Shown: positions 1 to 64,000 of the stretch, piece by piece
Numbering within the stretch: position 1 is the first letter of the stretch
How the letters are laid out: every line of letters begins with the position of its first letter
IMG/VR virus record: IMGVR_UViG_3300022744_000020
Span: 62,001-126,000 of that record
Strand: one strand, 5' to 3'
DNA length: 64,000 bases
The notes under the pieces: model-generated
What the model was told of the DNA's origin: nothing
Database searches by the model: none
Seen by the model: only the letters and a program-made list of their open reading frames with translations
Made by a program: the position numbers and the translations under genes

Positions 1-126
1 GGGATCAGCGAGGCCATGAGTCAGAATCAAGGTGCCAACATGGACGTGAAGGAAGCGGCGCTGTATTCCAAGGCTTCCTACATCGTGGACTTCCTGCTGG
101 ATCAAGTCGAACTCGTGAGCATCTAA
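1..126 (+). CDS. 3' end of a conserved jumbo-phage protein (phiKZ gp177-like by position), partial
   Basis: Frame 1 is open from the window edge (GISEAMSQNQ...LLDQVELVSI*) to TAA at 124-126 and abuts the next ATG. Confidence 0.6.
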   Translation, partial: GISEAMSQNQGANMDVKEAALYSKASYIVDFLLDQVELVSI

Positions 127-849
127 ATGCAATCCACCTCCTACGTCAGAAACCGGCAAGCAGTTCTGGATGATCTGGTTTTGGGGGAGGACTCGCGGAT
201 GATCACCAAGCAAGGTTGCAAAATCCACATACCCACCCGGTATGTGGAGTACAAGCTGGGTCAAATCGGCTTGACCAACCTGATCCTTGGTATCCATGCA
301 ATCATCGTCGGGAATCAGTACGCTGTACGCATCGTGGATGCCATGATGCGGATCCGTCCAACGACCACGACGAAGATCAAGGTGGATGACGAAGATTACT
401 ACGAGTTCGATTTCCCTCCTGGCTCTGTGGTTTACGAGTCGACCGATCTCGTGAAGACGCCAACCCTGGTGTACTTCATTCAGACTCCGTTCTTTACCCG
501 AGGAAAAACTCCTTGGTTCATGAACTATCTGGATCGGGCTGAAATCTTCAGCACTGCTCAAAAGCACGCCGGTGCTGCGATTGGTCTGAACCGGGAAATT
601 CCGGAGTTTCTGGTCTCTCTGACCTCTCGAGACGCCCAGGATCAATCAGTCGAATATCGTCACGCGATCAAGAGCATTGATGACGTCTACCGCCGGCCTG
701 CGATGACAGTCCCGGTTCGTAACGTTTCGACTTCGGCCAGTGGCACCTTCAGCAAGCTTGGAGGCGCCTACATGCGTCAAGGGGTGGTGTCGGCCCTGGT
801 CAAGCCCAGTGAGCGCTCTAGCGACATTGAGACGATTCTGAGACAGTAA
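127..849 (+). CDS. conserved phiKZ gp176-like virion/vRNAP-associated protein
   Basis: 240 aa ORF directly upstream of the prohead protease, matching recalled gp177-176-175 order. Confidence 0.6.
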   Translation: MQSTSYVRNRQAVLDDLVLGEDSRMITKQGCKIHIPTRYVEYKLGQIGLTNLILGIHAIIVGNQYAVRIVDAMMRIRPTTTTKIKVDDEDYYEFDFPPGSVVYESTDLVKTPTLVYFIQTPFFTRGKTPWFMNYLDRAEIFSTAQKHAGAAIGLNREIPEFLVSLTSRDAQDQSVEYRHAIKSIDDVYRRPAMTVPVRNVSTSASGTFSKLGGAYMRQGVVSALVKPSERSSDIETILRQ

Positions 850-863
850 TCCAATCACCGTTC

Positions 864-902
864 ATACGCTACCTGCACGGTAAACCCGTGCAGGTAGCGT
901 AT
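864..902. terminator. 17-bp perfect hairpin without a U-tract
   Basis: atacgctacctgcacgg-taaac-ccgtgcaggtagcgtat. Confidence 0.65.
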
Positions 903-963
903 TGTGATTTTATTTTATAGACTGCGCTCTCTTCGACTCTTTTCTTTTAAGGACCTTTATCAC

Positions 964-1761
964 ATGGTAATAACAAGGCCACTTGGTGCTGCGAAGCCCC
1001 AGAAAACCTTATTCTCTTGCACGGCACTACCGGCAAACAAAGCCGGTATTCTCAAAAAGGACGAGTTCGGTTATTTCGAGATTCCCATCGGGGGATTGAA
1101 TTGCTTTAATTCTGCGGGTCATTGGTACACCGCCGATCAAACTGCTGAGCTGTTCGCTAAGAGCTCCCACCTGAATCGAAGAATCGAAGACGGCAGACTC
1201 TTTGCAGAGGCGGGCCATCCGAAGCGCCTTCCCGGTCAGTCTGAAGACGACTATATCCAGCGCATCCTCACCATTGAGGAATCTATGGTGGCTGGACATT
1301 GGGCCAGCATCCGATTGGACTATGACTCCATCAAGGATGAAAGAGGCCGTCCGGTTGTGGCCATGATCGGCAAGGTCAAAGGTGAGGGGAAATTCGGTCC
1401 GGCACTTGAAAGTAGTTTGCTCAATCCCAAGATCAACACCGCGTTTTCGATTCGGTCTTTCACTGAGGACAGTTTTGTCGCAGGTGTTAGAAACCGAATT
1501 ATCCGTCAGATCATCACGTGGGACTGGGTCATCGAGCCGGGTATCTCGTTTGCGGGCAAATACAACAGCCCGTCTCTGGAGGGTCGCCGACTGGCGGTCG
1601 ATCTGGAGTCTGCTGAAATGACCCGTGAGGTCATTCAGCGAGCCATGCGCAAGCCTGTGTTGGCTGGCATGGAGTCCTGCCGTCTGATGGGCGTGGAGCT
1701 GTTCCAGCAGCTTGGTTGGAACATGGACGTGGGCGATCTTCCAAGTTACGCCAAGTGGTGA
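964..1761 (+). CDS. prohead (head maturation) protease, phiKZ gp175/T4 gp21 family
   Basis: Motifs AEAGHP (His), AFSIRS (Ser), ITWDWVIEPG (Asp) and a C-terminal SLE autocleavage-type site; start moved to ATG 964 behind AAGGA. Confidence 0.9.
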   Translation: MVITRPLGAAKPQKTLFSCTALPANKAGILKKDEFGYFEIPIGGLNCFNSAGHWYTADQTAELFAKSSHLNRRIEDGRLFAEAGHPKRLPGQSEDDYIQRILTIEESMVAGHWASIRLDYDSIKDERGRPVVAMIGKVKGEGKFGPALESSLLNPKINTAFSIRSFTEDSFVAGVRNRIIRQIITWDWVIEPGISFAGKYNSPSLEGRRLAVDLESAEMTREVIQRAMRKPVLAGMESCRLMGVELFQQLGWNMDVGDLPSYAKW

Positions 1762-1780
1762 TGGCCAAAAAATAAACCAG

Positions 1781-1815
1781 AGGTATCTGGCTCCCACAAA
1801 GGGAGCCAGATACCT
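1781..1815. terminator. terminator between convergent genes
   Basis: 15-bp stem aggtatctggctccc/gggagccagatacct; the upstream A-tract gives a U-tract on the minus strand. Confidence 0.75.
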
Positions 1816-1967
1816 TACTTTGATCGTCCGGTGCTTACGCGCTCCCATGGACCAGAGCTGCTTTTGTTGGTGAACCAAATGCAAAATCCGATGACAAGCG
1901 AAGCCACACCAATTAAGACCAGAAGAAGAAAAACCAAATAAATCTCAAGTTCGTTCAATGGCTGCAC
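1815..1967 (-). CDS. 50-aa single-TM membrane protein (absent from the ORF track)
   Basis: GGAG then GTG start; MQPLNELEIYLVFLLLVLIGVASLVIGFCIWFTNKSSSGPWERVSTGRSK*; stop lies at the terminator. Confidence 0.7.
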   Translation of the reverse strand: MQPLNELEIYLVFLLLVLIGVASLVIGFCIWFTNKSSSGPWERVSTGRSK

Positions 1968-2016
1968 AGTCGACTCCAGGTAGAGAAAATAAAGAACTAA
2001 TTCGATACGGTATTAA

Positions 2017-2364
2017 ATGTCTTTATTTTACTGGAGTATGGCAATGGACACTGGGGCGGCATTATCTTTCGACAAGATGATCCAATTCGTGAATAAAATG
2101 ATCCCGATCTTGGATCAGAGCACCAAGTCTTCTGACTACCCTTCTGCCGTTGATTGGCTTTCGGCGTTAGGTCAAAAGAAAAGAAGCCTGGAAACGATTC
2201 GGGCTCTGCTGCAAGAGTTTCGCCTTTACGATGATTTTCCAGGGCTCGATGGAAGATGTCTATCGGAAATCAGCAGAGTCGTCAAGGAATTAGGGATCCT
2301 GAAGAAAATGGAGAATGGAACTCCGTTCTCGGCCTTTGATGTTTCTCTGGCCTTCAAACACTGA
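2017..2364 (+). CDS. hypothetical protein
   Basis: 115 aa ORF followed by a hairpin; true start may be ATG 2044 after GGAG. Confidence 0.6.
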   Translation: MSLFYWSMAMDTGAALSFDKMIQFVNKMIPILDQSTKSSDYPSAVDWLSALGQKKRSLETIRALLQEFRLYDDFPGLDGRCLSEISRVVKELGILKKMENGTPFSAFDVSLAFKH

Positions 2365-2374
2365 AGGAGCTAAC

Positions 2375-2413
2375 CTTACTCCTCCATCGCCGTAAAAGCG
2401 ATGGAGGAGTAAG
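2375..2413 (+). terminator. 16-bp hairpin
   Basis: cttactcctccatcgc...gcgatggaggagtaag. Confidence 0.65.
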
Positions 2414-2436
2414 TAATCTGCAGTTTTTTATGGTCA

Positions 2437-2451
2437 TATATTGTTTTGGTG
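2437..2451 (+). promoter_or_regulatory. early promoter motif
   Basis: TATATTGT-tttgg-TG, a member of the recurrent motif. Confidence 0.6.
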
Positions 2452-2486
2452 AATCTCCACCTAAACTCCTGAGTAAAGGAACTCTC

Positions 2487-2837
2487 ATGACCTGGAACTT
2501 CTTCTCCCTCCTCCTTCGCGCTCTTCATTCGCTGTCGGATTTGATTTGGATGGCCCTGATGTACTTGAGTGACTACGACGCGATCGTGAACGACTATCAC
2601 AATCGCGTCGACCGTCTACACGATCTGATCTGCCACCGGCGGGTAGGTCGCAAGGCCAACGCCCTTCCCGGCTGGTCCGTCCAGAAGGAACTCGAAGAAC
2701 TTGACAGCATCCGTGAGGACCTTCTGCGTGATGCTGCGAAGCTGTATTCGGGACGAGAGGATATGGAGTCGTTTGTGAAGTCTTACGACCTCATGCTGGA
2801 GGCTGTTCGAACCCACCTCACTTGGAGTGCCAAGTGA
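2487..2837 (+). CDS. hypothetical protein with a hydrophobic N-terminus
   Basis: AAAGGA RBS then ATG 2487; lies between a promoter motif and a terminator. Confidence 0.7.
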   Translation: MTWNFFSLLLRALHSLSDLIWMALMYLSDYDAIVNDYHNRVDRLHDLICHRRVGRKANALPGWSVQKELEELDSIREDLLRDAAKLYSGREDMESFVKSYDLMLEAVRTHLTWSAK

Positions 2838-2860
2838 ATCGAGTGACTCGTTGGTGAGAG

Positions 2861-2891
2861 AGAAAAGGGGCTCGTCTCCCCTTTTCTTTTT
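2861..2891 (+). terminator. Rho-independent terminator
   Basis: agaaaagggg-loop-ccccttttct followed by a T run. Confidence 0.7.
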
Positions 2892-2927
2892 ACTAACTAA
2901 AATCCACATTCCAATTATTTTCAGTCA

Positions 2928-2942
2928 CATATAACCAATGTG
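2928..2942 (+). promoter_or_regulatory. early promoter motif
   Basis: CATATAAC-caatg-TG; near-identical to 59425-59439. Confidence 0.7.
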
Positions 2943-3006
2943 AATCGAGTACAAATCGTGTATTCGAGCAACATTTCCCAAACCACTCCTGAGAAAAGGA
3001 TTTGAA

Positions 3007-3111
3007 ATGAAGTCTCTCCTCGTCCACCTCTTCGTCGATCAGTGGGAAAAATGGGTCGGCGCAGTGACCGTCGGCGTCTTCTTCGCTGTTCTCATCGCTC
3101 AAGGAGCTTAA
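3007..3111 (+). CDS. 34-aa hydrophobic micropeptide 1
   Basis: AAGGA RBS; MKSLLVHLFVDQWEKWVGAVTVGVFFAVLIAQGA*. Confidence 0.75.
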   Translation: MKSLLVHLFVDQWEKWVGAVTVGVFFAVLIAQGA

Positions 3112-3113
3112 AA

Positions 3114-3215
3114 ATGAAAGCATTCGACATCACTGTTCAAGCAGCTTGGGTCGTGATTGGCCTGAGTATCGCCGCCAAAGGCGTGCAGATGATCCTGACC
3201 ACTGGCAACAAGTAA
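3114..3215 (+). CDS. 33-aa hydrophobic micropeptide 2
   Basis: AAGGAG RBS; MKAFDITVQAAWVVIGLSIAAKGVQMILTTGNK*. Confidence 0.75.
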   Translation: MKAFDITVQAAWVVIGLSIAAKGVQMILTTGNK

Positions 3216-3225
3216 GGAGCCAAAG

Positions 3226-3324
3226 ATGTTTCGTATTCTCATTGGATGCTTTCTCGTCGCCGTCGGCGCTGGCATCGCTCGTGACGCCCTTGAAGAGATC
3301 GGAGAGCTGATGGAAGACAACTGA
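3226..3324 (+). CDS. 32-aa hydrophobic micropeptide 3
   Basis: TAAGGAG RBS; MFRILIGCFLVAVGAGIARDALEEIGELMEDN*. Confidence 0.75.
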   Translation: MFRILIGCFLVAVGAGIARDALEEIGELMEDN

Positions 3325-3386
3325 CACCCATCTTCCTCTCTTCAACACCCTTCTCTCTTTTCCTACCACACTCCCGGAGCAACACC

Positions 3387-3689
3387 ATGACCCAAGCTGA
3401 AACCAACGCCCAAGCCACCAACGAAACCAACAACGGCACCCCTCCCTTCAACGAAGAACAAGCAAACGCTGCCTATGAGGAAGCCACGCGCAAGACGCGC
3501 GAAGCCGAGGAGAAGGCTGCCGCTGAAGAGGCGGCACGCATCCGCAAGAACCTCCTGATCGCAGCCGGCAGCTTCGCTGCTGGTGCTGCCTCGGCCGTGG
3601 GCGTCGCCTACGCCTGCTGGAAGTTCTTCGGAAGCAAGAGCGGTGACGCTCCTGCCACTGCTGCTCCGACCGACGTCCCGTCGGCTTGA
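3387..3689 (+). CDS. small protein with a charged helix and a C-terminal membrane segment
   Basis: GGAG RBS; EEAARIRK then LLIAAGSFAAGAASAVGVAYACW; biased codons. Confidence 0.8.
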   Translation: MTQAETNAQATNETNNGTPPFNEEQANAAYEEATRKTREAEEKAAAEEAARIRKNLLIAAGSFAAGAASAVGVAYACWKFFGSKSGDAPATAAPTDVPSA

Positions 3690-3694
3690 GCCAT

Positions 3695-3742
3695 GAGCCC
3701 TACGGGGCTCACCAAGAACGGTAACCCCGTTCTTTTTTATTT
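3695..3742 (+). terminator. tandem hairpins ending in a U-tract
   Basis: tgagccc-tacg-gggctca, then aagaacgg-taacc-ccgttctt-ttttatt. Confidence 0.7.
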
Positions 3743-3777
3743 GTTCTGACTATTTTGTAGCTAAACCCCTACCCCAG

Positions 3778-4281
3778 GTGCCTGACTTTATGTTTGTCAA
3801 CATCCCACTCGCCAGAGTCACTTCTCCTTCTTCTACTCCTGAAGAAGCACCTCTAGTCAACATCACTGGAGTTATCTACGACAAAGGAAACAGATCTGTT
3901 GGGTGTAAGCTATCCTTCCCACCAATGAAGGACTATCGCAATCAATCCAAAGAATCTTCTCTGGGGGAGATTACCTCAGAGCAAGCAAGTAGGATGATCG
4001 AAAGAGGGCAAGCATTTGTCGAGATGCATCCACCGACCGATGATCGAATCTGCCGTATGGTCACCATTGATGATCGCAATGTTGCTGGTACGATGGAGAA
4101 TTTCAATTTAGAAGGAGACGTACTTATCGGAGATTTCCGACCATTGAACAAGAAAGTCTGCGATTTATTTTCATCCGGCCAAGTAAGTTTTGGCATCCGC
4201 TCTTACCGTGACGAGGACAACAAACCCGTCATTGTTACCTGGGACCTTGTCCCTTCTTCCACCCAACCCAACGAGGCTTAA
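3778..4281 (+). CDS. prohead-protease paralog, probably catalytically altered
   Basis: Blocks collinear with 964..1761: FVEMHPP, RMVTIDDRNVAG, SFGIRSY, IVTWDLV; start uncertain. Confidence 0.7.
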   Translation: MPDFMFVNIPLARVTSPSSTPEEAPLVNITGVIYDKGNRSVGCKLSFPPMKDYRNQSKESSLGEITSEQASRMIERGQAFVEMHPPTDDRICRMVTIDDRNVAGTMENFNLEGDVLIGDFRPLNKKVCDLFSSGQVSFGIRSYRDEDNKPVIVTWDLVPSSTQPNEA

Positions 4282-4284
4282 GCC

Positions 4285-4905
4285 ATGACCCAAGATCAAA
4301 TCACCCAAGACCAAGCCACTCCCGTCACGACTGACGAGGCTGCGTCCACGAATCAAAGCAACCCCATGGAGCCGGTCTACGATCGCTACAACCGCACGAT
4401 CCTGACGAACGTCAATCTGCGCCTGCCCTATGTGGATGTTGTGCTCAAGGACAAAGAAAACCCTGTCTTCCACTGCTTCCGACTGAACACGGGTCTGATC
4501 AATTCGGTTCACAAGGACCGTGAACTGCCGGAAAAGTTCCTTACGGACGCCTCCAATCCGTCGGTCGTGATGTCGGAGTACGTTTTCAATGAATCGAACA
4601 TCCTGGAGATCCTCGAGCTGGAACTGGTGGAGGGGGTTCTCGCGCCTACCGTGTATCAAGGAACGCAAGAAGTGGATCCCACTTCGGAGCTTTACGGTGC
4701 AACCCGTCCGACCTATCCCAAGAAGGACGAAGACACATTCGGTCTGAGCCTGCTGGTCCAGATCACGATCGATCAATCCACGGGCGTGCTGGGTAGCTAC
4801 ATCGATCATTTCGAGGTCAACTCGAATCGCTGGACAGTTGCTGAAGATCGCTACCAAAATCTCCAGCCGATCCAAGTGCGAATCGACTTCAGTGCCAAGC
4901 GCTGA
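4285..4905 (+). CDS. hypothetical acidic protein
   Basis: 206 aa, GAGG RBS, 3 nt after the upstream stop. Confidence 0.75.
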   Translation: MTQDQITQDQATPVTTDEAASTNQSNPMEPVYDRYNRTILTNVNLRLPYVDVVLKDKENPVFHCFRLNTGLINSVHKDRELPEKFLTDASNPSVVMSEYVFNESNILEILELELVEGVLAPTVYQGTQEVDPTSELYGATRPTYPKKDEDTFGLSLLVQITIDQSTGVLGSYIDHFEVNSNRWTVAEDRYQNLQPIQVRIDFSAKR

Positions 4906-4920
4906 TTTCTGAAGACAGCA

Positions 4921-4964
4921 TACGCCCCCCACCATCCCGATTTCTCGGGATGGTGGGGGGCGTA
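4921..4964. terminator. 20-bp perfect hairpin between convergent genes
   Basis: tacgccccccaccatcccga-tttc-tcgggatggtggggggcgta. Confidence 0.75.
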
Positions 4965-4969
4965 CCTAT

Positions 4970-5914
4970 TTATTTGTACTTCTTCTTCGCTCGGTTCAAT
5001 GCATTGACTGCCTTGCTGAAGGTGTATTGATTCGACGACGAGACATTGATCAGCACCTTGTCCGAATTGCCGAAATGAACCGTCACGGATCCAAGACCTT
5101 CGACAACAGCCTCGATTTCACGGACGCGCTCCGCGGGAATGACAAAACCCACGTGGCGTCCGAGGGGATAGACCATAGCCACGTCTGCTGGCGTCTCAGG
5201 GGTAGCGTCTCCGAGAGGGGCTTGTGCGGCGTCGGAAGAGGGATTATCGTGGATGATGGGCATGGCCTTACCTTTGTCTTGGGTTTCTTTGAAAAATGCC
5301 GTCAGTGTGGAAAAACTTTCAGGCGTGACTTCGAAGCCAACTTGGCCTCCGAATACTGGCTGAGTGGTGGGCTCAGGAGTTTCTTGGACTTCTCTCCACT
5401 CAGTGGTGGTGTGTATTGGACCAGCAGAGGTCCAGGTCAAGGGGATGTCGACAAACTGTGGGTCGACGATAACTTCGCTTACCTCTTTGTTCGGCGCTAT
5501 GGGGAACTTCACCACGGCGGCACTTGGAGGTTCTTTGGAGTCTGACCATTCCCAGTCGATGCTGGGTATCTGATAAAACCAAATACCCTCGTTGACTACC
5601 CCACATTGGAGATGATGCTTCTTCATCAACTTTGCGTAATGACCGACGAAAAAGTTTTTCAGCGGCACAGTAAAGTTGATCTCTAACGGAAAGCTACTGC
5701 CGTCCTTCGGTAAACGAATCGAGAAACTTTGGAGACTCATCCGAAAGTGGCAATGATGGCTCCAGAACTCTTGAACGATTTCGTACTCAGGAGAGCCAGG
5801 TTTGAGAATCGAGTCAAGCATACCATCTTGGAGGGCTTGACTGACCGGTATTTCTTTAGTGCCTGTTTTTCGGATTGCGTTGAAAAGGAATCGGGTCATG
5901 GACATAGTGAGCAT
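4970..5914 (-). CDS. hypothetical multi-domain protein with a Pro/Thr-rich linker
   Basis: 314 aa ORF ending at the hairpin. Confidence 0.75.
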   Translation of the reverse strand: MLTMSMTRFLFNAIRKTGTKEIPVSQALQDGMLDSILKPGSPEYEIVQEFWSHHCHFRMSLQSFSIRLPKDGSSFPLEINFTVPLKNFFVGHYAKLMKKHHLQCGVVNEGIWFYQIPSIDWEWSDSKEPPSAAVVKFPIAPNKEVSEVIVDPQFVDIPLTWTSAGPIHTTTEWREVQETPEPTTQPVFGGQVGFEVTPESFSTLTAFFKETQDKGKAMPIIHDNPSSDAAQAPLGDATPETPADVAMVYPLGRHVGFVIPAERVREIEAVVEGLGSVTVHFGNSDKVLINVSSSNQYTFSKAVNALNRAKKKYK

Positions 5915-5982
5915 CGCTTTCTTGAAAGACCACGTGTCCTAAGACACTAGATAATTTATTTAACTGCATTTTTTTAAAAACA

Positions 5983-5997
5983 CATATTACTTTTTAG
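5983..5997 (+). promoter_or_regulatory. early promoter motif
   Basis: CATATTAC-ttttt-AG after an AT-rich tract. Confidence 0.6.
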
Positions 5998-6027
5998 AAT
6001 AGTCCATTTAACCGACGGAGAACACTC

Positions 6028-6714
6028 ATGGCCGACCGCCTCAATCTCAAGAAACCCCTCATCACCCCGAAGATGCTCGTCAATACCTACGAAGCCGTTT
6101 ATTCGGGAGGGGTTAAATACCCCCGTGAAGGAACGCAAGCCATCAGTCTAATCCGTCAGCTCTATGAGCTGTACGTTGGAGTGGTCGAGGTGAGGAATCA
6201 CGAAATTGGAGGGGTGAAGATGAGTACCATCGAAATCCCGATTTCCAAAGCTGCGGGACACTCCAAGCCGTACCTGGAGATGCTAGTTCTCAATATGCAG
6301 CAGTCGGCAAAATGCCCGTTTTTAATTGTTAGCGACGCTGAGATGGTTTGCTTGTCTTGGCACCACACTGATTTCGAAGACGCTTCTCTGTTCCTCTCCA
6401 AGCAACTCAAACGTTTGGATTATGCCAGAGGCATTACCCAGGGAAATCGCCTTTTGATGGACGACCCCCGCGTGCAGGAAAGCGCGGAAAGAATCATTCG
6501 AGTGATCGGCTTCCCGGAAACAATTAAGATATGCTCGAGCAGTTTACTGACAGGCATCTTAATCGTTGAGTTCACCCTCTCACCGGTCAAGAACGTGCAG
6601 CGCAGTGAGTACATGCGCACTAAGGTGCGAGATGCCTTCGATGGCCACTGCAGAGATTTCAGTATTCGGAAGACTCCAGGACTCCCTTCTTTCCGCGTGG
6701 CAATTCATCTCTGA
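6028..6714 (+). CDS. hypothetical protein
   Basis: GGAG RBS, 228 aa; terminator-like hairpin with cttcgg loop and T run at about 6728-6752. Confidence 0.8.
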   Translation: MADRLNLKKPLITPKMLVNTYEAVYSGGVKYPREGTQAISLIRQLYELYVGVVEVRNHEIGGVKMSTIEIPISKAAGHSKPYLEMLVLNMQQSAKCPFLIVSDAEMVCLSWHHTDFEDASLFLSKQLKRLDYARGITQGNRLLMDDPRVQESAERIIRVIGFPETIKICSSSLLTGILIVEFTLSPVKNVQRSEYMRTKVRDAFDGHCRDFSIRKTPGLPSFRVAIHL

Positions 6715-6867
6715 GTCAGAGATGGCGGGGGGCTTCGGCCCTCTATTTTTTGTTGATTCAAAAACTCTAAAAACATACATTATCGATGTAACCAACAGCT
6801 TAAAAAACGAAAACACTGAGGTATTGTTTAATAGAGTATTCCCCACTCGATTCCTGCGGGAGAAATA

Positions 6868-7161
6868 ATGGCATTAACCCATGTCGTTGTTTTGCCTCCG
6901 GATCCATCGAAAGCATGTGAGGATGAACTTGTAGCGCAACTGGCTCGTGTAGAAAGTCTTGCAAAGGACTTGCTGTTAACCGCCGGAAATCTAAAACAGA
7001 TGGGGAATCTAGGTCATCCTCAAGACGCATGCTATCACGCAGGTCGTGTTAGAAGTATGGCCGATATGATCGCTATGCTCTCGACGCAACTGAAAATGAT
7101 GGACCCTACACAACAACACAAGTTTTTGGAAATAACGCTGTCACCAGAGATCCCGAAATAA
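6868..7161 (+). CDS. hypothetical helical protein
   Basis: GGGAG RBS; TACATTAT motif at 6776. Confidence 0.7.
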   Translation: MALTHVVVLPPDPSKACEDELVAQLARVESLAKDLLLTAGNLKQMGNLGHPQDACYHAGRVRSMADMIAMLSTQLKMMDPTQQHKFLEITLSPEIPK

Positions 7162-7223
7162 TTTTTAATCCCCCCAAGCGCATCTTATGCGTTACCCCCA
7201 CATCAACCGTCAAAGGACGTTCC

Positions 7224-7820
7224 ATGTCTCTGAGTCTCCACAAAACCCGCTCGATGCTGAGCATGATCGGCACCTGGGCTGCGCTGACCCCCGTCGTCAC
7301 CGGCCTGAGCAACACGCTGAAACTGACCCTGCCGAATGGCATCCCGATGGAAGTGACCGTGCTGCGTGCCGGTGACGTCACCAAGACCACCGTGTTCTCC
7401 TTCTCCAAGAAGGACATGACTGGCGACCACCTGCTCAGCCTGCGCAAGATCCCGGAAAACAGCCCCGCAGGGATCTATGAGACGGAAGATCGCGTCTACC
7501 TGGCCGCCGAAACCAACAACCTGGAACTCAGCCAAGCGGTTCTGGAAATGCTGATTCGCCTGCCGGCGACGGTTCACGGAACCGCGATGGCCCTGAGCGA
7601 CGGCCAAGTGGTCGAGATCGCCGACTGGAAGCGCGTGAACAGCGACGCTGGCGAGATCAACTTCCGCATGGACCTGGTTCGTGCCGTCAGCGTTCAGGAC
7701 ACGCTCCTGACCGTGATCTGCGAAGGTGGCATCAATCTGTCGCTGACCATGGCGCGGAAGGTGGACGCTCTGGCTGAAGCCAAGAAGATCCGTGCCGCGC
7801 TGCCGCTGACGATGCGCTGA
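7224..7820 (+). CDS. hypothetical protein, probably highly expressed
   Basis: AAAGGA RBS, strongly C/G-ending codons, 15-bp hairpin at 7850-7884. Confidence 0.8.
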   Translation: MSLSLHKTRSMLSMIGTWAALTPVVTGLSNTLKLTLPNGIPMEVTVLRAGDVTKTTVFSFSKKDMTGDHLLSLRKIPENSPAGIYETEDRVYLAAETNNLELSQAVLEMLIRLPATVHGTAMALSDGQVVEIADWKRVNSDAGEINFRMDLVRAVSVQDTLLTVICEGGINLSLTMARKVDALAEAKKIRAALPLTMR

Positions 7821-7916
7821 TTCACGATCGCGTCTGGCGATCAACCACCAATCGGGCGTTAGGGTTTTGCCCTAACGCCCGATTATTCTCACGATTTCGT
7901 ATCTAGGAGCCCTTCC

Positions 7917-8372
7917 GTGGCAACTGTTCCCCAACCCGCAGCGATCCGAAGCACCTACGAGGTCGTTACCAAGTACGGCAAAATGGTGTCAGAACCGACG
8001 GCTCCTGTGTTCGTCGGACTCAACGACATGCTCAAAGGAGCTGTTGGTAACTACGTCACCGCGGCAAGCTCCAACCAGTCGGAAGTTCTGCTGATCGTCA
8101 GCGCTGGGACCCATCCGGTTCCTGGCGCCATCGCTCAGTCGAATCAGACTCAACTGCCCTGGCAATCGATCTGTATCGACATCACAGGCATGCGACCGCA
8201 CACCTACGAAACCCCTGGCGCTTCTAGGCTCAGCGAAATGAAACTACTGCGCAATGGCCGGGAATGGCTGTGCTACTTCTGGCATCCGAAGATGACCGCT
8301 GAAGACACCTCGGGCGTTTACGCCATGCTCAAGGAACACGTGCGTCAAGCCCCGATTCGTCGGTTCTCCTGA
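7917..8372 (+). CDS. hypothetical protein
   Basis: AGGAG RBS with GTG start; hairpin at about 8380-8419. Confidence 0.75.
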   Translation: MATVPQPAAIRSTYEVVTKYGKMVSEPTAPVFVGLNDMLKGAVGNYVTAASSNQSEVLLIVSAGTHPVPGAIAQSNQTQLPWQSICIDITGMRPHTYETPGASRLSEMKLLRNGREWLCYFWHPKMTAEDTSGVYAMLKEHVRQAPIRRFS

Positions 8373-8476
8373 CCAGAACCCCTATCCTCTCTTGCCCAAA
8401 AAAGGCAGGGGAGGATAGGTATTTATATCGATGACCCATATTGCGTAACTGGGTTAGCTTTCAATGTGAGGAAAGA

Positions 8477-8932
8477 ATGCGACAAGATTTTGTTAAAGAT
8501 GGTGGTCTGCGTTCGGTTGCAGATTTTGTTCTTGGTGTCGACACCTTTCTGATGGCGATTGCCGAATCAGACGACCACTCGGTTGTGACTCTGACGCCGA
8601 ATCCGAGTCACTACACGGTCGGAGGAACCCCGCCGTATCTGTTCATGCTTGGCTATTTTGCCAAGATCCTTCCCGTCGCGGCGGCTGCCTGCGGTTTGGA
8701 TTTCCGACCGGTGGTCATCTCGGTTCGCAAGAACGATCTGGGCTTGACGGATCAGGTCAAGATGTTTGTGCCCAAGGGACTCACGCTGGCAAACGCCGAC
8801 CTCATGTACCTGGGTCGGCAAATGAAGACCCTCAAAGAAGCTGCGGTGATTTTTCACCAGAACTACACCGACTACTCCTCGAATTTCCAGGCACGGGAAA
8901 CCGTGCTGGCTCGTCAGGTGAAGGCTTTCTAA
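8477..8932 (+). CDS. hypothetical protein
   Basis: GAGG RBS and ATG 8477; CATATTGC-N5-TG motif at 8437-8451. Confidence 0.75.
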   Translation: MRQDFVKDGGLRSVADFVLGVDTFLMAIAESDDHSVVTLTPNPSHYTVGGTPPYLFMLGYFAKILPVAAAACGLDFRPVVISVRKNDLGLTDQVKMFVPKGLTLANADLMYLGRQMKTLKEAAVIFHQNYTDYSSNFQARETVLARQVKAF

Positions 8933-8992
8933 AAAAACAAAGGCATATATCATTAAGTTGAACAACCCCCCTTTTCAGAGAAACCAGAGTTC

Positions 8993-9325
8993 ATGAAATT
9001 CGATCCAAAGCTTGTGGACATCGCCATCCTCTTTGGGGGCGTGCGAAGCAGTAAAATCGCTCTGGAGCCGCCTCCAGAGCTGAAGATGGTGGAAGCTCCA
9101 CTGGTGAGCAATGAAGTCATTGTGACGCCGTTTGATGGCGTTCACTGGGTGATTGCTTGCCCTCGAGATTCCACTCTCGAAGATCTCACAGGTAAACCTG
9201 TCTACCTGTGTTCCCGGATGCTGTTGAAGAAAGCCATCAGCATCAAAGAAGCCTCCAACCCCTCGGTGGCTTCGACCGAAAACCAGCCTCGATTCGCTGG
9301 ACACCAAATGCACCGTCGGTGCTGA
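8993..9325 (+). CDS. hypothetical protein
   Basis: 110 aa ORF behind TATATCAT-N5-TG at 8946-8960. Confidence 0.65.
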   Translation: MKFDPKLVDIAILFGGVRSSKIALEPPPELKMVEAPLVSNEVIVTPFDGVHWVIACPRDSTLEDLTGKPVYLCSRMLLKKAISIKEASNPSVASTENQPRFAGHQMHRRC

Positions 9326-9353
9326 TTCACTCCACCCTGAAGAAAGAAGAGTC

Positions 9354-9812
9354 ATGAAGAAAGATCAAGAAGTCCTCATCGCCCCGTTTCGCGCCGCCGT
9401 CAAGGACGCTGTCAAGCACAGTCCGGAAACCGGATTCGAAGTGGCACCGGGCACTTACGACAAGGCACTGGAAGCAGTCGGCCTGACGGTCGAAGCTGCC
9501 GGCAAGCTGCAGGCAGCCAACGTGCTGTTCGGCGCCGCCATCGGTGAGGAGTTCGGCGTGAAGGGCGCGCAGTTCCTGAAGGACAACCCCGACGCCAAGA
9601 TGGTCGTGCTGAAGGCGAACATGGCCAACGGTCAGGCCGTCGACTGGATCATGGAACGCAGCCGTCATCGCCCCGCGACCGGCGCCGTCCCGGAAGTCAC
9701 GACCGTGGGCTACACGACTGTGAGCTTCACCAACACTGCCGGCGAAGCCGAAGGTGTGCTGAAGGCTGTCCGCAAGGCCATCATGGCCAATGCCGCCTCG
9801 CAACTGGGCTGA
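9354..9812 (+). CDS. small Ala/Lys-rich protein, possibly DNA-binding
   Basis: Very biased codons; RSRHRPATG segment resembles the HU/IHF arm (RNPxTG); terminator at about 9838-9870. Confidence 0.7.
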   Translation: MKKDQEVLIAPFRAAVKDAVKHSPETGFEVAPGTYDKALEAVGLTVEAAGKLQAANVLFGAAIGEEFGVKGAQFLKDNPDAKMVVLKANMANGQAVDWIMERSRHRPATGAVPEVTTVGYTTVSFTNTAGEAEGVLKAVRKAIMANAASQLG

Positions 9813-9943
9813 CCGAGTTCTGCTCTTTCGAGGGCAGAGAAAGGGACCATCTGGTCCCTTTCTTTTTTATTCGTTCAAATTAAAAACATACATTACAAAT
9901 TGGAGTACCTCCTCATTTCCTGAAACAAAACCGGAATACGAAT

Positions 9944-10366
9944 ATGTCCATCCCTGCAAGAAACATTCCTGGCAACTTCATGCGTCGCTTTGCCGAAGGC
10001 AAGCTGACCGTCGGGGGTCAAGAGATCAAGACCATTGCAGATCTCGGTCAGCTTCTCAACCGTGGAATCATTACCCCGAATCAATGTCTGAATTATTCGG
10101 TTCAGTATTTTAAATACCTCAACGGCTTGGTGCCGGGCATGTCTGAAGATCAGCTCAGATTGACTCGCATGACTGTTGTGAAGATGTTGAAATTTCTTCG
10201 CCTTTACCTGGGCTCGTCGCACCTGTCGCTGTTTGTCGATTTGCAGCCAAGATCACTTCACGTTCAGCACTGGAGAAACTTCTTCATGTCGCTTGGCGAG
10301 CACGACCAGTACGACCCGTACGAGCTGTGGAAGTTGATCGTGAAGAACAGTCACCATGATCACTAA
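9944..10366 (+). CDS. hypothetical protein
   Basis: 140 aa ORF behind TACATTAC at 9889. Confidence 0.7.
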   Translation: MSIPARNIPGNFMRRFAEGKLTVGGQEIKTIADLGQLLNRGIITPNQCLNYSVQYFKYLNGLVPGMSEDQLRLTRMTVVKMLKFLRLYLGSSHLSLFVDLQPRSLHVQHWRNFFMSLGEHDQYDPYELWKLIVKNSHHDH

Positions 10367-10697
10367 CCGATTCAGTAATTGTGTTGAAGCCTATGGTTCA
10401 AGAAAACCTCTAGGGGTGAGCCTTCGATTTCAATGCGCTAGCGATGCTCTTCATGCGTTGTTCAACGACTACGTGAGAAGAGGCTGGTGGTGTGACCAGC
10501 GCGGTTGGGTGTTTGACGATCCAGACATGTCTGACGCTCACGAGCTTCGATCCGTCAAAGAAGAGTTTTTTCAAGCTGCTGACGAACTCTCAGAACTTCG
10601 GCGTCGGCACCTGCTGCGCAAATGCGGTTGGTTATTAGTAACCGATCCAAAATACGGGGTTGTTCGTCAATCCGACGGTTGCAGTTTGTACTTTTGA
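10356..10697 (+). CDS. hypothetical protein
   Basis: Overlaps the upstream stop and ends before a hairpin. Confidence 0.65.
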   Translation: MITNRFSNCVEAYGSRKPLGVSLRFQCASDALHALFNDYVRRGWWCDQRGWVFDDPDMSDAHELRSVKEEFFQAADELSELRRRHLLRKCGWLLVTDPKYGVVRQSDGCSLYF

Positions 10698-10711
10698 ATG
10701 ACCGACATAAT

Positions 10712-10743
10712 ACTACCAGGGAGCCTTTCGGCTCCCTGGTAGT
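10712..10743. terminator. 14-bp hairpin between convergent genes
   Basis: actaccagggagcc-tttc-ggctccctggtagt. Confidence 0.75.
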
Positions 10744-10786
10744 TAGGTCTTTTTATTTTGGTAGACCAAGAACCAAATCAGCGACT

Positions 10787-11671
10787 TCAGGCGCCCGAGG
10801 TCATGACCGTGTCAGCGCCCAGGTCTTCCATCGTGGCCTTGTAGCCGCCGGCCATGTTGTCAGCCACGAAGGCGTCAACGGCTTCGATGTGTGCCCGACG
10901 CAGGAACGGGTTGGCGTTGGCGAGCTGCATACCGTCGACCACGGTTTGAGCCATGGCGTCGATACCCAGACCGCTGACGGCCCAACCGGTCCACTCGATG
11001 TCGAACTCCTTGAGTTCGCCAGGAGCGGTCATGTCGCGGATGCCTTCGATGTCGCCCGTTCCCGTCTTGGGAGCGAAGTTCACCACGAGCCAGCTCTTGG
11101 CCACCTTCGTGTGGGTCGGATCCAGCTCGTAGGCCAGGATCGTGCCAGCGTAGGTGTCGGCCAGTTGGTCGTCGGGCTTGTAGCCGGCGATCGTCGACAG
11201 CATCGGAATGCCGGTATCCGGATCGGCGATCAGGTAGCGCGTGTAGTCGTCCAGGAAGTTCTGAACCGGGCGACCAGCCAGGTCCGTCACCGAGCACTTC
11301 GGCACGGTCTGTGCGCGAGTGACCTTGGTCCAGTCGTGCCACTTCTCGCCACCACCACCCACGGCGGTTTCGGCCCACTCGATGGTCAGGCCACGGTTGA
11401 AGCCTTCCCAGCGCTTGGCTTGGGTTTCGATCAGGGACTTCCACGCCGAGATCATGAACTCGGAATTGGGCATCCGATGGAATCCCGTCGGGGCTTGGAA
11501 AGCCAGAACGACGAGGTTCTTGCGAACGTATTTGGTCGCGCTGACCCATTCGTTCGCATTCGGAGCGTAGCCGTGGGTGCCACCGAACTGGAGATCCAGC
11601 GGCTTGACGTTGCGGCCTCGGGCAAAGGCTTGCGTCTTCATGACTGCATCAGCCAGTCGTGCTTGTGCCAT
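10787..11671 (-). CDS. tail tube protein (phiKZ gp30-like)
   Basis: 294 aa immediately downstream of the sheath; high-expression codon bias. Confidence 0.8.
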   Translation of the reverse strand: MAQARLADAVMKTQAFARGRNVKPLDLQFGGTHGYAPNANEWVSATKYVRKNLVVLAFQAPTGFHRMPNSEFMISAWKSLIETQAKRWEGFNRGLTIEWAETAVGGGGEKWHDWTKVTRAQTVPKCSVTDLAGRPVQNFLDDYTRYLIADPDTGIPMLSTIAGYKPDDQLADTYAGTILAYELDPTHTKVAKSWLVVNFAPKTGTGDIEGIRDMTAPGELKEFDIEWTGWAVSGLGIDAMAQTVVDGMQLANANPFLRRAHIEAVDAFVADNMAGGYKATMEDLGADTVMTSGA

Positions 11672-11763
11672 ATAACACCTATGAAAAAAGAGAAGAAAAG
11701 AAAAACGTTGGAGCGAGTAGGTTTGATCATTAGCTAATCAAAGTCTACTCGCCCCTGGCGCGC

Positions 11764-13878
11764 TTAGCTGGCGACGTAATCCGACATGCGGAAAGCACCC
11801 AGGTTCAGCGTCTGAACGGTCTTGGCCACGTTGCCGTAGAAGTTGATCGACAGCGTCCACGAGTAGCCGCGCATCGAGTCAGCCGAGGTCACGCGGCAGA
11901 CCGGTTCGATGCGGTACAGACCCGCGAAGCGACCCACGGTCCGCTTCTCGACTTCGGCGTTGATCACGTCCTCGAGCTGGCGCTCGGTGTAGCGGATCGA
12001 ACCGGTGAACGAACGCTGAATGGCGTCGCCGACCTTCTGCAGGGTGGTCTGCAGGCAAGCCGAGAAGTAGTTGTTGAGGATCGACGTGTCGTTGTCGTAC
12101 ACCGTCTGCAGGGCCGGGAAGTAGTTCACCGAGCGCGAGAACGCCGACACCCAGTTCATGCCGTTGTCCCAGTCTTGGTTGCGAACCGAAGCCGGGGTGA
12201 ACAGCACGTTGATGTCCGTGAACATCTTGATCTGGTTGTTCGGCGAGCGATCGAAGATCTTGCCTTCGTTCCAGATGCCGTCCGAAGCGCCCATCATCTC
12301 GGCGCTCATGCGTGCCAGCTCGATCGACAGCGGCAGCTTGTGGCGATACTGCGAGGAGACCATACGGCCCGAACGCGGCATCAGCAGGCCACGCGAAGTC
12401 TGGGTTCCGTAGAACTCCGACTCCGGGAAGTTGCGCAGGCGGTTGCGCAGCATCAGACCCAGCGAACGCTCTTCAGCGGCCGTCAGGTCCGGGCCACCAA
12501 CGACGTGCGTGACCACGATCGGCAGGAGATCCTTGCGGATCGCCAGCACTTGGCACATGTCCTTCTTCGCATTGATACCGAAGCCGGTATCGTAGAAGTG
12601 GCTTTCCACATTGACCGCGTTCTCTTGAACCGGATCGTTCGGATCGGCGTAGCGGCGCAGTTGTTCGCCCACCAGCGCGTCGAACTTGGCCAGCGACATC
12701 TCGCCATCAGCACCGCCGGCGGCGTAGTGCGTGGTCTGATCCGACATCAGGACCGATTCAGCCGACGAAGTGTCCACTTGGTAGGACAGGTACTCAGCAC
12801 CACCAGCGTTTTGACCGCTGACGAAGTTGAAGAACCATTTCTCGTCGCTGTCGCCGACCAGGTCGGTACCGACTGCACCACCAGCAGCTTCGATCGCAGC
12901 GCGCTCCGCGGCATAGAAGCGATCGACCAGGTCTTCGATCACTTCCGAGTAGACCTTCAGGCCACCGAAGTCGCCATAGATCTTCGAGAAGCGCGGATCG
13001 TCGACTTGCTGGTAGCGGTCGATGAAGGTGTCCGACAGCGAGAAGTTCGCGTCGGTGTTGGGGTTGATCACGCCTTCACGGAACGAGAATTCGACGAAGG
13101 GCTCGGCAAACTTCGTTTGCACGATGGTGCCGGTGGTCTTCTCGTTCGGACGACGGATGACCGCCATACGGAACGGGTAGGCGCGGACGGCTTCCATCAC
13201 CTTCTTGTTCATCGGGGACGTACCGGTTTCGGTCGGAGCCCACAGACGAATGCCACTGTTGTTGTAGACCTTGCCGTAGCTGGAGGCCCACAGTTGAGCG
13301 ATCGGATACAGTCGCGACTGCTTGGTGCCGTCCGCGCTCGTCAGCGTGCCAGCCAGTTCCGCCAGAGCGCCGAACGAAGATTCGTCGGCATAAGCGGTTT
13401 TGCGCTTGATGACCCAGCGAACCTTGAAGCCGGGGACGAATGCGGCCGGCGTTGCCAGTTGCGGCTCGTTCAGCTCATCACGCAGGATTTCGCCGGCAGT
13501 GGTACGCTTGTAGACCGGGATCTGCTCTTCGAGCACTTCCAGATACAGCGCCAGGTTGGCACGCGGGCCCAGGCCGTGTTCGGGCTTGGGGAACACACGT
13601 TGGATCATGTGCGAGTTCGCTGCCTCCATCAGAACGTTCGACAGAACCGTCTGGTGGGTAGCGTACGCACTGCGCTCGTCGAAGGTCGTGCTGCCGAAGA
13701 TGGCTTCGCGCGTCTTGCTGTTGACCAGCACTTCGTGCATCGGACCCTTCTCGGCGTAGATGTACACCTTCGGAAGGTGTTGCGGGTAATTTTCCGGCTC
13801 AACGACCGGGACACGGAAAGACTTATCTTCCGTACCCAGCGCATAGGACATTGGCGCGGCGTTGACAATGGAACTCAT
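11764..13878 (-). CDS. contractile tail sheath protein (phiKZ gp29-like)
   Basis: 704 aa; N-terminal NAAP...PQHLP...AEKGP and internal YDTGF resemble phiKZ-type sheaths; GAGG RBS. Confidence 0.9.
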   Translation of the reverse strand: MSSIVNAAPMSYALGTEDKSFRVPVVEPENYPQHLPKVYIYAEKGPMHEVLVNSKTREAIFGSTTFDERSAYATHQTVLSNVLMEAANSHMIQRVFPKPEHGLGPRANLALYLEVLEEQIPVYKRTTAGEILRDELNEPQLATPAAFVPGFKVRWVIKRKTAYADESSFGALAELAGTLTSADGTKQSRLYPIAQLWASSYGKVYNNSGIRLWAPTETGTSPMNKKVMEAVRAYPFRMAVIRRPNEKTTGTIVQTKFAEPFVEFSFREGVINPNTDANFSLSDTFIDRYQQVDDPRFSKIYGDFGGLKVYSEVIEDLVDRFYAAERAAIEAAGGAVGTDLVGDSDEKWFFNFVSGQNAGGAEYLSYQVDTSSAESVLMSDQTTHYAAGGADGEMSLAKFDALVGEQLRRYADPNDPVQENAVNVESHFYDTGFGINAKKDMCQVLAIRKDLLPIVVTHVVGGPDLTAAEERSLGLMLRNRLRNFPESEFYGTQTSRGLLMPRSGRMVSSQYRHKLPLSIELARMSAEMMGASDGIWNEGKIFDRSPNNQIKMFTDINVLFTPASVRNQDWDNGMNWVSAFSRSVNYFPALQTVYDNDTSILNNYFSACLQTTLQKVGDAIQRSFTGSIRYTERQLEDVINAEVEKRTVGRFAGLYRIEPVCRVTSADSMRGYSWTLSINFYGNVAKTVQTLNLGAFRMSDYVAS

Positions 13879-14083
13879 GTCGAATCCTCGTGGAGAAAAA
13901 AGAAAATGATCAACTATTCCGACGCTTTTTGATCGCCGGTAGGCTCGAAACCTTAAACATAATAACTTCTATCCATAAAAAGTTATCACGCTCAGATTAT
14001 AAGGTGGCTCCGTTTCGACGGAAAACAACACACCAGATAAGAAAATTCAGTCCAGAGGGACTGAATGTACTTTATTTTGATGC

Positions 14084-14098
14084 TATATTACCTAGCTG
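14084..14098 (+). promoter_or_regulatory. early promoter matching the phiKZ-type consensus
   Basis: TATATTAC-ctagc-TG. Confidence 0.75.
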
Positions 14099-14132
14099 CA
14101 TTAGACCACAACCGCTGAAAAGGATCCCTGGC

Positions 14133-14870
14133 ATGCTTGAAATCTTAAATCCGCAATCCATTCCCGACATCGATTTCAACGAAAAAGAACTCCAAGAGAT
14201 CGAGACCATCACGGAACTGATGCCGTATCTAAAGAAAGCCCTGGAGTACCTTCATGGGGTTTCGAAGCTTCTCGGGATCAAAGGCTGGTACTGGCCGGAG
14301 AAGTACGATAAATTTCGAGAAGCACTTGGATGCTCATTGAGCCGCATCATTCGAGAGCTCCCGGAGAAAGAACGGGATCTTTCCCTGGTGGAGAGCTTAC
14401 GGCTCGACGGGTTCAAGGTGCAATCCTTTTTGATATTGGAAGACGAACCCACAATGCACCGGGTGATCAGCACCACCCCGCCTTGCCCCTACGCCATTGC
14501 GTATTTTGATCCAAACGAGGTTGAAATCATGAAGAAAGTCAAAGAAAGCATCGCCGAGATCAACCCGAAGGGTGTGGTCCTTCGTACCGAACATCTGATC
14601 CCGCTGCTGGTTCTCGGTGCGGAGTATCTGGAGCGACACAAGGAGGAGCTCGACATCACCGGAATTCCCCCAGACTACATCGATTATCGATTCGCCTTGG
14701 AAGTTTTCTGTACGTTGTATCTGCTGAACCCGGATCATACCCCGAATGAAGTCGAAATGGAGAAGGTCCGGAAGAAAGGATTCACCATCATTCGTTCACA
14801 TCGAGAAGGAAAGGTCGAGTATGCGATCTATCGAAATAGCTTCTGCATTGTGATCTTTCAAGGCTCGTGA
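14133..14870 (+). CDS. hypothetical protein with an internal domain duplication
   Basis: AAGGA RBS and ATG 14133; two related halves; terminator at about 14882-14911. Confidence 0.75.
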   Translation: MLEILNPQSIPDIDFNEKELQEIETITELMPYLKKALEYLHGVSKLLGIKGWYWPEKYDKFREALGCSLSRIIRELPEKERDLSLVESLRLDGFKVQSFLILEDEPTMHRVISTTPPCPYAIAYFDPNEVEIMKKVKESIAEINPKGVVLRTEHLIPLLVLGAEYLERHKEELDITGIPPDYIDYRFALEVFCTLYLLNPDHTPNEVEMEKVRKKGFTIIRSHREGKVEYAIYRNSFCIVIFQGS

Positions 14871-15010
14871 TTGATGAGCAAGAGGAGCCCTTCGGGGCCC
14901 TTTATTTTTTGTCTTTACGTCTGCTGTCTTCCATCCTTTAGACGGGGTTAGCCTCAATTTTGTTGCAGTTTTCCAGCAACCTTTTATCCTCCTTGAAGGA
15001 GTCAGAGAAC

Positions 15011-16000
15011 ATGTCTGTTTTTCAAACCGCCTACGACACCACGACCTGTGCCGGATATGTCCTGGACACCATCCGAGCCAAATGTGCTGAAGCACTCAGC
15101 CGCTCTTTTCTGCCTTCGTTCAAGGCAAGCAGCATCTACAGCGAAGAGGCACTCAGCGTCTTCCTGATTCGAGGCGGTGAAGTGGCTCAGGATGTGATCC
15201 CGTTTTTTCACCATCCGATAATGGTGGATCTTCCTGGACTGGATGTGAAGCAAGGGTTGTTCGTTGACGTTCGCCCGTATGGTGCATTTGTCCCGGCCCA
15301 GAATTTCTTCCGACTGCGTAACGTCGACGAGTACATCTGGACTGTCAAGAAGGCTGCACTCGGAGCTGCTTGGCTGATCAACCGCCAGGAGAAGATTCGT
15401 GACCTCTCCCCACTGCCCGCCCAGGTCTACTCAACCGTTATCTCTCAAGTGCTGACGACCCGGTTCGCACTGGAGATTGGGGATCAGCTCAAGATTCGAG
15501 CCGCGGCTTGCTGGTTCTACCTGAGTCTGTTCTCGCAAGCTGACGACTACGACGAATTCCAACGCAACCAAATGATCGGCCGCGTTGCTCAGATCACCAA
15601 GATCCCAGCAGGCACCGTCTACGAGATCCTTGGGGATGAACCTCCGGTTTGGAAGGACCTGAACGAGTTCTGTGAAGGCGTGAAGAATCTCACGGGCAAT
15701 ATCCGCCTGCAGAAGTTTGAGCGTGGTCTTCTTATCGAATGCGTCAGCCGTATTTGGTACGGTAACAATTCGGCAGAAACAATCGCCGTAGGACTGGAAC
15801 ACCCTCCGACGTGGATCATGATCATCTACGGCTGCGTCGGTCAAGCGTCTTTCAAGCGCAGCACGATCTTCAAAACTGTAGACAAGTACGCCAAACAAGG
15901 CGTGGGTGAGACGCTTCTCAAGCAAATCGACCGGGTAATGGATCCCGATGGTGAGCTTGAAGAATTCCTCAATCCGAAAGAAAAGTTTCAACTGATCTAA
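15011..16000 (+). CDS. virion structural protein (phiKZ gp28-like)
   Basis: AAGGAG RBS; divergent from the sheath gene; LEHPPTW motif. Confidence 0.7.
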   Translation: MSVFQTAYDTTTCAGYVLDTIRAKCAEALSRSFLPSFKASSIYSEEALSVFLIRGGEVAQDVIPFFHHPIMVDLPGLDVKQGLFVDVRPYGAFVPAQNFFRLRNVDEYIWTVKKAALGAAWLINRQEKIRDLSPLPAQVYSTVISQVLTTRFALEIGDQLKIRAAACWFYLSLFSQADDYDEFQRNQMIGRVAQITKIPAGTVYEILGDEPPVWKDLNEFCEGVKNLTGNIRLQKFERGLLIECVSRIWYGNNSAETIAVGLEHPPTWIMIIYGCVGQASFKRSTIFKTVDKYAKQGVGETLLKQIDRVMDPDGELEEFLNPKEKFQLI

Positions 16001-16011
16001 GGAGCAAGACA

Positions 16012-18585
16012 ATGACCTGCGATTATCTCCTCGAACACGCTCTCAAAAACGTGTGGTGTTCCCCGGAACAAGATAACCAGGTCATATTGAAACCAGCCAG
16101 GCTCACTCCATCGACGGGTGTGAGCCTGGCTTTCAGTTTCTCTATGACCCAATTGAGAATGCCCGATACCGGGCGCTTCCATCTGTTTCAGATTGGCCTG
16201 GTTCATCCGGCTCTGCTGAGTTTGAAAGCTGTTAAGAATCGCTGGATTCTTTTCTCTAGCGTTTGCGAAAAACTCAACACGATTTACGATCTGTACACGC
16301 AAAACGGTTTGCAGCTTGCGCGGACCCAATCTTGGTACATGGTTACTGAAAACCGTAACTTGATCATTGCGGTCAAGGAGCATCCTCGCGTCCCGGCAAG
16401 ACTGGGAATCGAGCCGCTGTTCCTGAGAATCTACCAAAATCACTACCTGGTTGATCTGGCCGATAGTGTTGCTGATTTTGGACTAGAGGTAAAGATTGAA
16501 GGCGGGATGCTGCCAACGCTGAACGAAGTAGTCGCGCTTCAAATGAAATACGAGGCCGCCGTCGCTCAAGCCAAAGCTACTCAGGGACATGTCTATAGTT
16601 TCTGCAATGGACATCTCGTTAAGAACATTTCACTTTTGACGGTCACAGGTGGGGATGTTGCGGAATTTGTTTATGATTCTTCCATCACGGAAGTTTTGGA
16701 TTTTCCGGTAACCGATCTGAAGATGTTCACCTCGACTTTAGACCGCCGAGGAAAATATCTTCTCCATCCACCAAAGACCGGAGTGGCTCAGATCAATTTC
16801 CAGGATGATGTCGATGTGTTTTTGATGGATGCCAATACCAAAAAAGGCATTTGGTATCACAAGAACCGAGAAGATGCTCTTAGAAACGTCACTCATCGGG
16901 ACTACTCGACGCCGGTCGAACATGTCGAGCAGTTTGTGCTGGCTCATTCAAGTTGGCTCACCAATGCGAATGCGGTTATTCGGCTACATGTTCGCTCCAC
17001 TGGGGTCGTGCGTGAATTAATTCAAGACCATGCACGAGTTCACGAACTCTACCGACTGCCTGATAGCGAGATCGTTAACTGCTTAACAAATGCTCAAGCC
17101 TCCATCTCGACGTGGAGAGCGGCGTCTTTGGAAGCTGGGGCTTACACCAGACTGATGAAGGTCCCCTCCGCTGAGATAACAAAGCCATTGGTGGCCAGCG
17201 CGTATGGCTATAACTACAGCGCCAAGCTGATTGGTAAAACCCATCACCGGGTAGAGGCGGCCCCTGGGGTTCGTAAAGTGGAAGTACCTGAGGCTTATCG
17301 TCCCAGATCCACTGTGCTGGAGCATGATGCCGAAGGACATTTGATTGGGTGGAGCTTATTGACGAACTCAACCACCTACGACTGTAAGAGTCCAGATGCT
17401 CGGATTGTGGAGTTTGTTTTTGGTCATGCGGGTACAGATCTTGACGAATGCGTCGACAAGAAATCCTGCACGGTCGAAGATTCCGAGTACGACTACCGTC
17501 TCTATGCCTGCCCAAAAACCTCCAACGACCAAGAAGAAGATTGGCGAGACGTCACAGGTGACAATAGCTTCTACCAGATCGTCAATGGCGTACTGACCTG
17601 GAAGACCACCGCCGACTGGAGAACGATTTCCAGATCGAATAAGAACTGCCTGATCAAAGAGATCGAACTCGATGTCAGCGATGGACAGATGGTGGTGACT
17701 TTGAGTAATCGGCAACTCAAAGCTGACGGCTTCTTTGAAGAGAAAGTGATGGAAGTCCCTCTCGGGGAACTTCATGTCTGGGTCAATGGAAGACCCTGCA
17801 TTGACGGGGTGGACTACCATTACAAATTCCCGCACATTCACTTCTGGAACAAAGAGTTTCTGATTGCGGGGAAGCAAAAGATCACGATTCTGCACAAGGG
17901 ACTGTGTGATTCGAATCTGCAACTGTCCGACCAATCAGAATCGGGGTTCGTCTACCGTGGGCGGTTGAGTGTGGATCAAAAATTCAGCACACGAAACGAT
18001 CGACCCATTCACATTGTCGTCGCCGGCTCCATCAAATTACCGGAAGATGTGGTGTTTGATGAGGACACGGAAACCTTCGATCAGAACAGCCCTCTTAACG
18101 GGAAACCGTACTGTGTTCGTGAAGGGGTGGTGCCGATGCGTTGTCAGTCTGGTAAAGACACGTACAAGTTTCGTGACGAGTCCAGAACGGTAGATAAGGA
18201 AATTTCAGGTTACCTTAGTCTGAAACTGCCCCAACAAAATCCTACGGATGTCAATCCAGTCAACGGCTACTGGAGAATTTATTCCCCGATGCTCAGTAAG
18301 GTCATCTACGATCTGAAGATGGGCACGTTCCTGCCAGCGTGCTTGACAAAACCAAACTACGGGGACAACGACATTCTGTTGGACTTGAAACGATATGAGT
18401 CGTTATACCTCGTGGATCCATTGAATCCTGAACTTCGACCGAACACTGGGTTTGTACTTATCGAACCACATCCGTGGGCGGGTGTCGTCTCGGTGAGTCT
18501 GAGTCACTACGTGTTCTTGAACAAGGTGGTCAAACTTTTGGCTGCCAACGTGGTTAACTTGGCCACCAGCGTCCGAATCAATTAA
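16012..18585 (+). CDS. virion/baseplate structural protein (phiKZ gp27-like)
   Basis: 857 aa; N-terminal DYLLEHALKNVWCSPEQDNQ typical of this family; gene order. Confidence 0.75.
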   Translation: MTCDYLLEHALKNVWCSPEQDNQVILKPARLTPSTGVSLAFSFSMTQLRMPDTGRFHLFQIGLVHPALLSLKAVKNRWILFSSVCEKLNTIYDLYTQNGLQLARTQSWYMVTENRNLIIAVKEHPRVPARLGIEPLFLRIYQNHYLVDLADSVADFGLEVKIEGGMLPTLNEVVALQMKYEAAVAQAKATQGHVYSFCNGHLVKNISLLTVTGGDVAEFVYDSSITEVLDFPVTDLKMFTSTLDRRGKYLLHPPKTGVAQINFQDDVDVFLMDANTKKGIWYHKNREDALRNVTHRDYSTPVEHVEQFVLAHSSWLTNANAVIRLHVRSTGVVRELIQDHARVHELYRLPDSEIVNCLTNAQASISTWRAASLEAGAYTRLMKVPSAEITKPLVASAYGYNYSAKLIGKTHHRVEAAPGVRKVEVPEAYRPRSTVLEHDAEGHLIGWSLLTNSTTYDCKSPDARIVEFVFGHAGTDLDECVDKKSCTVEDSEYDYRLYACPKTSNDQEEDWRDVTGDNSFYQIVNGVLTWKTTADWRTISRSNKNCLIKEIELDVSDGQMVVTLSNRQLKADGFFEEKVMEVPLGELHVWVNGRPCIDGVDYHYKFPHIHFWNKEFLIAGKQKITILHKGLCDSNLQLSDQSESGFVYRGRLSVDQKFSTRNDRPIHIVVAGSIKLPEDVVFDEDTETFDQNSPLNGKPYCVREGVVPMRCQSGKDTYKFRDESRTVDKEISGYLSLKLPQQNPTDVNPVNGYWRIYSPMLSKVIYDLKMGTFLPACLTKPNYGDNDILLDLKRYESLYLVDPLNPELRPNTGFVLIEPHPWAGVVSVSLSHYVFLNKVVKLLAANVVNLATSVRIN

Positions 18586-18603
18586 CTTTAGAGAGAACGC
18601 AAT

Positions 18604-20331
18604 ATGAGCACCACCGGAAATCCGTTGGCCATTGTCGGTACGGATGGTTTCAGTCCCATCTATAACCCGGAAGGCCGTTTTCAACAATGGGATAAAGCCC
18701 AGATCTACCTGGGCCGAGAAGGAAAGAATAAGTACGTCCCGAACGTGCGGGACCACGTGGTCGAGACCATTGGTCGTCGGATCATGAAGTACATCGTTAC
18801 CAGCCTTTCTGTGGAGTTGGTGCCCACGCTGGAAGCGGAGGATCAGACGCTGTATTTGGGAGACATGTCCCAATACGACTGGTTGGTGGGCGTAGGGTTG
18901 GGGGCTCGAAGCGATTACTACCTTGCCTATGTCGATAAGCGAGTGAAGCCGAATCGCCTGTGCATCGACACTCGTTTGGTGGTTCCAGGCTCCGCTGCCG
19001 CCTACTGCAAGGTTTTCCGCGGAGCTACGCTGGATGACTCTGGCGTGGTGGTGAGTCGAGTCTATTCTCCGGGTGGTCAGTTCCTCAGTGAAAACATTCC
19101 TTTGGAATTGGTGGCGACTGGAACAATGAACAATCTGGCGATCAAGACACCGGTTGCGGCACACACCAATTTGGACCTCATCAACAACGAAAGACTCACG
19201 GCGGTCTTCTACGACAACAACGGCACGCCGATGGACCGGAGAAATCTGGTTGTGCACGAAACGGGCTACATTCGTAGTTTGGATGCTGGTAAGAAATACA
19301 TCATCAGCGTCGAACTTGAATCTCCCTTCATCGATCGTGGTAATCCGAGATTGATCAGCTATCCGATCAACCTTCCGCTTCAGGGTTTGAATCTGACGGC
19401 TGTCGTGACATATTCGAACGGTACGCAAACGGAGGTCAAGCGATTCGGGATTGATCAATCGAAGGTTGAGCTGTTTGGCTTCAGTCAGTACGTTTCTACA
19501 CGAGTGGGGAGAAAGTTCGAAGTGGTTCTGAAGTACCACCTCGGCGCAGATGAGATTTCCTACGATCTCAACAACGTGGGAAACACCTCCATCACCGTGA
19601 AGTACAACGCGGTAACGCTCAACGCCGATGGCGTCTACGGTATGCAGCTTTACGCATATCCGGTTTGGAAGGATGCCGTCTCTGGCTACTCGCTGAAATG
19701 GTGGATGTACAACTTGAGACGAAACGTTTTCTTCGACGTGACGGACCAGGTTCGAATCAACACAACGCTATCGGCTTTCAATCCTCTCAGTTACGGTGTT
19801 CTGCAGCGACTGTCGGTGTCGATCAATCTGAGAGACGTGAACCCGATGTACCGCAGCTACGTTCACACGCAAGTCATGGACGTGGTGCTCGAAGCGCCGG
19901 GATCAGATCGTAGTGGCACCAATTGGAGCGTGGGGTTTGTCCCAACGCAGGAAGCTCGGTACGGGATCGGTATCCATGCAACGACGCAGTACCTCTCTGC
20001 AGGTCGGTGGAATCTGAACATAACTTCCGGAATCACCAAGAAGTCGGAATGGATCGAGAGAATCTACAGGGCTACTCAACCACTGAGCGATCCGGGTACG
20101 GAATATGCGGCTCCGGAACCAACTCATTTCGTGCTGGTGGTTGGAGATTTGTCGGTGGAATATCCGATCGATCAGTGGAATTCGAACTTCACTGTGACGG
20201 CAGAGATGAGAAACAGTCAAAGCGTGTTCATCCGCTTCATTCATCGCACTCCTACCGATGATCTTCAACTCAGCATTGCTGGGATGATCGTCTATCAGTT
20301 GGATGCGACCGGAGCGGTTCTGGGCGTATAA
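18604..20331 (+). CDS. virion/baseplate structural protein (phiKZ gp26-like)
   Basis: 575 aa beta-rich ORF, third in the cluster between sheath and terminase. Confidence 0.7.
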   Translation: MSTTGNPLAIVGTDGFSPIYNPEGRFQQWDKAQIYLGREGKNKYVPNVRDHVVETIGRRIMKYIVTSLSVELVPTLEAEDQTLYLGDMSQYDWLVGVGLGARSDYYLAYVDKRVKPNRLCIDTRLVVPGSAAAYCKVFRGATLDDSGVVVSRVYSPGGQFLSENIPLELVATGTMNNLAIKTPVAAHTNLDLINNERLTAVFYDNNGTPMDRRNLVVHETGYIRSLDAGKKYIISVELESPFIDRGNPRLISYPINLPLQGLNLTAVVTYSNGTQTEVKRFGIDQSKVELFGFSQYVSTRVGRKFEVVLKYHLGADEISYDLNNVGNTSITVKYNAVTLNADGVYGMQLYAYPVWKDAVSGYSLKWWMYNLRRNVFFDVTDQVRINTTLSAFNPLSYGVLQRLSVSINLRDVNPMYRSYVHTQVMDVVLEAPGSDRSGTNWSVGFVPTQEARYGIGIHATTQYLSAGRWNLNITSGITKKSEWIERIYRATQPLSDPGTEYAAPEPTHFVLVVGDLSVEYPIDQWNSNFTVTAEMRNSQSVFIRFIHRTPTDDLQLSIAGMIVYQLDATGAVLGV

Positions 20332-20343
20332 GCTCAATCAAAT

Positions 20344-20388
20344 TACGCCAACGCAGCCATGGGGAAACCCAGGCTGCGTTGGCGTATG
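20344..20388 (+). terminator. long hairpin with GAAA loop and TATG at its base
   Basis: tacgccaacgcagcc..gggaaaccc..ggctgcgttggcgta-tg. Confidence 0.7.
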
Positions 20389-20418
20389 CTGAAACCTTAT
20401 TGGAAGTTATAATGACCC

Positions 20419-20433
20419 TATATTACTTACGTG
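20419..20433 (+). promoter_or_regulatory. early promoter matching the phiKZ-type consensus
   Basis: TATATTAC-ttacg-TG. Confidence 0.75.
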
Positions 20434-20475
20434 AGTAATTGATCAAACGTCTCTTCCACCACCGAGGTAATCCTC

Positions 20476-21252
20476 ATGACCCGTAATTGCATTTTCCCCG
20501 CTACTGCTGAAGACTTCGAGCGTCCCTATTACGGTGGGGTAAAACGAAAGATCTTCACCTTGAAGGAAGCCAACGAATATCTGAAGACTGAACAGCAACT
20601 CATCACTCAAAGCAGCTCTACCTGGGGCGTTCATTTTTACTGCAACGATCATTTGTTTTCGGCTGTTAGAAACAAGGGAGAGGAAACTCTCTGGCTTCTG
20701 CCAGAGTATTTTTGTCCCAGCACCCATCGATTAACCCAAGGTCGGCGTCACGTTGTTCCTCGCGCCGGTCTGGAAGACGGCGTGGTCGATAGCGTGGAAA
20801 AATATGAATTCATTTTCCACCACGATAGCAGACTCCTTACAACTTTAGAAGAGTTGATTCATTTCATCAACGTGGAGCAGCCACGGATGGCCAAAGAGAT
20901 CGCTCTCAAGATGCTGCGAAATAAACCAAAAAGCGTCACCTATCAGGACAACTTCCTTGGTGTTCCGGTCCACCAGATTTTGGCAGATAAAAGGATCCCG
21001 ATTTCAAAGATCGTCGCGGACAAGTCCGGATCTATCTACCGCCTACATGGCTATCGCTACGAGTGCGGCGATGTCTATTGGCACTCACGCGAGATGGTGG
21101 AAGTTGGGCACCAATACTGGCTTCGAGTGACAGCAACGTACGGCTCTCTGAAAAGAAAGAACAAGAACCTCAAACACATCCAGACCCGACTGGACAAGAA
21201 GGCGGAAAAGCATCTGCGCGAAGCCGTCATCGACTACATCGAGAGGAAGTAA
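20476..21252 (+). CDS. hypothetical protein; C-terminal half paralogous to the next gene
   Basis: GAGGT RBS; 258 aa. Confidence 0.8.
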   Translation: MTRNCIFPATAEDFERPYYGGVKRKIFTLKEANEYLKTEQQLITQSSSTWGVHFYCNDHLFSAVRNKGEETLWLLPEYFCPSTHRLTQGRRHVVPRAGLEDGVVDSVEKYEFIFHHDSRLLTTLEELIHFINVEQPRMAKEIALKMLRNKPKSVTYQDNFLGVPVHQILADKRIPISKIVADKSGSIYRLHGYRYECGDVYWHSREMVEVGHQYWLRVTATYGSLKRKNKNLKHIQTRLDKKAEKHLREAVIDYIERK

Positions 21253-21256
21253 GGTC

Positions 21257-21658
21257 GTGAACCAAAAAGAAATTCTCCAATTCGTTCAGAATCGTCCAAA
21301 GAACCTGCATGGTTTCGATGATTGGTTCAGAACCGACATGCACGAAATCTTAACGCGAGGTATCCGCGTCAAGCGGCTGAGAATTTACCGTGTTGTTTGG
21401 CACGATTCGTCCGGTCGGGAGTTTATCCAATATGAAGTGGAATGCGAGACCGGCCGCCGACATCACGATGGTCGGATTGAGTGGTTTCAGAACGGATGTG
21501 CGGTGGGGGTTTTTCCGCACGACGACCGAAGAGGGAACCGCAGCTATAGGAAAGCAAAGCGCCACGTCAACCAACTCTCGAAGACCTGGGCGAACCGGGC
21601 CAAGAGGCAGCTTTCTGAAGAGCTTCAAAGCAAGAAATGGATGCTTCTCGTTCAGTAA
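21257..21658 (+). CDS. basic hypothetical protein
   Basis: GTG start just after the upstream stop; similarity to the upstream gene. Confidence 0.75.
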   Translation: MNQKEILQFVQNRPKNLHGFDDWFRTDMHEILTRGIRVKRLRIYRVVWHDSSGREFIQYEVECETGRRHHDGRIEWFQNGCAVGVFPHDDRRGNRSYRKAKRHVNQLSKTWANRAKRQLSEELQSKKWMLLVQ

Positions 21659-21714
21659 AAAAAAAACCAATCCCGCAAATATATAGAGCAACTCGTCTGG
21701 TACTTGGAGTAACT

Positions 21715-22002
21715 ATGACCATTTTGGAAAAACTCAGAAAGCTGCGCGAAACAAGCAAAGCGGATGTAAAATTGACAGTCTTCGACCTCGCCGATCGCAA
21801 GGACGAGTTGAAGAAAACGATCAACGAAATGCGGGTTGGTGATGTGGTTGGTGGTATTGCAACCATCAACACCATTTTGCAGAATGGACAGGTCGTCTAC
21901 GTCAAGGTCACGCATCTTCCGCAGAGTTTGAAAATTCGGAGATTCTGGCACTACGAAATCGATGCGGCGCTGGATCACGCCTTGACCCAGTACGGCGCGT
22001 GA
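21715..22002 (+). CDS. hypothetical protein
   Basis: GGAG RBS and ATG 21715; hairpin at 22023-22049. Confidence 0.75.
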   Translation: MTILEKLRKLRETSKADVKLTVFDLADRKDELKKTINEMRVGDVVGGIATINTILQNGQVVYVKVTHLPQSLKIRRFWHYEIDAALDHALTQYGA

Positions 22003-22104
22003 GTTCTGCCGACGAATGAACAGGCACTCCGGGGATTCCCCGGAGTGCCTGAATCTTTTTATTTTGTTGTTCAATCTTTAGAACCTCAACCACAAAGGTG
22101 CTTT

Positions 22105-22935
22105 ATGAATTACACCCTGAACATTGCCCACGTAATGGCCTGCGATCTCCCTGAGAAACTCCAAAGTCTCGGAATGGGGCATACACCCAAAGGACAAGTG
22201 CTAATGGAGGCACTACTTAACGTGGAGTTCTTTCGAGACTTTATTGTGGTGATTGGAAAGATTGAGGACGAGGAACAGCGGCATCACGGCTGGGTTGTTT
22301 CCATGTCGGCGTATCATCCAGGAACAATAGTCATCAAGAGAAACAAAGCTGTCTTCACCGGAGTTTATGGCGATCCTAAAGATCATCTATTCATAATTCA
22401 AATGGATTCCACAGATAGAGGGCTGCATTTAGGAGCATTGGAAGTTATTTCAAAGATAAGAAAAATTGCAAATTCTCGTGATAAAAACCAGGAAGCGACA
22501 GTCAATCAAGTTTTCGGTTTGCGGGCTCTTTTGAGAGAGTATTGCGTCTGTAATTCTGATGTTTCAGGCTCTACGGCATTTGCCCCTCCTTCAGTTTTTC
22601 TGATGCACTCGGTAAAAAATCAAGAAAACGCGAAGTATTACAGCGCGGCGGGAATCAGGATTGGTCCTAAGTGGATACGCGACGTGAGGGCGTGGGTTTA
22701 TGTCAGTCCCATCGGGCTTGTTTTCCGAGGAATGCATGTCGTCGCTGAAGATTCCAAGACCGGAGAGTTACGAACACACACTCGTTATGGAACGGAATAC
22801 CGAGTCGAAGACTCTTATAACGAGGCAACCCTCATGGCTTGGCTGATGGATAATTATCCTACGTTTGATCCGCATGGAAAAGATTTCTTTGAACACGGAA
22901 CCACCAAAGGTTGGAGTTTTTCCTATTCGGAATGA
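22105..22935 (+). CDS. hypothetical protein
   Basis: AAAGGT RBS and ATG 22105; AT-richer codons. Confidence 0.7.
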   Translation: MNYTLNIAHVMACDLPEKLQSLGMGHTPKGQVLMEALLNVEFFRDFIVVIGKIEDEEQRHHGWVVSMSAYHPGTIVIKRNKAVFTGVYGDPKDHLFIIQMDSTDRGLHLGALEVISKIRKIANSRDKNQEATVNQVFGLRALLREYCVCNSDVSGSTAFAPPSVFLMHSVKNQENAKYYSAAGIRIGPKWIRDVRAWVYVSPIGLVFRGMHVVAEDSKTGELRTHTRYGTEYRVEDSYNEATLMAWLMDNYPTFDPHGKDFFEHGTTKGWSFSYSE

Positions 22936-22987
22936 ATTAAGAACATACATTACCTTAGTGCTTTCAACCAACCATAGAGGTTTTTCG

Positions 22988-23581
22988 ATGATTGATAATG
23001 ACCGCGTTGACACCCTGGCTGACGTTCTGAGTGGGTGGTGGAACAGGATTTGTCGCTGGATAACGAACAACCCTACGGCGGTAGACGCTGCAGCATTCGT
23101 GGCTGACCGCGACATCTCCAGCAAGACCGAAGATCGTCGTCCGCTTCACTGGACGGATGAGCATTTCCTGGGGTGTCCCGTCATCGTTTTGTCGGGAGAC
23201 AAGGGAGATGACATCTCTGTTGCGATTGGTTTCGCAACAGATATTTTCGAGCTGGGTACAAACCAATACACCCTGGTGATCGATAACTATCTGGGTCGCG
23301 GAAGCCCGGACAACGAAAAGATCATCTCGTTTGGTCGGATGTTTCCGTATTCGGAGAGTCTTCTGTGCGCTCTAAGCGTCCTCAGTCCTGATGAAGTCAT
23401 GACCATCACTGCCCGTGGTGGTTCTTTGATGATCGATCAGGAACAGCCGTGGAAGCTCCTGGTCCCTCCGAAGAATGCGGAGCCGCTGGTCGATTACGAC
23501 AAAGTGAAAGACGTCCTGAATCGTGAGGGTTTCTACGACCATGAGTTCTTCATGGAACCATGGAAAGACGGAGAAAATTGA
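22988..23581 (+). CDS. phage hypothetical protein
   Basis: GAGG RBS; TACATTAC-N5-TG at 22946-22960. Confidence 0.75.
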   Translation: MIDNDRVDTLADVLSGWWNRICRWITNNPTAVDAAAFVADRDISSKTEDRRPLHWTDEHFLGCPVIVLSGDKGDDISVAIGFATDIFELGTNQYTLVIDNYLGRGSPDNEKIISFGRMFPYSESLLCALSVLSPDEVMTITARGGSLMIDQEQPWKLLVPPKNAEPLVDYDKVKDVLNREGFYDHEFFMEPWKDGEN

Positions 23582-23582
23582 A

Positions 23583-23846
23583 ATGAAGCGAATCATCATC
23601 CAGCAAACTAAGGGTTGCTTTCGTCGATTCACGCTGGGCAAACGCCCGTTGTTGTTGCCCTTGTGGCCCATCGTGGGTGAGGATCATCCAGCATGGATCG
23701 TTCAAGAAAACATTAGTCGCTGGCCTCTCGGCGACAGCCTGCGCTGGAAAAGCGACTGCGGAATGATGCTATTCAAGGATCGTCGGCAAGCCAAGCGCTA
23801 CATCAATCGAAAAAGCCAGATGTTCAAACGTCATCGTCGAGACTGA
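23583..23846 (+). CDS. small basic hypothetical protein
   Basis: GGAG upstream; starts next to the previous stop. Confidence 0.65.
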   Translation: MKRIIIQQTKGCFRRFTLGKRPLLLPLWPIVGEDHPAWIVQENISRWPLGDSLRWKSDCGMMLFKDRRQAKRYINRKSQMFKRHRRD

Positions 23847-23891
23847 ACGTCGGATTAAAAACATCAACAGCGAAACAAAGAAGGAACAATC

Positions 23892-24596
23892 ATGACCATT
23901 TGGATAGCCTCCATCCCCCTCGAACATTGCCGTAAAGGAACGGTCTCCTGGACCCTTCCAGAGGCAGGTTGGAAAATGATGCGCCGCAAGCGCCCACTGA
24001 TCCTCAATCTGGATCCGGACGGATTTCTGAAGGAAGAACTTCAGGAACGCGCCAAGCTGGAGATGAATCTCTATCAGCTTCAAAGTCCGCAACACCCCGA
24101 AGCGATGGCGTATTTCGATGTGGTCGGTGATCGCACCTCCGGACCTTTCAGTGAAGAGGGCTTTGATCGCCAGAATTGCCTTCTGTGCCAGCTTGCTCTG
24201 GGAGTCAGTCAGACGCTGGAAGTCCGGACAAACCTTGCTTACTGGTGGAATTTGCCGGAAGGTCAGGTCCCGGACGAAGACGGGAAACAATTAGTTAATC
24301 CGTATCTTCACCTGAAAGGGGTGAATTATCTCCGGGCAAACGTTCTGACCTTCGAAACGCAAGCTCGTACGGCCGGCATGTCGCTGAAGGACGCAGCGAA
24401 TCATCGCAATCAGCTTGCCTCGAAAGTTCTGAAACTCCCACTGCTGACCAATCGCGTCCGTGAGCGAGCCATCCAGAACATCCAGCTTGGAGATGACATC
24501 GGCAAGGTCCTGGAAAGGACCAAGCTGCAATTACAGGCACTTGAAAATGCTCGGAGATCAATCGGCCGGGGTTTGGCCAACCACGAACCCTATTAA
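23892..24596 (+). CDS. hypothetical protein
   Basis: AAGGA RBS; 234 aa. Confidence 0.75.
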   Translation: MTIWIASIPLEHCRKGTVSWTLPEAGWKMMRRKRPLILNLDPDGFLKEELQERAKLEMNLYQLQSPQHPEAMAYFDVVGDRTSGPFSEEGFDRQNCLLCQLALGVSQTLEVRTNLAYWWNLPEGQVPDEDGKQLVNPYLHLKGVNYLRANVLTFETQARTAGMSLKDAANHRNQLASKVLKLPLLTNRVRERAIQNIQLGDDIGKVLERTKLQLQALENARRSIGRGLANHEPY

Positions 24597-24605
24597 GGAG
24601 CTGGA

Positions 24606-25358
24606 ATGTCTGTTCCATTCTATCGCAACATTTACCTCGAGACGACGCCTTACGCGTTTCGAGATCTGCCGATGAACATCAAACCGCCGGGGGAGCTCTG
24701 GGCGATTTATGGTCACGTCTTCCGGGAAGGAAGTTGTAGTTACGGCTTACTGGAATGGTGTTACGACCAAGCCGATGCCGAAAAGCTTCTGCTGGAGATG
24801 AAGAAGGATCCGGGGATCTACTGTCTGAAAGCTCAAAGCTATCAGGAATGGGAGTTCCAGGAGCGTGGACATGTCAGCAAGGAGCAAAGAAAGAAGAAGG
24901 CCATCGAGCGCCAGCGCAACGGAGTAAAGCTCTGCCGGCTGATATGCAAAGCGGTAGAGTCGATTCAAGCAGCTCGCGATCGCCATCAAGACTTCTCTGA
25001 AATGAAACGGTCCCCGGAGAAGTCCTGGACGGAGCTGACTACGCATCTAATCGAACTCGGTTTGCTGAGACCTCTTCCGGAAAACCCCTTCAGTGTCGAA
25101 CAATACGATTGGGATCGCTGTTACTGGGATGGTCTGATGGCTCTGCTTTATCAGATCGCGTGCGCTCGGGTGGCGATTTCCCCGGACTACGATTACATCC
25201 AGATCGATTTCGTAACCTCCGGCATTGCCCTGGCCGAGAGGACTCGTCGGGAAACGACACTGAAGTGTGAACTTCCTGATACTTCGATCTTCCTTCGCGT
25301 CCTGGTCGCAAACCACAACAGTCCAAGCAAGGAGCTCCCATGGACGATGAGAAAATAA
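24606..25358 (+). CDS. hypothetical protein
   Basis: TAAGGAG RBS; 250 aa. Confidence 0.75.
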   Translation: MSVPFYRNIYLETTPYAFRDLPMNIKPPGELWAIYGHVFREGSCSYGLLEWCYDQADAEKLLLEMKKDPGIYCLKAQSYQEWEFQERGHVSKEQRKKKAIERQRNGVKLCRLICKAVESIQAARDRHQDFSEMKRSPEKSWTELTTHLIELGLLRPLPENPFSVEQYDWDRCYWDGLMALLYQIACARVAISPDYDYIQIDFVTSGIALAERTRRETTLKCELPDTSIFLRVLVANHNSPSKELPWTMRK

Positions 25359-25546
25359 AAGTGCATCTATCTCTAGGCGGCATTCTCTTGGGTGTCGGTC
25401 TTGGTTTGGGCATGCTCATGGCTGCCAAACTTCAGGTAGAAAAAGAAAGGGCCGAACAACAAGATCGAAAGTTGCTCGAGCAACCGCGACTTCCCCTTAA
25501 TACCAGGAATCCAAAACCCTACCGCTACCGTCGATCGGTGAGGTAA
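25340..25546 (+). CDS. small single-TM protein with a basic tail
   Basis: AAGGAG RBS; LSLGGILLGVGLGLGMLMAA segment. Confidence 0.7.
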   Translation: MDDEKIKVHLSLGGILLGVGLGLGMLMAAKLQVEKERAEQQDRKLLEQPRLPLNTRNPKPYRYRRSVR

Positions 25547-25618
25547 ATTCACCTGAATCCGTTGAGTGTTCGAACAGATACCCTCTGTTCGAACTACTTT
25601 CTTTTTGCAAAGTAAAAA

Positions 25619-26215
25619 ATGAAACCAAACAACTGCGAAGGCGATCCCTTAGACTTGGGATCCAAGATCTCATCTTTCCGAGGATACGTTTTGAATCTGA
25701 ATCCATCGGACGATGTTTTTCTTTATTACCGAGAATTTGCATATCAGAAAGAAAGCGCATCGGGAGCACGGATAGACTGGGAGGGGCTGAAAGGGATCGG
25801 AATTTTGAAACCAACCCATGGCAGTGAGCCGGATTTTCCCTATGTTCGGACCTGGGTAACGACCTACTACTCTGTTATCAAAAATGGAGAAATCGTCGGC
25901 ATGTTCCTTCTGTATAAAGGAGCTTTGCACATGGTCTACATCGATTCAGAACACCGACGTAAAGGCTTACTCAGATGGGTGTGCAAGAAACTGGACATAA
26001 AAACGATTTTTTCTGCAGCGGATCGTGCTGTAGGGGCTTACGTTCATTTAGGATTTCGACCGATTGCAAGATGCCACTATGGCGGTGGATACGTGCTTTC
26101 GAAAAACTTAACTTGTGTCGCCGATGCAGCGGATTCATGGCCCGATTATTTTTCTTTCTTCCCACACAGATCAATGCCAGAAGTTGTCAATTATTCGTTC
26201 GAAGAATTCGAATAA
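25619..26215 (+). CDS. GNAT-family acetyltransferase
   Basis: Acetyl-CoA motif VYIDSEHRRKGL and C-terminal AVGAYVHLGF. Confidence 0.7.
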   Translation: MKPNNCEGDPLDLGSKISSFRGYVLNLNPSDDVFLYYREFAYQKESASGARIDWEGLKGIGILKPTHGSEPDFPYVRTWVTTYYSVIKNGEIVGMFLLYKGALHMVYIDSEHRRKGLLRWVCKKLDIKTIFSAADRAVGAYVHLGFRPIARCHYGGGYVLSKNLTCVADAADSWPDYFSFFPHRSMPEVVNYSFEEFE

Positions 26216-26297
26216 CTTAGAGGCTTGTTTTTCTTCTTAATATGACTACCCTATTAAGCCGTTTGAGCTTAATAGGGTCCCTTATGAGGAGAATGCA

Positions 26298-28412
26298 ATG
26301 ACTATTCTTTTTTTGAACGATTGGTACAAGTACCCTGAAGCCGTCCTTGATTTGGAGACGAAAAATCGCTCCTGGATAGAGCTGGCTTATAAATACAAAT
26401 CGGTAGGCATTAAGAACCATAATTTCTTACTAGCGCTACATAACCCGCGACTAAGAGGGGTGGACCCACACGATCCGAATCTCACTGTTGAACAGATGGT
26501 GATGATCCAGGTGGAGTGCGAACAGAATTTTTGGTACTGTGCTCGCAATGTTTGGAGGGCGCCAGCGGACTCCGGTACTGAGACGGACCCCATCCGAGCC
26601 AATCGTGCCATCGTGAGTTACTGGTGGGGGTTTCTAAATCACATTTTCTACATCCTGACCCAGTGTCGACAAACCGGTAAGAGTTTCGGTTCTGACGTTT
26701 GTGACCTGACCACGATGAATTTCCAGGCAAGAAATATTCAAATCAACTTGCTGACAAAAGACGACATTCTTCGGGCACGAAACATTGAGCGACTGAAGCT
26801 CATTTACGACACCCTGCCGCCTTATCTTCATTATCGAACAAAAAACGACAGCAACAACACCGAAAACTTCACAATCAAAAAGCGCGGCAATAGCTATCTT
26901 GCTCACGTTCCTCAGTCGAGCGAAAAAGGCGCGTATAAGCTTGGTCGTGGTTTGTCTACTGCGGTGTTTCGAGTCGACGAACTTCCCTTCCAACCTCATG
27001 CACGCGTGGCCTTTGGCTCAGCCATTGGCGCAATGGGTGACGCTGCCGACAAGGCCATGAAGAAGGGTGAACCATACGGCATCGGAGTGACCACTACGGC
27101 GGGTAAGAAGGATGACCCTTCTGGTGAATTTGTTTACGAAATGATCCAAGAATCTGCTCCTTGGTCGGATCATTTCCTAGACGCCAACGATCCCACTCAT
27201 TTGGAACAAATGATCCGTAAGAACTCCCCTGGAAATGTTTTCCAGGTTTTCGGATGGTTCAATCATATCCAAACCGGTAAAGATGATCAGTGGTTGAAGA
27301 AACGTCTGGAAGACTCCAAACAATCCAGGCAAGATGCCAATCGAGATTACTTCGGTATTTGGACGAGTGGCTCGGCATCGTCCCCCCTCCCTACCGAGCT
27401 GATCGAGAGACTGCAAAATCACATCGCAACGGTGGCGTACGATCATCGCTGGCCTGAGGACGACTTCATTCTGAGCTGGTACATTCCGGCCAATCAAATT
27501 GCTTTGCGCACTCGCCGAGGAAAGCAAGTCATCGGGATGGACTCCAGTGATGCAATCGGCAGAGACAGCATCACGTTCTTCATGGTCGATGTCGAAACTG
27601 GTGAGACGCTCTGCACAGGAAGTTTCAATGAACGTAACCTCATGAGCTTTGCTCGGTGGTTGGTCAAAGTCATGGTGGCTTTTCCGGAGTCTGTGCTTAT
27701 CCCTGAGCGTCGAGGTTCTGGGGTTTATATCATCGACTACCTGCTGGACATCCTGCCGCCTCAAGGGATCGATCCGTTCAAGCGTATTTTCAACTGGGTT
27801 GTCAACGATCCAATTGCACATGAGTCGCTTTACGAAGAAGCCAAGCTCCCACTGCGTCGGCGTGAAGAAAGCTTATACGTTCGAGCAAAGAAGTATTTTG
27901 GGTTTGCCACGTCTGGGTCCGGTGATACGTCTAGAAGCCTGCTGTACGGGCATTTAGAGGGCTTCTGTGACCTTTTGTACGACGTCTTAAGGGATCGCAG
28001 ACTCATGCAGGAAATCTTTGGCCTGGTGCTGAAGAATGGGCGTATCGATCATGGCGCCGGAGGTCACGACGACATGGTGATTGCCATGCTTTTGGCTCAC
28101 TGGTTCTTGAGTAAAGGAAAAAATCTTTCCCATTACGGAATCGACCCCCAGACAGTTTTGGCCGATCGGAAGAGCACCAGCAAAGTGGTCCTGAGCGATT
28201 ACCAAGAGCAGTATCAACATCGGCTCCGAATGGAAATGGCGCAAGCGGTGGAGGATCTCAAGAACGAATCGGATTCCCTGGTTTACGATTTGATTGAACG
28301 CAAGATCCGCTTCTTGAACCGAAACCTCATTCAGGAAGACAGCGAAATTTTCTCGGTGGATGCCATCATCAACGAGATCAGAAAGAGTCGTGGTCGCAAA
28401 CGCGATCAATAA
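26298..28412 (+). CDS. terL: terminase large subunit (phiKZ gp25-like)
   Basis: Walker A RQTGKS, Walker B FRVDE, TTTAG, nuclease motifs GMDSSD and HDDMVIA; GAGGAG RBS. Confidence 0.93.
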   Translation: MTILFLNDWYKYPEAVLDLETKNRSWIELAYKYKSVGIKNHNFLLALHNPRLRGVDPHDPNLTVEQMVMIQVECEQNFWYCARNVWRAPADSGTETDPIRANRAIVSYWWGFLNHIFYILTQCRQTGKSFGSDVCDLTTMNFQARNIQINLLTKDDILRARNIERLKLIYDTLPPYLHYRTKNDSNNTENFTIKKRGNSYLAHVPQSSEKGAYKLGRGLSTAVFRVDELPFQPHARVAFGSAIGAMGDAADKAMKKGEPYGIGVTTTAGKKDDPSGEFVYEMIQESAPWSDHFLDANDPTHLEQMIRKNSPGNVFQVFGWFNHIQTGKDDQWLKKRLEDSKQSRQDANRDYFGIWTSGSASSPLPTELIERLQNHIATVAYDHRWPEDDFILSWYIPANQIALRTRRGKQVIGMDSSDAIGRDSITFFMVDVETGETLCTGSFNERNLMSFARWLVKVMVAFPESVLIPERRGSGVYIIDYLLDILPPQGIDPFKRIFNWVVNDPIAHESLYEEAKLPLRRREESLYVRAKKYFGFATSGSGDTSRSLLYGHLEGFCDLLYDVLRDRRLMQEIFGLVLKNGRIDHGAGGHDDMVIAMLLAHWFLSKGKNLSHYGIDPQTVLADRKSTSKVVLSDYQEQYQHRLRMEMAQAVEDLKNESDSLVYDLIERKIRFLNRNLIQEDSEIFSVDAIINEIRKSRGRKRDQ

Positions 28413-28419
28413 AACAACA

Positions 28420-28457
28420 CAGACTGTACTCGGGGGTTGACCCCCGAGTACAGTCTG
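28420..28457. terminator. 17-bp hairpin between convergent genes
   Basis: cagactgtactcggggg-ttga-cccccgagtacagtctg. Confidence 0.75.
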
Positions 28458-28467
28458 GTTTATCAGG

Positions 28468-28881
28468 CTAGCTGATTTGCGTGGGTTTCCAGCTCTCACT
28501 ATCCTTGAGCTGCTTAGCCACCACCGAAAGGAAGTAGCTGATCGCCTGTTTTCTCCGACGTTGAGGAGAAGCCATCCAAATACACAGATCCGGAATAACG
28601 TACCGGTGATCGAGTCTTTGCCGAATGTCATTATCGATTATCCCAGTACAGCGCGAATTAATCTGGTAAATCGTTCTTTTGAAGGTCAGTGGCCAACGAC
28701 TGTGTCGGACGATGTAGACTCGCTCCAAACAAGTTAACTCTAACATTGCGGTGTCAGAGATTCGGAATTGGTGACTGGTGGAACTGGATTGATTCTCCGG
28801 CCTGGCTCTTATTTTTTTCGAGCCAAGCTTTTGATCGATCCAGTCAAAAGCCAACCGCACCAATGAGGGGTGGGTTTTCAT
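28468..28881 (-). CDS. basic hypothetical protein
   Basis: Fills the gap between the upstream minus-strand gene and the hairpin. Confidence 0.55.
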   Translation of the reverse strand: MKTHPSLVRLAFDWIDQKLGSKKIRARPENQSSSTSHQFRISDTAMLELTCLERVYIVRHSRWPLTFKRTIYQINSRCTGIIDNDIRQRLDHRYVIPDLCIWMASPQRRRKQAISYFLSVVAKQLKDSESWKPTQIS

Positions 28882-28890
28882 CTGACCATC

Positions 28891-30267
28891 TCATTTCTTA
28901 CTGTAATAATTCCGGGTGAAGGCTCTCAGAACCAAGTACAGGCAAACCGCCGTGCGAACAGATGCTTGCACCGAGGCTTGTTTGGTTCCAGTGGCTTCGC
29001 GAACAAAATCTTCCATGCCCGACTTGATCGTCATCAGCTTTTCATCCGAGGATCTCGAGGAGGTGTACGCACCACGGAGCTTCAGAATGAGCTGGCTCGT
29101 ACCCATCTTATCCAGCTCAATGTCTCGATTTTCATTGATGTAGAAAATCGCATGCTCCATCACCGAGTCCACTAGATTTTCAGCCTTCTGATCTCGGATG
29201 AAAGAGAAGTTCTTGCTCAGCCATTCCAAGGTCAGCTTGATGAGTCGCGGCGGGGCCGTCGGACAAATGTCCTCGATGATGTTCAGAAGCTCTTGTCGGA
29301 CAAAAGAAAAGTGGTCTGGAATGACCGTTCTCAAATACCGACTATAGCCCGTTCCTTTGTGAGCGCGGTCTTTCAGAATAGTTTCCCCATCCATCTCGAC
29401 CGTTGCGGCTGTAGAAGAAATCTTCGATCCTTGGACATGGAGTCGGTAGTGGACTTCGAAAATGTTTTTGATGAAATCCTTGATCCGACCCTGGGTGTCG
29501 TTGAGCATCTTCACCACACGGTAGTCGTCGTCCAGGGTTTTGATGACATCGTACCAAATCGAGCTTTTGCCCGTCAGGTCTGTAGATCGCACCCTCAGCG
29601 CTTTTCCCCAGGACCCTTCTGACTTCAGGATGAATCGATAGCTCAATGCCGCATAAGTGGCTCGAGCAATATCCGGATCCGCCGGATACTTGAAAAAGTT
29701 GTAGAGAATACTCGTCAGGAACCGGTAGTTCAAATACAGGGCGATTCGAATCTTGGCTTCTGCCTTCACCTTATCGTCCAGGTGAGGTGAGTTCTCAATC
29801 GCGTACATGATCCATACGCAAGAGATGTTGAAGATGTTGCTCGAAACGATTCGACTGGGAACGATATCCGGAAGATCGTGAATCTGATCTTCTAACGAAT
29901 GCTCGTCCACCATCAACAGCTCGCTGAAGATCAGATCCATGTCTTCTTGCGTGAACCGAACCACTTGCACCCCGGTGAGGCACCCTCCGAAAAACTCGAT
30001 ATGCTCAGCCTTCTTGGTCACAAACCGATTTTCAATCTCGAAGATCTTGCGAACAAACGCCATGTCCACCTTGACGTGGGAACATTCGTTGGCGTAGATT
30101 GCTTTGATCCCGGCATTCTTAACCGGGTTATTTTCCAGTGAAAGGTTTCCAGGGTAAGCGTGCGAATAGCTTTCGAACTGCTCAAATCCGGGGAATTGCG
30201 ACTCGAACCAAGACTCAAAACCACGACGATCAAGATCCGGTATTTCTAGAGTTTGATCGTATCTCAT
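28891..30267 (-). CDS. conserved phiKZ-like virion protein (gp32-like by position)
   Basis: 458 aa; FFGGCLTGVQVVRF block; N-terminal SLE protease-type site. Confidence 0.6.
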   Translation of the reverse strand: MRYDQTLEIPDLDRRGFESWFESQFPGFEQFESYSHAYPGNLSLENNPVKNAGIKAIYANECSHVKVDMAFVRKIFEIENRFVTKKAEHIEFFGGCLTGVQVVRFTQEDMDLIFSELLMVDEHSLEDQIHDLPDIVPSRIVSSNIFNISCVWIMYAIENSPHLDDKVKAEAKIRIALYLNYRFLTSILYNFFKYPADPDIARATYAALSYRFILKSEGSWGKALRVRSTDLTGKSSIWYDVIKTLDDDYRVVKMLNDTQGRIKDFIKNIFEVHYRLHVQGSKISSTAATVEMDGETILKDRAHKGTGYSRYLRTVIPDHFSFVRQELLNIIEDICPTAPPRLIKLTLEWLSKNFSFIRDQKAENLVDSVMEHAIFYINENRDIELDKMGTSQLILKLRGAYTSSRSSDEKLMTIKSGMEDFVREATGTKQASVQASVRTAVCLYLVLRAFTRNYYSKK

Positions 30268-30821
30268 TTCTTGGCCCCTTCGAAATCATGAAGACTGCGA
30301 AACACCCGGATGCCGTGCTTCTTCGCAATCGATTCCAACTGCAAAGAGAATCGATTTTGTTCGATCATCTGCGGATCGGTGACCGCCCCATCTCCTTGAC
30401 CAGAATCAAGGATCAGCGCAGAAGCAGAGATCTCATCCGGGCGCAGTTGATGCACGATGGCCTTGAAGCGAAAAACGTCGGACGGGTTGGCTCTGGCGTA
30501 ATCCGCAGAATAAACATGCGAGACACGGTATCCGTTTTCCTTGAGTTTCTTTTTCCCGGCGTCTACCGCGACCATTCCGGCCACCGCTGCGCGCATGGTA
30601 AAGATGGCGCTTTCCACCCCAAGATTTTCCAACACCAGGCCGGTCTTTTCATCAACCTCCTTGGCGTAGATCTTCATCAAGCTGTCGGTGCATTGACGAA
30701 CAATGTTGCCTTCGCTGAAAACAGCCTGACCCTTTGCCGCAAGCACAATGGCGGCAAAGATGTCGGTGGCGGTGTTTTCCGGATCAGGGTTTTGTTCAAT
30801 GACGTTATTTTCTTTTGTCAT
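30264..30821 (-). CDS. putative head protein
   Basis: 185 aa overlapping the downstream gene by 4 nt; VLE and GVE protease-type sites. Confidence 0.55.
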   Translation of the reverse strand: MTKENNVIEQNPDPENTATDIFAAIVLAAKGQAVFSEGNIVRQCTDSLMKIYAKEVDEKTGLVLENLGVESAIFTMRAAVAGMVAVDAGKKKLKENGYRVSHVYSADYARANPSDVFRFKAIVHQLRPDEISASALILDSGQGDGAVTDPQMIEQNRFSLQLESIAKKHGIRVFRSLHDFEGAKK

Positions 30822-30841
30822 GGTAGGTTGAATTGGGGGGA

Positions 30842-31675
30842 TTAACGATAGCCACCGATTGCCACCTTCATCAGGCGTCGATAGGATTCACGATCATTCA
30901 TCTTGGCTACTGCGCGCCAGACATCACTGAGGTAAGTCTGATAGTTCTCTTCGGCATCGGAGTAAGATTCCAGAACAGACAAGAACCGACCAATCTCTGC
31001 ACCGCCTTGGAGCTTTGCAGTGTCCACCGTCACGATGAGTGTGTTGTAGAGATAGGACTTTGCTGCCAATACACACAGTTTGCGAAAAGGCAGAATCGTT
31101 CTGGTTTGAAGGTTGTTGAGATTTTCGTCGTTGGCCAGAACAACTCGAATCGAGGACGTGGCCGGGATGGAGGCTCCTTCTCGGACCATGATGACGTTCT
31201 CACCCACCAGGCGACATTCGGCATTACTTGGTGTCACGACGTTGTCAATGGCCTGCATCATCCCGGCTGACGAAGTCATGATGGATCCATGATCCTGGAG
31301 GTTTCCAAGCTGACCATAATTGAGCTGAGCACCATACCCCCAAGCACCGAATCGATTTCTTGACACGTACACCAAACACAGAGGCGTGATGATCGATCGA
31401 TTTTGGGTAACTGACTTTGGGACCCGAAAGACCGTTTCCCCCGGATCTGAGGGGAGTCTTTGCATTTGGGAGACTGGGATCTCCACTTCGGTTCCACCAA
31501 CAATGTCCAGGTCAACCAGGATTCTCGGGACGATCAATTGAGTTCGAATCTGTTCATCCAAATTCGTCCCCAAACCAAAACGGAAGTCTCGGCTCTGATC
31601 CAGGAAACCAGCGTTGAGGATCGGCAAAGGAATGCTGTTTCTGATTGTGGCGATGGCGTTCGCAATGGCGTACAT
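30842..31675 (-). CDS. conserved virion structural protein (phiKZ gp42-like)
   Basis: 277 aa; IPLPIL..GF and LVDLDIVGG blocks; position divergent from the pre-polymerase cluster. Confidence 0.6.
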   Translation of the reverse strand: MYAIANAIATIRNSIPLPILNAGFLDQSRDFRFGLGTNLDEQIRTQLIVPRILVDLDIVGGTEVEIPVSQMQRLPSDPGETVFRVPKSVTQNRSIITPLCLVYVSRNRFGAWGYGAQLNYGQLGNLQDHGSIMTSSAGMMQAIDNVVTPSNAECRLVGENVIMVREGASIPATSSIRVVLANDENLNNLQTRTILPFRKLCVLAAKSYLYNTLIVTVDTAKLQGGAEIGRFLSVLESYSDAEENYQTYLSDVWRAVAKMNDRESYRRLMKVAIGGYR

Positions 31676-31714
31676 AGGGCAATCCCCTTTAAGTTTGAAA
31701 TACGAACCACGGTG

Positions 31715-31771
31715 TGGCTATTTATAAACCTACATTATCGATAGGTAGTCGGGTTGATTTATAAATAGCCA
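31715..31771. repeat. 14-bp perfect inverted repeat enclosing a promoter motif
   Basis: tggctatttataaa (31715-31728) and tttataaatagcca (31758-31771); TACATTAT at 31731. Confidence 0.85.
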
Positions 31772-31872
31772 AGTCATTATTTGCTTAGATGACCACTAGA
31801 GAACCTAGGAACCTCCTTCGATCTAGCATCAACTGGCCCTATTACAGGGCCTCAACTAATGGATGTCAGCCC

Positions 31873-32238
31873 ATGAACACCACCCCTATCAATCTCACAG
31901 AAGTCAAGCGGCAAGCCCTTGATTTTCTTATGACGCACGCGCATTTGATCCCTCCGGGTCGCCCGTTTTACTACTGCGTGACACTGTTGGAAAATCATCC
32001 GAGTAATCCGCGATTCGCTCTGGCTGTCTATGCCGAAGCGACAAGCGGGGAAATCGAACTGCTGAGACCGCTTCCTCGGATTGATTGGTTTTATCGCAAC
32101 CAACTCTGGATCGAACACGCCCCCTACGGGGATCCTGGACCCAACGGACAGTCAGTGATCTTTTCGATGGACATCTTACCGGAGTACGCTATCACGGCAG
32201 CTTTGGAAAAAACACCCAAATTGGTGCTGAACAACTAA
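31873..32238 (+). CDS. hypothetical protein
   Basis: ATG 31873 after GGA; ORF-track start is 31789. Confidence 0.65.
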   Translation: MNTTPINLTEVKRQALDFLMTHAHLIPPGRPFYYCVTLLENHPSNPRFALAVYAEATSGEIELLRPLPRIDWFYRNQLWIEHAPYGDPGPNGQSVIFSMDILPEYAITAALEKTPKLVLNN

Positions 32239-32311
32239 AAAACTACAAGATTTACCCATTGAGTGTAGTAAGGGACTTCTTTGATCTTCGTACTGTTTCA
32301 CCACCTCCATC

Positions 32312-33091
32312 ATGCAACAACTTGAATCCTTCTCCTTCAACGCCGGCGGCATCTTCTCCAAAATTCCTCCGGCGTTGAAGGCGGAGTTAATCGATTTGCC
32401 AGCGGGGTACTATTCGCTGAGAAACCACGAAGCTCGTTTCGTAGAGGGAAAAATTTATCGAGTCATGCTTGGTAACGCGGATCCGATGCGCGTGGTTTTG
32501 GAAGGCGATGTCGTCAAGATGCAAAGGTCTGATGGTTGCATTGCGACCACGCAGCGCCGGGTGTTTTGGGAACTGCTGATGAAGACACCCACGCATTTGA
32601 GAGTTCTGACCGACGATGAAGCGAACCAAATGCGCGTCTCCGGGACAGGACAATATTTCTCTCAAGAGCAAGTTAATTTTGTCTGCGTGAGAAGAATGCT
32701 TCGCTGTTTTTTGATTGAGCAATGTCTTACCCTGAGAGAGACGCATCAGCACAATCAAAAATACAGTATGTCATTCATGACCCATCTGAAAAAGGCTTAT
32801 GAGTTGTCAGGCATAGATCCAACCACCGGGCTGTTTCCGGCGGCTCGACAACTCAAAGACTGGGACTTAAAACATCAACACCAGGTGGATGTGATGTTAG
32901 ACCCTATTTGGTTGGCTGTCAGAGAGTTAATGGATCCCGTCCTGGAATGGGTGTACAAGCTGACCAAGAATTACCTTAACCACGTTCATCAGATCGACTT
33001 GGCTGGGAACATGTTCGTTCTTCGTCGTGGTCCTGATCATCGTGCATTGCTTTGGGAGATGAGCAAAATGATTTCAAGCGTTGAGGAATAA
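32312..33091 (+). CDS. hypothetical protein
   Basis: 259 aa; first gene of the tightly coupled cluster. Confidence 0.7.
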   Translation: MQQLESFSFNAGGIFSKIPPALKAELIDLPAGYYSLRNHEARFVEGKIYRVMLGNADPMRVVLEGDVVKMQRSDGCIATTQRRVFWELLMKTPTHLRVLTDDEANQMRVSGTGQYFSQEQVNFVCVRRMLRCFLIEQCLTLRETHQHNQKYSMSFMTHLKKAYELSGIDPTTGLFPAARQLKDWDLKHQHQVDVMLDPIWLAVRELMDPVLEWVYKLTKNYLNHVHQIDLAGNMFVLRRGPDHRALLWEMSKMISSVEE

Positions 33092-33454
33092 ATGAAGATT
33101 TACATCGATGTTCGACACTTGTCCGGGGAGTTGTATAGCACGCTCCTTGGCGGCGTCAACAACAGCCAGGACGACTCCTTGGCTAAAGAGATCAGCCTCA
33201 GACTGACTGATCTCTTGAGAATGATCTACGGAGGTAATCTGGATTACTCGCTAATTCGGAGTTACCTCAGGGAGGTCAATTTGATGATCTACGGACACCC
33301 GTGTTCGGAGATCCACATTGCTGATCAGTCTGATCGCATTCTCACCAGCATCACCTCCTACATCGGGGAAACTCTTCTGTGCGTGGGGGTACGTGAAACC
33401 CCACACCTGAAGTTCATATCCCTGGAACATGGAACTGCAACTTTTGAGCAATGA
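33092..33454 (+). CDS. hypothetical protein (pre-polymerase array 1)
   Basis: GAGG RBS; abuts the upstream stop. Confidence 0.7.
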   Translation: MKIYIDVRHLSGELYSTLLGGVNNSQDDSLAKEISLRLTDLLRMIYGGNLDYSLIRSYLREVNLMIYGHPCSEIHIADQSDRILTSITSYIGETLLCVGVRETPHLKFISLEHGTATFEQ

Positions 33455-33759
33455 TTTACGTCCCTGACTGCAATAGTCTTGTTCAAGCCCTACGGATTCA
33501 CCTACCTGGTGAATCCGTAGACACTTTGATGTCAATCGTGGAGTGCCTACTGATCGAATGGTTTGTCACCGACATGGACCTGGTGATGGAGTCCCAACAA
33601 CACCTGGAATCTTGGTTCAACCCAGGGATCTTATTTATTCTCAGACACCATCTTCAAGAGCAGACTTTGGCAGCCTTGGATGAAAAAACTAAACAGATAA
33701 GAATACCGTGGTACCAAATACAACCACACCAAAACACATTCGCCATCCAGTTCAATTGA
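33451..33759 (+). CDS. hypothetical protein (array 2)
   Basis: ATGA overlap with the upstream gene. Confidence 0.7.
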   Translation: MIYVPDCNSLVQALRIHLPGESVDTLMSIVECLLIEWFVTDMDLVMESQQHLESWFNPGILFILRHHLQEQTLAALDEKTKQIRIPWYQIQPHQNTFAIQFN

Positions 33760-33771
33760 AGACGCAACTAA

Positions 33772-34194
33772 ATGTCTAGATTCTTACTCTCAATCGGAGA
33801 CTATCGACATTACTCGTTGATGTTGGAGCAGCAATTTCCCTGGGTTATGGATCGGCTAATAGGAAAGCTAGATGTGGTCGAGTGCTGTATGATTGAAGCA
33901 TACACACTCACGCCGAACGAAATTGAAGACTCGACGATTTGGGACTGTGTTGTTAACATTGTTGACACGGTGTCTAACTTTGCCGGAAATGGTAGGTGCG
34001 ATGAGTTGGATTTGTGCTCATTCAGCGGCACGAGTTGGTCTTTTTCTGTGTGTCTATACAACATCGTCTGTCACTATTTAGGGATCTTCCGTTCGGCGCT
34101 ACCAAACATGGCACATTCCGGGGGTTGCGTTGTCGATCATCACTTAACCCACATCGAGGTAGGTCAGCGTGAAAGCTCAACTCGTCCTTATTAG
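33772..34194 (+). CDS. hypothetical protein (array 3)
   Basis: 140 aa, tightly packed. Confidence 0.65.
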   Translation: MSRFLLSIGDYRHYSLMLEQQFPWVMDRLIGKLDVVECCMIEAYTLTPNEIEDSTIWDCVVNIVDTVSNFAGNGRCDELDLCSFSGTSWSFSVCLYNIVCHYLGIFRSALPNMAHSGGCVVDHHLTHIEVGQRESSTRPY

Positions 34195-34555
34195 TTTGAG
34201 AGGATTGGATAAATTCAAGCGACAGAGTCCGGATTGGAAATTCTGGATACAGCATCTCCTGGACTGGCTCTGGGAGGATCCTACGCTAACGCATCTCGAC
34301 CTGATAGACGCATTCGTTTCCAATACCACTGACTTCGGGTTTGAATCCACCACCTACCAAGAAATCAGCGCGTACTACCGTCATTGCTTGAAAGACATAG
34401 TTGATGAATTAAAGGATCGCATGGCCCAGGAGATAGACTCCGCCGTCCTCATGACTCATCCGTTCGCCAAACACACTCAGTTGGTGCTCAGTGAAATTGA
34501 GTTAAGCAACGCCATTGGTGTAAGAATTCATGCCTACAAAGACGAACTTCCGTAG
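34169..34555 (+). CDS. hypothetical protein (array 4)
   Basis: GAGG then GTG; overlaps the upstream gene. Confidence 0.65.
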   Translation: MKAQLVLISLRGLDKFKRQSPDWKFWIQHLLDWLWEDPTLTHLDLIDAFVSNTTDFGFESTTYQEISAYYRHCLKDIVDELKDRMAQEIDSAVLMTHPFAKHTQLVLSEIELSNAIGVRIHAYKDELP

Positions 34556-34973
34556 TCTTCCGACCCTTATCTTCACGAAGCCGCCAATCCAGGCTCTGGT
34601 TAAAGGTTTCTTAGACCCCTTGGGTTACGATTACGATGAAAAAGGATTCGAGGAGATGTGCTCAGAGATGATGTCCATCCTCTTCCATTCCGATGATTCA
34701 AAACTGGTTGATTTTGAGATTGCTGGATATTTCAGACTGGTATGGGCGCAGGTCTTGCCAGAGATGTCCTTGGAAGATACCCAGACTGCGCTGAGATACT
34801 TCCGCCGTCAGATTTTAGTAGAGTTTCAATCGACTCGGGAACTCATTAAGGCATACCTCAAGGGTCGTGAAATAACCACCTTGGTGTCCTTGTACCCGAC
34901 CGACCACCGAATTCGTCATTTTTATGTTATTGAGAAAGAAGCCTTCCATGCACACGCAAAAGAACCCGGCTAA
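34530..34973 (+). CDS. hypothetical protein (array 5)
   Basis: 147 aa; overlaps both neighbours. Confidence 0.65.
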   Translation: MPTKTNFRSLPTLIFTKPPIQALVKGFLDPLGYDYDEKGFEEMCSEMMSILFHSDDSKLVDFEIAGYFRLVWAQVLPEMSLEDTQTALRYFRRQILVEFQSTRELIKAYLKGREITTLVSLYPTDHRIRHFYVIEKEAFHAHAKEPG

Positions 34974-35364
34974 GGCCCGGTACTCTGTGGATCTGTCGAG
35001 AGAACTAGGTCACTTCAGATCCGCTAAACGGGTTTGTTTAGAGCCCCCGGACCGGGTGAAAGAACTCACCGATTTGGCCGTCAATCAATCTTTAGAGGCC
35101 ATTGTGCTTGATCACAATGGTTTCTCAATACCTGCACTTTCTCTAATTCAGAAGTTTGATCCCTTTTGGGTGGAGTCCCATCCTGTCAGAGCTGCAAAGT
35201 TAAGAGACCTTAGCCTGACGTTCATTGTGTTGAAGTCGGACATTTTTGGTCAGCTTAAACTTTTGCGGATGAAAACAAATCAACCTTTCAAGCTCGGTAA
35301 GATCGCAGTGAAAAATCTTACTGAGAAAAACATCTTAACCTTCGAGGTGAAAGAAAATGAGTAG
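34948..35364 (+). CDS. hypothetical protein (array 6)
   Basis: ATG 34948 (alternative start 34924); overlaps both neighbours. Confidence 0.65.
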   Translation: MHTQKNPAKARYSVDLSRELGHFRSAKRVCLEPPDRVKELTDLAVNQSLEAIVLDHNGFSIPALSLIQKFDPFWVESHPVRAAKLRDLSLTFIVLKSDIFGQLKLLRMKTNQPFKLGKIAVKNLTEKNILTFEVKENE

Positions 35365-35758
35365 TTTCGGCGCTAATTTGAAAGTAGGAAGCGTTTACGA
35401 CTTTCGCTTCCTGACCCCTAACCAGATGGGGTCCGGATATGACTCGGCCTTGGTGATCGGGATCATCGATCACCGAGAAGCTCAGCGCCTGGCTGACGTG
35501 GATGCCATCCATCGCAATCTTCGCGTAGGGAATCCGACACTCACCACGACCATCAACGGTCTGGAGTTTGTTCGCATTCTCACCAGCGCCAACGAAAAGC
35601 GGGTGTTCGCCAAGGACTGGCTGAAGACTGAACCCAAACTGGTACAGAAGAAGACCGTCCAGTTTGTGATCCCGAATGTGGAACACGCCGACATCACCGC
35701 GATCAAAGAAGCGCTCATCAGTTTGGGCTTTACCAGCTTCGAGTCGACGATTTTGTAA
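35357..35758 (+). CDS. conserved phiKZ gp49-like protein
   Basis: GAGGTG RBS; VGSVYDF...MG block; directly upstream of the DNA polymerase. Confidence 0.6.
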   Translation: MSSFGANLKVGSVYDFRFLTPNQMGSGYDSALVIGIIDHREAQRLADVDAIHRNLRVGNPTLTTTINGLEFVRILTSANEKRVFAKDWLKTEPKLVQKKTVQFVIPNVEHADITAIKEALISLGFTSFESTIL

Positions 35759-35890
35759 TTATATGCGAAAAGCTTTATTTTTTGTCGAAAATTGAGTATG
35801 ATCTCAGTCAGAGGTTTCTCCCTTTCTTGGCCGACTGATTGAGCTTGGACCAAACCGGCAAAGAGTTTAGCGCTAATCGCATATGTAATG

Positions 35891-35930
35891 GGGGCACGGG
35901 GCGAAAGCTCCGTGCCTCTTATTCTTTTTT
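35891..35930 (+). terminator. Rho-independent terminator
   Basis: ggggcacggggc-gaaa-gctccgtgcctc followed by ttattctttttt. Confidence 0.7.
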
Positions 35931-35973
35931 GTGTCATTGCCTGATCGTCTGATAACCTCCAGCCAAACCACCC

Positions 35974-38190
35974 ATGAAAAACGTATTCTTCAAGTCAGCA
36001 AATCAGTACAAGCGAGATGTGAATCCGGTGGAGCACTGCCTTCAATCTCGGGCGGAAATGTTGAGCATTCAGACAGGAGATCCGGTAGAGAAGTGTTTGG
36101 AGTTTGTGAGAAGATCTCACTCAAAGACGGGGATTTACGGTAATCGCATCAAAGACCCGGTGGTCAATTATTTCCATCGTCCGAACGGGGAAGATCGGGA
36201 AAAGAAAACGACCACTCTGATGAACTACATCGGGGACTCTATTAAGCGTAAAGAGTTCATCGCCCCCACTCTGACGACGTACGTGAATCAGGAAGAAGAA
36301 CAAAGCGTCTTCTCTGACGACATTTTTAACAACAAGAAAAATCGAAGCAAAGCCAAAAAGAAAGAGTTTGACTTTCGAACGGCTGGTGACGCGATTAATC
36401 AGGCCATCCAATATTTGGCACAGACCGGCTTTAAGAGAAACAATAACGCACTGTCCGGTGCACGGCTGAGTCCGTCCACTCCTTTATTTAATCCGACCTG
36501 TCACTCGACACTAACGAGCATTTGTCGGATTACCAGCGGTTACGGTAACCTGAACAATGAGAAGTTCATTTCCGGTAATCGTCACTATTACCGGCTGGAC
36601 ATTGTGCTGAACAACATCGTCAGCATCGTGACTCATTCGGACTTGGAGTTAATTCAAAGGGTCATTGAACGGCACGGCCTGGAGTATCCCACTTTGGACC
36701 AGGTCTGCGATTTGATCAACCGCTCGCTTCGACTGTACATGATCGACCAGAAGGTCGAAGCCACTATCCGTGAATTCGTGAGTCATCTCACCCCACTTCA
36801 GCGGGCTGCTTTCACTTACGTCGGGGACCTCTACCACCTCCGAGTGGTCAACCCCGATTTCATGCGTAGGTTTTTGGATGAGATTACCATGCAGCTCGAA
36901 GGGACCCATCCGGATCCCATGACGACAGTAAAGTCGGCACCTGGAGAGTATTTGTTTTTTGCACATCAGATCTGCAACAACTATACACGTGGCATCGGCA
37001 TGAAGCATGAAAAGATTGCCGACGGCCCTGGCATTCATTCGCTGGCTTTGACGATTGAAAATATCGCACGTGTTTGCGAACACTACTCCGATTTGATCGA
37101 AGCGTTTTACATGACGAGCAATCTGCCGTCAACTGTGGCGGATCTTCCGCATTCGATGCGTCGGGTGGTCACGACCAGTGACACTGACTCTACGATTTTC
37201 ACGGTGATGGAATGGGTCGATTGGTATGCTGGCACGCACAAACGCTGTCAGAAAACCATCACCTGTACGGCTGCAATTGTTTTTCTGACGGCTTCTTCGA
37301 TTGTGCATATCCTGGCCACAATGTCGGCTAACCTGGGAGCCATTGAGAAGTACATCTTTGAAATCAAGATGAAGTCGGAGTTTGAATTCGATCCGTTCAT
37401 TCCTACGAATTTGGGCAAACATTACTTCGCTAACAAATGGTGCCAAGAAGGCCAAGTGTTTGCGCAAGCCGACCGGGAAGAGAAGGGGGTGTATCTAATC
37501 AACAGCGCTCTACCCGAAGAGTTGATGGCGAAAGCAAAAGCCATGCGCTGCAAGATCATGGACGCAATCAACAACGGGGAGAAAATCCGACTGATGGATT
37601 ATCTCAATGAAGTCGCTGAGGTAGAGAACAACATCGTGGCTTCAATCCAAAAAGGCGAGCCGACCTATTTGAGTGCTGGGACGGTTCGAGATCCAGCAAG
37701 TTACACCAAAGACAAGGAAAACTCTCCTTACCAGAACCACGTGTTTTGGAATTTTGTCTTTGGAGAGAAGTACGGAATTGTCCCAGAGCCGCCATACCAG
37801 ACGCTGAAGATTTCCCTGACGACAGACACTCGGTCCCGAATGATGGATTGGCTGAAGACCATGAAGGATCGAGGTATTGCGACTCGTTTGGTTGAGTGGA
37901 TGAAGCGAAAGGAAAAGACTGAGATTTCCACGATCTATTTGCCCAACATCTACTTGTCGTCCACTGGAGTGCCTGAAGAGCTCCTGGAGGTGATTGACTA
38001 CGAGAAGATGCTCGGACAGCTCTGTGGGCCTTTCTACCTGGCTCTAGAGACCATCGGCTACTACGGAAACGGTGAAAGAATCAAACGACTGGCTTTCAGT
38101 TCGTACAACTTGAAAGCACAGATTCCGAAGATTGATGAAATTGATCTAGAGATGGCTCAAGAGGCTTTCTCCGACCTGCAAGGAGAGTAG
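35974..38190 (+). CDS. family-B DNA polymerase, polymerase-domain subunit (phiKZ gp50-like)
   Basis: Motif B-like KRNNNALSG, motif C SDTDS, KHY; no exonuclease motifs recognised. Confidence 0.88.
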   Translation: MKNVFFKSANQYKRDVNPVEHCLQSRAEMLSIQTGDPVEKCLEFVRRSHSKTGIYGNRIKDPVVNYFHRPNGEDREKKTTTLMNYIGDSIKRKEFIAPTLTTYVNQEEEQSVFSDDIFNNKKNRSKAKKKEFDFRTAGDAINQAIQYLAQTGFKRNNNALSGARLSPSTPLFNPTCHSTLTSICRITSGYGNLNNEKFISGNRHYYRLDIVLNNIVSIVTHSDLELIQRVIERHGLEYPTLDQVCDLINRSLRLYMIDQKVEATIREFVSHLTPLQRAAFTYVGDLYHLRVVNPDFMRRFLDEITMQLEGTHPDPMTTVKSAPGEYLFFAHQICNNYTRGIGMKHEKIADGPGIHSLALTIENIARVCEHYSDLIEAFYMTSNLPSTVADLPHSMRRVVTTSDTDSTIFTVMEWVDWYAGTHKRCQKTITCTAAIVFLTASSIVHILATMSANLGAIEKYIFEIKMKSEFEFDPFIPTNLGKHYFANKWCQEGQVFAQADREEKGVYLINSALPEELMAKAKAMRCKIMDAINNGEKIRLMDYLNEVAEVENNIVASIQKGEPTYLSAGTVRDPASYTKDKENSPYQNHVFWNFVFGEKYGIVPEPPYQTLKISLTTDTRSRMMDWLKTMKDRGIATRLVEWMKRKEKTEISTIYLPNIYLSSTGVPEELLEVIDYEKMLGQLCGPFYLALETIGYYGNGERIKRLAFSSYNLKAQIPKIDEIDLEMAQEAFSDLQGE

Positions 38191-38195
38191 TAAAA

Positions 38196-38242
38196 CAAAC
38201 TAACAACCCCGAAGCCACAAAAGGCTCGGGGTTGTTAGTTTT
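38196..38242. terminator. bidirectional terminator
   Basis: aactaacaaccccga...tcggggttgttagtt between convergent genes. Confidence 0.75.
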
Positions 38243-38243
38243 G

Positions 38244-39341
38244 TCAGATACCACCCATTTCTTCAAGGGCATTGATATCGGTCAGGACCTCGCTCTGATA
38301 TGCGGGTCCGATGTTCTCTAAGATCATCGCTCTTGTTTCATAGAGCCTGAGGTTTCTCTCAAGGTCATTGAACAAATATTGGTTCTGAGACTTCGCGTCT
38401 TCACCAGCCATGTCCATTAACGTTCGCAGCACTCTTATCCGACTACTCAGAACCAACCAACTCACCTGTATATTGGTGGGGATCTTAGGAATCGTCAAAG
38501 CGTGATGCAGATTCTTGAGGCGCAAACCAGGCATTGCTGAAAGAAGATATGAGAATCGACCAGGAGTCTTTCTCAAGTTTTCTACGACTCTCTCAATTCC
38601 TTCCTTGTGGACTCGGTCGTGATTGGCCAGAGCGATCGGATGTCGAAAAGAACTGAGTTTGTCTACCTCAAGACCTCGACCATAGAAGCAGTTGCTGATC
38701 TGATTGAACAGGCTGATTTCTGCTTGACGTGGGAGCATGTTGGGAAGAACGTACCCACCCACAAACCTCGTCACGTCCTGAGTGCCGTCTTTGGTAATGC
38801 CTTCTTCTCTCAGCCAGGCACGGTACTGAACCGCCAGTTTGGGTACGTTGATCTTAATGACCGTGAGCCCATACTCGTTCGATTGTTTGTCACCCACTGG
38901 GATAGTGAGTTTGAAATCAGACCGAGGGTGAATGAGCGGTTCCACGCAAATGGCCTGTCTCCAATACCTATCAACCAGCACGGGATCAAACCACTCGTTA
39001 GTGGCCAGATAGAACTCGGGCATATTCTTCGAGTAAAACTTCCCAGGGTGTGGTTGCCCCTTAGAATACATCGAAGTCATCTTCATGAGGCTTGCTACTT
39101 CTAAGCTGATCTCCCGGATCTTGGAGGTGAAACCCTCCAGCGATTGGTTAGGACTAACATAGAGGTTCAGCAGCAACGCAACAATTGGGTGATCGGAGCG
39201 GCACGGTAGTCGAAGCTGTCTATAGTACCGAACGATCGCTTCGATGTTGGCACCAACGGACATTTGCACCGTTGGCCAGATCGGTGGAGTTAGCGACGCT
39301 ATCGAGACGTTCTCGATTTGTCGAAAAAATCTCATGGACAT
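38244..39341 (-). CDS. conserved protein divergent from chimallin (phiKZ gp52-like)
   Basis: AGGA RBS before ATG 39341; position between the polymerase and chimallin. Confidence 0.65.
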   Translation of the reverse strand: MSMRFFRQIENVSIASLTPPIWPTVQMSVGANIEAIVRYYRQLRLPCRSDHPIVALLLNLYVSPNQSLEGFTSKIREISLEVASLMKMTSMYSKGQPHPGKFYSKNMPEFYLATNEWFDPVLVDRYWRQAICVEPLIHPRSDFKLTIPVGDKQSNEYGLTVIKINVPKLAVQYRAWLREEGITKDGTQDVTRFVGGYVLPNMLPRQAEISLFNQISNCFYGRGLEVDKLSSFRHPIALANHDRVHKEGIERVVENLRKTPGRFSYLLSAMPGLRLKNLHHALTIPKIPTNIQVSWLVLSSRIRVLRTLMDMAGEDAKSQNQYLFNDLERNLRLYETRAMILENIGPAYQSEVLTDINALEEMGGI

Positions 39342-39367
39342 GTCAAAGGGTCCTATTGGGGGGAGTT

Positions 39368-39489
39368 GGCTGGCTGAAAGGCTAACCACGGTAGCAAAGA
39401 AAGTCTGGAGTCAGACAATAAAAAATTATGACTTTATTACCTATAGTCTGGTAGAAATCGAAAGGTTTTTACAGGCTGGCTGAAAGGCT
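39368..39489. repeat. 16-bp exact direct repeat GGCTGGCTGAAAGGCT
   Basis: Copies at 39368-39383 and 39474-39489. Confidence 0.9.
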
Positions 39490-39545
39490 GGTCACAACAG
39501 GAGCAGGTATTTTCACAAACGCAAGAATGTAGAAAAATACGGGCA

Positions 39546-39560
39546 CACATTATTCTCTTG
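39546..39560 (+). promoter_or_regulatory. early promoter motif of chimallin
   Basis: CACATTAT-tctct-TG. Confidence 0.7.
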
Positions 39561-39632
39561 AGTAAAGCCGCCTAATTCCAGCCGGTGTTCTGCTCTTGGT
39601 TCTTCCCAACGCGACAAGAAAGGTCGTTCTCA

Positions 39633-41576
39633 ATGGCTATCAATTCCCCTTCGTTCGCCGGAATCCCTGGTGTCACCGATACCGCGATCGACATGTCGGC
39701 CCCGACCCAAACGGGTGCGGCAAATCCCTTCCCGTCCAGCACGAGCGCTGGCGGCTTTCGAGCCCGCGGCGGCCTGTCCAGCCTGGCTTCGATGGGTCCC
39801 TCGATCTTCCGCAACAGCGGCGACGACGTCACCAATGCGTTCGTCACGCACATGCGTGAAGCGGTCAAGACCACCGACCGTGCTGGTTGGCAGACCCGCG
39901 TGATCCCGATCACGCGTGCTGATCAACCCGACATCGCCTGGAGCGGCATCGCCATCGCAGTGCGCGCCGGCGAACAACCGGACGTGGCCGTGTTCGTGCT
40001 GATCATCGGTGGCAGCGAAGCCGGCCCGGCACCGCGGAGCATTCCGTTCCAAGGTCAGACCTGGCAGATCAAGTACACGCCGGGAGACGCCTGGGATGCG
40101 TCGTACGTCCAAGCCGTCAGCCAACACCTGCAGCGCACGCTGAGTGCAGCCTTCGGCGGCGTGCCGCTGAACGATCCGATCCTGGTCGGCGCGATGGCGG
40201 TTCCGCAGGAAGTTTCGACGGCGGACGTGGACCGGATCAACCAGATCTTGAGCAGCGCGCAGTACGCGGCCGCCCACGCACTGGTCCCGACCGAGCTGGA
40301 AATCGAACCCGGCGATCGCCTGACGTTCGCTCCGCGGTACCGTTGCCCCGAGCTGACCAACGTGGTTGGCATGCCTGTGCTGGCTCCGATCTGTGTGGAC
40401 ACGTCCACCGGCAGCGGTCGTCAGTCCCAGGACCAGACGACGATCAACCGTCAGACGGGCAACCGTCGTCTGGGTGGTGCGGGCGCCTACCTGCAAGCCA
40501 CCTACGTCGGTCGCATCCAGCAGCCGGGCAACTACGGCTTCGCTCCCCAGGTCAACAACCGCGTGTTCGCACCGGAGTTCGTGATCACTGCGGTGGAAAG
40601 CATGGGCGCGGCAACGATGCCGCTGCTGCTGCTGAATGCCTGTGGTTTCCTGAGCGTGTCGTCGAACCTGGCGTGGATGGAAGGCTTCCGACCGGATCCG
40701 AACATCCCTCCGGGCAACGTCGACCATCGTGACGTGGGCATCCTGGGACGAGTGGCCGGCTACGAAGCCGCCAGCAATGGTGGTCGTGGTCAGCGCGCGC
40801 AACTCAAGGGCGCAGGCGTGCAAGATCAGCACATCGGCGAGTTCCTGGAACGCATCTTCCACGACCGTCCGATGATCTCGGTTCGCGTCGAAGAAGCTGG
40901 CCCGATGACCTGGGCACTGGCTCCACTGGTGGAAATCGCATGTGGTGGCCCGGCTGCGGCTGAAGCCAACTCCATGCTGATCCAGCAACTGAACCAGTTC
41001 TGCCGCGGCAAGCTGATGGCTCGTCTGGCCAACGCTGGCGACCAGAACATGCCGATCATGATCGAGAACTGCCCGCGCGTTCACCTGGGGTACTACGTGT
41101 CCTCGGACGGCGTGCGTCACGATCTGGCCAACATCGGTCTGATCGCACTGGCCAACGCCAGTGGCTCCGATGGCTCGCCGACGCTGGTCGAAGCTGACTG
41201 GGTGCGCACGTTCGATCCGCAGTCCGCTCCGGAAGAAGTGCGTCTGCAACAGCGCCTGTCGCTGATCGAGCTGGCCACCCACGGCGTCCAAGTCACGGGC
41301 TACGCACGGGTGCCGACGTTCAACGGTGCGTTCCTCAAGTGCTTCACTGAAGCACTGGTCGACGCCGGCCTGTCGATGCAAGTCGCGGGCAACCAGTCGC
41401 GCATGCGTGCCCAGGAAATGTACGCTCCGGGCTTCTACGCAGCCGCAGCCGTCGGTTCGGTGAACTTCTACACCGCAGCCGATGCCAATGGCCAACACTC
41501 GGGCGCCGGCCGTGCGTTCTTCAACACGGGCTTCAACACCGGGATCGGCCAAGGTCACCCGACCGGCTTCCACTGA
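39633..41576 (+). CDS. chmA: chimallin, phage nucleus shell protein (phiKZ gp54-like)
   Basis: 647 aa, strong codon bias, low-complexity termini, PEFVIT, RVHLGYY and VTGYAR blocks; lies between the gp52-like gene and nvRNAP beta'. Confidence 0.85.
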   Translation: MAINSPSFAGIPGVTDTAIDMSAPTQTGAANPFPSSTSAGGFRARGGLSSLASMGPSIFRNSGDDVTNAFVTHMREAVKTTDRAGWQTRVIPITRADQPDIAWSGIAIAVRAGEQPDVAVFVLIIGGSEAGPAPRSIPFQGQTWQIKYTPGDAWDASYVQAVSQHLQRTLSAAFGGVPLNDPILVGAMAVPQEVSTADVDRINQILSSAQYAAAHALVPTELEIEPGDRLTFAPRYRCPELTNVVGMPVLAPICVDTSTGSGRQSQDQTTINRQTGNRRLGGAGAYLQATYVGRIQQPGNYGFAPQVNNRVFAPEFVITAVESMGAATMPLLLLNACGFLSVSSNLAWMEGFRPDPNIPPGNVDHRDVGILGRVAGYEAASNGGRGQRAQLKGAGVQDQHIGEFLERIFHDRPMISVRVEEAGPMTWALAPLVEIACGGPAAAEANSMLIQQLNQFCRGKLMARLANAGDQNMPIMIENCPRVHLGYYVSSDGVRHDLANIGLIALANASGSDGSPTLVEADWVRTFDPQSAPEEVRLQQRLSLIELATHGVQVTGYARVPTFNGAFLKCFTEALVDAGLSMQVAGNQSRMRAQEMYAPGFYAAAAVGSVNFYTAADANGQHSGAGRAFFNTGFNTGIGQGHPTGFH

Positions 41577-41617
41577 TTGACAACCGCCGGGCTTGCTCGG
41601 CGTAGTCAATGAAAACA

Positions 41618-41664
41618 TTTAAGGCGGCTGGGGAAACCCGGCTGCCTTAAATTTATTTTCTTTT
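41618..41664 (+). terminator. terminator after chimallin
   Basis: tttaaggcggctggg-gaaa-cccggctgccttaaa followed by a T-rich run. Confidence 0.75.
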
Positions 41665-41735
41665 ACTATAATTCTACAAGTGAGGGACATTGACTGTAAT
41701 CGCTTCGCTTTTCCCCGTGTAGCTGGAGACCTTTA

Positions 41736-43244
41736 ATGGGAAGTTTCTTAAGACTGATAGACAATGCAGACGCCTTTGCGGAGGTTCCTAATCCGATCTT
41801 CGTCAACGACGTGGGGCGAGCAAGTCGTGAAAAGAGAGCTCAGCTTGAAAAAGCCCTGACGACTGAAGTGACCGGGGTCTTCACGGAGATGCCGCCGTCT
41901 TGCGATTGCGAGCAGACAACGGACTACTCCAATCTGGGACTGATCTGTACCAACTGCAACACCCCGGTTATTCGCAGCGCAGATCGAGACCTGAGGTCAA
42001 TGGTGTGGATCCGTCGTCCTGGAGGCGTCTCCAAGCTGATGAACCCGATGTTCTTGAACATGCTCCTCAAGCTGTTCAAGAAGAAGAACTTCAACTACAT
42101 CTACTACTTGCTGGACTCATCGTACCGTCCAAACTGCAAGACTCCCAACGATGTGGATGAGTTGGCCGCCAAAGGAATCAAAAGAGGATACAACTACTTC
42201 GTCGACAATCTGGAGTTCGTGATCACTGCCTTGTTTGACATGAAGACCTTCCGGCAAAAAGGAAGGGATCGAAAGTCACTCATGCGACTGATCAAGATCA
42301 AGAGGGACAAGATCCTTCTTGAGCAGCTACCGCTGATCAACAAATCACTGTCTGTCGTTGAGAAAACAGAAAGCGACTCCTATGTGGATCCGACGGTCAT
42401 CATGATGATCGACGCGATTCGCACGATACAGGGGATCGACACGACGGAGAGAGTGCTCGGTAACCATGCCAAGCAGCAAAGAACAGCCAAGACGCTGATC
42501 ATGCTGACCGAAGCGTACGACGAAATGCGCTACGGCATCATCTTGACGAAGAAGGGGATTGTTCGCAAGAACCTCTGCGGTACAAGAACGGCTTTCTCCA
42601 TGCGGTTTGTGATCTCATCCATCACTTGGCCGCATGACTACGAGGGAATTGAAATCCCTTGGGCTGGTGCGCTGATGATGTTCTTCCTTCACTTGGTGTC
42701 GAAATTGGCCAAGAGGGGACTGTCAAACAACGAGTGCATCCGACGCATCGAGCTCGCTCGGTACAAATTTGACCAGGAACTCTATGATCTGCTGATTGAA
42801 ATCTGCGGTGAGTTTCCGGTGATTTGGGATGAAGACGACGACGAAGAAACCAAAGCCAAAATCGGCGGCCGTCCCTGGACAACGATCGGGCGCTTCCCGA
42901 CACTCAAGCGTGGCTCGATCCAAGCCATGCCGATCCTGAAGATCAAGAAGGACCCGTACGACCAAACCATCGGGATCTCACCCCTCTGCATCAAGGAGCC
43001 GAATGCCGACTTCGACGGCGACCAAGAAGTCGTGGTGCTTCAGCTTGATGAAGTGTCTATGCGCGCTATCCGTCCAATGCGTGCACACCTCACGCTTCCG
43101 AGCACCAATGGCCATCGACAACTGGGTCAGGCCATGTCTTTCACCAAGCCCGTCGTGGTGACGGTGAACAACTGGATCGAATGGGAAGATCTTGATGAAC
43201 CTCTCACCCAACAGCAGATCCATTACCTGGAAGGATTGAGTTGA
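41736..43244 (+). CDS. non-virion RNAP beta' N-terminal/catalytic subunit (phiKZ gp55-56.1-like)
   Basis: Zinc-binding CDC...CTNC, RFPTL and catalytic NADFDGD. Confidence 0.92.
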   Translation: MGSFLRLIDNADAFAEVPNPIFVNDVGRASREKRAQLEKALTTEVTGVFTEMPPSCDCEQTTDYSNLGLICTNCNTPVIRSADRDLRSMVWIRRPGGVSKLMNPMFLNMLLKLFKKKNFNYIYYLLDSSYRPNCKTPNDVDELAAKGIKRGYNYFVDNLEFVITALFDMKTFRQKGRDRKSLMRLIKIKRDKILLEQLPLINKSLSVVEKTESDSYVDPTVIMMIDAIRTIQGIDTTERVLGNHAKQQRTAKTLIMLTEAYDEMRYGIILTKKGIVRKNLCGTRTAFSMRFVISSITWPHDYEGIEIPWAGALMMFFLHLVSKLAKRGLSNNECIRRIELARYKFDQELYDLLIEICGEFPVIWDEDDDEETKAKIGGRPWTTIGRFPTLKRGSIQAMPILKIKKDPYDQTIGISPLCIKEPNADFDGDQEVVVLQLDEVSMRAIRPMRAHLTLPSTNGHRQLGQAMSFTKPVVVTVNNWIEWEDLDEPLTQQQIHYLEGLS

Positions 43245-43870
43245 TGTTTTACTCGCACAATCAAATTGGCTCGGCCAAAATGATGGTGGATGCTTTACTG
43301 TACCCACAGCGACCGCCGGAGTTGGATCAGTATCTGGCTGATCAGTTTCGCCACGTGGATCAGTACGTGACGCCGGCCTCTCAAGCGTTCTTTCAACAAG
43401 CACAGCAACTTTACGCCGAAGCCAATCGTCCTGAGGTCGAGCAGTTCATGCATGAAATGCGCATGGACCATTTCGGCGTGCAGTCCATTCAATACATCGT
43501 GGTGTTGGATACGGCTGATGACTTCCAGCAGGCTGGACCTACTCAGCAACGCTGGCTGATGGCTTGCCCTGAGTTGCGCGTCATGGCGGAAGGAAATCGG
43601 ATCAACGCCTGGGCGGATACCTATTCTGATGTGAGTTTCTCTGTCCGGGGAAGGCTTCATGAGGAATGGCGAATGCTCAATGACGGAGTTGTGGAGTTTC
43701 CGGAGAAGGGGCCGGAAACGTGGGAGAATTATCCGGATGAGTTGGCTCCTTCGGATCGCCCGCTCACGCTGATGGAGAAGGTCACGACCTTCAACAACTG
43801 GGCGCGGCTGCAAAGTCTGATCCAGCTCGGCAAGGATGACCCAACCGATCCTTGCTCTGGGTCGCTGTAA
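43241..43870 (+). CDS. conserved protein (phiKZ gp59/Imp3-like by position)
   Basis: Overlaps the beta' stop; QRWLMACP and DPTD blocks; identity rests on gene order. Confidence 0.5.
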   Translation: MMFYSHNQIGSAKMMVDALLYPQRPPELDQYLADQFRHVDQYVTPASQAFFQQAQQLYAEANRPEVEQFMHEMRMDHFGVQSIQYIVVLDTADDFQQAGPTQQRWLMACPELRVMAEGNRINAWADTYSDVSFSVRGRLHEEWRMLNDGVVEFPEKGPETWENYPDELAPSDRPLTLMEKVTTFNNWARLQSLIQLGKDDPTDPCSGSL

Positions 43871-43889
43871 TGATCACCAACTGGTGAGG

Positions 43890-43928
43890 TAAGCACACGC
43901 AGTGGGGAGACCCACTGCGTGTGCTTTA
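43890..43928 (+). terminator. long hairpin
   Basis: aagcacacgcagtggg-gaga-cccactgcgtgtgctt. Confidence 0.7.
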
Positions 43929-43975
43929 GCCTTATCTTTATTCTTTGATTTTAGAACCCTTGCATAGGAACTCAG

Positions 43976-44377
43976 ATGAAAAACGCTATTCCAACCCTCT
44001 CTACACAAGGTTGGGTGGATGATCTACCGACCATGGTAGATCGTCAATTGGCCTACTACTACGTCTCGGATTACAACCAAACCTTTTTCTTTCCAGGTCA
44101 GGTTTACTCCTTAGGTCGAGACCTGCAGATCTCTGGCGGTAAAGTCGAAATCCTGATGGATCTAATCAAAACCAACATAACTGCACTTCTGAAAGAAATC
44201 AGCGGTAATGTTCGCGTGGAGGCTTCTTGTCCAGACTTTGACGATGAAACCTCTGGTAGAAAAGCAATCAACGTTCGAATGGCGATTGAATACAACGGTC
44301 AAGAACTCTTGGTGGGGCGAGTTCTTGAAATCAAAAATGGGAAACTCACCAACGTTCTTCGCATGAACAATGGGTAA
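43976..44377 (+). CDS. conserved small protein (phiKZ gp62-like; possibly T4 gp25-like baseplate fold)
   Basis: AGGA RBS; IPTLSTQGWV...SDYNQT block. Confidence 0.55.
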   Translation: MKNAIPTLSTQGWVDDLPTMVDRQLAYYYVSDYNQTFFFPGQVYSLGRDLQISGGKVEILMDLIKTNITALLKEISGNVRVEASCPDFDDETSGRKAINVRMAIEYNGQELLVGRVLEIKNGKLTNVLRMNNG

Positions 44378-44426
44378 TTTATCTTGTTGGTCAATTTTAT
44401 GTTGACCACCCAAACGGAGTTTCTCC

Positions 44427-44672
44427 ATGATCAATCTTGATGAAATCAAGCCTCCTCGCCTGTTCACGCCACAGGAATTGCATGAGTTGGCAGATAAGTT
44501 GAAAAAACTCTGCGAGAGCCACGCCAGACATTGGGAAGACCTGACGAATTTCGAACCGGTACTGGTCAATTCATTTCCGGAGAACTTCGGACCAGTCAAA
44601 TTCGTTCGTCCATCTGAAATAGCGCCGGTCAAAATCAAGCAGCCGGTGAAGATCTATAACAGTTTTTGCTAA
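44427..44672 (+). CDS. hypothetical protein
   Basis: GGAG RBS; 81 aa. Confidence 0.6.
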   Translation: MINLDEIKPPRLFTPQELHELADKLKKLCESHARHWEDLTNFEPVLVNSFPENFGPVKFVRPSEIAPVKIKQPVKIYNSFC

Positions 44673-44684
44673 CAAGAAAAGACC

Positions 44685-45281
44685 ATGAGCACTATTGACG
44701 ATCCCATCATTGCGGAAAACAGAAGACAGTTCATCGAGAGGCAAAAAACCTACATGCAGGCGTGGCAAAAAGCCATCGATGGTGGAACCACACATTTTCC
44801 GGAAGCGATTTTTAAGGAAGAATTTTTGCCGTTATTTTGCGGAGAAGATCACGTTGGTGTTTTAGAGAAGCTCGAACTCTGGAAAACAATCGCTCAAGGC
44901 TGGAGTCGTGGGGTCTGGCTGATTGACGGTCATAAGCGCCCGGTTCTTTTTGTCCCCCCGCTGGTTGCTTTCCAGATTCTGGAACCCATCAGCGAACGCA
45001 ATGCAGTCCCGATGGCTTTCCATGTTCAAATGGCTGGAACGCTGTCTGAGCGCGGCATAGGCGCCGGGGACGCCTACATGCGACAAAACATGCTTGATCA
45101 AATCAAGCACATGGCAAGAAACATCAAATCCAAGAGACCTCTGATCGAACAACAGTGGCGAAAAGTTTTTGAATTTTACGGAAAGTCCCCATCATTGGAC
45201 AGGCCGGAAGCCACCCAAGCGCCGGCAATTGAAAACCAGACCGCCCCCAACCCTGAACCGGATGATGAGTACGACTATTAA
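44685..45281 (+). CDS. conserved hypothetical protein (phiKZ gp64-like)
   Basis: FPEAIF..FLPLF and VLFVPPL blocks; acidic tail; precedes SbcD. Confidence 0.6.
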   Translation: MSTIDDPIIAENRRQFIERQKTYMQAWQKAIDGGTTHFPEAIFKEEFLPLFCGEDHVGVLEKLELWKTIAQGWSRGVWLIDGHKRPVLFVPPLVAFQILEPISERNAVPMAFHVQMAGTLSERGIGAGDAYMRQNMLDQIKHMARNIKSKRPLIEQQWRKVFEFYGKSPSLDRPEATQAPAIENQTAPNPEPDDEYDY

Positions 45282-46392
45282 CGGGTTGGTCATCGGGGAT
45301 GTTCATCTGAATCATCCCCGCACCTCCACGCTGCACATAGTCACTCGACTGAATGTCGAAGTGACTTGCGACCGAGTGTTTTCGCAGATTAATTTTTTGG
45401 TGATCAATGGAGATTTGTTAGATCGAGTCATTCTGAGATCTCGAAAAGAATCGGATCTGATTGATGGCTGGTATTCTCGTCTTCTTTTTCTGGCCAAGAA
45501 ACACAATGTTTGCGTGAGAGTAGTGCGTGGAACTCCTGGTCACGATTGCGATCAAAGTAAAGCCATTGCAATCATGGCTGAAGAGCATTATGGCTCTGAG
45601 ATTGATGTGGCTTACGTGGAAACTCTCAGCATAGAACACATCCCTCGATTTTCTGTGGATGTACTTTATGTTCCAGATGAGTGGCGGACCACGACCGAGC
45701 AAACTCAGAAGGAAATTCAGGAGCTTTTGGAAGCGCGCGGTATCGACAAGGTAGACTATTGCTTTGTTCACGGGGCTTTTCACTATCAGCTTCCAAAAGT
45801 CAGCAACCCCAACATCAAGTTTGACGAGCGATTCTTTCTTGATCGTTGTAGGAAGTACATTTTCGTCAATCACATTCACAAACCTTCCAGTTTTGAGCGA
45901 ATTTACGCTCCTGGAAGTTTTGATCGGCTGGCTCAGGGAGAAACCGAAGCCAAAGGCTTCATCCGATGGACTGCTGGGGATGTTGACCTAGTTCAGTTTG
46001 TGGAGAATAAGGGCGCTAAGATCTATCAGCGAGTCTATTGCTTGTTTGACGAGCTGGACGAAACGATTAAGCACCTCAAAACCCAAATCAAAAATACTCC
46101 GGATGACTCCTATGTTGAGGTTGTTCTCAAACAGTCTAGCCGATATCGATCGGCTCTGGATAAAGAACTTAAAGGCTGGTATCGACTAATCTTCAACATC
46201 GTTGAAGAAGACAATAAAGACAAGAAAGAATCCGGGAAGTCTAAAACAGAAAGAAAGTACGTCCCCATCGTCATTACGCCGTCTACCGTTGAGGATTTGA
46301 TGTTCAACGCGTTGGATTCCAAGGTGGATGACCCGGCGATTAAACTTCTTTCTCTCAAACTCTTGAAAGAAATGGTTCAGCATGTCAAGTAG
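45262..46392 (+). CDS. sbcD: SbcD/Mre11-like metallophosphoesterase nuclease
   Basis: GDVH, NGDLLD, GTPGHD, VHG, NHIH and PGSFDR motifs. Confidence 0.85.
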   Translation: MMSTTINGLVIGDVHLNHPRTSTLHIVTRLNVEVTCDRVFSQINFLVINGDLLDRVILRSRKESDLIDGWYSRLLFLAKKHNVCVRVVRGTPGHDCDQSKAIAIMAEEHYGSEIDVAYVETLSIEHIPRFSVDVLYVPDEWRTTTEQTQKEIQELLEARGIDKVDYCFVHGAFHYQLPKVSNPNIKFDERFFLDRCRKYIFVNHIHKPSSFERIYAPGSFDRLAQGETEAKGFIRWTAGDVDLVQFVENKGAKIYQRVYCLFDELDETIKHLKTQIKNTPDDSYVEVVLKQSSRYRSALDKELKGWYRLIFNIVEEDNKDKKESGKSKTERKYVPIVITPSTVEDLMFNALDSKVDDPAIKLLSLKLLKEMVQHVK

Positions 46393-47257
46393 CTTAGCGG
46401 ATCGGGTAAAAAGCACATGGCCTGTCTCTATTGGCACCAGCCTGGCCATCGAGTCGATTGCGGTTGGACCGAACAAGAGTTATGACAACGCCCGAGTACC
46501 ACCACAGCAAATAGACCTGCGCAAATACGAACAGGTCTGGGTGAGTCTATATACCTTGTATAGAAATATCGTGTCCAGCTCACCCGAAAGGGGAGCTGAG
46601 AACCACACGCCAATGGAAGTTGCTGATGTCCTATCGGCTGAGATCAGCATCATCGACCAGATTTTCTCGGATCTCTCGAAGAAAAGAGTCAAGTGCGTTT
46701 TCTATCTTTGCAACTACGATGGTTTGAAGAAGCGATTTCCTCATGCCAAAATGCGTGAAGAGAATAGCGCAAAACAAAAGAGTTCGGCGGAACACTTTGC
46801 TCGGACCATGGAGTTGTTGATTCGTGGTGCTGAAAATCTGGATCAGGAAATCCGGATATTTGAAGGAGAGCTCTTCTCAGAAAAGAAGAGGACCATCATT
46901 TTGACAAGCGTGTGCTACGATTTGTTGAGTGAACCTAACTTCGGATCAGGGAATCTTCATCTTCTAGAGACCTACACAGGTAAGCTGAAAACGAAACCAA
47001 CGTGGTACACGAAGTTCTCTTCGAGCCAGGCGACAGCGCAGATTCCTTTCAACACGCTGTTTCTTCAGGTCTTCGGAGATTCGATGCTTTTCCAGCCGGC
47101 CCCCATCTCGGTCAGATTGACATGCGTTAATTTAGCGGCTCAGCATAATTGGTCCTACCTCACCACGATGGATCGGGTGAGGCTTTGCATCGGTTTGCTG
47201 CGATCTCAGGATCAAAAAGCCAAAGACTTTTTAGAGTTATTGCTTGGTAAGCTCTAA
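46382..47257 (+). CDS. conserved protein (phiKZ gp66-like)
   Basis: PVSIGTSLAIE and LLETYTGKLK..WYTK blocks; gene order. Confidence 0.6.
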   Translation: MSSSLADRVKSTWPVSIGTSLAIESIAVGPNKSYDNARVPPQQIDLRKYEQVWVSLYTLYRNIVSSSPERGAENHTPMEVADVLSAEISIIDQIFSDLSKKRVKCVFYLCNYDGLKKRFPHAKMREENSAKQKSSAEHFARTMELLIRGAENLDQEIRIFEGELFSEKKRTIILTSVCYDLLSEPNFGSGNLHLLETYTGKLKTKPTWYTKFSSSQATAQIPFNTLFLQVFGDSMLFQPAPISVRLTCVNLAAQHNWSYLTTMDRVRLCIGLLRSQDQKAKDFLELLLGKL

Positions 47258-47311
47258 AAATAAACCACCACCAGCAATCCTGTGTCACACAACCCTGGAG
47301 AAATTCCAATC

Positions 47312-48046
47312 ATGGCGAATCCACCCAAAGCACTGACGCTGCTCAGCCAGCGCGAACTTTCCCAATCGGCAGCAAATCCCACGGTCAAAGGGAAGTTCGC
47401 CACGCTGCGCTGGAAGATCGAGCGAAACAATCCGGTACTGGAAGTGGCCACCAACGATCCGGCAAAGATGAACAAGGAAGGCAACTTTGGCAAGATCAAA
47501 GTCTCGCTGAATCTGTTCACGGCTGCGCTGATCTGCGAAACCCTGATCGTCGCGGCAAATGCGAAAGAGCCGTTCCGTCGGATCATTCAGTGCTTCAATC
47601 ACGAATGGATCAACAACCAACGCAACCAAGATCGCACGCACCTGCACGACATCATCATCAACCGAGACGATGGCGGCGTGGTGACGATGGCGGTCATCGC
47701 GAAGACCGGAAACTGGCCGACGATCAAATTCCCGATCGTTCTCCCCGACATGCGGTACCAGAAGTTCTGCAAGGCTGACGGCACTGCGGTGGACATCTCT
47801 GAGCTGACGCAGTCGTGCGCTCGAATCTACGGCAAGGTCATGCTGCCGGTGATCCAGCAACTGATGGTTCGTGACTATGAACCGCCGGCTCCTCCGGCAA
47901 ATCGCGGCGGTGGCGGAGGCTATGGCCAGCGACAGTCCTATGGGCAACGCGACCAAGGTGGTGGCGGATATGGTGGCGGTGGTGGACGAAGCCAAACAGC
48001 AATCTCCAGTGATGATGGAGATGGGGATGACGACATTCCGTACTGA
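47312..48046 (+). CDS. chmC: ChmC-like nucleus-associated nucleic-acid-binding protein (phiKZ gp67-like)
   Basis: Directly upstream of the gp68-like gene; globular domain, Gly/Tyr/Gln low-complexity tail and acidic tip DDDIPY. Confidence 0.65.
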   Translation: MANPPKALTLLSQRELSQSAANPTVKGKFATLRWKIERNNPVLEVATNDPAKMNKEGNFGKIKVSLNLFTAALICETLIVAANAKEPFRRIIQCFNHEWINNQRNQDRTHLHDIIINRDDGGVVTMAVIAKTGNWPTIKFPIVLPDMRYQKFCKADGTAVDISELTQSCARIYGKVMLPVIQQLMVRDYEPPAPPANRGGGGGYGQRQSYGQRDQGGGGYGGGGGRSQTAISSDDGDGDDDIPY

Positions 48047-48132
48047 GACTACAAAGCTCTGAAGTAATGCATCCGACCAGTGGGGCAATAGCCCCCTGGT
48101 CAGGAGGCTTTATGATGAAAAAATTACAGCGA

Positions 48133-48147
48133 TACATTATTGATTAG
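48133..48147 (+). promoter_or_regulatory. promoter motif
   Basis: TACATTAT-tgatt-AG, preceded by AAAAATTAC. Confidence 0.6.
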
Positions 48148-48167
48148 GTACAATCAGGAGATTCCGC

Positions 48168-49712
48168 ATGGCAATGTTAGCAAGATTCGGCAACACTCAA
48201 GGAGCACGAGTATTTGCGATCGATCACGGCGACCGCGCCTGTGAGTTTGAAGGAGGTATCTACGAGAGACAAATCAAAGATGCCCCAGGGGCGGACAATC
48301 CGATTCGTCTTCTGAACGAATACTGGGAATATCTGGGACAGTACAGCCCGGAGAAGATCGAAAGGATCTTTGAAATATATCGGGTCATTCGAGGAATCTT
48401 CGACGACTACAACGATATCGATACGTTGCAGTATCGTTGTATTCCGCTGGTGTCTGAACTTCTGGACTTCCACGCTCCTGAAGACATGACTCGGTGGCTG
48501 ATGACGAAGACCAACATCGTCATCCCAGCCGATCTGCAAGTCGAGTATGTCCACAATGACGAGAAGCCCGGTAGTCGAGACAAGACGTATCTGAGAGGAG
48601 ACTATATCAAGCTGATCGGCATGTGCATGAGTCTGCGCTGCATGATTCCGGTGTGGTCACATTTCATCTGGCTGACCAAGGGAGATGCTGGAACGGATTG
48701 GAAGGAAGAAACGGCATTCCATCTGATCAGTCGGTCCTGCGTCTACAACTGCGAGGCCATGGTCAATCTTCGCAAGTACGCTCAAGAGATCGTCAACGCC
48801 GATCCAAACAACCTGGGACGAATCCTGAAGACCATTGGCACGGTGGACTATCCGGATTACATGGTGGCGTGCGTCTGCGTCAGTCGGTGCCCGGTGGTGA
48901 ACATTTCCGGACACAATGGCCGGAACATCATCAGTATCATCTATCCGTACCTGAATCCGAGAAACTCCACAATGAACACGATGGGCCGAAACGGCAACGT
49001 CGTGGCAAAGAGGCTCGATGGTTCCGGTGGTGATGACGGTGGTGACGGCAGTCAAATTGAATGCTACAAGGTCAGCCATCCCATCACGGTGGGCGAGCAG
49101 CGAATGGGTGACTATCGCTTCAGCGACAAGCCGGCGATCCTGACGACGCTCACTGGTCTGTTCGGAAATACCGACGACTATGAGTTGTTCATGGAGATCT
49201 GGGAGGCTGCAGAGCCTTTCCGGAAAAAGAGCATTCTGCCGTGTCAGAGAGTGCTCGCAAGTTACGCATTGACCAAATGGGTGAGTCCAACAGCCATCGG
49301 CACCATGGGCCGTGACTCGGTCATCAACGCGCTTTGCATTTCAGCAATCCATTACCTCAAGATGGATTTGCCGGACATCGCAGTGATCTGTACTGCCTGG
49401 AGCACGCAAAAAATGACCATCGGCTCGACGATGATTTCCGGTGCAGACGCACGACTGCGCCTGTCGGCTGAAACCCAACAAGCTCTGCTGGCAAACTTCC
49501 CCAACCTGAGATCAGCCCCTAATAAACGAGAGGTAAAGCCCAGAAATGTAGCAATCGAAGCGCTCCAACTTCTGGCCAGAGAACTGAGTCGTTGTGATTG
49601 GGCCATCACGTTACCCAATCGTCTTTTGCCCGAAAGACTCAAGACGGCGACTTACATGTCCGCTCCACCGGACATTTCCTCCAGACTGGCTAGAATTCTC
49701 CTGTCCCTGTAA
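48168..49712 (+). CDS. nvRNAP promoter-specificity (sigma-like) subunit (phiKZ gp68-like)
   Basis: 514 aa; AGGAG RBS; TYLRGDY..L and MIPVWS.F blocks; gene order. Confidence 0.7.
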   Translation: MAMLARFGNTQGARVFAIDHGDRACEFEGGIYERQIKDAPGADNPIRLLNEYWEYLGQYSPEKIERIFEIYRVIRGIFDDYNDIDTLQYRCIPLVSELLDFHAPEDMTRWLMTKTNIVIPADLQVEYVHNDEKPGSRDKTYLRGDYIKLIGMCMSLRCMIPVWSHFIWLTKGDAGTDWKEETAFHLISRSCVYNCEAMVNLRKYAQEIVNADPNNLGRILKTIGTVDYPDYMVACVCVSRCPVVNISGHNGRNIISIIYPYLNPRNSTMNTMGRNGNVVAKRLDGSGGDDGGDGSQIECYKVSHPITVGEQRMGDYRFSDKPAILTTLTGLFGNTDDYELFMEIWEAAEPFRKKSILPCQRVLASYALTKWVSPTAIGTMGRDSVINALCISAIHYLKMDLPDIAVICTAWSTQKMTIGSTMISGADARLRLSAETQQALLANFPNLRSAPNKREVKPRNVAIEALQLLARELSRCDWAITLPNRLLPERLKTATYMSAPPDISSRLARILLSL

Positions 49713-49732
49713 CTACAACGAAGCAAACCAAC

Positions 49733-51163
49733 ATGTACCCGAACCAAATCAAAATCGCCCGCATCATTCTGGCCCCCACCGGTACCTACCAGGATCACTT
49801 TCAAACCCCGATCGCACTGGCGTTCACCCCTCAGTCCGACAGCGTGCTGTCGGAGATGATCGGTCGAGGCACTACGACGGCTAGTCAGGTAGCCCGGCAG
49901 CTCAGCGACAGCATCGGTCTGGCCCATCTGCCGCACGCCGGAGTGAGCATCACCAATTCCTGGGCTGAGCGGCGTATGCGCTTCATCATGGAGATTCATG
50001 TCGAAGGACAACATGCCGGCACGAGCATCGAATACGTGATGGGTTGGACCTCGCACGTTGGTGTCACACCCAACGGCTTCATCGACCAGAACATGACGAT
50101 GGTGGTCAACAGTACGACCATGCTGCGCAACAGCATCAGCTTCGGCATGGATGGTCGCCGGCAAAACAACATCTTCGTGGCGGACAACTCCCACCTGCTC
50201 AGCAGCGGGATGAACGGACACGTTCCGATCGGACAACGCACGATTCGTCCTCAAGACGCGCTGGTGCTGGGCAACAACTCCCAGTTCCTGGACATGGGTG
50301 AGAACGTCATCGACGCACGTGGCCAACTCACCAACACGCCAGTCAAGACCGATCGCAGCAACGAGTCCCCGGCGCAATGGTTCGCGCAGTTCATCAACTC
50401 GTGGATGCAAGCATGTCAGTCCAATCGAAACGAGATGGACTACAGCCGAGAGGAGATGGTCGGTGCGGCCGTGGCGCAAACCGACGACAACTGGGTCGCC
50501 AACGATCCGTTCCTCGTGACGATCCGAGACCATAGTCAAACGCGAGGTAGCAGTTTCACCTGGGGAGATCTCCTCACCATCGACCCGAGTATCGTGCAGC
50601 GCGTCAGCATCATTCCGTGCAGCACTGATGTGTATCAAACCCTCAGCACGCGTGGGGGTGCGGCCAACTGGGACGACGGAACGACGGAGAACTACATCGC
50701 TCGTGTGATCGCCAACACCATTCCTGGGTTGATGCTGGCGTGTAACTACCAGTCGGTGACGTTCCAGTTCAACCACGTCGGGGAGTTCCTCTACTCCAAC
50801 CTGTCGAGTCTGACCAATCAGGACATCAAGATCAATGCTGAAAAGCTGAAGAATCGAATCCTGAGTGAGATTCTCCCGCTGATCAGCCCACAGCAGTCGG
50901 TCGGGTTTGTGGCCGTCTGCGCACTGGATGCCTACGGTGAATCTATCGTGGACGTGACCCTGGGCAATGACACGATGCGTTACGTCAGCGCCGGCTTCGC
51001 TGATGCCCTGTTCTCGACTCTGATGAGCACCAATCAGGAACACATCGTGGGCCTGGCACTCGGACTCGGACGAACCATGGACCGCGTGGCCAGCTACTAC
51101 TGCCCCTCCATGGCCAACAATCAAGCCTCCATGGGTGCCTTCTCTCCTTCGATGGAGTATTGA
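49733..51163 (+). CDS. picA: PicA/Imp1-like nuclear import factor (phiKZ gp69-like)
   Basis: 476 aa directly after the gp68-like gene; TGTY, NSW..RR.RF.M and IRPQD blocks. Confidence 0.65.
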   Translation: MYPNQIKIARIILAPTGTYQDHFQTPIALAFTPQSDSVLSEMIGRGTTTASQVARQLSDSIGLAHLPHAGVSITNSWAERRMRFIMEIHVEGQHAGTSIEYVMGWTSHVGVTPNGFIDQNMTMVVNSTTMLRNSISFGMDGRRQNNIFVADNSHLLSSGMNGHVPIGQRTIRPQDALVLGNNSQFLDMGENVIDARGQLTNTPVKTDRSNESPAQWFAQFINSWMQACQSNRNEMDYSREEMVGAAVAQTDDNWVANDPFLVTIRDHSQTRGSSFTWGDLLTIDPSIVQRVSIIPCSTDVYQTLSTRGGAANWDDGTTENYIARVIANTIPGLMLACNYQSVTFQFNHVGEFLYSNLSSLTNQDIKINAEKLKNRILSEILPLISPQQSVGFVAVCALDAYGESIVDVTLGNDTMRYVSAGFADALFSTLMSTNQEHIVGLALGLGRTMDRVASYYCPSMANNQASMGAFSPSMEY

Positions 51164-51200
51164 AGACCCGATTCATTCAGACGCTTGCGTCTGATCCCAC

Positions 51201-52904
51201 ATGGCGCTCCATCTCGAGCGCCTTTTTGAGACAGCCATGTACGATCAAAAAGCATTGAAATTCCTCCGGGATATTCTACCCCTGGGTTCCATGATCGTCA
51301 CCCCAGGTGAAACCATTGACGCGCAAATCGGCAATGAGCGCGTTCAGATCTTGGTGGAAGGTCGCAAGATCATTCTGCCGGAAGAGCGTTACAACTCTTT
51401 GAGCACAGCGGAACGCGAGCAGTTTCACGTGTTCCTGCCGCTCCAGGAAAGCTCCGCTGTCGTCGCGGTTTCGAAAGCCACGGAAAAATGGATTCGAAAC
51501 TGCGTGGTCACCATCAACCTGAAGACCATCGGTCTGATTGGCGACCTGCTGCGAATCGCGCACAGCCGCTACGTCAACGACGCCCCGATCCAGTTCGCAC
51601 CGCTGCTGGTTGCTCTCAATGAGTGCGACCCCAACAAATCCAAGGTCAAGAAGGGAAAAGAAGGGGAGGTCGAAACGATCTCCCATAGCTGGATCGACAA
51701 GTGGGGGCAACTGAGTCGCAAGTTCACCGACAGCCAGTGGACTGCGGCTAACAGTCTGGTTTGGGGATTCTCCAAACGAAACGCTCGCGTGGATAACGTG
51801 AGCTACCTGCGCGCCTTCGTCACAACTTTCCCGCTCTACGAAGAGTTGGTGCTGGCTGAGACGCGGGAAAAGAAGGAGGTGTATGGGATCACCATTCCTT
51901 CGGCGCTGCGACGCACGATCCGGCAGATCTTCGAGGTGCTTTTCCCGAACCTGAACAAGGAAGGGGAGTATCTGTTCCGAACGAACTCCCATCATGCTCC
52001 GGTTCTGATCGTCTGCTTGCAGGCGATGCACAAGCTGTACTCGAAGATCAATGAGCTGATCGAGAGCGACTTCTACCAGAACACCATGCGTGCCCTGGGT
52101 GAAGATCCGGTTGAACCCATGAGCATGGAGTGGACAACCTGGTACTCGAATATCGAGCAGAACCTGGCAGACATCTCCAGCAAGATGGGTGTCAGCGTGG
52201 TGACCGCGAGCCAATCCGCGCAGGCTCGAAGCATTCCGGTCCCTGAAGTGAGCGTTCCTGTTGTTGTCCCGCCCCTGCAACAACAAGCTCAGATCACACC
52301 TCCGAGCCTTCCAATGAACCCGACCCAACCGGTGACCACCCCTGGGGTTCGTCGTATCGCAACGATCGATGGCGGATGGCGAGAAATTCAGGAAATCCGA
52401 CCGGTAACGCCTGGCATTCCAATCGGGGTTCAGGACCAAGGACCGGCCAATCTGGGAAGTTCGTTGCTGGTCAAACGTGCAGAGCAGGCCCAGGTACAAG
52501 CCGTCATGCCGGGCGTGGATTGGACTGATCTGACCGAGACGTTCATGCTTCCCCTGAATGCGCGGCAGGTCATTCAGGTACCGATTGAGCAAGCCGTTGC
52601 CCTGATGCAGCAAGGCAGTACGGTGTTCAACCGAATGGGGCTGCCGATCGAGATCGCACAAGGAAGAATCGGTTTGATCTTTCGTGTTCGACCTGACGCA
52701 CTCAAGGTCTATCAGGAAAGGATGGCGGCAGCTCAGCAGCAGCAGAATCTTTTCCCAGCACCGGCGTCCGGCTTCGGCGGAGGTGGTGGAGGCTTCGGGG
52801 CGGCAAACCCACTGGTGGCCAGCAATCCCTTCTCCTTCGCAAGCGCAAACCAAGTGGGGATGATGCCTCAGCGAACACTCATCAACAACCTGCCTCACTA
52901 TTGA
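51201..52904 (+). CDS. conserved protein (phiKZ gp70-like) with a long Pro/Gln/Gly-rich C-terminal region
   Basis: 567 aa; HVFLPLQES and FPLYEEL blocks; gene order. Confidence 0.6.
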   Translation: MALHLERLFETAMYDQKALKFLRDILPLGSMIVTPGETIDAQIGNERVQILVEGRKIILPEERYNSLSTAEREQFHVFLPLQESSAVVAVSKATEKWIRNCVVTINLKTIGLIGDLLRIAHSRYVNDAPIQFAPLLVALNECDPNKSKVKKGKEGEVETISHSWIDKWGQLSRKFTDSQWTAANSLVWGFSKRNARVDNVSYLRAFVTTFPLYEELVLAETREKKEVYGITIPSALRRTIRQIFEVLFPNLNKEGEYLFRTNSHHAPVLIVCLQAMHKLYSKINELIESDFYQNTMRALGEDPVEPMSMEWTTWYSNIEQNLADISSKMGVSVVTASQSAQARSIPVPEVSVPVVVPPLQQQAQITPPSLPMNPTQPVTTPGVRRIATIDGGWREIQEIRPVTPGIPIGVQDQGPANLGSSLLVKRAEQAQVQAVMPGVDWTDLTETFMLPLNARQVIQVPIEQAVALMQQGSTVFNRMGLPIEIAQGRIGLIFRVRPDALKVYQERMAAAQQQQNLFPAPASGFGGGGGGFGAANPLVASNPFSFASANQVGMMPQRTLINNLPHY

Positions 52905-52919
52905 GTTGAAGTGGCAGAG

Positions 52920-52962
52920 ATAACACCCGGCGAGCTTTCGCTCTGCCGGGTGTTATTTTTTT
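52920..52962. terminator. terminator
   Basis: ataacacccggc-gagctttcgctct-gccgggtgttat followed by a T run. Confidence 0.75.
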
Positions 52963-52963
52963 G

Positions 52964-53308
52964 TCAGATGCGATTACTCAAAGACGTTCGGTAATTTGTC
53001 AAGATTCGATTAACCTCTCGAACTGAGGGCACCAGGATCTCTTTGGTTTGCACCCCGAAATCAGCAGGTGATCGCATGAAACTAACCCGCATGATGGTCC
53101 AGTGGTATTGTGATTCGATCTTAGCTTCCCGACAATACCCGTAAAAGTCTCCACTGTAAATAATTGCTTTCTCCAAAGGAACCACTGCAGTTCTGGTCTC
53201 GGAAGAAGTTCGAAGGTAACTCAAATGAGCCTCTATCTCATTCATGAACCCCGGAGAGTAATAAAGATCTGGTCCCGAGGAGGTCATCCTGCTTAAGAAA
53301 GGCATCAT
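52964..53308 (-). CDS. small conserved protein, possibly T4 gp53/LysM-like baseplate component
   Basis: GDFYG...HWTIMRV....SP...ILVP pattern. Confidence 0.5.
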   Translation of the reverse strand: MMPFLSRMTSSGPDLYYSPGFMNEIEAHLSYLRTSSETRTAVVPLEKAIIYSGDFYGYCREAKIESQYHWTIMRVSFMRSPADFGVQTKEILVPSVREVNRILTNYRTSLSNRI

Positions 53309-53360
53309 GCTTGAAAATTCCCATTAAAATTAATACTGCTTTTGGCTAAATTTATAATCA

Positions 53361-53375
53361 CACATTATAAATTTG
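53361..53375 (+). promoter_or_regulatory. early promoter motif
   Basis: CACATTAT-aaatt-TG. Confidence 0.65.
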
Positions 53376-53418
53376 ACCACCTCAAGCGGTGTGTCTACCA
53401 CGAAAGGTCTGCATAAAA

Positions 53419-55554
53419 ATGATCAACATCGACGAACTGAGACATTGGGATTACAGCGCCTACCCTGCGAGTGAAGTAACTCGTGAGATGTTGGGGGTGG
53501 CTGGTTATAACCCTTTTGTCAATTACGACTCGGCCTCCCGTCAGCAGATGGGGGTCGTTCAGCGCGCCCAGACGCCTCCGGCTTCTGGCAGTGAAGTTCC
53601 AAGACTCATCACGGGGTTGGAGAGAGAGTTTGGGAAGTACACCCACAGCATTCGCATGCCTGCCGACGGCGTGGTGGTGGCCGTCATTCAACGCTATCCG
53701 GTACGTGTGGGGGAAAACAGTTTCAACGATGAGTCCATCGTCATCTATGAAGCCCCTGGCGGCGTCCTTGACAGCTTCATGATCCAACCCTACTGGCAGC
53801 GTCACCAGTTGGGTTATCGGTTCAAGCCCAAGCCTGAAGCTCTGAGGAAGCTCCAAGTAGGAAATCAGATTCCCGAGGGTACGATCTTCTACGACACGCC
53901 GAACATCGCTGATGATGGGACGCTCATGATCGGCAACAATGCGTGTGTAGCACGCATGACCATGCCGGGGGTGGCGGAAGACGGTGTGGTGGTTTCTGAG
54001 GAGTACCTGCAACGATTAGGGCTGACCACACTGGAGACGCGAGTCATCAATGTGTCTGGTACGGAAATCGCCAAGAACATGTACGGAGATGACAAGAACT
54101 ACAAAGTCTTTCCTGACATTGGTGATCACATTCGAGACGATTCCATCTTGATGTGTGTCACGGAACTCGGCGACCCACTGCTGGCTCCGGCTCTGTCTTC
54201 TCCGAGAATGCTGCGCGATGTGGATTACCTGAACGACAAACCTACGACGGTGGGGGATTCGTCCGGTGTGGTTGTCTCCATTCGTGTGGATTACGACGGG
54301 TACTCGGATGTGGGTGCGGAGTACGACGCCCAACTGATGAAGTACAGTCGAGCTCTGAAGCAGTACATGCAGAAGATCATCGACGTGTATCTGGAGTTCA
54401 AGCGTCGGCGGGCTCAAGAAGGCCGTGAGCTGGAGTTGGGCAACCACTTCCACCAGATGGTGGTGGAGGCAATGGGGATCACGAACTACACGGGTTCGGG
54501 TCGTCCTGAGCGTCTGAGTCTTCAGCACAAAAAGAATCCGATCAAAGGGTTCCGCGTAGAGATTGTGGTGATGTATGAAAACATCACTCCCAACATTGGA
54601 TTCAAACTGACTGAACCGGGTGGTGGAAAAGGCGTCATCTGTCAGCGAGTTCCTGCCTCTCACATGCCCCGAGATCAGTGGGGTCGAGTGGCTGACATCT
54701 GCATGGATCCGAACAGCACGTTTGCTCGGATGATTCCCAGTCAGTGGTTGAGTGCCTACTATCAAGACAGCCTCTTCCACTGCTTCCGGAATCTCAAGTC
54801 TCGACTGGGCATCAATCGCGACTTGACGAAGAAGGAGGCGCTCGACTACCTCAACCAAAAACCACGGGAAGAGGTCTACTCAGCAGCTTGGTACCTGCTG
54901 AAGTTCTATGCCATCGTGGCCAGTGAAATGCTGGAGTGGTTCAAAGACGCCGACGACACCAAGATCTACCACCACTTGGCTCAAGTCCTTCAGTACGGGA
55001 TCTACCTGTACGTCCCGCCCGAGCATCGAATTCCTGGATTCGATGTGATCCGAGCCATCAAAAACTCGGAGTACCGCCCACCGAAAGGAGTGGTCACGTA
55101 CATTGGGAATTCCGGTAAGCTCCGAACAACCAAAGTTCCCATCCGACTATCGACCATGGAGGTCCAACTGCTGGAGAAGATCGCCAACGACTGGAGTGCT
55201 ATTCACACGCCGAGACTGCACTATACTGGGGTTCCAGCCCCAATGAATCCGGACGACAAGAGCCGAAGGGCTTTCCGGATTCAGGCAGTCAAGGGGTACG
55301 ACGAAGCCGCCACGGCTTTGCTGCGGGCTGCGCTTGGGGCACATTACGTGGCGCGTCTGATGAACTTCAACAACAATCCCGACACTCTGATCAGTGCGGC
55401 CGATCAGATTCTTGGCTCGCCAACACCAGGACATTTCCACGACCTCACACCTGGAGATCCACACCTGGGTGGGGCACGACCCATTCGTCTGGTGAATCAC
55501 ATGTTTGCATGCATGGGGTTCGAAGTAGATTGGGCGGCAGCGCCTGCTCGGTAA
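53419..55554 (+). CDS. non-virion RNAP beta C-terminal subunit (phiKZ gp71-73-like)
   Basis: SASRQQM..QRAQ, TGLE, AEDGVVVS, GFKLT..GGGKGVI and ADICMDP....RM. Confidence 0.9.
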   Translation: MINIDELRHWDYSAYPASEVTREMLGVAGYNPFVNYDSASRQQMGVVQRAQTPPASGSEVPRLITGLEREFGKYTHSIRMPADGVVVAVIQRYPVRVGENSFNDESIVIYEAPGGVLDSFMIQPYWQRHQLGYRFKPKPEALRKLQVGNQIPEGTIFYDTPNIADDGTLMIGNNACVARMTMPGVAEDGVVVSEEYLQRLGLTTLETRVINVSGTEIAKNMYGDDKNYKVFPDIGDHIRDDSILMCVTELGDPLLAPALSSPRMLRDVDYLNDKPTTVGDSSGVVVSIRVDYDGYSDVGAEYDAQLMKYSRALKQYMQKIIDVYLEFKRRRAQEGRELELGNHFHQMVVEAMGITNYTGSGRPERLSLQHKKNPIKGFRVEIVVMYENITPNIGFKLTEPGGGKGVICQRVPASHMPRDQWGRVADICMDPNSTFARMIPSQWLSAYYQDSLFHCFRNLKSRLGINRDLTKKEALDYLNQKPREEVYSAAWYLLKFYAIVASEMLEWFKDADDTKIYHHLAQVLQYGIYLYVPPEHRIPGFDVIRAIKNSEYRPPKGVVTYIGNSGKLRTTKVPIRLSTMEVQLLEKIANDWSAIHTPRLHYTGVPAPMNPDDKSRRAFRIQAVKGYDEAATALLRAALGAHYVARLMNFNNNPDTLISAADQILGSPTPGHFHDLTPGDPHLGGARPIRLVNHMFACMGFEVDWAAAPAR

Positions 55555-55569
55555 AAGGAAATCGACAAG

Positions 55570-57636
55570 ATGATTAGAATATCCGCAAGAAAACTTCTGC
55601 TTCGCGATTCAGAAGAGCTGTGGGAAAACCTTCGGGGTCGCTTCATTCTGGTTTACGACGATCGTGAGGTCGTCACGCACTGGAAGGAAGCCATTCTGTC
55701 GTGGTATGGCCTTCGACAATTCAAGGAGTATCCGCACGTCCCTGTGGTGAGTAGTTGTCATTGCACGAACTTCATGCCGACCGGCGGCGTGAGCGTATCG
55801 ACGATGACTGAGATGTTGTGCCACGTGATCTTCCACATCTACGATCACAGCGCGCATCTGATTCGAGCGGATCATCCTGAGAACCGCTATAAGAATCGCT
55901 CGAAGTTCATGGAGCGGCTGTATCTGTTGATCTATCGGATCAACAACCGCGCCTACAACGAACTAATCATCAACCTGGAGGAGTTCGTCCACACCATCGA
56001 CCCTGAAGACATTCTGGAGATCTTGGATCACGAAGGAATTCGAGAAGTCAAGAGAACGGCAGAGCCGACGGTTGAAGGGACCAATGAGATCTACAAGGTC
56101 ATCACGGATGCGCTCAAGAACGATCCTGTGTTGAGGAAGAACGCCGCAGCCACGGCTGTTCGTCTGGGCACTGTCAATCTTCGTCAAGCGCTCCAGCTCT
56201 TCGGCCGACGAGGCTTCTTACCGGAAGTCAATGGACAGATCTTCCCCAATCCGATCAAGGGAGGGTTCTGCGATGGCTTCCGACTGCTGGTGGATGTCAT
56301 CATGGAATCCTCAGCTTGTGCTACGGCACTGATGGCTGCCGGGGACGATCTCAGAACCTCACAGTACGGCGCTCGGCGTCTGTCGATCAATGCAGGGGTG
56401 GTCGAGAAGATTGTCGATGAGGATTGTGGATCCGGGGCTTATCTGCTATGGAAGGTGCGCGGAGATGTCCGACATTCTCCGACGCAGGTGACACCTGGAG
56501 ATCTGAGGGGGTTGGCTGGCAAGTATTACCTGGACGATGACGGCCTCCTGAAGGTTGTTCGGAAAACAGACACGCACCTCATCGGGCGAACATTGAAGTT
56601 GCGTTCTCCCTTTACGGGTTGCGCCACGCGAGAACCTGGCGCCATCTGTGCGGTTTGCTTCGGTGAAGGCTACCTGCAAATCCCGGAGGGTACTGACATT
56701 GGTCCAACGGCCACCAACACCGTCACGGAAAAGTCAGCTCAGGAACTCCTCGGCAAGAAGCACGTCATTGCCTCCGAGGCCATGGAAGGTATTCGTCTCG
56801 ACCAGTTCACCAAGAAGTTCTTCACGGCCGAGTACAACGGATCGGTCTACTTCATCAATCCAAAGATCATCAAACCTGGATTGAAGATGCGGATCACGGC
56901 ACCACAAGTGTCCGGGCTTTCCGACATCCACTTGGAGAATGCGGTTCAGCGCATCAACATCTCGCGCGTCAGCTCCATCGTCAAGGTGGCGTTTGAACAC
57001 ATTGATCAGCACGGCGTCGTGACCATTGAAGACAACGTGAAGGTCAATGCGGCTAATCGCCAAGCCATGTTCACGCGAGAAGCTCTGGCCTATCTGCGTA
57101 ACGACCACTACGAGAACATGGGGACGTTCGTCGAGATCGATCTGTCGGAATGGGATCCCGCACTCCCGTTCTTCCAGTTGGACAACCAGCAAGACAGCGC
57201 AAGCGATCGACTCAAGAAGATCATGTCGATCATCGAGGGAACGGTTGCTAAGAGTGAAGAGCGGTCGACACAAGACCCTGCAGATCTCTTGGCTGAGTTG
57301 TTCGACCTCCTCAACGAGCGACTTGGTATTAGCCTGGCTTTGCTGGAAGTGATCATGCTTTCGGTCATGGCGACGAATCCGAGTCTTGGAAACTACACCA
57401 TCCCGAAGGAAGGAGACGAAAGGATTCCAACGGTTCTGGATACGGCGATTCAGAATCGCTCCGCTGCAGGCTATCTGTGCTACGAAGGCTTCAATAAGGG
57501 CGTGCAAAGCCCCGATAGGTTCCTGGTGGACCCGATAGGGAACCCCGCTTCGATCCCTGTCGATCACCCGCTGGACATGCTGATCAATCCACGGCAAGTG
57601 ATTGATCACATGCGCCAAACAGGTAAGTTGGTTTAA
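55570..57636 (+). CDS. non-virion RNAP beta' C-terminal subunit (phiKZ gp74-like)
   Basis: DCG, LRSPFTGC...ICAVCFG zinc site and QELLGKKH trigger-loop-like segment. Confidence 0.88.
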   Translation: MIRISARKLLLRDSEELWENLRGRFILVYDDREVVTHWKEAILSWYGLRQFKEYPHVPVVSSCHCTNFMPTGGVSVSTMTEMLCHVIFHIYDHSAHLIRADHPENRYKNRSKFMERLYLLIYRINNRAYNELIINLEEFVHTIDPEDILEILDHEGIREVKRTAEPTVEGTNEIYKVITDALKNDPVLRKNAAATAVRLGTVNLRQALQLFGRRGFLPEVNGQIFPNPIKGGFCDGFRLLVDVIMESSACATALMAAGDDLRTSQYGARRLSINAGVVEKIVDEDCGSGAYLLWKVRGDVRHSPTQVTPGDLRGLAGKYYLDDDGLLKVVRKTDTHLIGRTLKLRSPFTGCATREPGAICAVCFGEGYLQIPEGTDIGPTATNTVTEKSAQELLGKKHVIASEAMEGIRLDQFTKKFFTAEYNGSVYFINPKIIKPGLKMRITAPQVSGLSDIHLENAVQRINISRVSSIVKVAFEHIDQHGVVTIEDNVKVNAANRQAMFTREALAYLRNDHYENMGTFVEIDLSEWDPALPFFQLDNQQDSASDRLKKIMSIIEGTVAKSEERSTQDPADLLAELFDLLNERLGISLALLEVIMLSVMATNPSLGNYTIPKEGDERIPTVLDTAIQNRSAAGYLCYEGFNKGVQSPDRFLVDPIGNPASIPVDHPLDMLINPRQVIDHMRQTGKLV

Positions 57637-57738
57637 GTAGCTGGGCAGCGTGGGGAGCAATCCTCGCGCTGCCTTTCCTTTATTTTTAATGCACATTGTT
57701 CTTAGTTCAGCAGACGGATCGTTTATAAACTAAGAACA

Positions 57739-59349
57739 ATGGGGTATGTATTGAGGACGGACTTTATGCTGAAGCCAAATACCCTACCGACCTTGAAGGA
57801 CCACCGCGCCTTCAAGTACATGACGATTTATGTTCGCTCTCATCACTTTCTGGTGAGAACCTTTGAGCCTCTTGGAAGAGAAATTTGCGGGATACTGTCT
57901 AGACAACTGATTCAATTCAAGGTCTTCAAAACGAAATGGGGAGACATGAAGCGAGAGGCAACAAAAGTATTTGCCTCAAGCAACGCCTCTCGAACGGAGT
58001 TCCGGTACCATATCAACCTGTTGCCGGAATTCAAGCTGATCCTCCAGAACCGGATTCGTGACCCTAAGCTCTACGATTTTGTCATCGAGCCGGAGTACAC
58101 ACCTGATTCGGTTAGCTTCACCATCCAGCCCCAGTGGAGTGACCGGGATTATCAAGTCCCGATCATCGAGTATTTAGCAAGCTCGCCCGTTCGGAGAAGG
58201 TTCTTATCCCTTCAGACCGGTAGAGGTAAAAGCTACTGCGCCATGAGGGCTTGTGCTATTCTCGGGCAGCGAGTAGCCATCTTCGTTCTGCCGAAATACG
58301 CTGACAAGTGGGCTAAGGACATTCAGCGAACCTACGAGTGTGGGAAAAACGACATTCTGATCATCGCTGGATCAAAAGGCTTGAAGGACTTGCTCAGGTT
58401 AAGGGCTCTGGGCAAGATGGAAGCCAAGATCCTCATCTTCAGCATCCCAACGGTGCGTGAGTGGTATGGTCTTTACGAGAAGTACGGTAAAGCCCTCAAG
58501 GAGCTTGGCTACGAATGCTACCCTGAAGATCTGCTGAAGTTCCTTGGTGTTGGTGTACGCATCACAGATGAAGCGCATGAGCATTTCCATGCAAACACCA
58601 AGGTCGACTTCTACACGCACTGCCCCGTGTCAATTGGGCTCTCGGCCACACTGTTCAACCTGGATCAATTCACGGAGAGAATGTACCGGATCATGTATCC
58701 GCCCTCCGAGAGATGTCCTGAGTTAGAGCTGATCCGGTACATCGATGCTTTCTCTGTTTCCTACCGGTGGAAATATCCCGAAGAGATCAAAATCTCTGAG
58801 ACGGGACAGTCGATGTATTCCAACAATGCCGTGGAGTATTGGACGCTCAAACATCCAAAACTACTGAAAGGATGGCTGGAGTATGTGGTCTGGATCGTAG
58901 AGCACGGATATGCCAAAAGCAAAAGGAAAAACAGGAAGATGCTCCTGTACTTTTGGCGCGGAGACATGATCGATGCGGTAGTGAAATGCCTTGAAGGGAA
59001 ATACCCCGATCGCAAAGTCCAGAAGTACATGAGCGAGGAAACTCTGGATCAGCTTTTGGACTGCGACATTGGGGTAACGACCTATGGATCGGCTGGAGCG
59101 GCACTGGACATCCCGGATCTGACTGACGTGGCAATGTTTGTTGGTATTCGCAGTCAGCAATATCTGGTGCAGTTGTCTGGACGATTGCGAGAACTGAGGA
59201 CTCCTGGAGAAGATAATCAGACACGGTTTTACTACGCGGTTTGTTTGAACCAGGAAAAGAGCATGTCCTTTCACGCGAGCAATTATGAGTTATTAAAGCT
59301 CAGGGCCAAGACGGTTAATTGCTTGGACAGTGGAATAGTCATTGGCTAA
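57739..59349 (+). CDS. SF2 DExH helicase (UvsW-like; phiKZ gp75-like)
   Basis: RDYQ, GRGKS, DEAH, SAT and QLSGRLR motifs. Confidence 0.9.
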   Translation: MGYVLRTDFMLKPNTLPTLKDHRAFKYMTIYVRSHHFLVRTFEPLGREICGILSRQLIQFKVFKTKWGDMKREATKVFASSNASRTEFRYHINLLPEFKLILQNRIRDPKLYDFVIEPEYTPDSVSFTIQPQWSDRDYQVPIIEYLASSPVRRRFLSLQTGRGKSYCAMRACAILGQRVAIFVLPKYADKWAKDIQRTYECGKNDILIIAGSKGLKDLLRLRALGKMEAKILIFSIPTVREWYGLYEKYGKALKELGYECYPEDLLKFLGVGVRITDEAHEHFHANTKVDFYTHCPVSIGLSATLFNLDQFTERMYRIMYPPSERCPELELIRYIDAFSVSYRWKYPEEIKISETGQSMYSNNAVEYWTLKHPKLLKGWLEYVVWIVEHGYAKSKRKNRKMLLYFWRGDMIDAVVKCLEGKYPDRKVQKYMSEETLDQLLDCDIGVTTYGSAGAALDIPDLTDVAMFVGIRSQQYLVQLSGRLRELRTPGEDNQTRFYYAVCLNQEKSMSFHASNYELLKLRAKTVNCLDSGIVIG

Positions 59350-59354
59350 CAAAG

Positions 59355-59400
59355 TACAGGACTACCAGTAGAGCTTTCGCTCTACTGGTAGTCCTGTATG
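59355..59400 (+). terminator. 20-bp perfect hairpin with TATG at its base
   Basis: tacaggactaccagtagagc-tttc-gctctactggtagtcctgta-tg. Confidence 0.75.
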
Positions 59401-59424
59401 ATTTATTCCAGTTTTTTACAAGCA

Positions 59425-59439
59425 TATATAACCAACGTG
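59425..59439 (+). promoter_or_regulatory. early promoter motif
   Basis: TATATAAC-caacg-TG. Confidence 0.7.
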
Positions 59440-59489
59440 AATCGAAGACAATCTCGTCTTGCATGCTTGTAAACCGGAAAGAAATTGGA

Positions 59490-59774
59490 ATGCTTCCATC
59501 AACTTCGTATCCGTACTACGATCGACACGGATTGCCCGTGATCCTGGGTCGTTCTTGGATAGATCAGATCGTAGCAGAAACAGACACCGGAATAGAAGGC
59601 GTTGTCAAATACGTTGATCTGTTCAACATCGTAACTTTCGTACCATTGAAAGGGTCAGTCTATTGGGATGCTCCTCGTTGGATTCGTACCTACAAAGAAC
59701 TTTACCTTCTCCATCGCTTAGCGAAGCAATACGAAGCGGAACAGGCGAGGGCCCTTGCTGAGGAAGACTCCTGA
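59490..59774 (+). CDS. hypothetical protein
   Basis: Behind an early promoter motif; start 59490 or 59463; hairpin at 59789-59812. Confidence 0.65.
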   Translation: MLPSTSYPYYDRHGLPVILGRSWIDQIVAETDTGIEGVVKYVDLFNIVTFVPLKGSVYWDAPRWIRTYKELYLLHRLAKQYEAEQARALAEEDS

Positions 59775-59837
59775 CCGTTCTCGGTATAACGCCTGACCTC
59801 GCGGTCAGGCGTAAGAAGATCGAAAGATCTTTTTTTT

Positions 59838-62336
59838 TTACGTTATTTCCACATGCTGGTTGTATGTATCCGGCATGAGAATATTCAAAGGACACAGAAC
59901 CGCGTATTCGATGTCTGAGATTCCTGAATACTGCAAGTAGTCGTGGCTAACTAGCCAGACCTGAGAGAACTCTCCTTGGTTAGCCAGTTCTGTAGCCAGA
60001 GCACCAAACTCCTCTCGATGTCCGTTGTCCAGGTTCCTACCTACCTCATCGAGGGTCAGTATGGTATCGCTGAATCCAAGCTCCCTCATCGCCGTAATCT
60101 TGAATGCTAGATTGAAGATTTCTCCCATGCCCTTGGAGCAATGAGAAACGTCATCAATTACGTCCATCTCCGCTCCACGCTCAACAGGGAACATGTAATC
60201 CAACTCAATGTCGTTAGGGTCTGACATTGCGCACGGGCGAATCTTCATCGGATACTTCCAAACTTTCCCGATGAAGTCATTCATTCCATCCAGGAAGTGC
60301 TCAATAAATCCAAAGAGCCCAGCGGCAATCAGTCCTTCGTTGGGAGATATCGCGCGCACGTTGGCTAGCCATGCTTTTTCCTGAAGTTCCAAATCCGCGA
60401 TGTGTTGAGTCAGGGAGGAGATGATCGACTTTTGCTTTTCCGATTGGTGAATGACGGCTTCCTTACTGGCCAAGAGCATTCTTACTTCGCGGATCACGCC
60501 GTTCAGGATCGTCCTTCGAGTGCTTTCCAGCAGATCATCCTGGACCTCGTTAAGACTATCTACGCATTTTTGCAGTTCTACTCTGTGCTTCTCAATTGCA
60601 AGGATCGTTTGCATGGATTGAGAAACCTCATCTTTTCTTCTCTCCAACTTAACCAGCTTGGTAGTGTGTTTCTCAATCTCCGATGTTATTCTTTCCAAAT
60701 CTTCGTAAAGTTCAGCCGTATTCGCAGGAAGTTCGGAGCATGAAAGCTCTTGAAGAATCTTGGACTTCTCTTGACACTCCGCATCCAGTTGGGTAATGGC
60801 GTGCCTGGTCTGTAGGTCTTTTTGTACCGACTCCAGCCTTTCAGAGCAAACCGAAGGGTCTTCAAATAAAAAGCCATCAGCTTTTACGAAATCCCAGTAC
60901 GGGCCAAGCTCAGAGTGGTTTTTAAACAGTCTTGCGACCACCAGATACTTATTGATGTAGTCGGAGCATTCGTCCTGGAAACGCTCATGCTCCTGAATTT
61001 TCTTGGCAATCTCGGACAAAGAAACGACCAGTGAAGACTTGTCCTTTTCGTCCCGCTCCACTTGCTCACGACTGCTGGAGAACTTAAAACTGTACTGGCA
61101 CTCAGGGCAAGTCACGTCAGAAACAGTAGCGTGCTCGGCAGCATGATTAAGTGCATGCTGTATTCTGCCCAGACGATCGTTCAGATCAGTTTGAATCACT
61201 CTCAGTCGGTTCAAGGTTTCTTTGACCTCACCCAGCGAGCGAGAGCCGTATTTACCATTTGGATTAACGGGCAGCTCTTGAAGTGCGAGGAAAACCGAAG
61301 ATTTGATCGCCGAGAAGATGTCGAGAAGGTTCTCTACATTTGCTTGAGAATCTAGCTCAACATCTAAAAGACTGACGCTGAGTTTATTTCTTTCACGAAT
61401 CGCTTCCATCAATCGGTTGGATAATGCGGTTAAGTTATTCTTCTCTATCTTTCTAGCCAGCTCGATTTTAGACTTTATTTTCTCAAGCTCAGTCGAATAG
61501 TTACTGACCGTGGTTTGGCTAATGGCTATTGCCCCGTGCAGTCGAAGCTGTAGTCTCCTGAGGCTTTCCGGCTTGGCGAAATCCGAACCCATTCGACGTT
61601 GCATCAGTCTCAGGTACCTCGATTTCAATTGCTCGAAGGAGGACAGCCTTTGTTGTCTGGTATAGGTGAGCTCTTGAATGGAGGAGTCCACCGGCATGGC
61701 ACGACTGCTCAGCCATTCGTATTCTTTTTTAATCTGGGATACTTCCTGCAGTAGGCGATCGTAATCGTCGAAGCCCAAAATCTTTGAAGTTTCCTGAGTG
61801 AGCTTGATGCGCAGAATCTTCAAAGACCCCTGGGTATCTCTGAGTTTTTCCCTGAACTCGTTGAACAGACGCAGAGCGTAGCTGTAGTTCACGCGATCGA
61901 GTCGCATGAACCATTTCTTTCTTTGTTCTGGTTTAAGCTCAGTGAAATTAACGGATTCAAACAGAAGCTGGTGAACGTCCTGATCAATTCCAAAATGCTC
62001 GAAAACTAAATCTTTCTGACGAACGGAAGTTCCCCAATTGTTCAGCACCTCTCCGTCGACTTCAAAGTAATAGCGAGCGCCTGGCTGAAAGGCCAGCTTC
62101 AACACATAGTCTCGACCATTGTGGTCAAACATCTGTATCTTTCCACCGCATTCTTTGTCGTACCACTTGATGTTTGTTGGAGGATAAGGGGAAACTTCTC
62201 CCAGCAATCTAGATTTTCCGGACCCGTTGGTTCCGAGTACGCACTGATTCTTTTTGCTTGGAGTAATAACGAATTTATTGATAGCGTTGAGATCAAAACG
62301 CTTAAATCCAACGATCTCCATGTGTTTCAGTTTCAT
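59838..62336 (-). CDS. sbcC: SbcC/Rad50-like SMC ATPase (phiKZ gp165-like)
   Basis: Walker A GTNGSGKS, coiled coils, zinc hook CPEC, signature-like CSKG, Walker B LTLDE, VSH. Confidence 0.9.
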   Translation of the reverse strand: MKLKHMEIVGFKRFDLNAINKFVITPSKKNQCVLGTNGSGKSRLLGEVSPYPPTNIKWYDKECGGKIQMFDHNGRDYVLKLAFQPGARYYFEVDGEVLNNWGTSVRQKDLVFEHFGIDQDVHQLLFESVNFTELKPEQRKKWFMRLDRVNYSYALRLFNEFREKLRDTQGSLKILRIKLTQETSKILGFDDYDRLLQEVSQIKKEYEWLSSRAMPVDSSIQELTYTRQQRLSSFEQLKSRYLRLMQRRMGSDFAKPESLRRLQLRLHGAIAISQTTVSNYSTELEKIKSKIELARKIEKNNLTALSNRLMEAIRERNKLSVSLLDVELDSQANVENLLDIFSAIKSSVFLALQELPVNPNGKYGSRSLGEVKETLNRLRVIQTDLNDRLGRIQHALNHAAEHATVSDVTCPECQYSFKFSSSREQVERDEKDKSSLVVSLSEIAKKIQEHERFQDECSDYINKYLVVARLFKNHSELGPYWDFVKADGFLFEDPSVCSERLESVQKDLQTRHAITQLDAECQEKSKILQELSCSELPANTAELYEDLERITSEIEKHTTKLVKLERRKDEVSQSMQTILAIEKHRVELQKCVDSLNEVQDDLLESTRRTILNGVIREVRMLLASKEAVIHQSEKQKSIISSLTQHIADLELQEKAWLANVRAISPNEGLIAAGLFGFIEHFLDGMNDFIGKVWKYPMKIRPCAMSDPNDIELDYMFPVERGAEMDVIDDVSHCSKGMGEIFNLAFKITAMRELGFSDTILTLDEVGRNLDNGHREEFGALATELANQGEFSQVWLVSHDYLQYSGISDIEYAVLCPLNILMPDTYNQHVEIT

Positions 62337-62404
62337 TTTTTATTGCTCCAATTAGCACACAACCCATGTAGTGATATGCTTAATTTACACCATAAGAGGA
62401 ATTT

Positions 62405-63268
62405 ATGCTGCCGGATGACCTTGCTTCCGCGTTGAGATTTTGGTCCGATGGCGTTGTTGCTCAGAATAAAAAACTGGGGTCCATGGTCATCGAAGTGATC
62501 CCATTGGAGAAGACACCGTATCTTGATAAGGATCTGTCGGCTACGCCGACTGTCGCTAAGACCACGGGCAAAGATGCGTTTGGAGGAGAATACAGCGTAG
62601 AAGCTGAGACTCGAGCAAGCATTCAAGCAACTTGGCTTCCTCTGGGGGGAAGCAACCGCATCACGGCACCAGATGTTCGTCGCGGAGAGCCGGTAAGTAT
62701 TGTTCGCTTTGCGAATCAAGACAAATACTACTGGGTGACGACACTCTTAGGTCAAAAGCTGCGTAAGCTAGAGACGGTAATTTTCGCATTCAGCGGCACT
62801 AAAGACGAGAACGCCGAGGTTAGCCCTGAAACGCACTATTTCCTAGAGATAAGCACCCACCGGGGACAGGTCACTTTTCATACGAGTAAAGCCAACGGAG
62901 AGCCCTACTCGTATGATCTGCAAATTGATACAAAGAACGGAAAGTTTCATTTCCAAGACGACGTCTCTAATTCGGTCTACTTGAATTCGGCACAAGCTCG
63001 ACTCAAGATGAGGAATACGAATGGGGCGTTCTTTGACATGTTAGCGGATGACATTACGATATCCGCGCCAAACAGAATCACGGTTAATTGTAAAGAGTAC
63101 GTTTGCTCTGCCTCCAGCTCTTATCAGGTAACAACGCAAGCATATACCGTTTCCAGCGGAACGGTAGGCTACAATTCTAGCGGAGCTTTCAGTATTGGTG
63201 CCAATGGCTTCTCGGTCGAGGGTGGAAGCTACGCAACGATCATGTCGATGAACACTATTGTGGAGTAA
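62405..63268 (+). CDS. baseplate central spike protein (phiKZ gp164-like)
   Basis: ATWLP...RITAPDVRRGE OB-like block, C-terminal beta-strand repeats, followed by PAAR. Confidence 0.75.
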   Translation: MLPDDLASALRFWSDGVVAQNKKLGSMVIEVIPLEKTPYLDKDLSATPTVAKTTGKDAFGGEYSVEAETRASIQATWLPLGGSNRITAPDVRRGEPVSIVRFANQDKYYWVTTLLGQKLRKLETVIFAFSGTKDENAEVSPETHYFLEISTHRGQVTFHTSKANGEPYSYDLQIDTKNGKFHFQDDVSNSVYLNSAQARLKMRNTNGAFFDMLADDITISAPNRITVNCKEYVCSASSSYQVTTQAYTVSSGTVGYNSSGAFSIGANGFSVEGGSYATIMSMNTIVE

Positions 63269-63531
63269 TGATGGCCAGAAGAATCGCAGTCTTAGGGGAT
63301 ACGAGCAGCCATGGTGGCTCAGTTATTTCTGCCGGAGGTAAGTTTAGAATCGGTGGCAAATGGGTAGTGGTAGATGGTGACGCTCACGCATGTCCGAAAA
63401 GACATCACGGAATCACCCCGATTTCTGGAACTGGTTCCGTTAAGAGTGGTGGCCGACGAGCGGTAGTAGATGGCGATTCTGCGGCTTGTGGGGCCTCCAT
63501 TAACGCTAGTAGTAGCGTGGGTACCAAATAG
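63268..63531 (+). CDS. PAAR-like spike tip protein
   Basis: AVLGD..SHGG, VVDGD..ACP...H and VVDGD..ACGA repeats. Confidence 0.88.
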   Translation: MMARRIAVLGDTSSHGGSVISAGGKFRIGGKWVVVDGDAHACPKRHHGITPISGTGSVKSGGRRAVVDGDSAACGASINASSSVGTK

Positions 63532-63536
63532 TCATT

Positions 63537-63580
63537 ATAATCCACCACAGGAGCCTTGAGGGGCCCTGTGGTGGATTATG
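63537..63580. terminator. long hairpin between convergent genes with TATG at its base
   Basis: ataatccaccacagg...cctgtggtggattat-g. Confidence 0.7.
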
Positions 63581-63588
63581 TGCTTGAT

Positions 63589-63999
63589 TTAATTGAAGTC
63601 TTTCCCAATCTCCAAAAAGCAAGCCCGAGAAAGCGTCGTGGCGCGTTGAGGATCTCTTGCGTCTGAATAGCTGATCAGGTTTTTCAAATTGGAACTGTGA
63701 TAAGCTCGCTTTTGATCGTAAGCATCTTTACACCAAAGGGTGTATTTCCCGAACTCGGAGGTTTTCCAATACTCAGGCATCCTCCCGCTTCCGGTCACGA
63801 TTGGCCATTTAGGATCTACCTGGGTGAGATACTGATTCGGGATCCCCACGTTGCGAAGATGGTGAGTGCACGAATACAGATGTTTGGCATTCACGATCAC
63901 GGCAAAAGACTGACTGAGCTTCAGGTACTTTGTCAAGAAAGCATCCGAAGTAATCTGAGCCATCGAAAACTGAGAGGGGTTGTGAGGGGAGCTGACCAA
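63589..63999 (-). CDS. C-terminal part of a probable virion protein (runs off the window)
   Basis: Open frame from the window edge; YLKLSQSF and GRMPEY blocks. Confidence 0.6.
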   Translation of the reverse strand: MVSSPHNPSQFSMAQITSDAFLTKYLKLSQSFAVIVNAKHLYSCTHHLRNVGIPNQYLTQVDPKWPIVTGSGRMPEYWKTSEFGKYTLWCKDAYDQKRAYHSSNLKNLISYSDARDPQRATTLSRACFLEIGKDFN

Positions 64000-64000
64000 T

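What the first reader, a model, noticed from the sequence alone, without database searches (positions are those of the whole stretch)
2928..3742. Hidden early operon of three 32-34 aa hydrophobic micropeptides plus a membrane-anchored protein
Seen: one promoter motif (2928), then ORFs 3007-3111, 3114-3215 and 3226-3324, each with its own strong RBS (AAGGA, AAGGAG, TAAGGAG), near-equal length, biased codons and one Gly/Ala/Val-rich hydrophobic helix. A 100-aa protein with a similar small-residue TM segment follows, then a double hairpin. The three micro-ORFs are absent from the ORF track. Known: nucleus-forming phages first enclose their DNA in a membrane-bound early infection vesicle. Inference: this is a co-expressed membrane module acting early, in vesicle or membrane remodelling, superinfection exclusion or inhibition of membrane-bound defences. 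It is the strongest candidate here for an undescribed system.
Basis: partly seen in the sequence, partly recalled or inferred. Interest (0 to 1): 0.8.

Follow-up and report, generated by a model that had tools for sequence, protein, structure and literature searches.

The report
Early operon of phage membrane micropeptides
An uncultivated nucleus-forming jumbo phage carries a small, self-contained gene cassette, almost certainly switched on at the start of infection, that encodes three 32-34-residue membrane peptides and a 100-residue membrane-anchored protein; the genes are real and under selection, but they occur only in this phage lineage and their function is unknown.

Summary
ORFs 3007-3111, 3114-3215, 3226-3324 and 3387-3689 each have a Shine-Dalgarno site and one hydrophobic helix rich in small residues. 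They sit between a terminator and a double terminator hairpin. Four other metagenome contigs keep the frames and lengths. dN/dS in the annotated frame is 0.02-0.41, while shifted frames give ratios near or above 1.

They are not "hidden": IMG/ENA already call all four as genes.

The motif at 2909-2942 is the counterpart of the mapped phiKZ early (virion RNA polymerase) promoter. It occurs five times in this 270-kb genome. It also lies upstream of the nuclear-shell gene of Vibrio phage 2 TSL-2019. In all ten copies found it is followed by a 5' hairpin. "Early" is therefore well supported by sequence, though not measured.

The cassette is an insertion between late head genes and it varies. One natural variant has lost ORF2 and ORF3 together. 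ORF1 and ORF4 diverge far faster than their neighbours. An ORF1-like peptide sits in the same genome region in a second phage lineage.

No homologue, domain or structural match was found. The best reading is an early accessory set of single-pass membrane proteins acting on the host envelope. A role in the early-infection vesicle is untested.

The parts
2864..2895 (+). Intrinsic terminator of the upstream gene (2430-2837): GC hairpin plus T-run. It forms the 5' edge of the cassette.
   Evidence: fold -24.6 kcal/mol, z -4.6. The same hairpin-plus-promoter composite is repeated at L008.
2909..2942 (+). Early-class (virion RNA polymerase type) promoter: TTCCAATTATTTTCAGTCACATATAAC, then 6 nt, then G. 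The G at 2942 is the predicted transcription start.
   Evidence: There are five copies in the 270-kb contig and copies in five other IMG/VR contigs of 33-208 kb (three over 140 kb). The block is invariant across relatives although flanking dS is 0.2-1.3. It aligns with the phiKZ P054/P068/P058.1 promoters. It lies before the chimallin gene of Vibrio phage 2 TSL-2019. The start site is inferred, not measured.
2945..2967 (+). 5'-proximal leader hairpin UCGAGUACA-AAUCG-UGUAUUCGA.
   Evidence: All 10 promoter copies carry a hairpin at this position with unrelated sequences.
2987..3000 (+). Small hairpin pairing UCCU with the AGGA of ORF1's Shine-Dalgarno site. It may damp translation.
   Evidence: It is kept in L006, L007, L089/L090 and in the paralogous unit L011. 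Its function is inferred.
3007..3111 (+). ORF1, 34 aa: an amphipathic N-terminal part with conserved W13 and W16 (W13 is also kept in the lineage-2 relative), followed by a C-terminal transmembrane helix with small residues at positions 23, 27 and 31. It is hypervariable.
   Evidence: dS is 1.32 and dN 0.40, against a background dS of 0.19-0.46. It is kept in all five related contigs. An ORF1-like 32-aa gene sits in the same genome region in a second lineage.
3114..3215 (+). ORF2, 33 aa: moderately hydrophobic helix interrupted by Lys22. Its SD lies inside ORF1's last codons, so translation is probably coupled.
   Evidence: dN/dS about 0.1. It is deleted together with ORF3 in L089/L090.
3226..3324 (+). 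ORF3, 32 aa: N-terminal transmembrane helix plus an acidic C-terminal tail (RDALEEIGELMEDN). It is the most constrained of the four.
   Evidence: dN/dS 0.02-0.05, with 9-14 synonymous changes per pair.
3325..3386 (+). Unstructured C/U-rich spacer ending in ORF4's GGAG. It is variable in sequence and length among relatives.
   Evidence: fold -1.2 kcal/mol.
3387..3689 (+). ORF4, 100 aa: polar N-terminus, a charged helix, a Gly/Ala-zipper transmembrane helix (about residues 55-80) ending in WKFFG, and a short Pro/Ala tail. It is fast-evolving with indels.
   Evidence: dN 0.24. The AlphaFold2 model has low confidence and shows one helix over residues 23-81. The 67-aa protein at L011:6427-6630 has a similar transmembrane helix and tail and sits under the same promoter.
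3694..3742 (+). Double hairpin; the second hairpin plus a T-run is an intrinsic terminator. It forms the 3' edge of the cassette.
   Evidence: -24.4 kcal/mol, z -4.8. It is conserved in all relatives.
59405..59774 (+). Second copy of the same promoter in the window (core 59406-59432), with its own leader hairpin and a 94-aa gene (59490-59774). It is bracketed by terminators.

Best explanation
This is an accessory cassette in an uncultivated chimallivirus from a freshwater metagenome, built as terminator, promoter, genes, terminator. It is inserted between late head genes.

**Expression (inferred).** The injected virion RNA polymerase probably reads it from an early promoter of the phiKZ type. 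The mRNA would start near G2942 with a protective 5' hairpin. ORF1, ORF2 and ORF3 are likely translated in a coupled chain, and ORF4 from its own SD.

**Products (shown from sequence, localisation inferred).** All four are single-pass helical proteins whose transmembrane helices carry small-xxx-small packing motifs. They would insert into the host cytoplasmic membrane within minutes of infection. They could equally insert into membrane derived from it.

**Action (inferred).** They would bind each other or host envelope proteins helix to helix. The most likely purpose is an early host-interaction task such as blocking entry of competing phages or neutralising a membrane-bound host function.

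**Organisation (shown).** ORF1 and ORF4 are the constant, fast-evolving core. ORF2 and ORF3 are a conserved but dispensable pair.

**Shown:** coding status, selection, cassette architecture, promoter class by sequence, variability.
**Inferred:** timing, membrane insertion, target.
For: **The genes are real.** dN/dS is 0.13-0.41 for ORF1, about 0.1 for ORF2 in the two informative comparisons, and 0.02-0.05 for ORF3. Shifted frames give ratios of 0.6-3.5, mostly above 1. Frames and lengths are kept in L006, L007, L089 and L090.

**The genome is a chimallivirus.** It encodes chimallin, split RNA polymerase subunits and an S80 protease.

**The promoter is of the early class.**
- The architecture TTTCAG-N4-(C/T)ATAT(A/T)AC-N6-G matches phiKZ P054, P068 and P058.1.
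- The literature describes the phiKZ early motif as an extended -10 box plus a T-rich tract upstream of -19, and PHIKZ054 uses it (PMC8244752). The start lies 6 nt downstream of the element (PMC5312081).
- The same motif lies about 80 nt upstream of the nuclear shell gene of Vibrio phage 2 TSL-2019.
- Five copies per genome compares with the six to eight early promoters found in 201phi2-1, all of them before hypothetical proteins (PMC11512511).

**Leader.** A 5' hairpin follows all 10 promoter copies.

**Membrane character.** Hydropathy windows and small-residue spacing support it.

**Accessory, arms-race-like behaviour.**
- ORF2 and ORF3 are deleted together in a natural variant.
- ORF1 and ORF4 have dN of 0.40 and 0.24, against 0.006-0.067 for neighbours.
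- The region between protease and tail sheath differs between relatives.

**Shared promoter class.** About seven of some twenty genes that a simple ORF scan listed downstream of these promoters also encode small hydrophobic or membrane-anchored proteins.
Against: - There is no expression data. The two 'RNA' wastewater libraries hold the whole region including the late protease, at depths like the DNA libraries, so they prove nothing.
- No transcription start was measured.
- No transmembrane predictor or localisation data were available. ORF2's helix is only moderately hydrophobic and contains a lysine.
- No target is known. No homologue was found in Pfam, PHROGs, NCBIfam, PADLOC, PDB or the ESM Atlas.
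- This phage's own chimallin gene (39585-41576) has no recognisable copy of the motif upstream. This phage's early class may therefore be more varied than the motif suggests.
- Fast divergence of ORF1 and ORF4 could reflect weak constraint and allele swapping rather than an arms race.
Confidence: 0.5

Rival explanations
1. Lysis-timing module. ORF4 and/or the micropeptides act as a holin, antiholin or membrane depolariser that sets the time of lysis.
For: Small single-pass proteins with Gly/Ala-rich helices are typical of hole-forming lysis proteins (general knowledge). ORF4's size of 100 aa is in the holin range. The paralogue L011 gives a very weak hit to a PHROG named 'hol-like chemotaxis' (E 0.29).
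Against: No endolysin or spanin is nearby; the neighbours are head protease-type genes. The promoter is of the early class, not the late class. There are no hits to any holin family at E<=0.1. Each protein has one transmembrane helix only. ORF2 and ORF3 can be lost.
Confidence: 0.1
2. One reading: the proteins are phage-encoded components of the early-infection vesicle membrane. They would stabilise it, export mRNA, or help hand the genome over to the phage nucleus.
For: The promoter is early-class and the products look membrane-anchored. The vesicle derives from the host inner membrane, and translation is reported to be localised around it (PMC13282480; 10.1101/2024.03.24.586471). ORF4 has a long charged cytoplasmic helix that could tether a partner.
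Against: A core vesicle function should be conserved across chimalliviruses. These genes occur only in one or two uncultivated lineages. ORF2 and ORF3 are dispensable in nature. The vesicle forms at injection, before any new protein is made. The papers searched describe no phage-encoded transmembrane protein in it.
Confidence: 0.1
3. Toxic small hydrophobic peptides of the type I toxin kind, or a toxin/antidote pair formed by ORF2 and ORF3. They would shut down host membrane energetics or act as a selfish module.
For: The size and hydrophobicity resemble type I toxins. The nearest named ESM Atlas clusters are small membrane proteins including DinQ, PmrR and MgtS, but the scores of 0.55-0.62 are at chance level. 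ORF2 and ORF3 are gained or lost as a pair, and ORF2 looks recently exchanged (dS 0.04 against a background of 0.2-0.45).
Against: No antisense promoter or RNA is detectable and there is no Rfam hit. ORF3 carries a strongly acidic tail, unlike known type I toxins. Depolarising the host early would harm a phage with a long cycle.
Confidence: 0.08
4. The micro-ORFs are only regulatory upstream ORFs that tune ORF4 translation, or they are chance ORFs.
For: The spacing is tight: 2 nt and 10 nt between ORFs. SD sites are embedded in the preceding ORF, and the SD of ORF1 is sequestered in a hairpin.
Against: There is amino-acid-level purifying selection, with many synonymous and few replacement changes. 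ORF1 keeps its peptide pattern despite 38% nucleotide divergence. ORF4 remains intact and has its own SD when ORF2 and ORF3 are deleted. An ORF1-like gene stands without ORF4 in lineage 2.
Confidence: 0.04

Closest known systems
phiKZ-family early (virion RNA polymerase) promoters, for example phiKZ P054, P068 and P058.1
   Same: They share a T-rich tract, then TTT(C/G)AG, 3-4 nt, (C/T)ATAT(A/T)AC, 6 nt, then G. There are few copies per genome, they precede small hypothetical genes, and in a Vibrio relative one precedes chimallin.
   Different: The box reads CATATAAC rather than TATATTAC. An extra conserved TTCCA lies further upstream. A hairpin follows in all 10 copies found. Activity and start site are not measured here.
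PeSL cassettes of T4-like phages (composite terminator/early-promoter repeats flanking variable genes) and lambdoid 'morons'
   Same: A terminator hairpin plus a conserved early promoter is repeated around the genome. It brackets small orphan genes inside a variable region between conserved late genes. Indels and allele swaps occur at or near the repeats (PMC4122927).
   Different: The phage family and the polymerase are different. Recombination at the repeats is inferred from mosaic divergence and from metagenome contigs that join the leader to other genes. It was not demonstrated.
Small single-pass membrane regulators and toxins of bacteria and phages (MgtS, PmrR, AcrZ and KdpF types; type I toxins; small T-even early membrane proteins)
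   Same: They are 30-50 aa with one helix, and they act by helix-helix binding in the inner membrane (general knowledge). The ESM Atlas places ORF2 and ORF3 nearest to such clusters, at chance-level scores.
   Different: There is no sequence relationship. Here three such genes are arrayed in tandem with a fourth membrane protein under a phage early promoter.
C-tail-anchored inner-membrane proteins ElaB/YqjD/YgaM (about 100 aa)
   Same: ORF4 has the same layout and size: a helical charged cytoplasmic part followed by one C-terminal transmembrane helix (the comparison is from memory).
   Different: Pfam gives no hit at E<=1 other than a chance match. ORF4 also has a 20-residue tail after the helix.

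Membership tests
Chimalliviridae (genome context) | Encodes chimallin, split multisubunit RNA polymerases and a phiKZ-type S80 prohead protease | tested here: met
   Pfam Chimallin_Phikzvirus scores 47.9 bits against a cut-off of 27 at 39585-41576. RNA polymerase beta-subunit PHROGs and Peptidase_S80 are present.
phiKZ-type early promoter | Extended -10-like box (TATATTAC type) with a T-rich tract upstream of -19 | tested here: met
   Window 2913-2935 reads AATTATTTTCAGTCACATATAAC. phiKZ reads AATTTCAGATTTATATTAC and AATTTGAGAT(C/T)TATATTAC.
phiKZ-type early promoter | Transcription starts 6 nt downstream of the box, early, and independently of new protein synthesis | not testable with these tools
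   A G lies 6 nt downstream (2942) in 9 of 10 copies. No 5'-end or time-course data exist for this uncultivated phage, and one search is uninformative.
phiKZ-type early promoter | Stands in front of known early genes | tested here: inconclusive
   It precedes the nuclear shell gene in Vibrio phage 2 TSL-2019. It was not recognised upstream of this phage's own chimallin gene.
PeSL / moron-like mobile cassette | Repeated terminator-promoter composite flanking variable, non-core genes, with indels at its borders | tested here: met
   There are five copies. The L008 and L010 copies share both terminator and promoter. The ORF2-ORF3 indel and the ORF1/ORF4 allele divergence fit. Loose ends join the leader to other sequence.
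Holin / lysis cassette | Match to a holin family, an adjacent endolysin or spanin, and late expression | tested here: not met
   There is no holin hit in Pfam or PHROGs. The neighbours are head-protease-type genes. The promoter is early-class.
Type I toxin-antitoxin | Small hydrophobic toxin with an overlapping antisense RNA | tested here: inconclusive
   No antisense promoter of note and no Rfam family were found. Toxicity was not tested.
F0F1 ATP synthase assembly protein I (the IMG name for the ORF4 orthologues) | Match to the AtpI family model | tested here: not met
   IMG gives this name to P0012 and P0013. Pfam and NCBIfam give no such hit at E<=1.
ElaB/YqjD (DUF883) tail-anchored proteins | Match to the family model | tested here: not met
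   There is no Pfam hit. Only the architecture is alike.

The most novel reading that the evidence does not exclude
The cassette encodes phage-made membrane components that are inserted into the early-infection vesicle or the adjoining inner membrane, from ribosomes gathered around it. ORF4 would use its charged cytoplasmic helix as a tether, and the micropeptides would be helix-packing partners. These would be the first phage-encoded integral membrane proteins of that compartment. In this lineage they would help protect the genome or hand it over to the nucleus.
Probability: 0.1. Interest if true: 0.85.

Novelty: new member of a known kind. Interest (0 to 1): 0.42.

Why it matters
A recent review lists the function of the many small uncharacterised genes of jumbo phages as an open question (PMC13282480). 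This locus is a clean example. It holds four selected, membrane-type microproteins under a promoter that can be assigned to the early class by sequence alone.

A by-product may be more useful than the genes themselves. The phiKZ early-promoter architecture, followed by a 5' hairpin, is recognisable across distant and uncultivated chimalliviruses. That allows early genes to be picked out of metagenomic jumbo-phage genomes without any transcriptomics.

If the products act at the host membrane early in infection, they are candidates for superinfection exclusion or for countering membrane-bound defences.

Tried and rejected
**Searches that found nothing**
- DNA search of the locus against 50,697 phage genomes.
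- tblastn of each of the four proteins against the same set, with E up to 10 for ORF1-3 and up to 1 for ORF4.
- Pfam, PHROGs, NCBIfam and PADLOC.
- PDB sequence search, which gave only chance hits at E>0.3.
- ESM Atlas, with best scores of 0.71-0.80, at chance level.
- Rfam, with nothing near a gathering score.

**Searches that found only the lineage itself**
- The search for homologous proteins cannot take peptides under 40 aa.
- For ORF4, the 163-aa neighbour and the L011 paralogue it found only this lineage.
- The metagenome scan with ORF4 returned only the source contig.
- An exhaustive profile search with the ORF1 family found only three real clusters and one spurious repeat protein.

**Expression evidence.** Laying 'RNA' wastewater runs on the region gave coverage of late genes too, at depths like the DNA runs. 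It is not evidence of transcription.

**Promoter pattern.** The 16-nt core pattern in IMG/VR gave mostly chance hits; only L066 was related.

**Other checks**
- A sigma-70 reading of the motif (TTCCAA-15 nt-TATAAC) was considered and set aside. The spacer is short, the scan tool does not call it, and phiKZ-type phages do not depend on the host polymerase.
- The AlphaFold2 model of ORF4 is of low confidence (pLDDT 59) and was not used for fold search.
- The small ORFs next to phiKZ early promoters are not hydrophobic, so phiKZ offers no direct precedent.

Full report
**Source.** The window is positions 62,001-126,000 of IMG/VR contig IMGVR_UViG_3300022744_000020 (270,383 bp), with a 100% match over 10,278 bp. 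The contig comes from a freshwater metagenome.
- The genome is a nucleus-forming jumbo phage. It has a chimallin gene at 39585-41576 (Pfam Chimallin_Phikzvirus, 47.9 bits).
- It also has several split RNA polymerase beta-type subunits, a phiKZ-type tail sheath, a terminase and a Peptidase_S80 prohead protease at 904-1761.
- The closest isolates are Ralstonia phages FLC1-1B and RP12 and Burkholderia phage FLC9. They share only 44-47% protease identity.

**Observation.**
- The ORFs lie at 3007-3111 (34 aa), 3114-3215 (33 aa), 3226-3324 (32 aa) and 3387-3689 (100 aa).
- Each has a Shine-Dalgarno site 6-8 nt upstream of its ATG.
- The SD of ORF2 lies inside the last codons of ORF1, and the SD of ORF3 spans the stop codon of ORF2. 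Translation is therefore probably coupled.
- This overlap also explains why ORF1 always ends in IAQG(A/V) when ORF2 or its SD remnant follows, but not in the second lineage, where ORF2 is absent.
- Each product has one hydrophobic segment with small residues spaced four apart. In ORF1 these are positions 23, 27 and 31. In ORF4 a long Gly/Ala zipper ends in WKFFG.
- The unit is bracketed by an upstream intrinsic terminator (2864-2885 plus T-run) and a downstream double hairpin with T-run (3694-3742). Both fold far better than shuffles.
- A scan for SD-preceded hydrophobic micro-ORFs outside long ORFs finds only these three, plus one weak hit, in 64 kb. It finds no tandem array in about 400 kb from 20 distant relatives.

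**The ORFs are not hidden.** All four exact sequences are already gene calls in the IMG/ENA protein collection.

**Are they genes?** Exact-sequence cluster look-up and ORF4 homologues led to four independent contigs:
- L006 (JGI 3300048691), which carries the whole neighbourhood from the protease onward.
- L007 (Logan ERR13176177).
- L089 and L090 (two JGI samples).

Frames, lengths and SD sites are kept in all of them.

| ORF | dN/dS in annotated frame | Note |
|---|---|---|
| ORF1 | 0.13-0.41 | synonymous sites near saturation |
| ORF2 | about 0.1 | in the two informative comparisons |
| ORF3 | 0.02-0.05 | 9-14 synonymous against 1-3 replacement changes |

The two shifted frames give pN/pS of 0.6-3.5, mostly above 1. 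The micro-ORFs are therefore protein-coding and under purifying selection. Readings as pure regulatory upstream ORFs or as chance ORFs are disfavoured.

**Promoter.** The block around 2909-2967 is invariant among relatives, although flanking genes have dS of 0.2-1.3.
- A relaxed pattern finds five copies in this genome, at about 64.9, 121.4, 134.1, 200.1 and 224.8 kb of the contig, all on the same strand.
- It also finds single copies in five other IMG/VR contigs of 33-208 kb.
- The consensus is TTCCAnaTtTTTtCAGTCAcATATAAC, then 4 nt, then GTG-A.
- A short blastn of the motif against isolated phages hit intergenic DNA of several chimalliviruses. In Vibrio phage 2 TSL-2019 it lies about 80 nt upstream of the annotated nuclear shell protein gene. 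It also occurs in a Seoulvirus and in Burkholderia phage SURPRISE13.
- I then read the phiKZ sequence itself. The promoters upstream of PHIKZ054 (chimallin), PHIKZ068 (a non-virion polymerase subunit) and PHIKZ058.1 read AATTT(C/G)AGAT(T/C)TATATTAC, then 6 nt, then G.
- That is the same architecture as ATTTTCAGTCACATATAAC-CAATGT-G in the window.

The published work agrees.
- The phiKZ early motif is an extended -10 box with a T-rich tract upstream of -19, and PHIKZ054 uses it (PMC8244752).
- Early promoters of phiKZ-related phages are extended, AT-rich and highly conserved, with the start 6 nt downstream (PMC5312081).
- 201phi2-1 has only six to eight of them, all before hypothetical proteins (PMC11512511).

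I therefore accept 'early' as the most likely timing, at about 0.8. Two caveats apply: no start site or time course exists for this phage, and I saw no copy upstream of its own chimallin gene.

**Leader.** All ten promoter copies are followed, 4-8 nt after GTGA, by a hairpin. The hairpin sequence differs from copy to copy. Nine of ten have a negative z-score against shuffles. This points to a structural requirement, most simply a 5' stem-loop on the mRNA. A second small hairpin pairs UCCU with the AGGA of ORF1's SD. It is kept in relatives and in the paralogous unit at L011.

**Cassette behaviour.**
- The unit lies between the head protease and a 163-aa protein that itself weakly matches a head-protease PHROG (E 1e-7). 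It is thus an early unit set among late genes.
- The stretch from protease to tail sheath differs in gene content between relatives.
- In L089 and L090 a clean deletion runs from ORF2's SD to the last four codons of ORF3. It leaves ORF1 (34 aa) directly followed by ORF4 (102 aa). The remnant of ORF3's end shows that this is a loss, and that ORF2 and ORF3 go together.

Divergence between the window and L006 is very uneven:

| Gene(s) | dS | dN |
|---|---|---|
| Neighbouring genes | 0.19-0.46 | 0.006-0.067 |
| ORF1 | 1.32 | 0.40 |
| ORF4 | 0.73 | 0.24 (plus indels) |
| ORF2 | 0.04 | 0.013 |

This mosaic implies allele exchange inside the operon.

- Metagenome contigs that match the promoter and leader and then continue into other sequence point the same way (loose ends at 2944-2967 and 3011).
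- The L008 copy shares both the terminator hairpin and the promoter with the finding's copy.
- In these respects the element behaves like the composite terminator/early-promoter PeSL cassettes of T4-like phages (PMC4122927) and like morons.

**Breadth.**
- ORF4 has four orthologues among 5.8 billion proteins.
- A 67-aa protein at L011, under another copy of the promoter, shares the transmembrane helix and tail pattern. It is a singleton.
- An exhaustive profile search with the ORF1 family found only two clusters from this lineage and one 32-aa protein, MNSFLNHQPKRWEVLLIVVVFGLIGVIIGLGF.
- That protein occurs on 11 contigs of a second lineage (230-kb contig; protease 48% identical). There it lies about 5 kb downstream of the protease, as the last gene of a unit driven by the same promoter.
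- ORF1-type peptides are therefore the most widely kept element. The three-gene array is confined to the window's own lineage.

**Function.** No family, structure or language-model search gave a usable lead. IMG's name for ORF4 orthologues, 'ATP synthase assembly protein I', is not supported by any model. The AlphaFold2 model of ORF4 has low confidence and shows a single helix over residues 23-81.

What can be said rests on anatomy: early promoter, four single-pass small-residue helices, a dispensable conserved pair, a fast-evolving core, and several other genes under the same promoter class that also encode small membrane-anchored proteins. I commit to early insertion into the host inner membrane and helix-helix interference with a host or competitor function, with modest confidence.

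These genes are lineage-restricted and partly dispensable. The vesicle forms before new proteins are made. The papers I searched describe no phage-encoded transmembrane component. Lysis control, a toxin-type role and a purely regulatory role are weaker rivals for the reasons given under each.

**Verdict.** This is a real, selected, probably early-expressed cassette of orphan membrane microproteins. It is a new member of a known kind, namely phage accessory small membrane proteins in a mobile promoter-terminator cassette. The most reusable result is that the phiKZ early-promoter architecture plus a 5' hairpin can be recognised in distant uncultivated chimalliviruses.

Noticed in passing
window 59405-59774: A second copy of the same promoter and leader hairpin sits between two terminators and drives a 94-aa, apparently soluble orphan protein (59490-59774). 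Three further copies lie elsewhere in the contig (L011:6337, L116:1768, L008:6201).
   Followed up: partly
window 5983, 14084, 20419 (+ strand): Further early-promoter-like boxes ((C/T)ATATTAC, 6 nt, then G) were found. The one at 5983 has a T-rich tract and lies just upstream of gene 6028-6714. The one at 20419 lies upstream of gene 20476-21252. The one at 14084 lies inside the long ORF 13890-14870, whose true start may be later.
   Followed up: no
window 6768-6782, 9881-9895, 22938-22952, 31723-31737: A second repeated upstream motif, TAAAAACATACATTA, lies after T-rich terminator tails. It may mark another promoter class (middle or late).
   Followed up: no
window 3790-4281: The 163-aa protein just downstream of the cassette weakly matches a head-maturation-protease PHROG (phrog_7478, E 1e-7). 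It may be a diverged protease paralogue or a head protein near the true S80 protease.
   Followed up: no
window 39585-41618: The chimallin gene sits in an unusually GC-rich segment (61.5% against about 50%). It is shadowed by a 662-aa antisense ORF that is probably an artefact of composition. A 13-nt repeat CTGGCTGAAAGGC occurs twice upstream (39370, 39476) and again at 62081.
   Followed up: no
window 2888-3061 (read laying bins): Depth spikes 5-10 fold in all four metagenome runs over the promoter and leader. Loose ends continue into at least five different downstream sequences. The cassette is therefore multi-copy and joined to varied genes in related phages.
   Followed up: partly
L089:443-904 and L090:936-1397: This natural variant lacks ORF2 and ORF3. 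The junction keeps ORF2's SD and the last 13 nt of ORF3, and ORF1 now ends in IAQGV.
   Followed up: yes
L109:5203-14665: In the second lineage the same variable region after the protease holds collagen-repeat and GDSL-lipase proteins, an OmpA-domain protein and a DUF1353 protein. This gene content is quite different from the window's.
   Followed up: no
P0012, P0013 (ORF4 orthologues): IMG names these proteins 'F0F1-type ATP synthase assembly protein I'. No Pfam or NCBIfam model supports the name, so it looks like a spurious transfer from a hydrophobic match.
   Followed up: yes
L117:3526-3622 (+): Another operon under the same promoter type, in a different contig, also ends with a 31-aa ORF with a hydrophobic C-terminus (MEIQLKHKSGRTMWVPLSLLKVHLAVGWVVI). 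It has no evident homology to ORF1.
   Followed up: no

What the first reader, a model, noticed from the sequence alone, without database searches (positions are those of the whole stretch)
3778..4281. Second prohead-protease copy with the nucleophile Ser apparently replaced by Gly
Seen: four collinear blocks match the protease 2 kb upstream (RRIEDGRLFAEAGHP/RMIERGQAFVEMHPP, RILTIEESMVAG/RMVTIDDRNVAG, AFSIRSF/SFGIRSY, IITWDWV/IVTWDLV). His and Asp are kept, FSIRS becomes FGIRS, and the SLE-containing tail is absent. Known: T4 gp21/phiKZ gp175 proteases use His and Ser. Inference: a pseudo-protease that could regulate maturation by hetero-oligomerising, or act as a decoy for defences that sense phage proteases.
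Basis: partly seen in the sequence, partly recalled or inferred. Interest (0 to 1): 0.65.

Follow-up and report, generated by a model that had tools for sequence, protein, structure and literature searches.

The report
Dead, shortened copy of prohead protease
A 270-kb jumbo phage carries, 2 kb downstream of its capsid-maturation protease, a shortened and almost certainly inactive copy of that enzyme; such copies were first described in giant phages in 2017, so this is a divergent new member of a known family whose function is still unknown.

Summary
Window 3790-4281 (+) encodes a 163-aa protein; the real start is the ATG at 3790, not the GTG at 3778. It is a true homologue of the Peptidase_S80 prohead protease at 964-1761: BLASTP E 2e-6, profile-profile 94%, and an AlphaFold model whose best solved match is T4 gp21 (Z 8.5).

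- **Nucleophile:** the Ser is invariant in 120/120 S80 proteases and is Gly135 here. It is also Gly in three close relatives and in the one distant relative found.
- **His:** it is kept only approximately, one residue out of register.
- **Asp and tail:** the Asp is kept. The C-terminal propeptide with the SxE self-cleavage site is absent.
- **The 'IRS' serine:** it is Ala in 23/120 active-type proteases, including the biochemically tested SPN3US gp245, so it is not the nucleophile.

This is not a new kind of gene. The protein is closer to the truncated 'cryptic protease' paralogues of giant phages (SPN3US gp117, 201phi2-1 gp206; phrog_7478; Ali et al. 2017) than to its own neighbouring protease.

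The gene is intact and under purifying selection (dN/dS about 0.35), but it evolves about 30 times faster than the protease. Its function is unknown. The hetero-oligomer and decoy ideas remain untested; the complex prediction gave no answer. Interest is modest.

The parts
3790..4281 (+). Gene for the 163-aa truncated, nucleophile-less paralogue of the prohead protease (P0003). The folded core is about residues 55-158; the N-terminal 54 residues are modelled with low confidence.
   Evidence: ATG start supported.
4192..4194 (+). Codon GGC = Gly135, in the column of the invariant S80 nucleophile Ser.
   Evidence: The same GGC codon is found in L008, L009 and P0010.
4027..4029 (+). Codon CAT = His80, one residue N-terminal of the catalytic-His column (E-M-H-P against E-x-G-H-P).
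4243..4245 (+). Codon GAC = Asp152, in the column of the invariant S80 Asp. It is also kept in all eight gp117-type paralogues examined, so it is likely structural.
3714..3734 (+). Terminator-like hairpin plus T-run that closes the upstream gene and marks the start of the transcription unit.
   Evidence: Conserved in relatives.
3751..3760 (+). TATTTTGTAG, a candidate phage promoter element 30 nt before the start codon. The same 10-mer class lies upstream of the protease gene (911-920) and of a virion structural gene elsewhere in the genome.
   Evidence: Only three exact copies in 270 kb, and the pattern was defined after seeing two of them.
3775..3779 (+). Shine-Dalgarno-like AGGTG (AGGAG in the three relatives), 10 nt before the ATG at 3790.
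4285..4905 (+). Downstream 206-aa ORF that begins 3 nt after the stop and is probably co-transcribed. No family match. dN/dS 0.11 against L008.
4921..4964 (.). Strong 20-bp-stem terminator-like hairpin that closes the two-gene unit.
964..1761 (+). Full-length Peptidase_S80 prohead protease (P0011, 265 aa). Triad His85/Ser162/Asp187. Carries the C-terminal propeptide with the SPSLE site.

Best explanation
The gene encodes a catalytically dead, shortened paralogue of the phage's S80 (phiKZ gp175 / T4 gp21-type) prohead serine protease. It belongs to the same broad family as the 'cryptic protease' paralogues of giant phages (SPN3US gp117, 201phi2-1 gp206, phrog_7478).

Shown here:
- It keeps the core beta-rich gp21/assemblin-like fold and several structural residues (Glu78, Phe134, Arg137, Asp152).
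- It has Gly where the nucleophile Ser should be.
- Its catalytic His is displaced by one residue.
- It has lost three internal loops and the whole C-terminal propeptide. In the real protease that propeptide carries the self-cleavage site and is thought to target the enzyme into the prohead.
- It is an intact gene maintained by purifying selection.

Inferred, not shown:
- It acts by binding rather than cutting during head morphogenesis. Possible partners are the protease itself or the S/A/G-x-E-bearing propeptides of head proteins.
- It acts outside the prohead core, because it lacks the targeting tail.
- It is transcribed with the downstream 206-aa gene from a promoter type shared with the protease gene.
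For: Homology:
- BLASTP E 2e-6.
- hhalign against S80: 94%, E 1.2e-7.
- phrog_7478 E 1.1e-7.
- hhalign against eight gp117-type paralogues: 97.9%, E 6e-13, score 79.6 against 52.4 for S80.
- An HMM built only from those eight paralogues scores the protein 25 bits, against 4 bits for the S80 HMM.

Fold:
- AlphaFold model with pLDDT 80-90 over residues 55-158.
- Best solved match T4 gp21 5JBL, Z 8.5, rmsd 4.2 A, 121 residues aligned; the next best is 4.8.
- Best viral matches are short (124-160 aa) uncharacterised jumbo-phage proteins, including 201phi2-1 gp206.

Loss of catalysis:
- The Ser column is 120/120 Ser in S80 and Gly here, in P0004, in P0005 and in P0010.
- S153A abolishes SPN3US gp245 self-processing (PMC7411985).

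Maintained gene:
- No stops or frameshifts in three lineages at dS 0.18-0.22.
- dN/dS 0.33-0.44, fewer non-synonymous changes than neutral expectation (p 0.002-0.005).
- The upstream intergenic region is 98% conserved against 89-92% for the coding DNA.

Not a recent duplicate:
- In the tree the protein falls with the gp117-type paralogues (branch support 79/79).
- Its neighbouring protease groups with other proteases (97/94).

Prior description of such paralogues: PMC5694885, section 17.
Against: The structural model was built from an alignment made mostly of S80 proteases, so its fold is partly imposed. A 43-row alignment gave a useless model (pLDDT 39).

The grouping with gp117-type paralogues joins long branches and has only moderate support.

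dN/dS is about 30 times that of the protease (0.35 against 0.01). Constraint is therefore weak and a dispensable gene is not excluded.

The complex prediction with the protease gave no answer.

The promoter-motif argument rests on three sites.
Confidence: 0.6

Rival explanations
1. It is a decaying, functionless duplicate of a protease gene that has not yet been lost.
For: Its protein evolves about 30 times faster than the protease (dN/dS 0.35 against 0.01). The family is tiny: three near relatives and one distant relative among 1.8 billion cluster representatives. The nearest cultured relatives (RP12, FLC9) show no detectable copy.
Against: The frame is intact in three lineages. dN/dS is significantly below 1. 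The regulatory region is strongly conserved. The same Gly-for-Ser state, with His, Arg and Asp kept, is found in a relative only 36% identical. Analogous short paralogues persist in many jumbo phages, some in two or three copies.
Confidence: 0.13
2. It is an anti-defence protein: a protease look-alike that titrates or blinds a host immune sensor.
For: It evolves relatively fast compared with neighbouring structural genes. The only distant homologue (P0010) lies two genes from an Acb2/Tad1-like anti-defence gene.
Against: There is no match to any known anti-defence family. Substitutions among relatives are mostly conservative. The gene sits in a head-gene neighbourhood and shares a candidate promoter motif with the protease. 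I found no report of a defence system that senses S80 proteases, though I ran no literature search aimed at one.
Confidence: 0.1
3. It is still an active protease that uses another nucleophile, either Ser133 (two residues before Gly135 on the same strand) or Ser138.
For: His80, Arg137 and Asp152 are present. Ser133 and Ser138 are conserved among the three close relatives.
Against: The distant relative has Glu and Ala at those two positions. The Ser138 column is Ala in 23/120 true proteases. The His is out of register, a second conserved His is lost, and three loops around the active-site region are deleted. Arg and Asp are also kept in gp117-type paralogues that lack both His and Ser, so they look structural.
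Confidence: 0.05
4. The similarity to the protease is chance, and the ORF is unrelated.
For: Pfam PF20034 itself does not match. Pairwise identity is only 26%.
Against: Four independent lines agree on the same collinear alignment: BLASTP, hhalign, two PHROG profiles and a fold match to T4 gp21.
Confidence: 0.01

Closest known systems
Truncated 'cryptic protease' paralogues of giant phages: SPN3US gp117, 201phi2-1 gp206 (and a second copy), PhiPA3 gp143, Erwinia phage Stratton gp135 / Kwan gp144 (phrog_7478; Ali et al. 2017, PMC5694885)
   Same: - Short (125-165 aa) homologue of the S80 protease, ending just after the Asp strand.
- Same shortened loops.
- Co-exists with a full-length protease in the same genome.
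- One or more catalytic residues lost. Two Erwinia-phage members also have Gly at the Ser column.
- Asp and the Ser+2 Arg are kept.
- Function unknown.
- Profile matches.
   Different: - Very divergent: 25 bits to the family HMM and no BLAST match in 50,697 phage records.
- Keeps a His next to the catalytic-His column, where most gp117-type members have none.
- Lies only 2 kb from the protease gene, whereas gp117 and gp206 lie 50-120 kb away from theirs.
- Has an extra N-terminal stretch of about 54 residues that is modelled with low confidence.
Peptidase family S80 (phiKZ gp175, SPN3US gp245; Pfam PF20034)
   Same: Homologous core fold. Shared motifs: R-x-I-E-x-G, E-x-(x)-H-P, V-A-G, F-x-I-R-S and T-W-D-x-V.
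   Different: - No Pfam match.
- Ser replaced by Gly.
- His shifted by one residue.
- The second conserved His replaced by Thr.
- Three internal deletions.
- No C-terminal propeptide or autocleavage site.
T4 gp21 prohead protease (S77; PDB 5JBL) and herpesvirus assemblins
   Same: Best structural match of the model: Z 8.5 for gp21 and 4-4.8 for herpesvirus proteases.
   Different: 14% identity or less. No catalytic Ser. Smaller domain.

Membership tests
Peptidase S80 (active prohead protease) | Match to Pfam PF20034 above the gathering score | tested here: not met
   No hit at E <= 1. An S80 HMM built here scores 4 bits.
Peptidase S80 (active prohead protease) | Nucleophile Ser (Ser162 of P0011, Ser153 of SPN3US gp245) | tested here: not met
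   Gly135 in that column, against Ser in 120/120 S80 proteases.
Peptidase S80 (active prohead protease) | Catalytic His in the E-x-G-H-P motif | tested here: inconclusive
   Pro81 fills the column and His80 is one residue earlier (E-M-H-P). The distant relative has the exact spacing.
Peptidase S80 (active prohead protease) | Third triad residue Asp in T-W/F-D-x-V | tested here: met
   Asp152.
Peptidase S80 (active prohead protease) | C-terminal propeptide with an S/A/G-x-E self-cleavage site | tested here: not met
   The protein ends 11 residues after the Asp.
Peptidase S80 (active prohead protease) | gp21/assemblin-like fold | tested here: met
   Model against 5JBL: Z 8.5, rmsd 4.2 A, 121 aligned. 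The model depends on an S80-rich alignment.
gp117-type truncated protease paralogues (phrog_7478) | Significant profile match to the family | tested here: met
   phrog_7478 E 1.1e-7. hhalign 97.9%, E 6e-13. Family HMM 25 bits. The true proteases also score about 1e-7 to 1e-13 on phrog_7478, so that match alone does not separate the two groups.
gp117-type truncated protease paralogues (phrog_7478) | Short protein truncated after the Asp strand, with shortened loops | tested here: met
   163 aa. The gap pattern fits the paralogues, not S80.
gp117-type truncated protease paralogues (phrog_7478) | Co-occurs with a full-length S80 protease in the same genome | tested here: met
   One S80 gene and one paralogue in the 270-kb genome.
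gp117-type truncated protease paralogues (phrog_7478) | Common descent with gp117 rather than independent truncation | tested here: inconclusive
   The tree puts it with the paralogues at support 79/79, but long branches meet there.
gp117-type truncated protease paralogues (phrog_7478) | Lack of proteolytic activity | not testable with these tools
   Inferred from residues only. Activity has not been measured for any member, to my knowledge.

The most novel reading that the evidence does not exclude
The short protease look-alikes of jumbo phages, this one included, are regulators of capsid maturation. They pair with the real protease or with its S/A/G-x-E substrates to time or restrain cleavage. 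A membrane-anchored version (P0010) would then act at the inner-membrane site where proheads assemble.
Probability: 0.2. Interest if true: 0.6.

Novelty: new member of a known kind. Interest (0 to 1): 0.3.

Why it matters
Pseudo-enzymes that regulate their active paralogues are well known in cells but hardly explored in phages.

Short dead copies of the prohead protease recur in many jumbo phages. Some genomes carry two copies (201phi2-1), and three short Phabio proteins are among the BFVD matches. None has a known role. This copy adds a very divergent lineage in which the Ser-to-Gly change is stable while His, Arg and Asp persist. It also adds a distant relative fused to two hydrophobic, probably membrane-spanning, segments.

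That helps define which residues of the family are structural and which are dispensable. It also gives extra candidates for the experiment that matters, which is best done in SPN3US or 201phi2-1 where genetics exist.

The finding does not change what is known about capsid maturation.

Tried and rejected
- **Phage record searches.** Megablast of window 1-8000 and tblastn of the protein against 50,697 phage records found no match. tblastn of P0010 also found nothing.
- **Word-index protein search.** With the protein alone and then with the four-row profile, it returned only the three close relatives and P0010.
- **Full representative search.** It added only P0010. The hits at E 5e-23 to 3e-5 are cadherin, fibronectin-III and bacterial Ig repeat proteins plus one protein with no confident family match. 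Their scores add up over many weak repeat matches, so I rejected them as spurious.
- **IMG/VR pattern scan.** Nothing found.
- **Positional counterparts.** I looked in Ralstonia phage RP12, Burkholderia phage FLC9 and the contig of protease P0016. Similar-sized ORFs downstream of their proteases match neither the paralogue HMMs nor S80.
- **Downstream 206-aa ORF.** I tested whether it is the detached protease tail, as was suggested for SPN3US gp118. It has no similarity to S80, to any Pfam or PHROG family, or to neighbours of other paralogues.
- **First AlphaFold run.** The 43-row alignment gave pLDDT 39 and was discarded.
- **S80 profile against PDB sequences.** No meaningful hit.
- **Complex prediction.** Protease residues 1-215 with paralogue residues 55-163 returned 'no answer' (ipSAE 0.00). 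This is evidence neither for nor against binding.
- **Thomas & Black 2013** (gp175 mutagenesis) is not held in the library.
- **S/T-x-E motifs.** Motifs occur near residues 53-60, at the border of the low-confidence N-terminal part. I considered them possible protease sites, but they are too frequent by chance and not positionally conserved, so I make no claim.

Full report
**Where the window lies.** The window is bases 62001-126000 of a 270,383-bp IMG/VR virus record judged 98% complete. It is a jumbo phage. Its Peptidase_S80 protease is 44-47% identical to those of Ralstonia phages RP12, RP31 and FLC1-1B and of Burkholderia phage FLC9. The flanking genes (RNA-polymerase beta subunit, virion structural protein phrog_2926, protease) are in the same order as in those phages.

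**The observation.** The ORF listed at 3778-4281 really begins at the ATG at 3790.
- Gene callers give 163 aa (P0003).
- In three related metagenomic contigs the GTG at 3778 reads GAG, and an AGGAG box lies 9-10 nt before the ATG.

The upstream ORF at 964-1761 (P0011, 265 aa) is a full Peptidase_S80 (PF20034 E 1.2e-67; phrog_3014 E 1.2e-67). The similarity between the two proteins is real:
- BLASTP gives E 2e-6 over 123 columns.
- phrog_7478 ('head maturation protease', a 147-position profile) gives E 1.1e-7.
- Protein-language-model neighbours include S80 and S77 clusters, a lead only.

**Catalytic residues.** In an alignment of 120 S80 proteases, His, Ser and Asp are each invariant (120/120). 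They are His85, Ser162 and Asp187 of P0011. These columns correspond to H77, S153 and D178 of SPN3US gp245, which I checked on the sequence. Those residues were aligned to the T4 gp21 triad in PMC5694885. An S153A mutant no longer self-processes (PMC7411985).

| S80 column | S80 proteases | This protein | Distant relative P0010 |
|---|---|---|---|
| Nucleophile Ser | Ser 120/120 | Gly135 | Gly |
| Catalytic His | His 120/120 | Pro81, with His80 one residue earlier | His, exact E-Y-Q-H-P spacing |
| Asp | Asp 120/120 | Asp152 | Asp |
| Second conserved His | His 117/120 | Thr101 | His |
| 'IRS' serine | Ser 96, Ala 23, Gly 1 | Ser138 | Ala |

The His shift is a one-residue deletion (E-M-H-P against E-x-G-H-P). 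It is therefore not the nucleophile. The protein stops 11 residues after the Asp and lacks the EPGIS...SPALES segment and the C-terminal propeptide.

**Fold.**
- A first AlphaFold run on 43 rows failed (pLDDT 39).
- With 124 rows, residues 55-158 reach pLDDT about 80-90, and the first 54 residues stay below 50.
- The best solved match is T4 gp21 (5JBL): Foldseek probability 1.0 and E 2e-3; VIA-align Z 8.5, rmsd 4.2 A, 121 residues aligned. It stands well above the next rows, which are herpesvirus proteases and MCE domains at Z 4-4.8.
- The alignment was mostly S80 sequences, so the model is not independent of the homology inference.
- In the viral library the best matches are short uncharacterised jumbo-phage proteins of 124-160 aa, followed by full-length proteases. 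They include three Phabio proteins, 201phi2-1 gp206 and its second copy, and proteins of fHe-Yen9-04, Eowyn, Psa21 and RAY.

**What family it belongs to.** Ali et al. 2017 (PMC5694885, section 17) described diverged, truncated paralogues of the prohead protease. Examples are SPN3US gp117, Erwinia phage proteins, 201phi2-1 gp206 and PhiPA3 gp143. The authors called them presumably inactive 'cryptic' proteases. phrog_7478 is that family: SPN3US gp117 scores E 9e-49 and 201phi2-1 has two copies, while phiKZ, RP12 and FLC9 have only the true protease.

I took eight such paralogues from phage records.
- Their profile matches the query family better than S80 does (hhalign 97.9%, E 6e-13, score 79.6 against 52.4), with far fewer gaps.
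- An HMM of the eight alone scores the query 25 bits, against 4 bits for the S80 HMM.
- In a maximum-likelihood tree the query family and the gp117-type proteins lie on one side of a branch against 22 proteases (support 79/79). The neighbouring protease groups with another protease (97/94). Long branches meet here, so this is consistent with old common descent but is not proof.
- Among the eight known paralogues the Ser column is Ser (four), Gly (two), Val or Lys. The His column is His in only one. Asp is kept in all eight, and the Arg two residues after the Ser column in seven.

A Gly at the nucleophile position is therefore already present in the known family. The retained Asp and Arg look structural rather than catalytic.

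**How rare this lineage is.** Two word-index searches and one exhaustive search of 1.8 billion cluster representatives found only two close clusters (85-87% identical, JGI metagenomes) and one distant protein, P0010. P0010 has 259 aa. Its last 70 residues are 36% identical to the query, and it matches phrog_7478 on its own (E 1.4e-3). Its N-terminal 65 residues hold two long hydrophobic stretches, judged by eye and not run through a predictor. It lies in another phage contig two genes from an Acb2/Tad1-like gene.

**Is the gene alive?** The frame is intact in three lineages.

| Gene (window against L008) | dN/dS |
|---|---|
| S80 protease | 0.01 |
| Adjacent virion structural protein (240 aa) | 0.02 |
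| Downstream 206-aa ORF | 0.11 |
| Upstream 100-aa ORF | 0.30 |
| This pseudo-protease | 0.35 |

- Across the three pairs, dN/dS for this gene is 0.33-0.44 at dS 0.18-0.22. There are fewer non-synonymous changes than neutral expectation (binomial p 0.002-0.005).
- The 110 bases upstream are 98% conserved, against 89-92% for the coding DNA.
- The gene is therefore maintained, but under much weaker constraint than the enzyme.

**Context.**
- A terminator-like hairpin (3714-3734) precedes the gene, and a 20-bp-stem hairpin (4921-4964) follows the next ORF. That ORF starts 3 nt after the stop. The two genes look like one transcription unit.
- The 10-mer TATTTTRTAG occurs exactly three times in the 270-kb genome. 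Each copy is on the + strand and ends about 30-45 nt before a start codon. The three genes are a virion structural gene (phrog_2163), the protease gene and this gene.
- I defined the pattern from two of those sites, so this is only a hint of co-regulation with head genes.
- The order 'protease ... 100-aa ORF, 163-aa ORF, about 200-aa ORF' is kept in contig L008.

**Mechanism.**
- *Shown:* homology, loss of the nucleophile, truncation, and selective maintenance.
- *Inferred:* the protein no longer cuts. Without the propeptide, which in SPN3US gp245 is thought to target the enzyme into the prohead core (PMC7411985), it probably works outside the core by binding the protease or the S/A/G-x-E propeptides of head proteins. 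gp117 is absent from the virion-protein tables of PMC5694885 that are held as text, which fits a non-virion role.
- *Not tested:* the hetero-oligomer test gave no answer, and no read data could be obtained.
- *Rivals:* a dispensable decaying copy, an anti-defence decoy, and residual activity through another serine. They are weighed in their own sections.

**Verdict.** 'Pseudo-protease' is supported. The thing is a divergent new member of a family described in 2017 whose function remains open. Interest is modest.

Noticed in passing
window 911-920 and 3751-3760; genome C1:15016-15025: TATTTTRTAG occurs exactly three times in the 270-kb genome. Each copy follows a T-rich terminator tail and ends about 30-45 nt before the start of a structural-type gene: a virion protein, the protease and the pseudo-protease. 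It is a candidate phage-specific promoter element.
   Followed up: partly
window 3387-3689 (+): A 100-aa ORF just upstream has an acidic, Ala/Glu-rich N-terminal half and one C-terminal hydrophobic helix. It is only 64% identical to its counterpart in L008, with dS 0.83, far more diverged than its neighbours (dS 0.2-0.3). This suggests a hypervariable or recombined gene.
   Followed up: partly
L011:8001-8780 (P0010): The only distant relative of the pseudo-protease carries two N-terminal hydrophobic segments fused to the protease-like domain. It lies two genes downstream of an Acb2/Tad1-hairpin gene, near thymidylate synthase and DNA ligase genes, in a 42-kb phage contig.
   Followed up: partly
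BFVD hits A0A1Y0SU01, A0A1Y0SW74, A0A1Y0SYY0 (Pseudomonas phage Phabio); L019 and L021 (201phi2-1): Some jumbo phages carry two or three short protease-like paralogues. 201phi2-1 has two copies 1.5 kb apart, and three short Phabio proteins are among the fold matches.
   Followed up: no
window 1761-3790: The 2 kb between the protease and the pseudo-protease holds only small ORFs with no family match (115, 135 and 57 aa). This stretch differs in gene content from RP12 and FLC9, and partly from L008.
   Followed up: partly
window 12001-14000 and 40001-42000: Two 2-kb stretches have clearly higher G+C (0.586 and 0.615) than the window average of about 0.51.
   Followed up: no
S80 alignment, column of His112 of P0011: A second His (V-C/A-x-H motif) is conserved in 117 of 120 S80 proteases, although it is not one of the three residues named as the triad in the literature I read. 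It is Thr in the pseudo-protease and lost in most gp117-type paralogues.
   Followed up: partly

What the first reader, a model, noticed from the sequence alone, without database searches (positions are those of the whole stretch)
33092..35364. Array of six overlapping, similarly built small proteins at the nuclear-import-factor locus
Seen: six 102-147 aa ORFs with no obvious sequence identity but the same layout. Each has a short N-terminal hydrophobic strand (IYID, IYVPD, FLLSI, LVLIS, LIFT, YSVD), a helical middle and a terminal strand-turn-strand (e.g. FISLEHGTATFE, QIQPHQNTFAIQF, NLTEKNILTFEV). They are tightly coupled, and three successive junctions overlap by 26 nt if starts 34169, 34530 and 34948 are correct. 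Known, from memory: the phiKZ genes just upstream of gp49-gp50 include import factors Imp2 (gp47) and Imp4 (gp48). Inference: a diverged paralog family forming a stoichiometric complex or a set of cargo adaptors for PicA-dependent import.
Basis: partly seen in the sequence, partly recalled or inferred. Interest (0 to 1): 0.7.

Follow-up and report, generated by a model that had tools for sequence, protein, structure and literature searches.

The report
Six small genes in Imp2/Imp4 slot
Six real, tightly packed small genes of an uncultured freshwater nucleus-forming jumbo phage sit exactly where phage phiKZ keeps its nuclear-import helper genes Imp2 and Imp4; they are probably counterparts diverged beyond recognition, but their fold and function could not be shown directly.

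Summary
The six ORFs are real genes. All are intact in four strain-level relatives, with dN/dS of 0.03-0.29 and conserved start codons. The three 26-nt overlaps, each a +1 frame step, are confirmed.

The window belongs to a deep-branching chimallivirus (DNA polymerase at most 53% identical to any other). The array fills the conserved slot between the phiKZ gp43-like and gp49-like genes. This is the slot that holds gp44-gp48 in phiKZ, including Imp2 (gp47) and Imp4 (gp48).

In most other chimalliviruses the last three genes of this slot are ancient paralogs: three clean clades, mutual HH probability about 99%. Foldseek finds that fold almost only in chimallivirus proteins, including a 178-aa protein of phage SL2 that by its length is probably the Imp2 ortholog.

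The link for the window's own proteins is indirect:
- Gene C has true homologs just upstream of the paralog triplet.
- B, D, E and F give only weak signals.
- The six show no mutual similarity.
- Their structure models are poor.
- The complex prediction gave no answer.

Paralogy and an import-adaptor role therefore stay inferences.

The parts
30842..31675 (-). phiKZ gp42-like gene (277 aa, DUF7484). It is the upstream anchor of the conserved block.
   Evidence: BLASTP against FLC9 gp13 gives 5e-56 and against phiKZ gp42 8e-35. The family HMM gives E 6e-93. PF24302 is annotated on the identical gene in L085.
31873..32238 (+). Small ORF of unknown function: 121 aa from this ATG, 149 aa if read from 31789. 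It occupies the place where most relatives carry PhuZ.
   Evidence: Strain L088 has frameshifting indels in the first 50 nt of the 149-aa version, and gene callers aa. There are no homologs.
32312..33091 (+). phiKZ gp43 / FLC9 gp9 family gene (259 aa). It is the first gene of the tightly packed run.
   Evidence: Family HMM E 1.6e-16. dN/dS is 0.14 against L088.
33092..33454 (+). Gene A (120 aa), an orphan small protein.
   Evidence: Intact in L084 and L088 with dN/dS 0.29 and 0.10. GAGG lies upstream of the ATG. No family hits. The ESM Atlas model has pLDDT 0.46.
33451..33759 (+). Gene B (102 aa). It has a weak profile match to the phiKZ gp46 / PhiPA3 gp043 family.
   Evidence: dN/dS 0.03 and 0.07. 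hhalign against the gp46 family gives probability 58% (E 1e-4) without realignment and 12.8% with it. The HMM score is 5.1 bits, p = 0.005 against 400 shuffles.
33772..34194 (+). Gene C (140 aa). It is a member of a small family whose gene lies immediately upstream of the paralog triplet in the nearest clade.
   Evidence: phmmer gives E 0.002 to L005 7776-8201. The HMM score is 15 bits, p <= 0.002. The family grows to six members with motifs conserved along the whole length. The AlphaFold2 model is poor (pLDDT 51.6): helices, then a hairpin.
34169..34555 (+). Gene D (128 aa, GTG start). It overlaps C by 26 nt and sits in the slot of paralog p1.
   Evidence: dN/dS 0.09 and 0.05. Smith-Waterman z is 4.8 and 5.6 against the L165 array proteins, with reversed controls at most 3.0. 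It does not match the p-family HMMs.
34530..34973 (+). Gene E (147 aa). It overlaps D by 26 nt and sits in the slot of paralog p2 and of phiKZ gp47 (Imp2).
   Evidence: dN/dS 0.10-0.20. Smith-Waterman z is 5.9 against the positional counterpart in L165. Exhaustive phmmer against 1.84 billion representatives finds only its own cluster.
34948..35364 (+). Gene F (138 aa). It overlaps E by 26 nt and sits in the slot of paralog p3 and of phiKZ gp48 (Imp4).
   Evidence: dN/dS 0.09-0.19. The ATG at 34948 is the start used by gene callers. A profile of F plus the L165 counterpart against p3 gives HH probability 11% over 92 colinear columns, its best hit among 13 families.
35357..35758 (+). phiKZ gp49-like gene (133 aa, SH3DP). 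It is the downstream anchor and overlaps F by 8 nt.
   Evidence: phrog_3235 E 4e-14. PF20287. Family HMM E 4e-29, present in 80 of 80 loci.
35890..35919 (+). Strong terminator-like hairpin (13-bp stem, 9 G-C pairs, T run). It lies after the gp49-like gene and before the polymerase gene.
35974..38190 (+). Divergent DNA polymerase, the phiKZ gp50 homolog.
   Evidence: tblastn finds 291 phage records, the best being 41% identity to FLC9. PF20286.
39633..41576 (+). Chimallin, the nuclear shell protein. It marks the phage as nucleus-forming.
   Evidence: PF25677 Chimallin_Phikzvirus is annotated on the identical gene of L085. Coordinates were transferred using the L085-to-window offset.
49733..51163 (+). 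Imp1/PicA homolog (476 aa).
   Evidence: BLASTP against phiKZ gp69 gives E 3e-22 and 21% identity over about 480 aa. tblastn finds 119 phage records.

Best explanation
The six ORFs are genuine genes. They read in one direction with the gp43-like gene upstream and the gp49-like gene downstream, and overlapping or abutting junctions suggest translational coupling.

Together they are this phage's version of the conserved small-gene block that nucleus-forming jumbo phages (Chimalliviridae) carry between the gp43-like and gp49-like genes. In phiKZ that block is gp44-gp48 and contains the cargo-specific nuclear import factors Imp2 and Imp4.

The block evolves so fast that sequence similarity is lost between clades, while gene number, size, order, overlaps and total length are kept.

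D, E and F are most likely the diverged counterparts of an ancient triplicated paralog set (p1, p2, p3) whose fold is an N-terminal strand, four helices and a C-terminal beta hairpin. C belongs to the family just upstream of that triplet. A and B are further members of the block.

The most likely function, by analogy with Imp2 and Imp4, is a set of small adaptor or accessory proteins. Each would help a particular cargo pass the chimallin shell through Imp1/PicA.

Shown: the genes are coding, the synteny, the paralog family and its fold in relatives, and the homology of C.

Inferred: homology of D, E and F to the triplet, the shared fold of all six, and the import function.
For: Coding and coupling:
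- dN/dS is 0.03-0.29 in four strains and the starts are conserved.
- The overlaps are 26, 26 and 26 nt, each a +1 frame step, and are conserved between strains.
- The only strong terminator-like site found in 31500-36200 lies after the gp49-like gene.

Synteny:
- The gp42-, gp43-, gp49- and gp50-like anchors are all present.
- phiKZ and PhiPA3 also have six small genes in this slot.
- The slot is 2265 nt here, against a median of 2137 nt (IQR 1987-2340) in 101 loci.

Paralog family in relatives:
- About 150 HMM hits in 69 loci, typically three per locus.
- p1, p2 and p3 form three clean clades.
- HH probabilities between them are 98.6-98.8%. F8-p3 is 69% and F7-p3 is 51%.
- The same +1,+1 frame pattern occurs in 20 of 37 loci, and coding overlaps are common.

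Fold:
- The AlphaFold2 model has pLDDT 88.5 and the order strand, four helices, hairpin.
- Foldseek against BFVD returns almost only chimallivirus small proteins. These include a 178-aa SL2 protein at probability 0.98. SL2 encodes a 178-aa gp47 ortholog that is 98.9% identical to phiKZ Imp2.

Window-specific links:
- C is homologous to the gene just before p1 in L004, L005, L166, L054 and L008.
- D and E score z 4.8-5.9 against the array of the nearest relative L165, with reversed controls at most 3.0.
- The best profile hit of F is p3, and the alignment is colinear.
- B matches the gp46 family weakly.

Function:
- Imp2 and Imp4 are required for import of specific cargo (10.1101/2024.03.27.586873).
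- No transposon insertions are tolerated in them (PMC12676376).
- An Imp1/PicA homolog and chimallin are present in the window.
Against: - D, E and F do not match the p-family HMMs, nor the HMMs built from the nearest clade alone.
- No family of the phiKZ group matches the p family by profile above reversed-sequence background.
- No pair of the six window proteins is similar.
- The HH probability of 11% for F against p3 is only modestly above the reversed-control ceiling of about 5%.
- Single-sequence and shallow-alignment models of A, C, E and F are too poor to give a fold.
- The named PhiPA3 Imp2 homolog gp044 is only a weak Foldseek hit (probability 0.44, TM 0.34). No Imp4 homolog is identifiable among the top 50.
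- That the SL2 178-aa BFVD entry is the gp47 ortholog rests on its length alone.
- The import role is known for only two genes in one phage group. The authors found them conserved only in Pseudomonas phages by sequence.
- Complex prediction for the triplet gave no answer.
Confidence: 0.5

Rival explanations
1. The slot is a hypervariable 'cassette' region. Genes there are replaced or arise anew, so the six window genes would be unrelated orphans. Possible roles include host takeover, anti-defence or early accessory functions. Only by accident of position would they lie where Imp2 and Imp4 lie in phiKZ.
For: - A, B, D, E and F have no family-level match in 243 loci, PHROGs or Pfam, and the one exhaustive search (E) found only its own cluster.
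- They show no mutual similarity.
- Each phiKZ slot protein sits in its own narrow PHROG.
- The nearest relative L165 (polymerase 53% identical) already shows no HMM-detectable similarity.
Against: - Gene number, sizes, strand, overlaps and total slot length are conserved across 101 loci. Random replacement would not preserve these.
- C has true homologs at the same position.
- D and E score well above reversed controls against the positional counterparts in L165.
- E and F accumulate amino-acid changes about 2.3-2.5 times faster than the polymerase between close strains (dN 0.10-0.11 against 0.043). That rate is enough to erase similarity at the observed polymerase distances without any replacement.
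Confidence: 0.25
2. The array encodes subunits of one hetero-oligomeric complex made in fixed proportions. It might include the gp43-like and gp49-like (SH3-type) proteins and serve DNA replication or nucleus organisation next to the polymerase gene, rather than acting as separate cargo adaptors.
For: - The junctions overlap or abut across eight consecutive genes, which suggests translational coupling.
- The order of the three paralogs has been kept since an ancient triplication.
- The block is always adjacent to the DNA polymerase gene.
Against: - Complex prediction for p1+p2+p3 gave no answer, which is evidence neither for nor against.
- A strong terminator-like hairpin separates the block from the polymerase gene.
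- In phiKZ, Imp2 and Imp4 were selected by different cargos (Nlp1 and TopA). That argues for separate rather than joint action.
Confidence: 0.15
3. Some or all of the six ORFs are not genes, only chance reading frames in a gene-dense region.
For: - There are no database homologs and the structure models are poor.
- Ribosome-binding motifs before B, C and E are weak.
Against: - Every ORF is intact in all strains that cover it, at up to 18% nucleotide divergence. Synonymous changes far exceed non-synonymous ones and the start codons are conserved.
- Independent gene callers in several assemblies call them.
Confidence: 0.02

Closest known systems
phiKZ Imp2 (gp47, orf47) and its PhiPA3 homolog gp044
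   Same: - Same genomic slot: second gene upstream of the gp49-like gene, on the same strand, in the run of small genes after gp43. Window gene E holds that position.
- Similar size: 178 and 170 aa against 147 aa.
- The fold of the family that fills this slot in other chimalliviruses matches a 178-aa SL2 protein, which by its length is probably the Imp2 ortholog (Foldseek probability 0.98, TM 0.53).
   Different: - There is no sequence or profile similarity to any window protein.
- By tblastn, Imp2 homologs are restricted to Pseudomonas phages (59 records).
- The fold of E is unknown.
- Imp2's nuclear import and its requirement for Nlp1 import cannot be tested here.
phiKZ Imp4 (gp48, orf48) and PhiPA3 gp045
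   Same: - Same position: the gene immediately upstream of the gp49-like gene. Window gene F holds that position.
- Similar size: 127 and 150 aa against 138 aa.
   Different: - No sequence or profile similarity.
- No Imp4 homolog could be identified among the Foldseek hits.
- Its role in TopA import cannot be tested here.
Triplicated paralog family upstream of the gp49-like gene in most chimalliviruses (FLC9 gp5 and gp4 type; unnamed, absent from Pfam and PHROGs)
   Same: - Three consecutive same-strand genes of about 125-150 aa lie between a C-family or F7 gene and the gp49-like gene.
- Successive +1 frame steps and coding overlaps are common. D, E and F show the same arrangement.
- The best profile hit of F is p3, and the alignment is colinear.
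   Different: - D, E and F do not reach significance against the family HMMs.
- Their mutual similarity is nil, whereas p1, p2 and p3 recognise each other at about 99% HH probability.
phiKZ gp46 / PhiPA3 gp043 family
   Same: Window gene B gives the only above-background profile match between the window array and the phiKZ-group slot families: hhalign probability 58% without realignment and 12.8% with it, and an HMM score with p = 0.005.
   Different: - The match is weak.
- It breaks strict gene-by-gene collinearity: B is second in the array, gp46 is fourth.
- The function of gp46 is unknown.

Membership tests
Chimalliviridae (nucleus-forming jumbo phages): the genome as a whole | It encodes chimallin, an Imp1/PicA homolog and the divergent phiKZ-type DNA polymerase, in conserved synteny. 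| tested here: met
   PF25677 chimallin and PF20286 polymerase are annotated on the identical contig. BLASTP against phiKZ gp69 gives E 3e-22. The gp42, gp43, gp49 and gp50 anchors are present.
phiKZ Imp2 (gp47) family | Detectable sequence or profile homology to gp47 or PhiPA3 gp044. | tested here: not met
   The gp47-family HMM (30 members) gives no score above shuffles for any of A-F. BLASTP finds nothing.
phiKZ Imp2 (gp47) family | Position: second small gene upstream of the gp49-like gene, same strand, within the gp43-gp49 block. | tested here: met
   Gene E (34530-34973) holds this position.
phiKZ Imp2 (gp47) family | Shared three-dimensional fold. | tested here: inconclusive
   The ESM Atlas model of E has pLDDT 0.51 and there are no homologs for an alignment. 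Only the p-family model from relatives hits the probable Imp2 ortholog of SL2.
phiKZ Imp2 / Imp4 import adaptors | Required for nuclear import of a specific cargo. Imp2 is itself imported in an Imp1-dependent way. | not testable with these tools
   These are genetic and microscopy assays in 10.1101/2024.03.27.586873. The window's phage is uncultured.
phiKZ Imp4 (gp48) family | Detectable sequence or profile homology to gp48 or PhiPA3 gp045. | tested here: not met
   The family HMM (29 members) finds nothing above shuffles. The hhalign comparison with F gives probability 0.8%.
Triplicated p1/p2/p3 family (FLC9 gp5 and gp4 type) | Match to the family HMM or profile. | tested here: not met
   Scores of D, E and F against p1, p2, p3 and the nearest-clade sub-HMMs are -2.2 to 2.6 bits, with p >= 0.03 uncorrected. 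The only weak signal is F plus L165 against p3, at HH probability 11%.
Triplicated p1/p2/p3 family (FLC9 gp5 and gp4 type) | Three tandem same-strand genes of about 125-150 aa directly upstream of the gp49-like gene, preceded by the C-family or F7 gene, often overlapping with +1 frame steps. | tested here: met
   C is a true C-family member. D, E and F are 128, 147 and 138 aa, against 127, 152 and 126 aa in L005. The +1,+1 frame pattern matches 20 of 37 loci.
Triplicated p1/p2/p3 family (FLC9 gp5 and gp4 type) | Fold: N-terminal strand, four helices, C-terminal beta hairpin. | tested here: inconclusive
   The family model is confident (pLDDT 88.5). There is no usable model of D, E or F.
C family (gene upstream of p1 in L004, L005, L166, L054, L008) | Sequence homology along the whole length and the same position. 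| tested here: met
   phmmer E 0.002. The HMM score is 15 bits, p <= 0.002. The six-member alignment has conserved motifs.
phiKZ gp46 / PhiPA3 gp043 family (for gene B) | Profile homology. | tested here: inconclusive
   hhalign gives probability 58% without realignment and 12.8% with it. The HMM score is 5.1 bits, p = 0.005.

The most novel reading that the evidence does not exclude
The whole gp43-gp49 block of Chimalliviridae would be one ancient, serially duplicated family of small proteins with a strand, four-helix, hairpin fold. It would include phiKZ Imp2 and Imp4, the p1/p2/p3 triplet with its F7 and F8 neighbours, and the six window genes. Every nucleus-forming phage would then carry five or six of these as a diversifying set of cargo-specific adaptors for Imp1/PicA. 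On this reading Imp2 and Imp4 are not Pseudomonas-phage inventions but members of a family-wide import toolkit. Its rapid divergence would track cargo and host.
Probability: 0.3. Interest if true: 0.75.

Novelty: new member of a known kind. Interest (0 to 1): 0.5.

Why it matters
[quoted passage not shown] Only Imp1/PicA, Imp3 and Imp6 are regarded as broadly conserved. Imp2, Imp4 and Imp5 are treated as specialities of Pseudomonas phages.

If the small-gene block at this locus is one fast-evolving fold family present in essentially all chimalliviruses, two things follow. Cargo-specific adaptors become a general feature of the system. Each phage also offers five or six candidate adaptors that can be tested directly with the existing EcoRI-fusion selections.

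The window adds a deep-branching freshwater lineage in which the block keeps its architecture although every sequence has drifted beyond recognition. The result also shows that position, gene size and fold, rather than sequence, are what can be used to annotate these genes.

Tried and rejected
- PHROGs and Pfam scans of A-F gave nothing above threshold.
- Megablast of the locus against phage genomes found no match.
- A single-protein scan of IMG/VR with the polymerase found nothing. Alignment-based scans found loci, but none with polymerase identity above 53%.
- Iterative HMM searches from A-F over up to 12,230 ORFs of 243 loci returned self-hits only, except for C.
- A word-indexed search of 5.8 billion proteins with the gp49-like gene, and exhaustive phmmer of E against 1.84 billion representatives, found only the protein's own cluster.
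- ESM Atlas look-alikes for A, E and F rested on poor models and gave no credible leads. The LRR-like feature hits for F at 0.85-0.90 are within the stated chance range.
- AlphaFold2 of C with its 6 homologous rows reached pLDDT 51.6, and its BFVD search gave only noise.
- Complex prediction for p1+p2+p3 of L005 gave 'no answer'. It is not counted as evidence either way.
- Smith-Waterman z-scans of A-F against 111 p-family members were rejected as evidence, because reversed sequences gave similar tails.
- Profile comparison of the phiKZ-group families with the p family gave nothing above reversed controls.
- A simple hydrophobic-run test of the 'layout' did not discriminate for the window proteins.
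- No solved structure exists for Imp2, Imp4 or the p family.
- Laying contigs from RNA-labelled wastewater libraries cannot show transcription.
- I did not fold D, E or F with the p-family alignment as a surrogate MSA, because that would be circular.
Full report
**Context.** The window is bases 62001-126000 of a single 270,383-bp contig, the same as metagenome contig Ga0228700_1000008. It belongs to a nucleus-forming jumbo phage.
- It encodes a phiKZ-type divergent DNA polymerase at 35974-38190. tblastn finds 291 phage records, the best at 41% identity to Burkholderia phage FLC9.
- It encodes chimallin (PF25677, on the identical contig L085).
- It encodes an Imp1/PicA homolog at 49733-51163 (BLASTP against phiKZ gp69, E 3e-22).
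- No close relative exists in IMG/VR, JGI metagenomes or GenBank phages. The nearest distinct polymerase is 53% identical (L165) and the next are 45-46%.
- Only strain-level variants (82-97% nt identity) occur, in freshwater and wastewater samples.

**Observation check.**
- Four strain-level contigs cover parts of the array. Every ORF is intact in every strain that covers it. Start and stop codons are conserved and dN/dS is 0.03-0.29. These are real protein-coding genes.
- The junctions are exactly as described: A/B share ATGA, and C/D, D/E and E/F each overlap by 26 nt with a +1 frame step. F starts at the ATG at 34948, as gene callers choose. F overlaps the next gene by 8 nt.
- The overlaps are conserved between strains.
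- The only strong terminator-like hairpin in 31500-36200 lies at 35890-35919, after the gp49-like gene. The gp43-like gene, A-F and the gp49-like gene therefore look like one unit.
- No pair of the six proteins is similar (z at most 1.8).
- The claimed common layout could not be verified on the proteins themselves. ESM Atlas models are poor. AlphaFold2 of C is poor. A crude pattern count is not discriminating.

**Synteny.** The flanks are unambiguous homologs of phiKZ genes.
- 30842-31675 (minus strand) is gp42-like (E 6e-93).
- 32312-33091 is gp43-like (E 1.6e-16).
- 35357-35758 is gp49-like (E 4e-29, PF20287).
- gp50, the polymerase, follows.
- In phiKZ the slot between gp43 and gp49 holds gp44, gp44.1, gp45, gp46, gp47 and gp48. 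In PhiPA3 it holds gp040-gp045. That is six small genes in each.
- gp47 is Imp2 and gp48 is Imp4 (10.1101/2024.03.27.586873). Neither tolerates transposon insertions (PMC12676376).
- Across 101 loci that have both anchors, the slot length is tightly distributed: median 2137 nt, IQR 1987-2340. The window's 2265 nt falls inside that range.

**What fills the slot elsewhere.** I fetched about 240 chimallivirus loci around the polymerase gene.
- In FLC9-type, RSL2-type and many uncultured lineages the order is: gp42-like (minus strand), often PhuZ, F10, gp43-like, F8, F7, three genes of one family, gp49-like, polymerase.
- The three genes (p1, p2, p3) are paralogs. Their mutual HH probabilities are 98.6-98.8%.
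- In a tree of 111 sequences from 37 loci, the three positions form three nearly pure clades. The triplication is therefore ancient and its order is fixed.
- F8 and F7 match p3 at 69% and 51% HH probability, so they are probably older copies.
- Coding overlaps and the +1,+1 frame pattern are common in the triplet: 20 of 37 loci.
- Another clade has its own adjacent paralog pair.
- Neither Pfam nor PHROGs contains this family. Each phiKZ slot protein sits alone in a narrow PHROG.

**Fold.** AlphaFold2 of L005 p3 with 105 family sequences is confident (pLDDT 88.5, pTM 0.82).
- The order of elements is strand 7-11, helices 13-22, 30-45, 47-63 and 70-93, then short strands and a hairpin at 111-117 and 120-125.
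- Foldseek against BFVD returns almost exclusively small proteins of chimalliviruses: RP12 (several), Noxifer, Desertfox, Ea35-70, Goslar, Eowyn, EL and Psa21.
- Among the hits is a 178-aa protein of phage SL2 (probability 0.98, TM 0.53). PhiPA3 gp044, the Imp2 homolog, scores probability 0.44. PhiPA3 gp039, of the gp43 family, scores probability 0.66.
- SL2 encodes a 178-aa gp47 ortholog that is 98.9% identical to phiKZ Imp2. The identification of the BFVD entry rests on that length.
- The top hit, 180 aa in RP12, has the length of ORF008 inside the RP12 block.
- No solved or characterised structural relative was found.

**Links for the window's own proteins.**
- C is a true homolog of the gene that directly precedes p1 in the nearest clade (L004, L005, L166, L054, L008). 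phmmer gives E 0.002 and the HMM gives 15 bits with p <= 0.002. Motifs are conserved along the whole length.
- This fixes the register: D, E and F occupy the p1, p2 and p3 positions. Their sizes are close: 128, 147 and 138 aa, against 127, 152 and 126 aa in L005.
- Against the three array ORFs of the nearest relative L165, forward Smith-Waterman z-scores average 1.8. The values are D-102 4.8, E-185 5.9, F-141 2.7 and D-185 5.6. Reversed controls average 0 and reach at most 3.0.
- A profile of F plus its L165 counterpart finds p3 as its best hit among 13 families. The HH probability is 11% over 92 colinear columns. That is only modestly above the roughly 5% reached by reversed controls.
- B matches the phiKZ gp46 / PhiPA3 gp043 family weakly.
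- D, E and F do not reach significance against the p-family HMMs.
- E has no homolog outside its own cluster among 1.84 billion representatives.
- E and F change at the protein level about 2.3-2.5 times faster than the polymerase between strains (dN 0.11 and 0.10 against 0.043). That explains the loss of similarity at 45-53% polymerase identity.

**Mechanism.**
- Shown: eight consecutive same-strand genes with overlapping or abutting junctions and a terminator at the end. All are under purifying selection over short timescales and diverge fast over long ones.
- Inferred (most likely): they are co-expressed small proteins with the block's common fold. By analogy with Imp2 (needed for Nlp1 import and itself imported through Imp1) and Imp4 (needed for TopA import), they would act as cargo-specific adaptors or accessory factors of the Imp1/PicA pathway. 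Divergence would be driven by cargo and host.
- The alternative that they assemble into one complex could not be tested. The complex prediction for p1+p2+p3 returned 'no answer'.

**Comparison and novelty.**
- The locus is the positional counterpart of the Imp2/Imp4 region. It fails the sequence-homology test for Imp2, Imp4 and the p family, so I do not file A-F as members of those families. I file the array as a new, extremely diverged instance of the conserved chimallivirus gp43-gp49 small-gene block.
- I did not find the broader point in the searched literature: the block is a fold family with an ancient triplication, and the probable Imp2 ortholog shares the fold. The import paper states that Imp2 and Imp4 are conserved only in Pseudomonas phages by sequence.

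**Verdict.**
The locus identity and the paralog-family idea hold at the level of the block.
- Paralogy, fold and function of the six window proteins remain inferences.
- Interest is moderate.

Noticed in passing
whole genome G000; window 31700-32300: The PhuZ family HMM finds no match anywhere in the 270-kb genome (E < 0.1). In 41 of 56 related loci PhuZ lies between the gp42-like and gp43-like genes. Here a 121-149 aa orphan ORF sits there instead, and its 5' part carries frameshifting indels in strain L088.
   Followed up: partly
L001 (Burkholderia phage FLC9) 9769-10299 against the annotated gp6 at 9811-10176 on the opposite strand: The annotated reverse-strand gp6 overlaps a plus-strand ORF that matches the p-family HMM (E 2e-22). 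This ORF is the first of three paralogs. gp6 is probably a misannotation.
   Followed up: partly
L005 8534-8992 and L004 7766-8203: The middle paralog (p2) has no ATG in L005 and none before residue 58 in L004. Both open with the same residues (LFYL) from a TTG that overlaps the end of p1 by 38-44 nt. This could be an unusual start codon or some other form of coupled translation.
   Followed up: no
L110, L112, L115, L120 (phiKZ-group contigs, about 55% polymerase identity to phiKZ), about 2800-3650: A separate clade carries two adjacent paralogs of another small family in the same region upstream of the polymerase gene. Tandem duplication in this block seems to be recurrent.
   Followed up: no
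window 34183-35346 (D, E, F): In three of four public runs laid on the locus, contigs at 85% likeness or more cover the flanks but drop out over part or all of D-F. One DNA run has a contig that skips 211 nt inside E (34636 to 34848). This may reflect strain-level hypervariability or a deletion variant, or simply assembly gaps.
   Followed up: no
window 34915-34947: The 33 nt upstream of F's ATG are identical in the most divergent strain (L086, 82% overall identity). They include the alternative ATG at 34924 and a purine-rich stretch. The 26-nt E/F overlap carries only 2 changes.
   Followed up: partly
PhiPA3 gp039 (gp43 family), BFVD entry F8SJS1: The larger gp43-family protein also appears among the Foldseek matches of the p3 model (probability 0.66, TM 0.45). 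The gp43-like gene that opens the block may contain the same fold.
   Followed up: no
L245 (Ralstonia phage RP12) 6192-8009: RP12 carries a 605-aa gene inserted inside the block, between the small genes and the gp49-like gene. The slot does tolerate insertions in some lineages.
   Followed up: no
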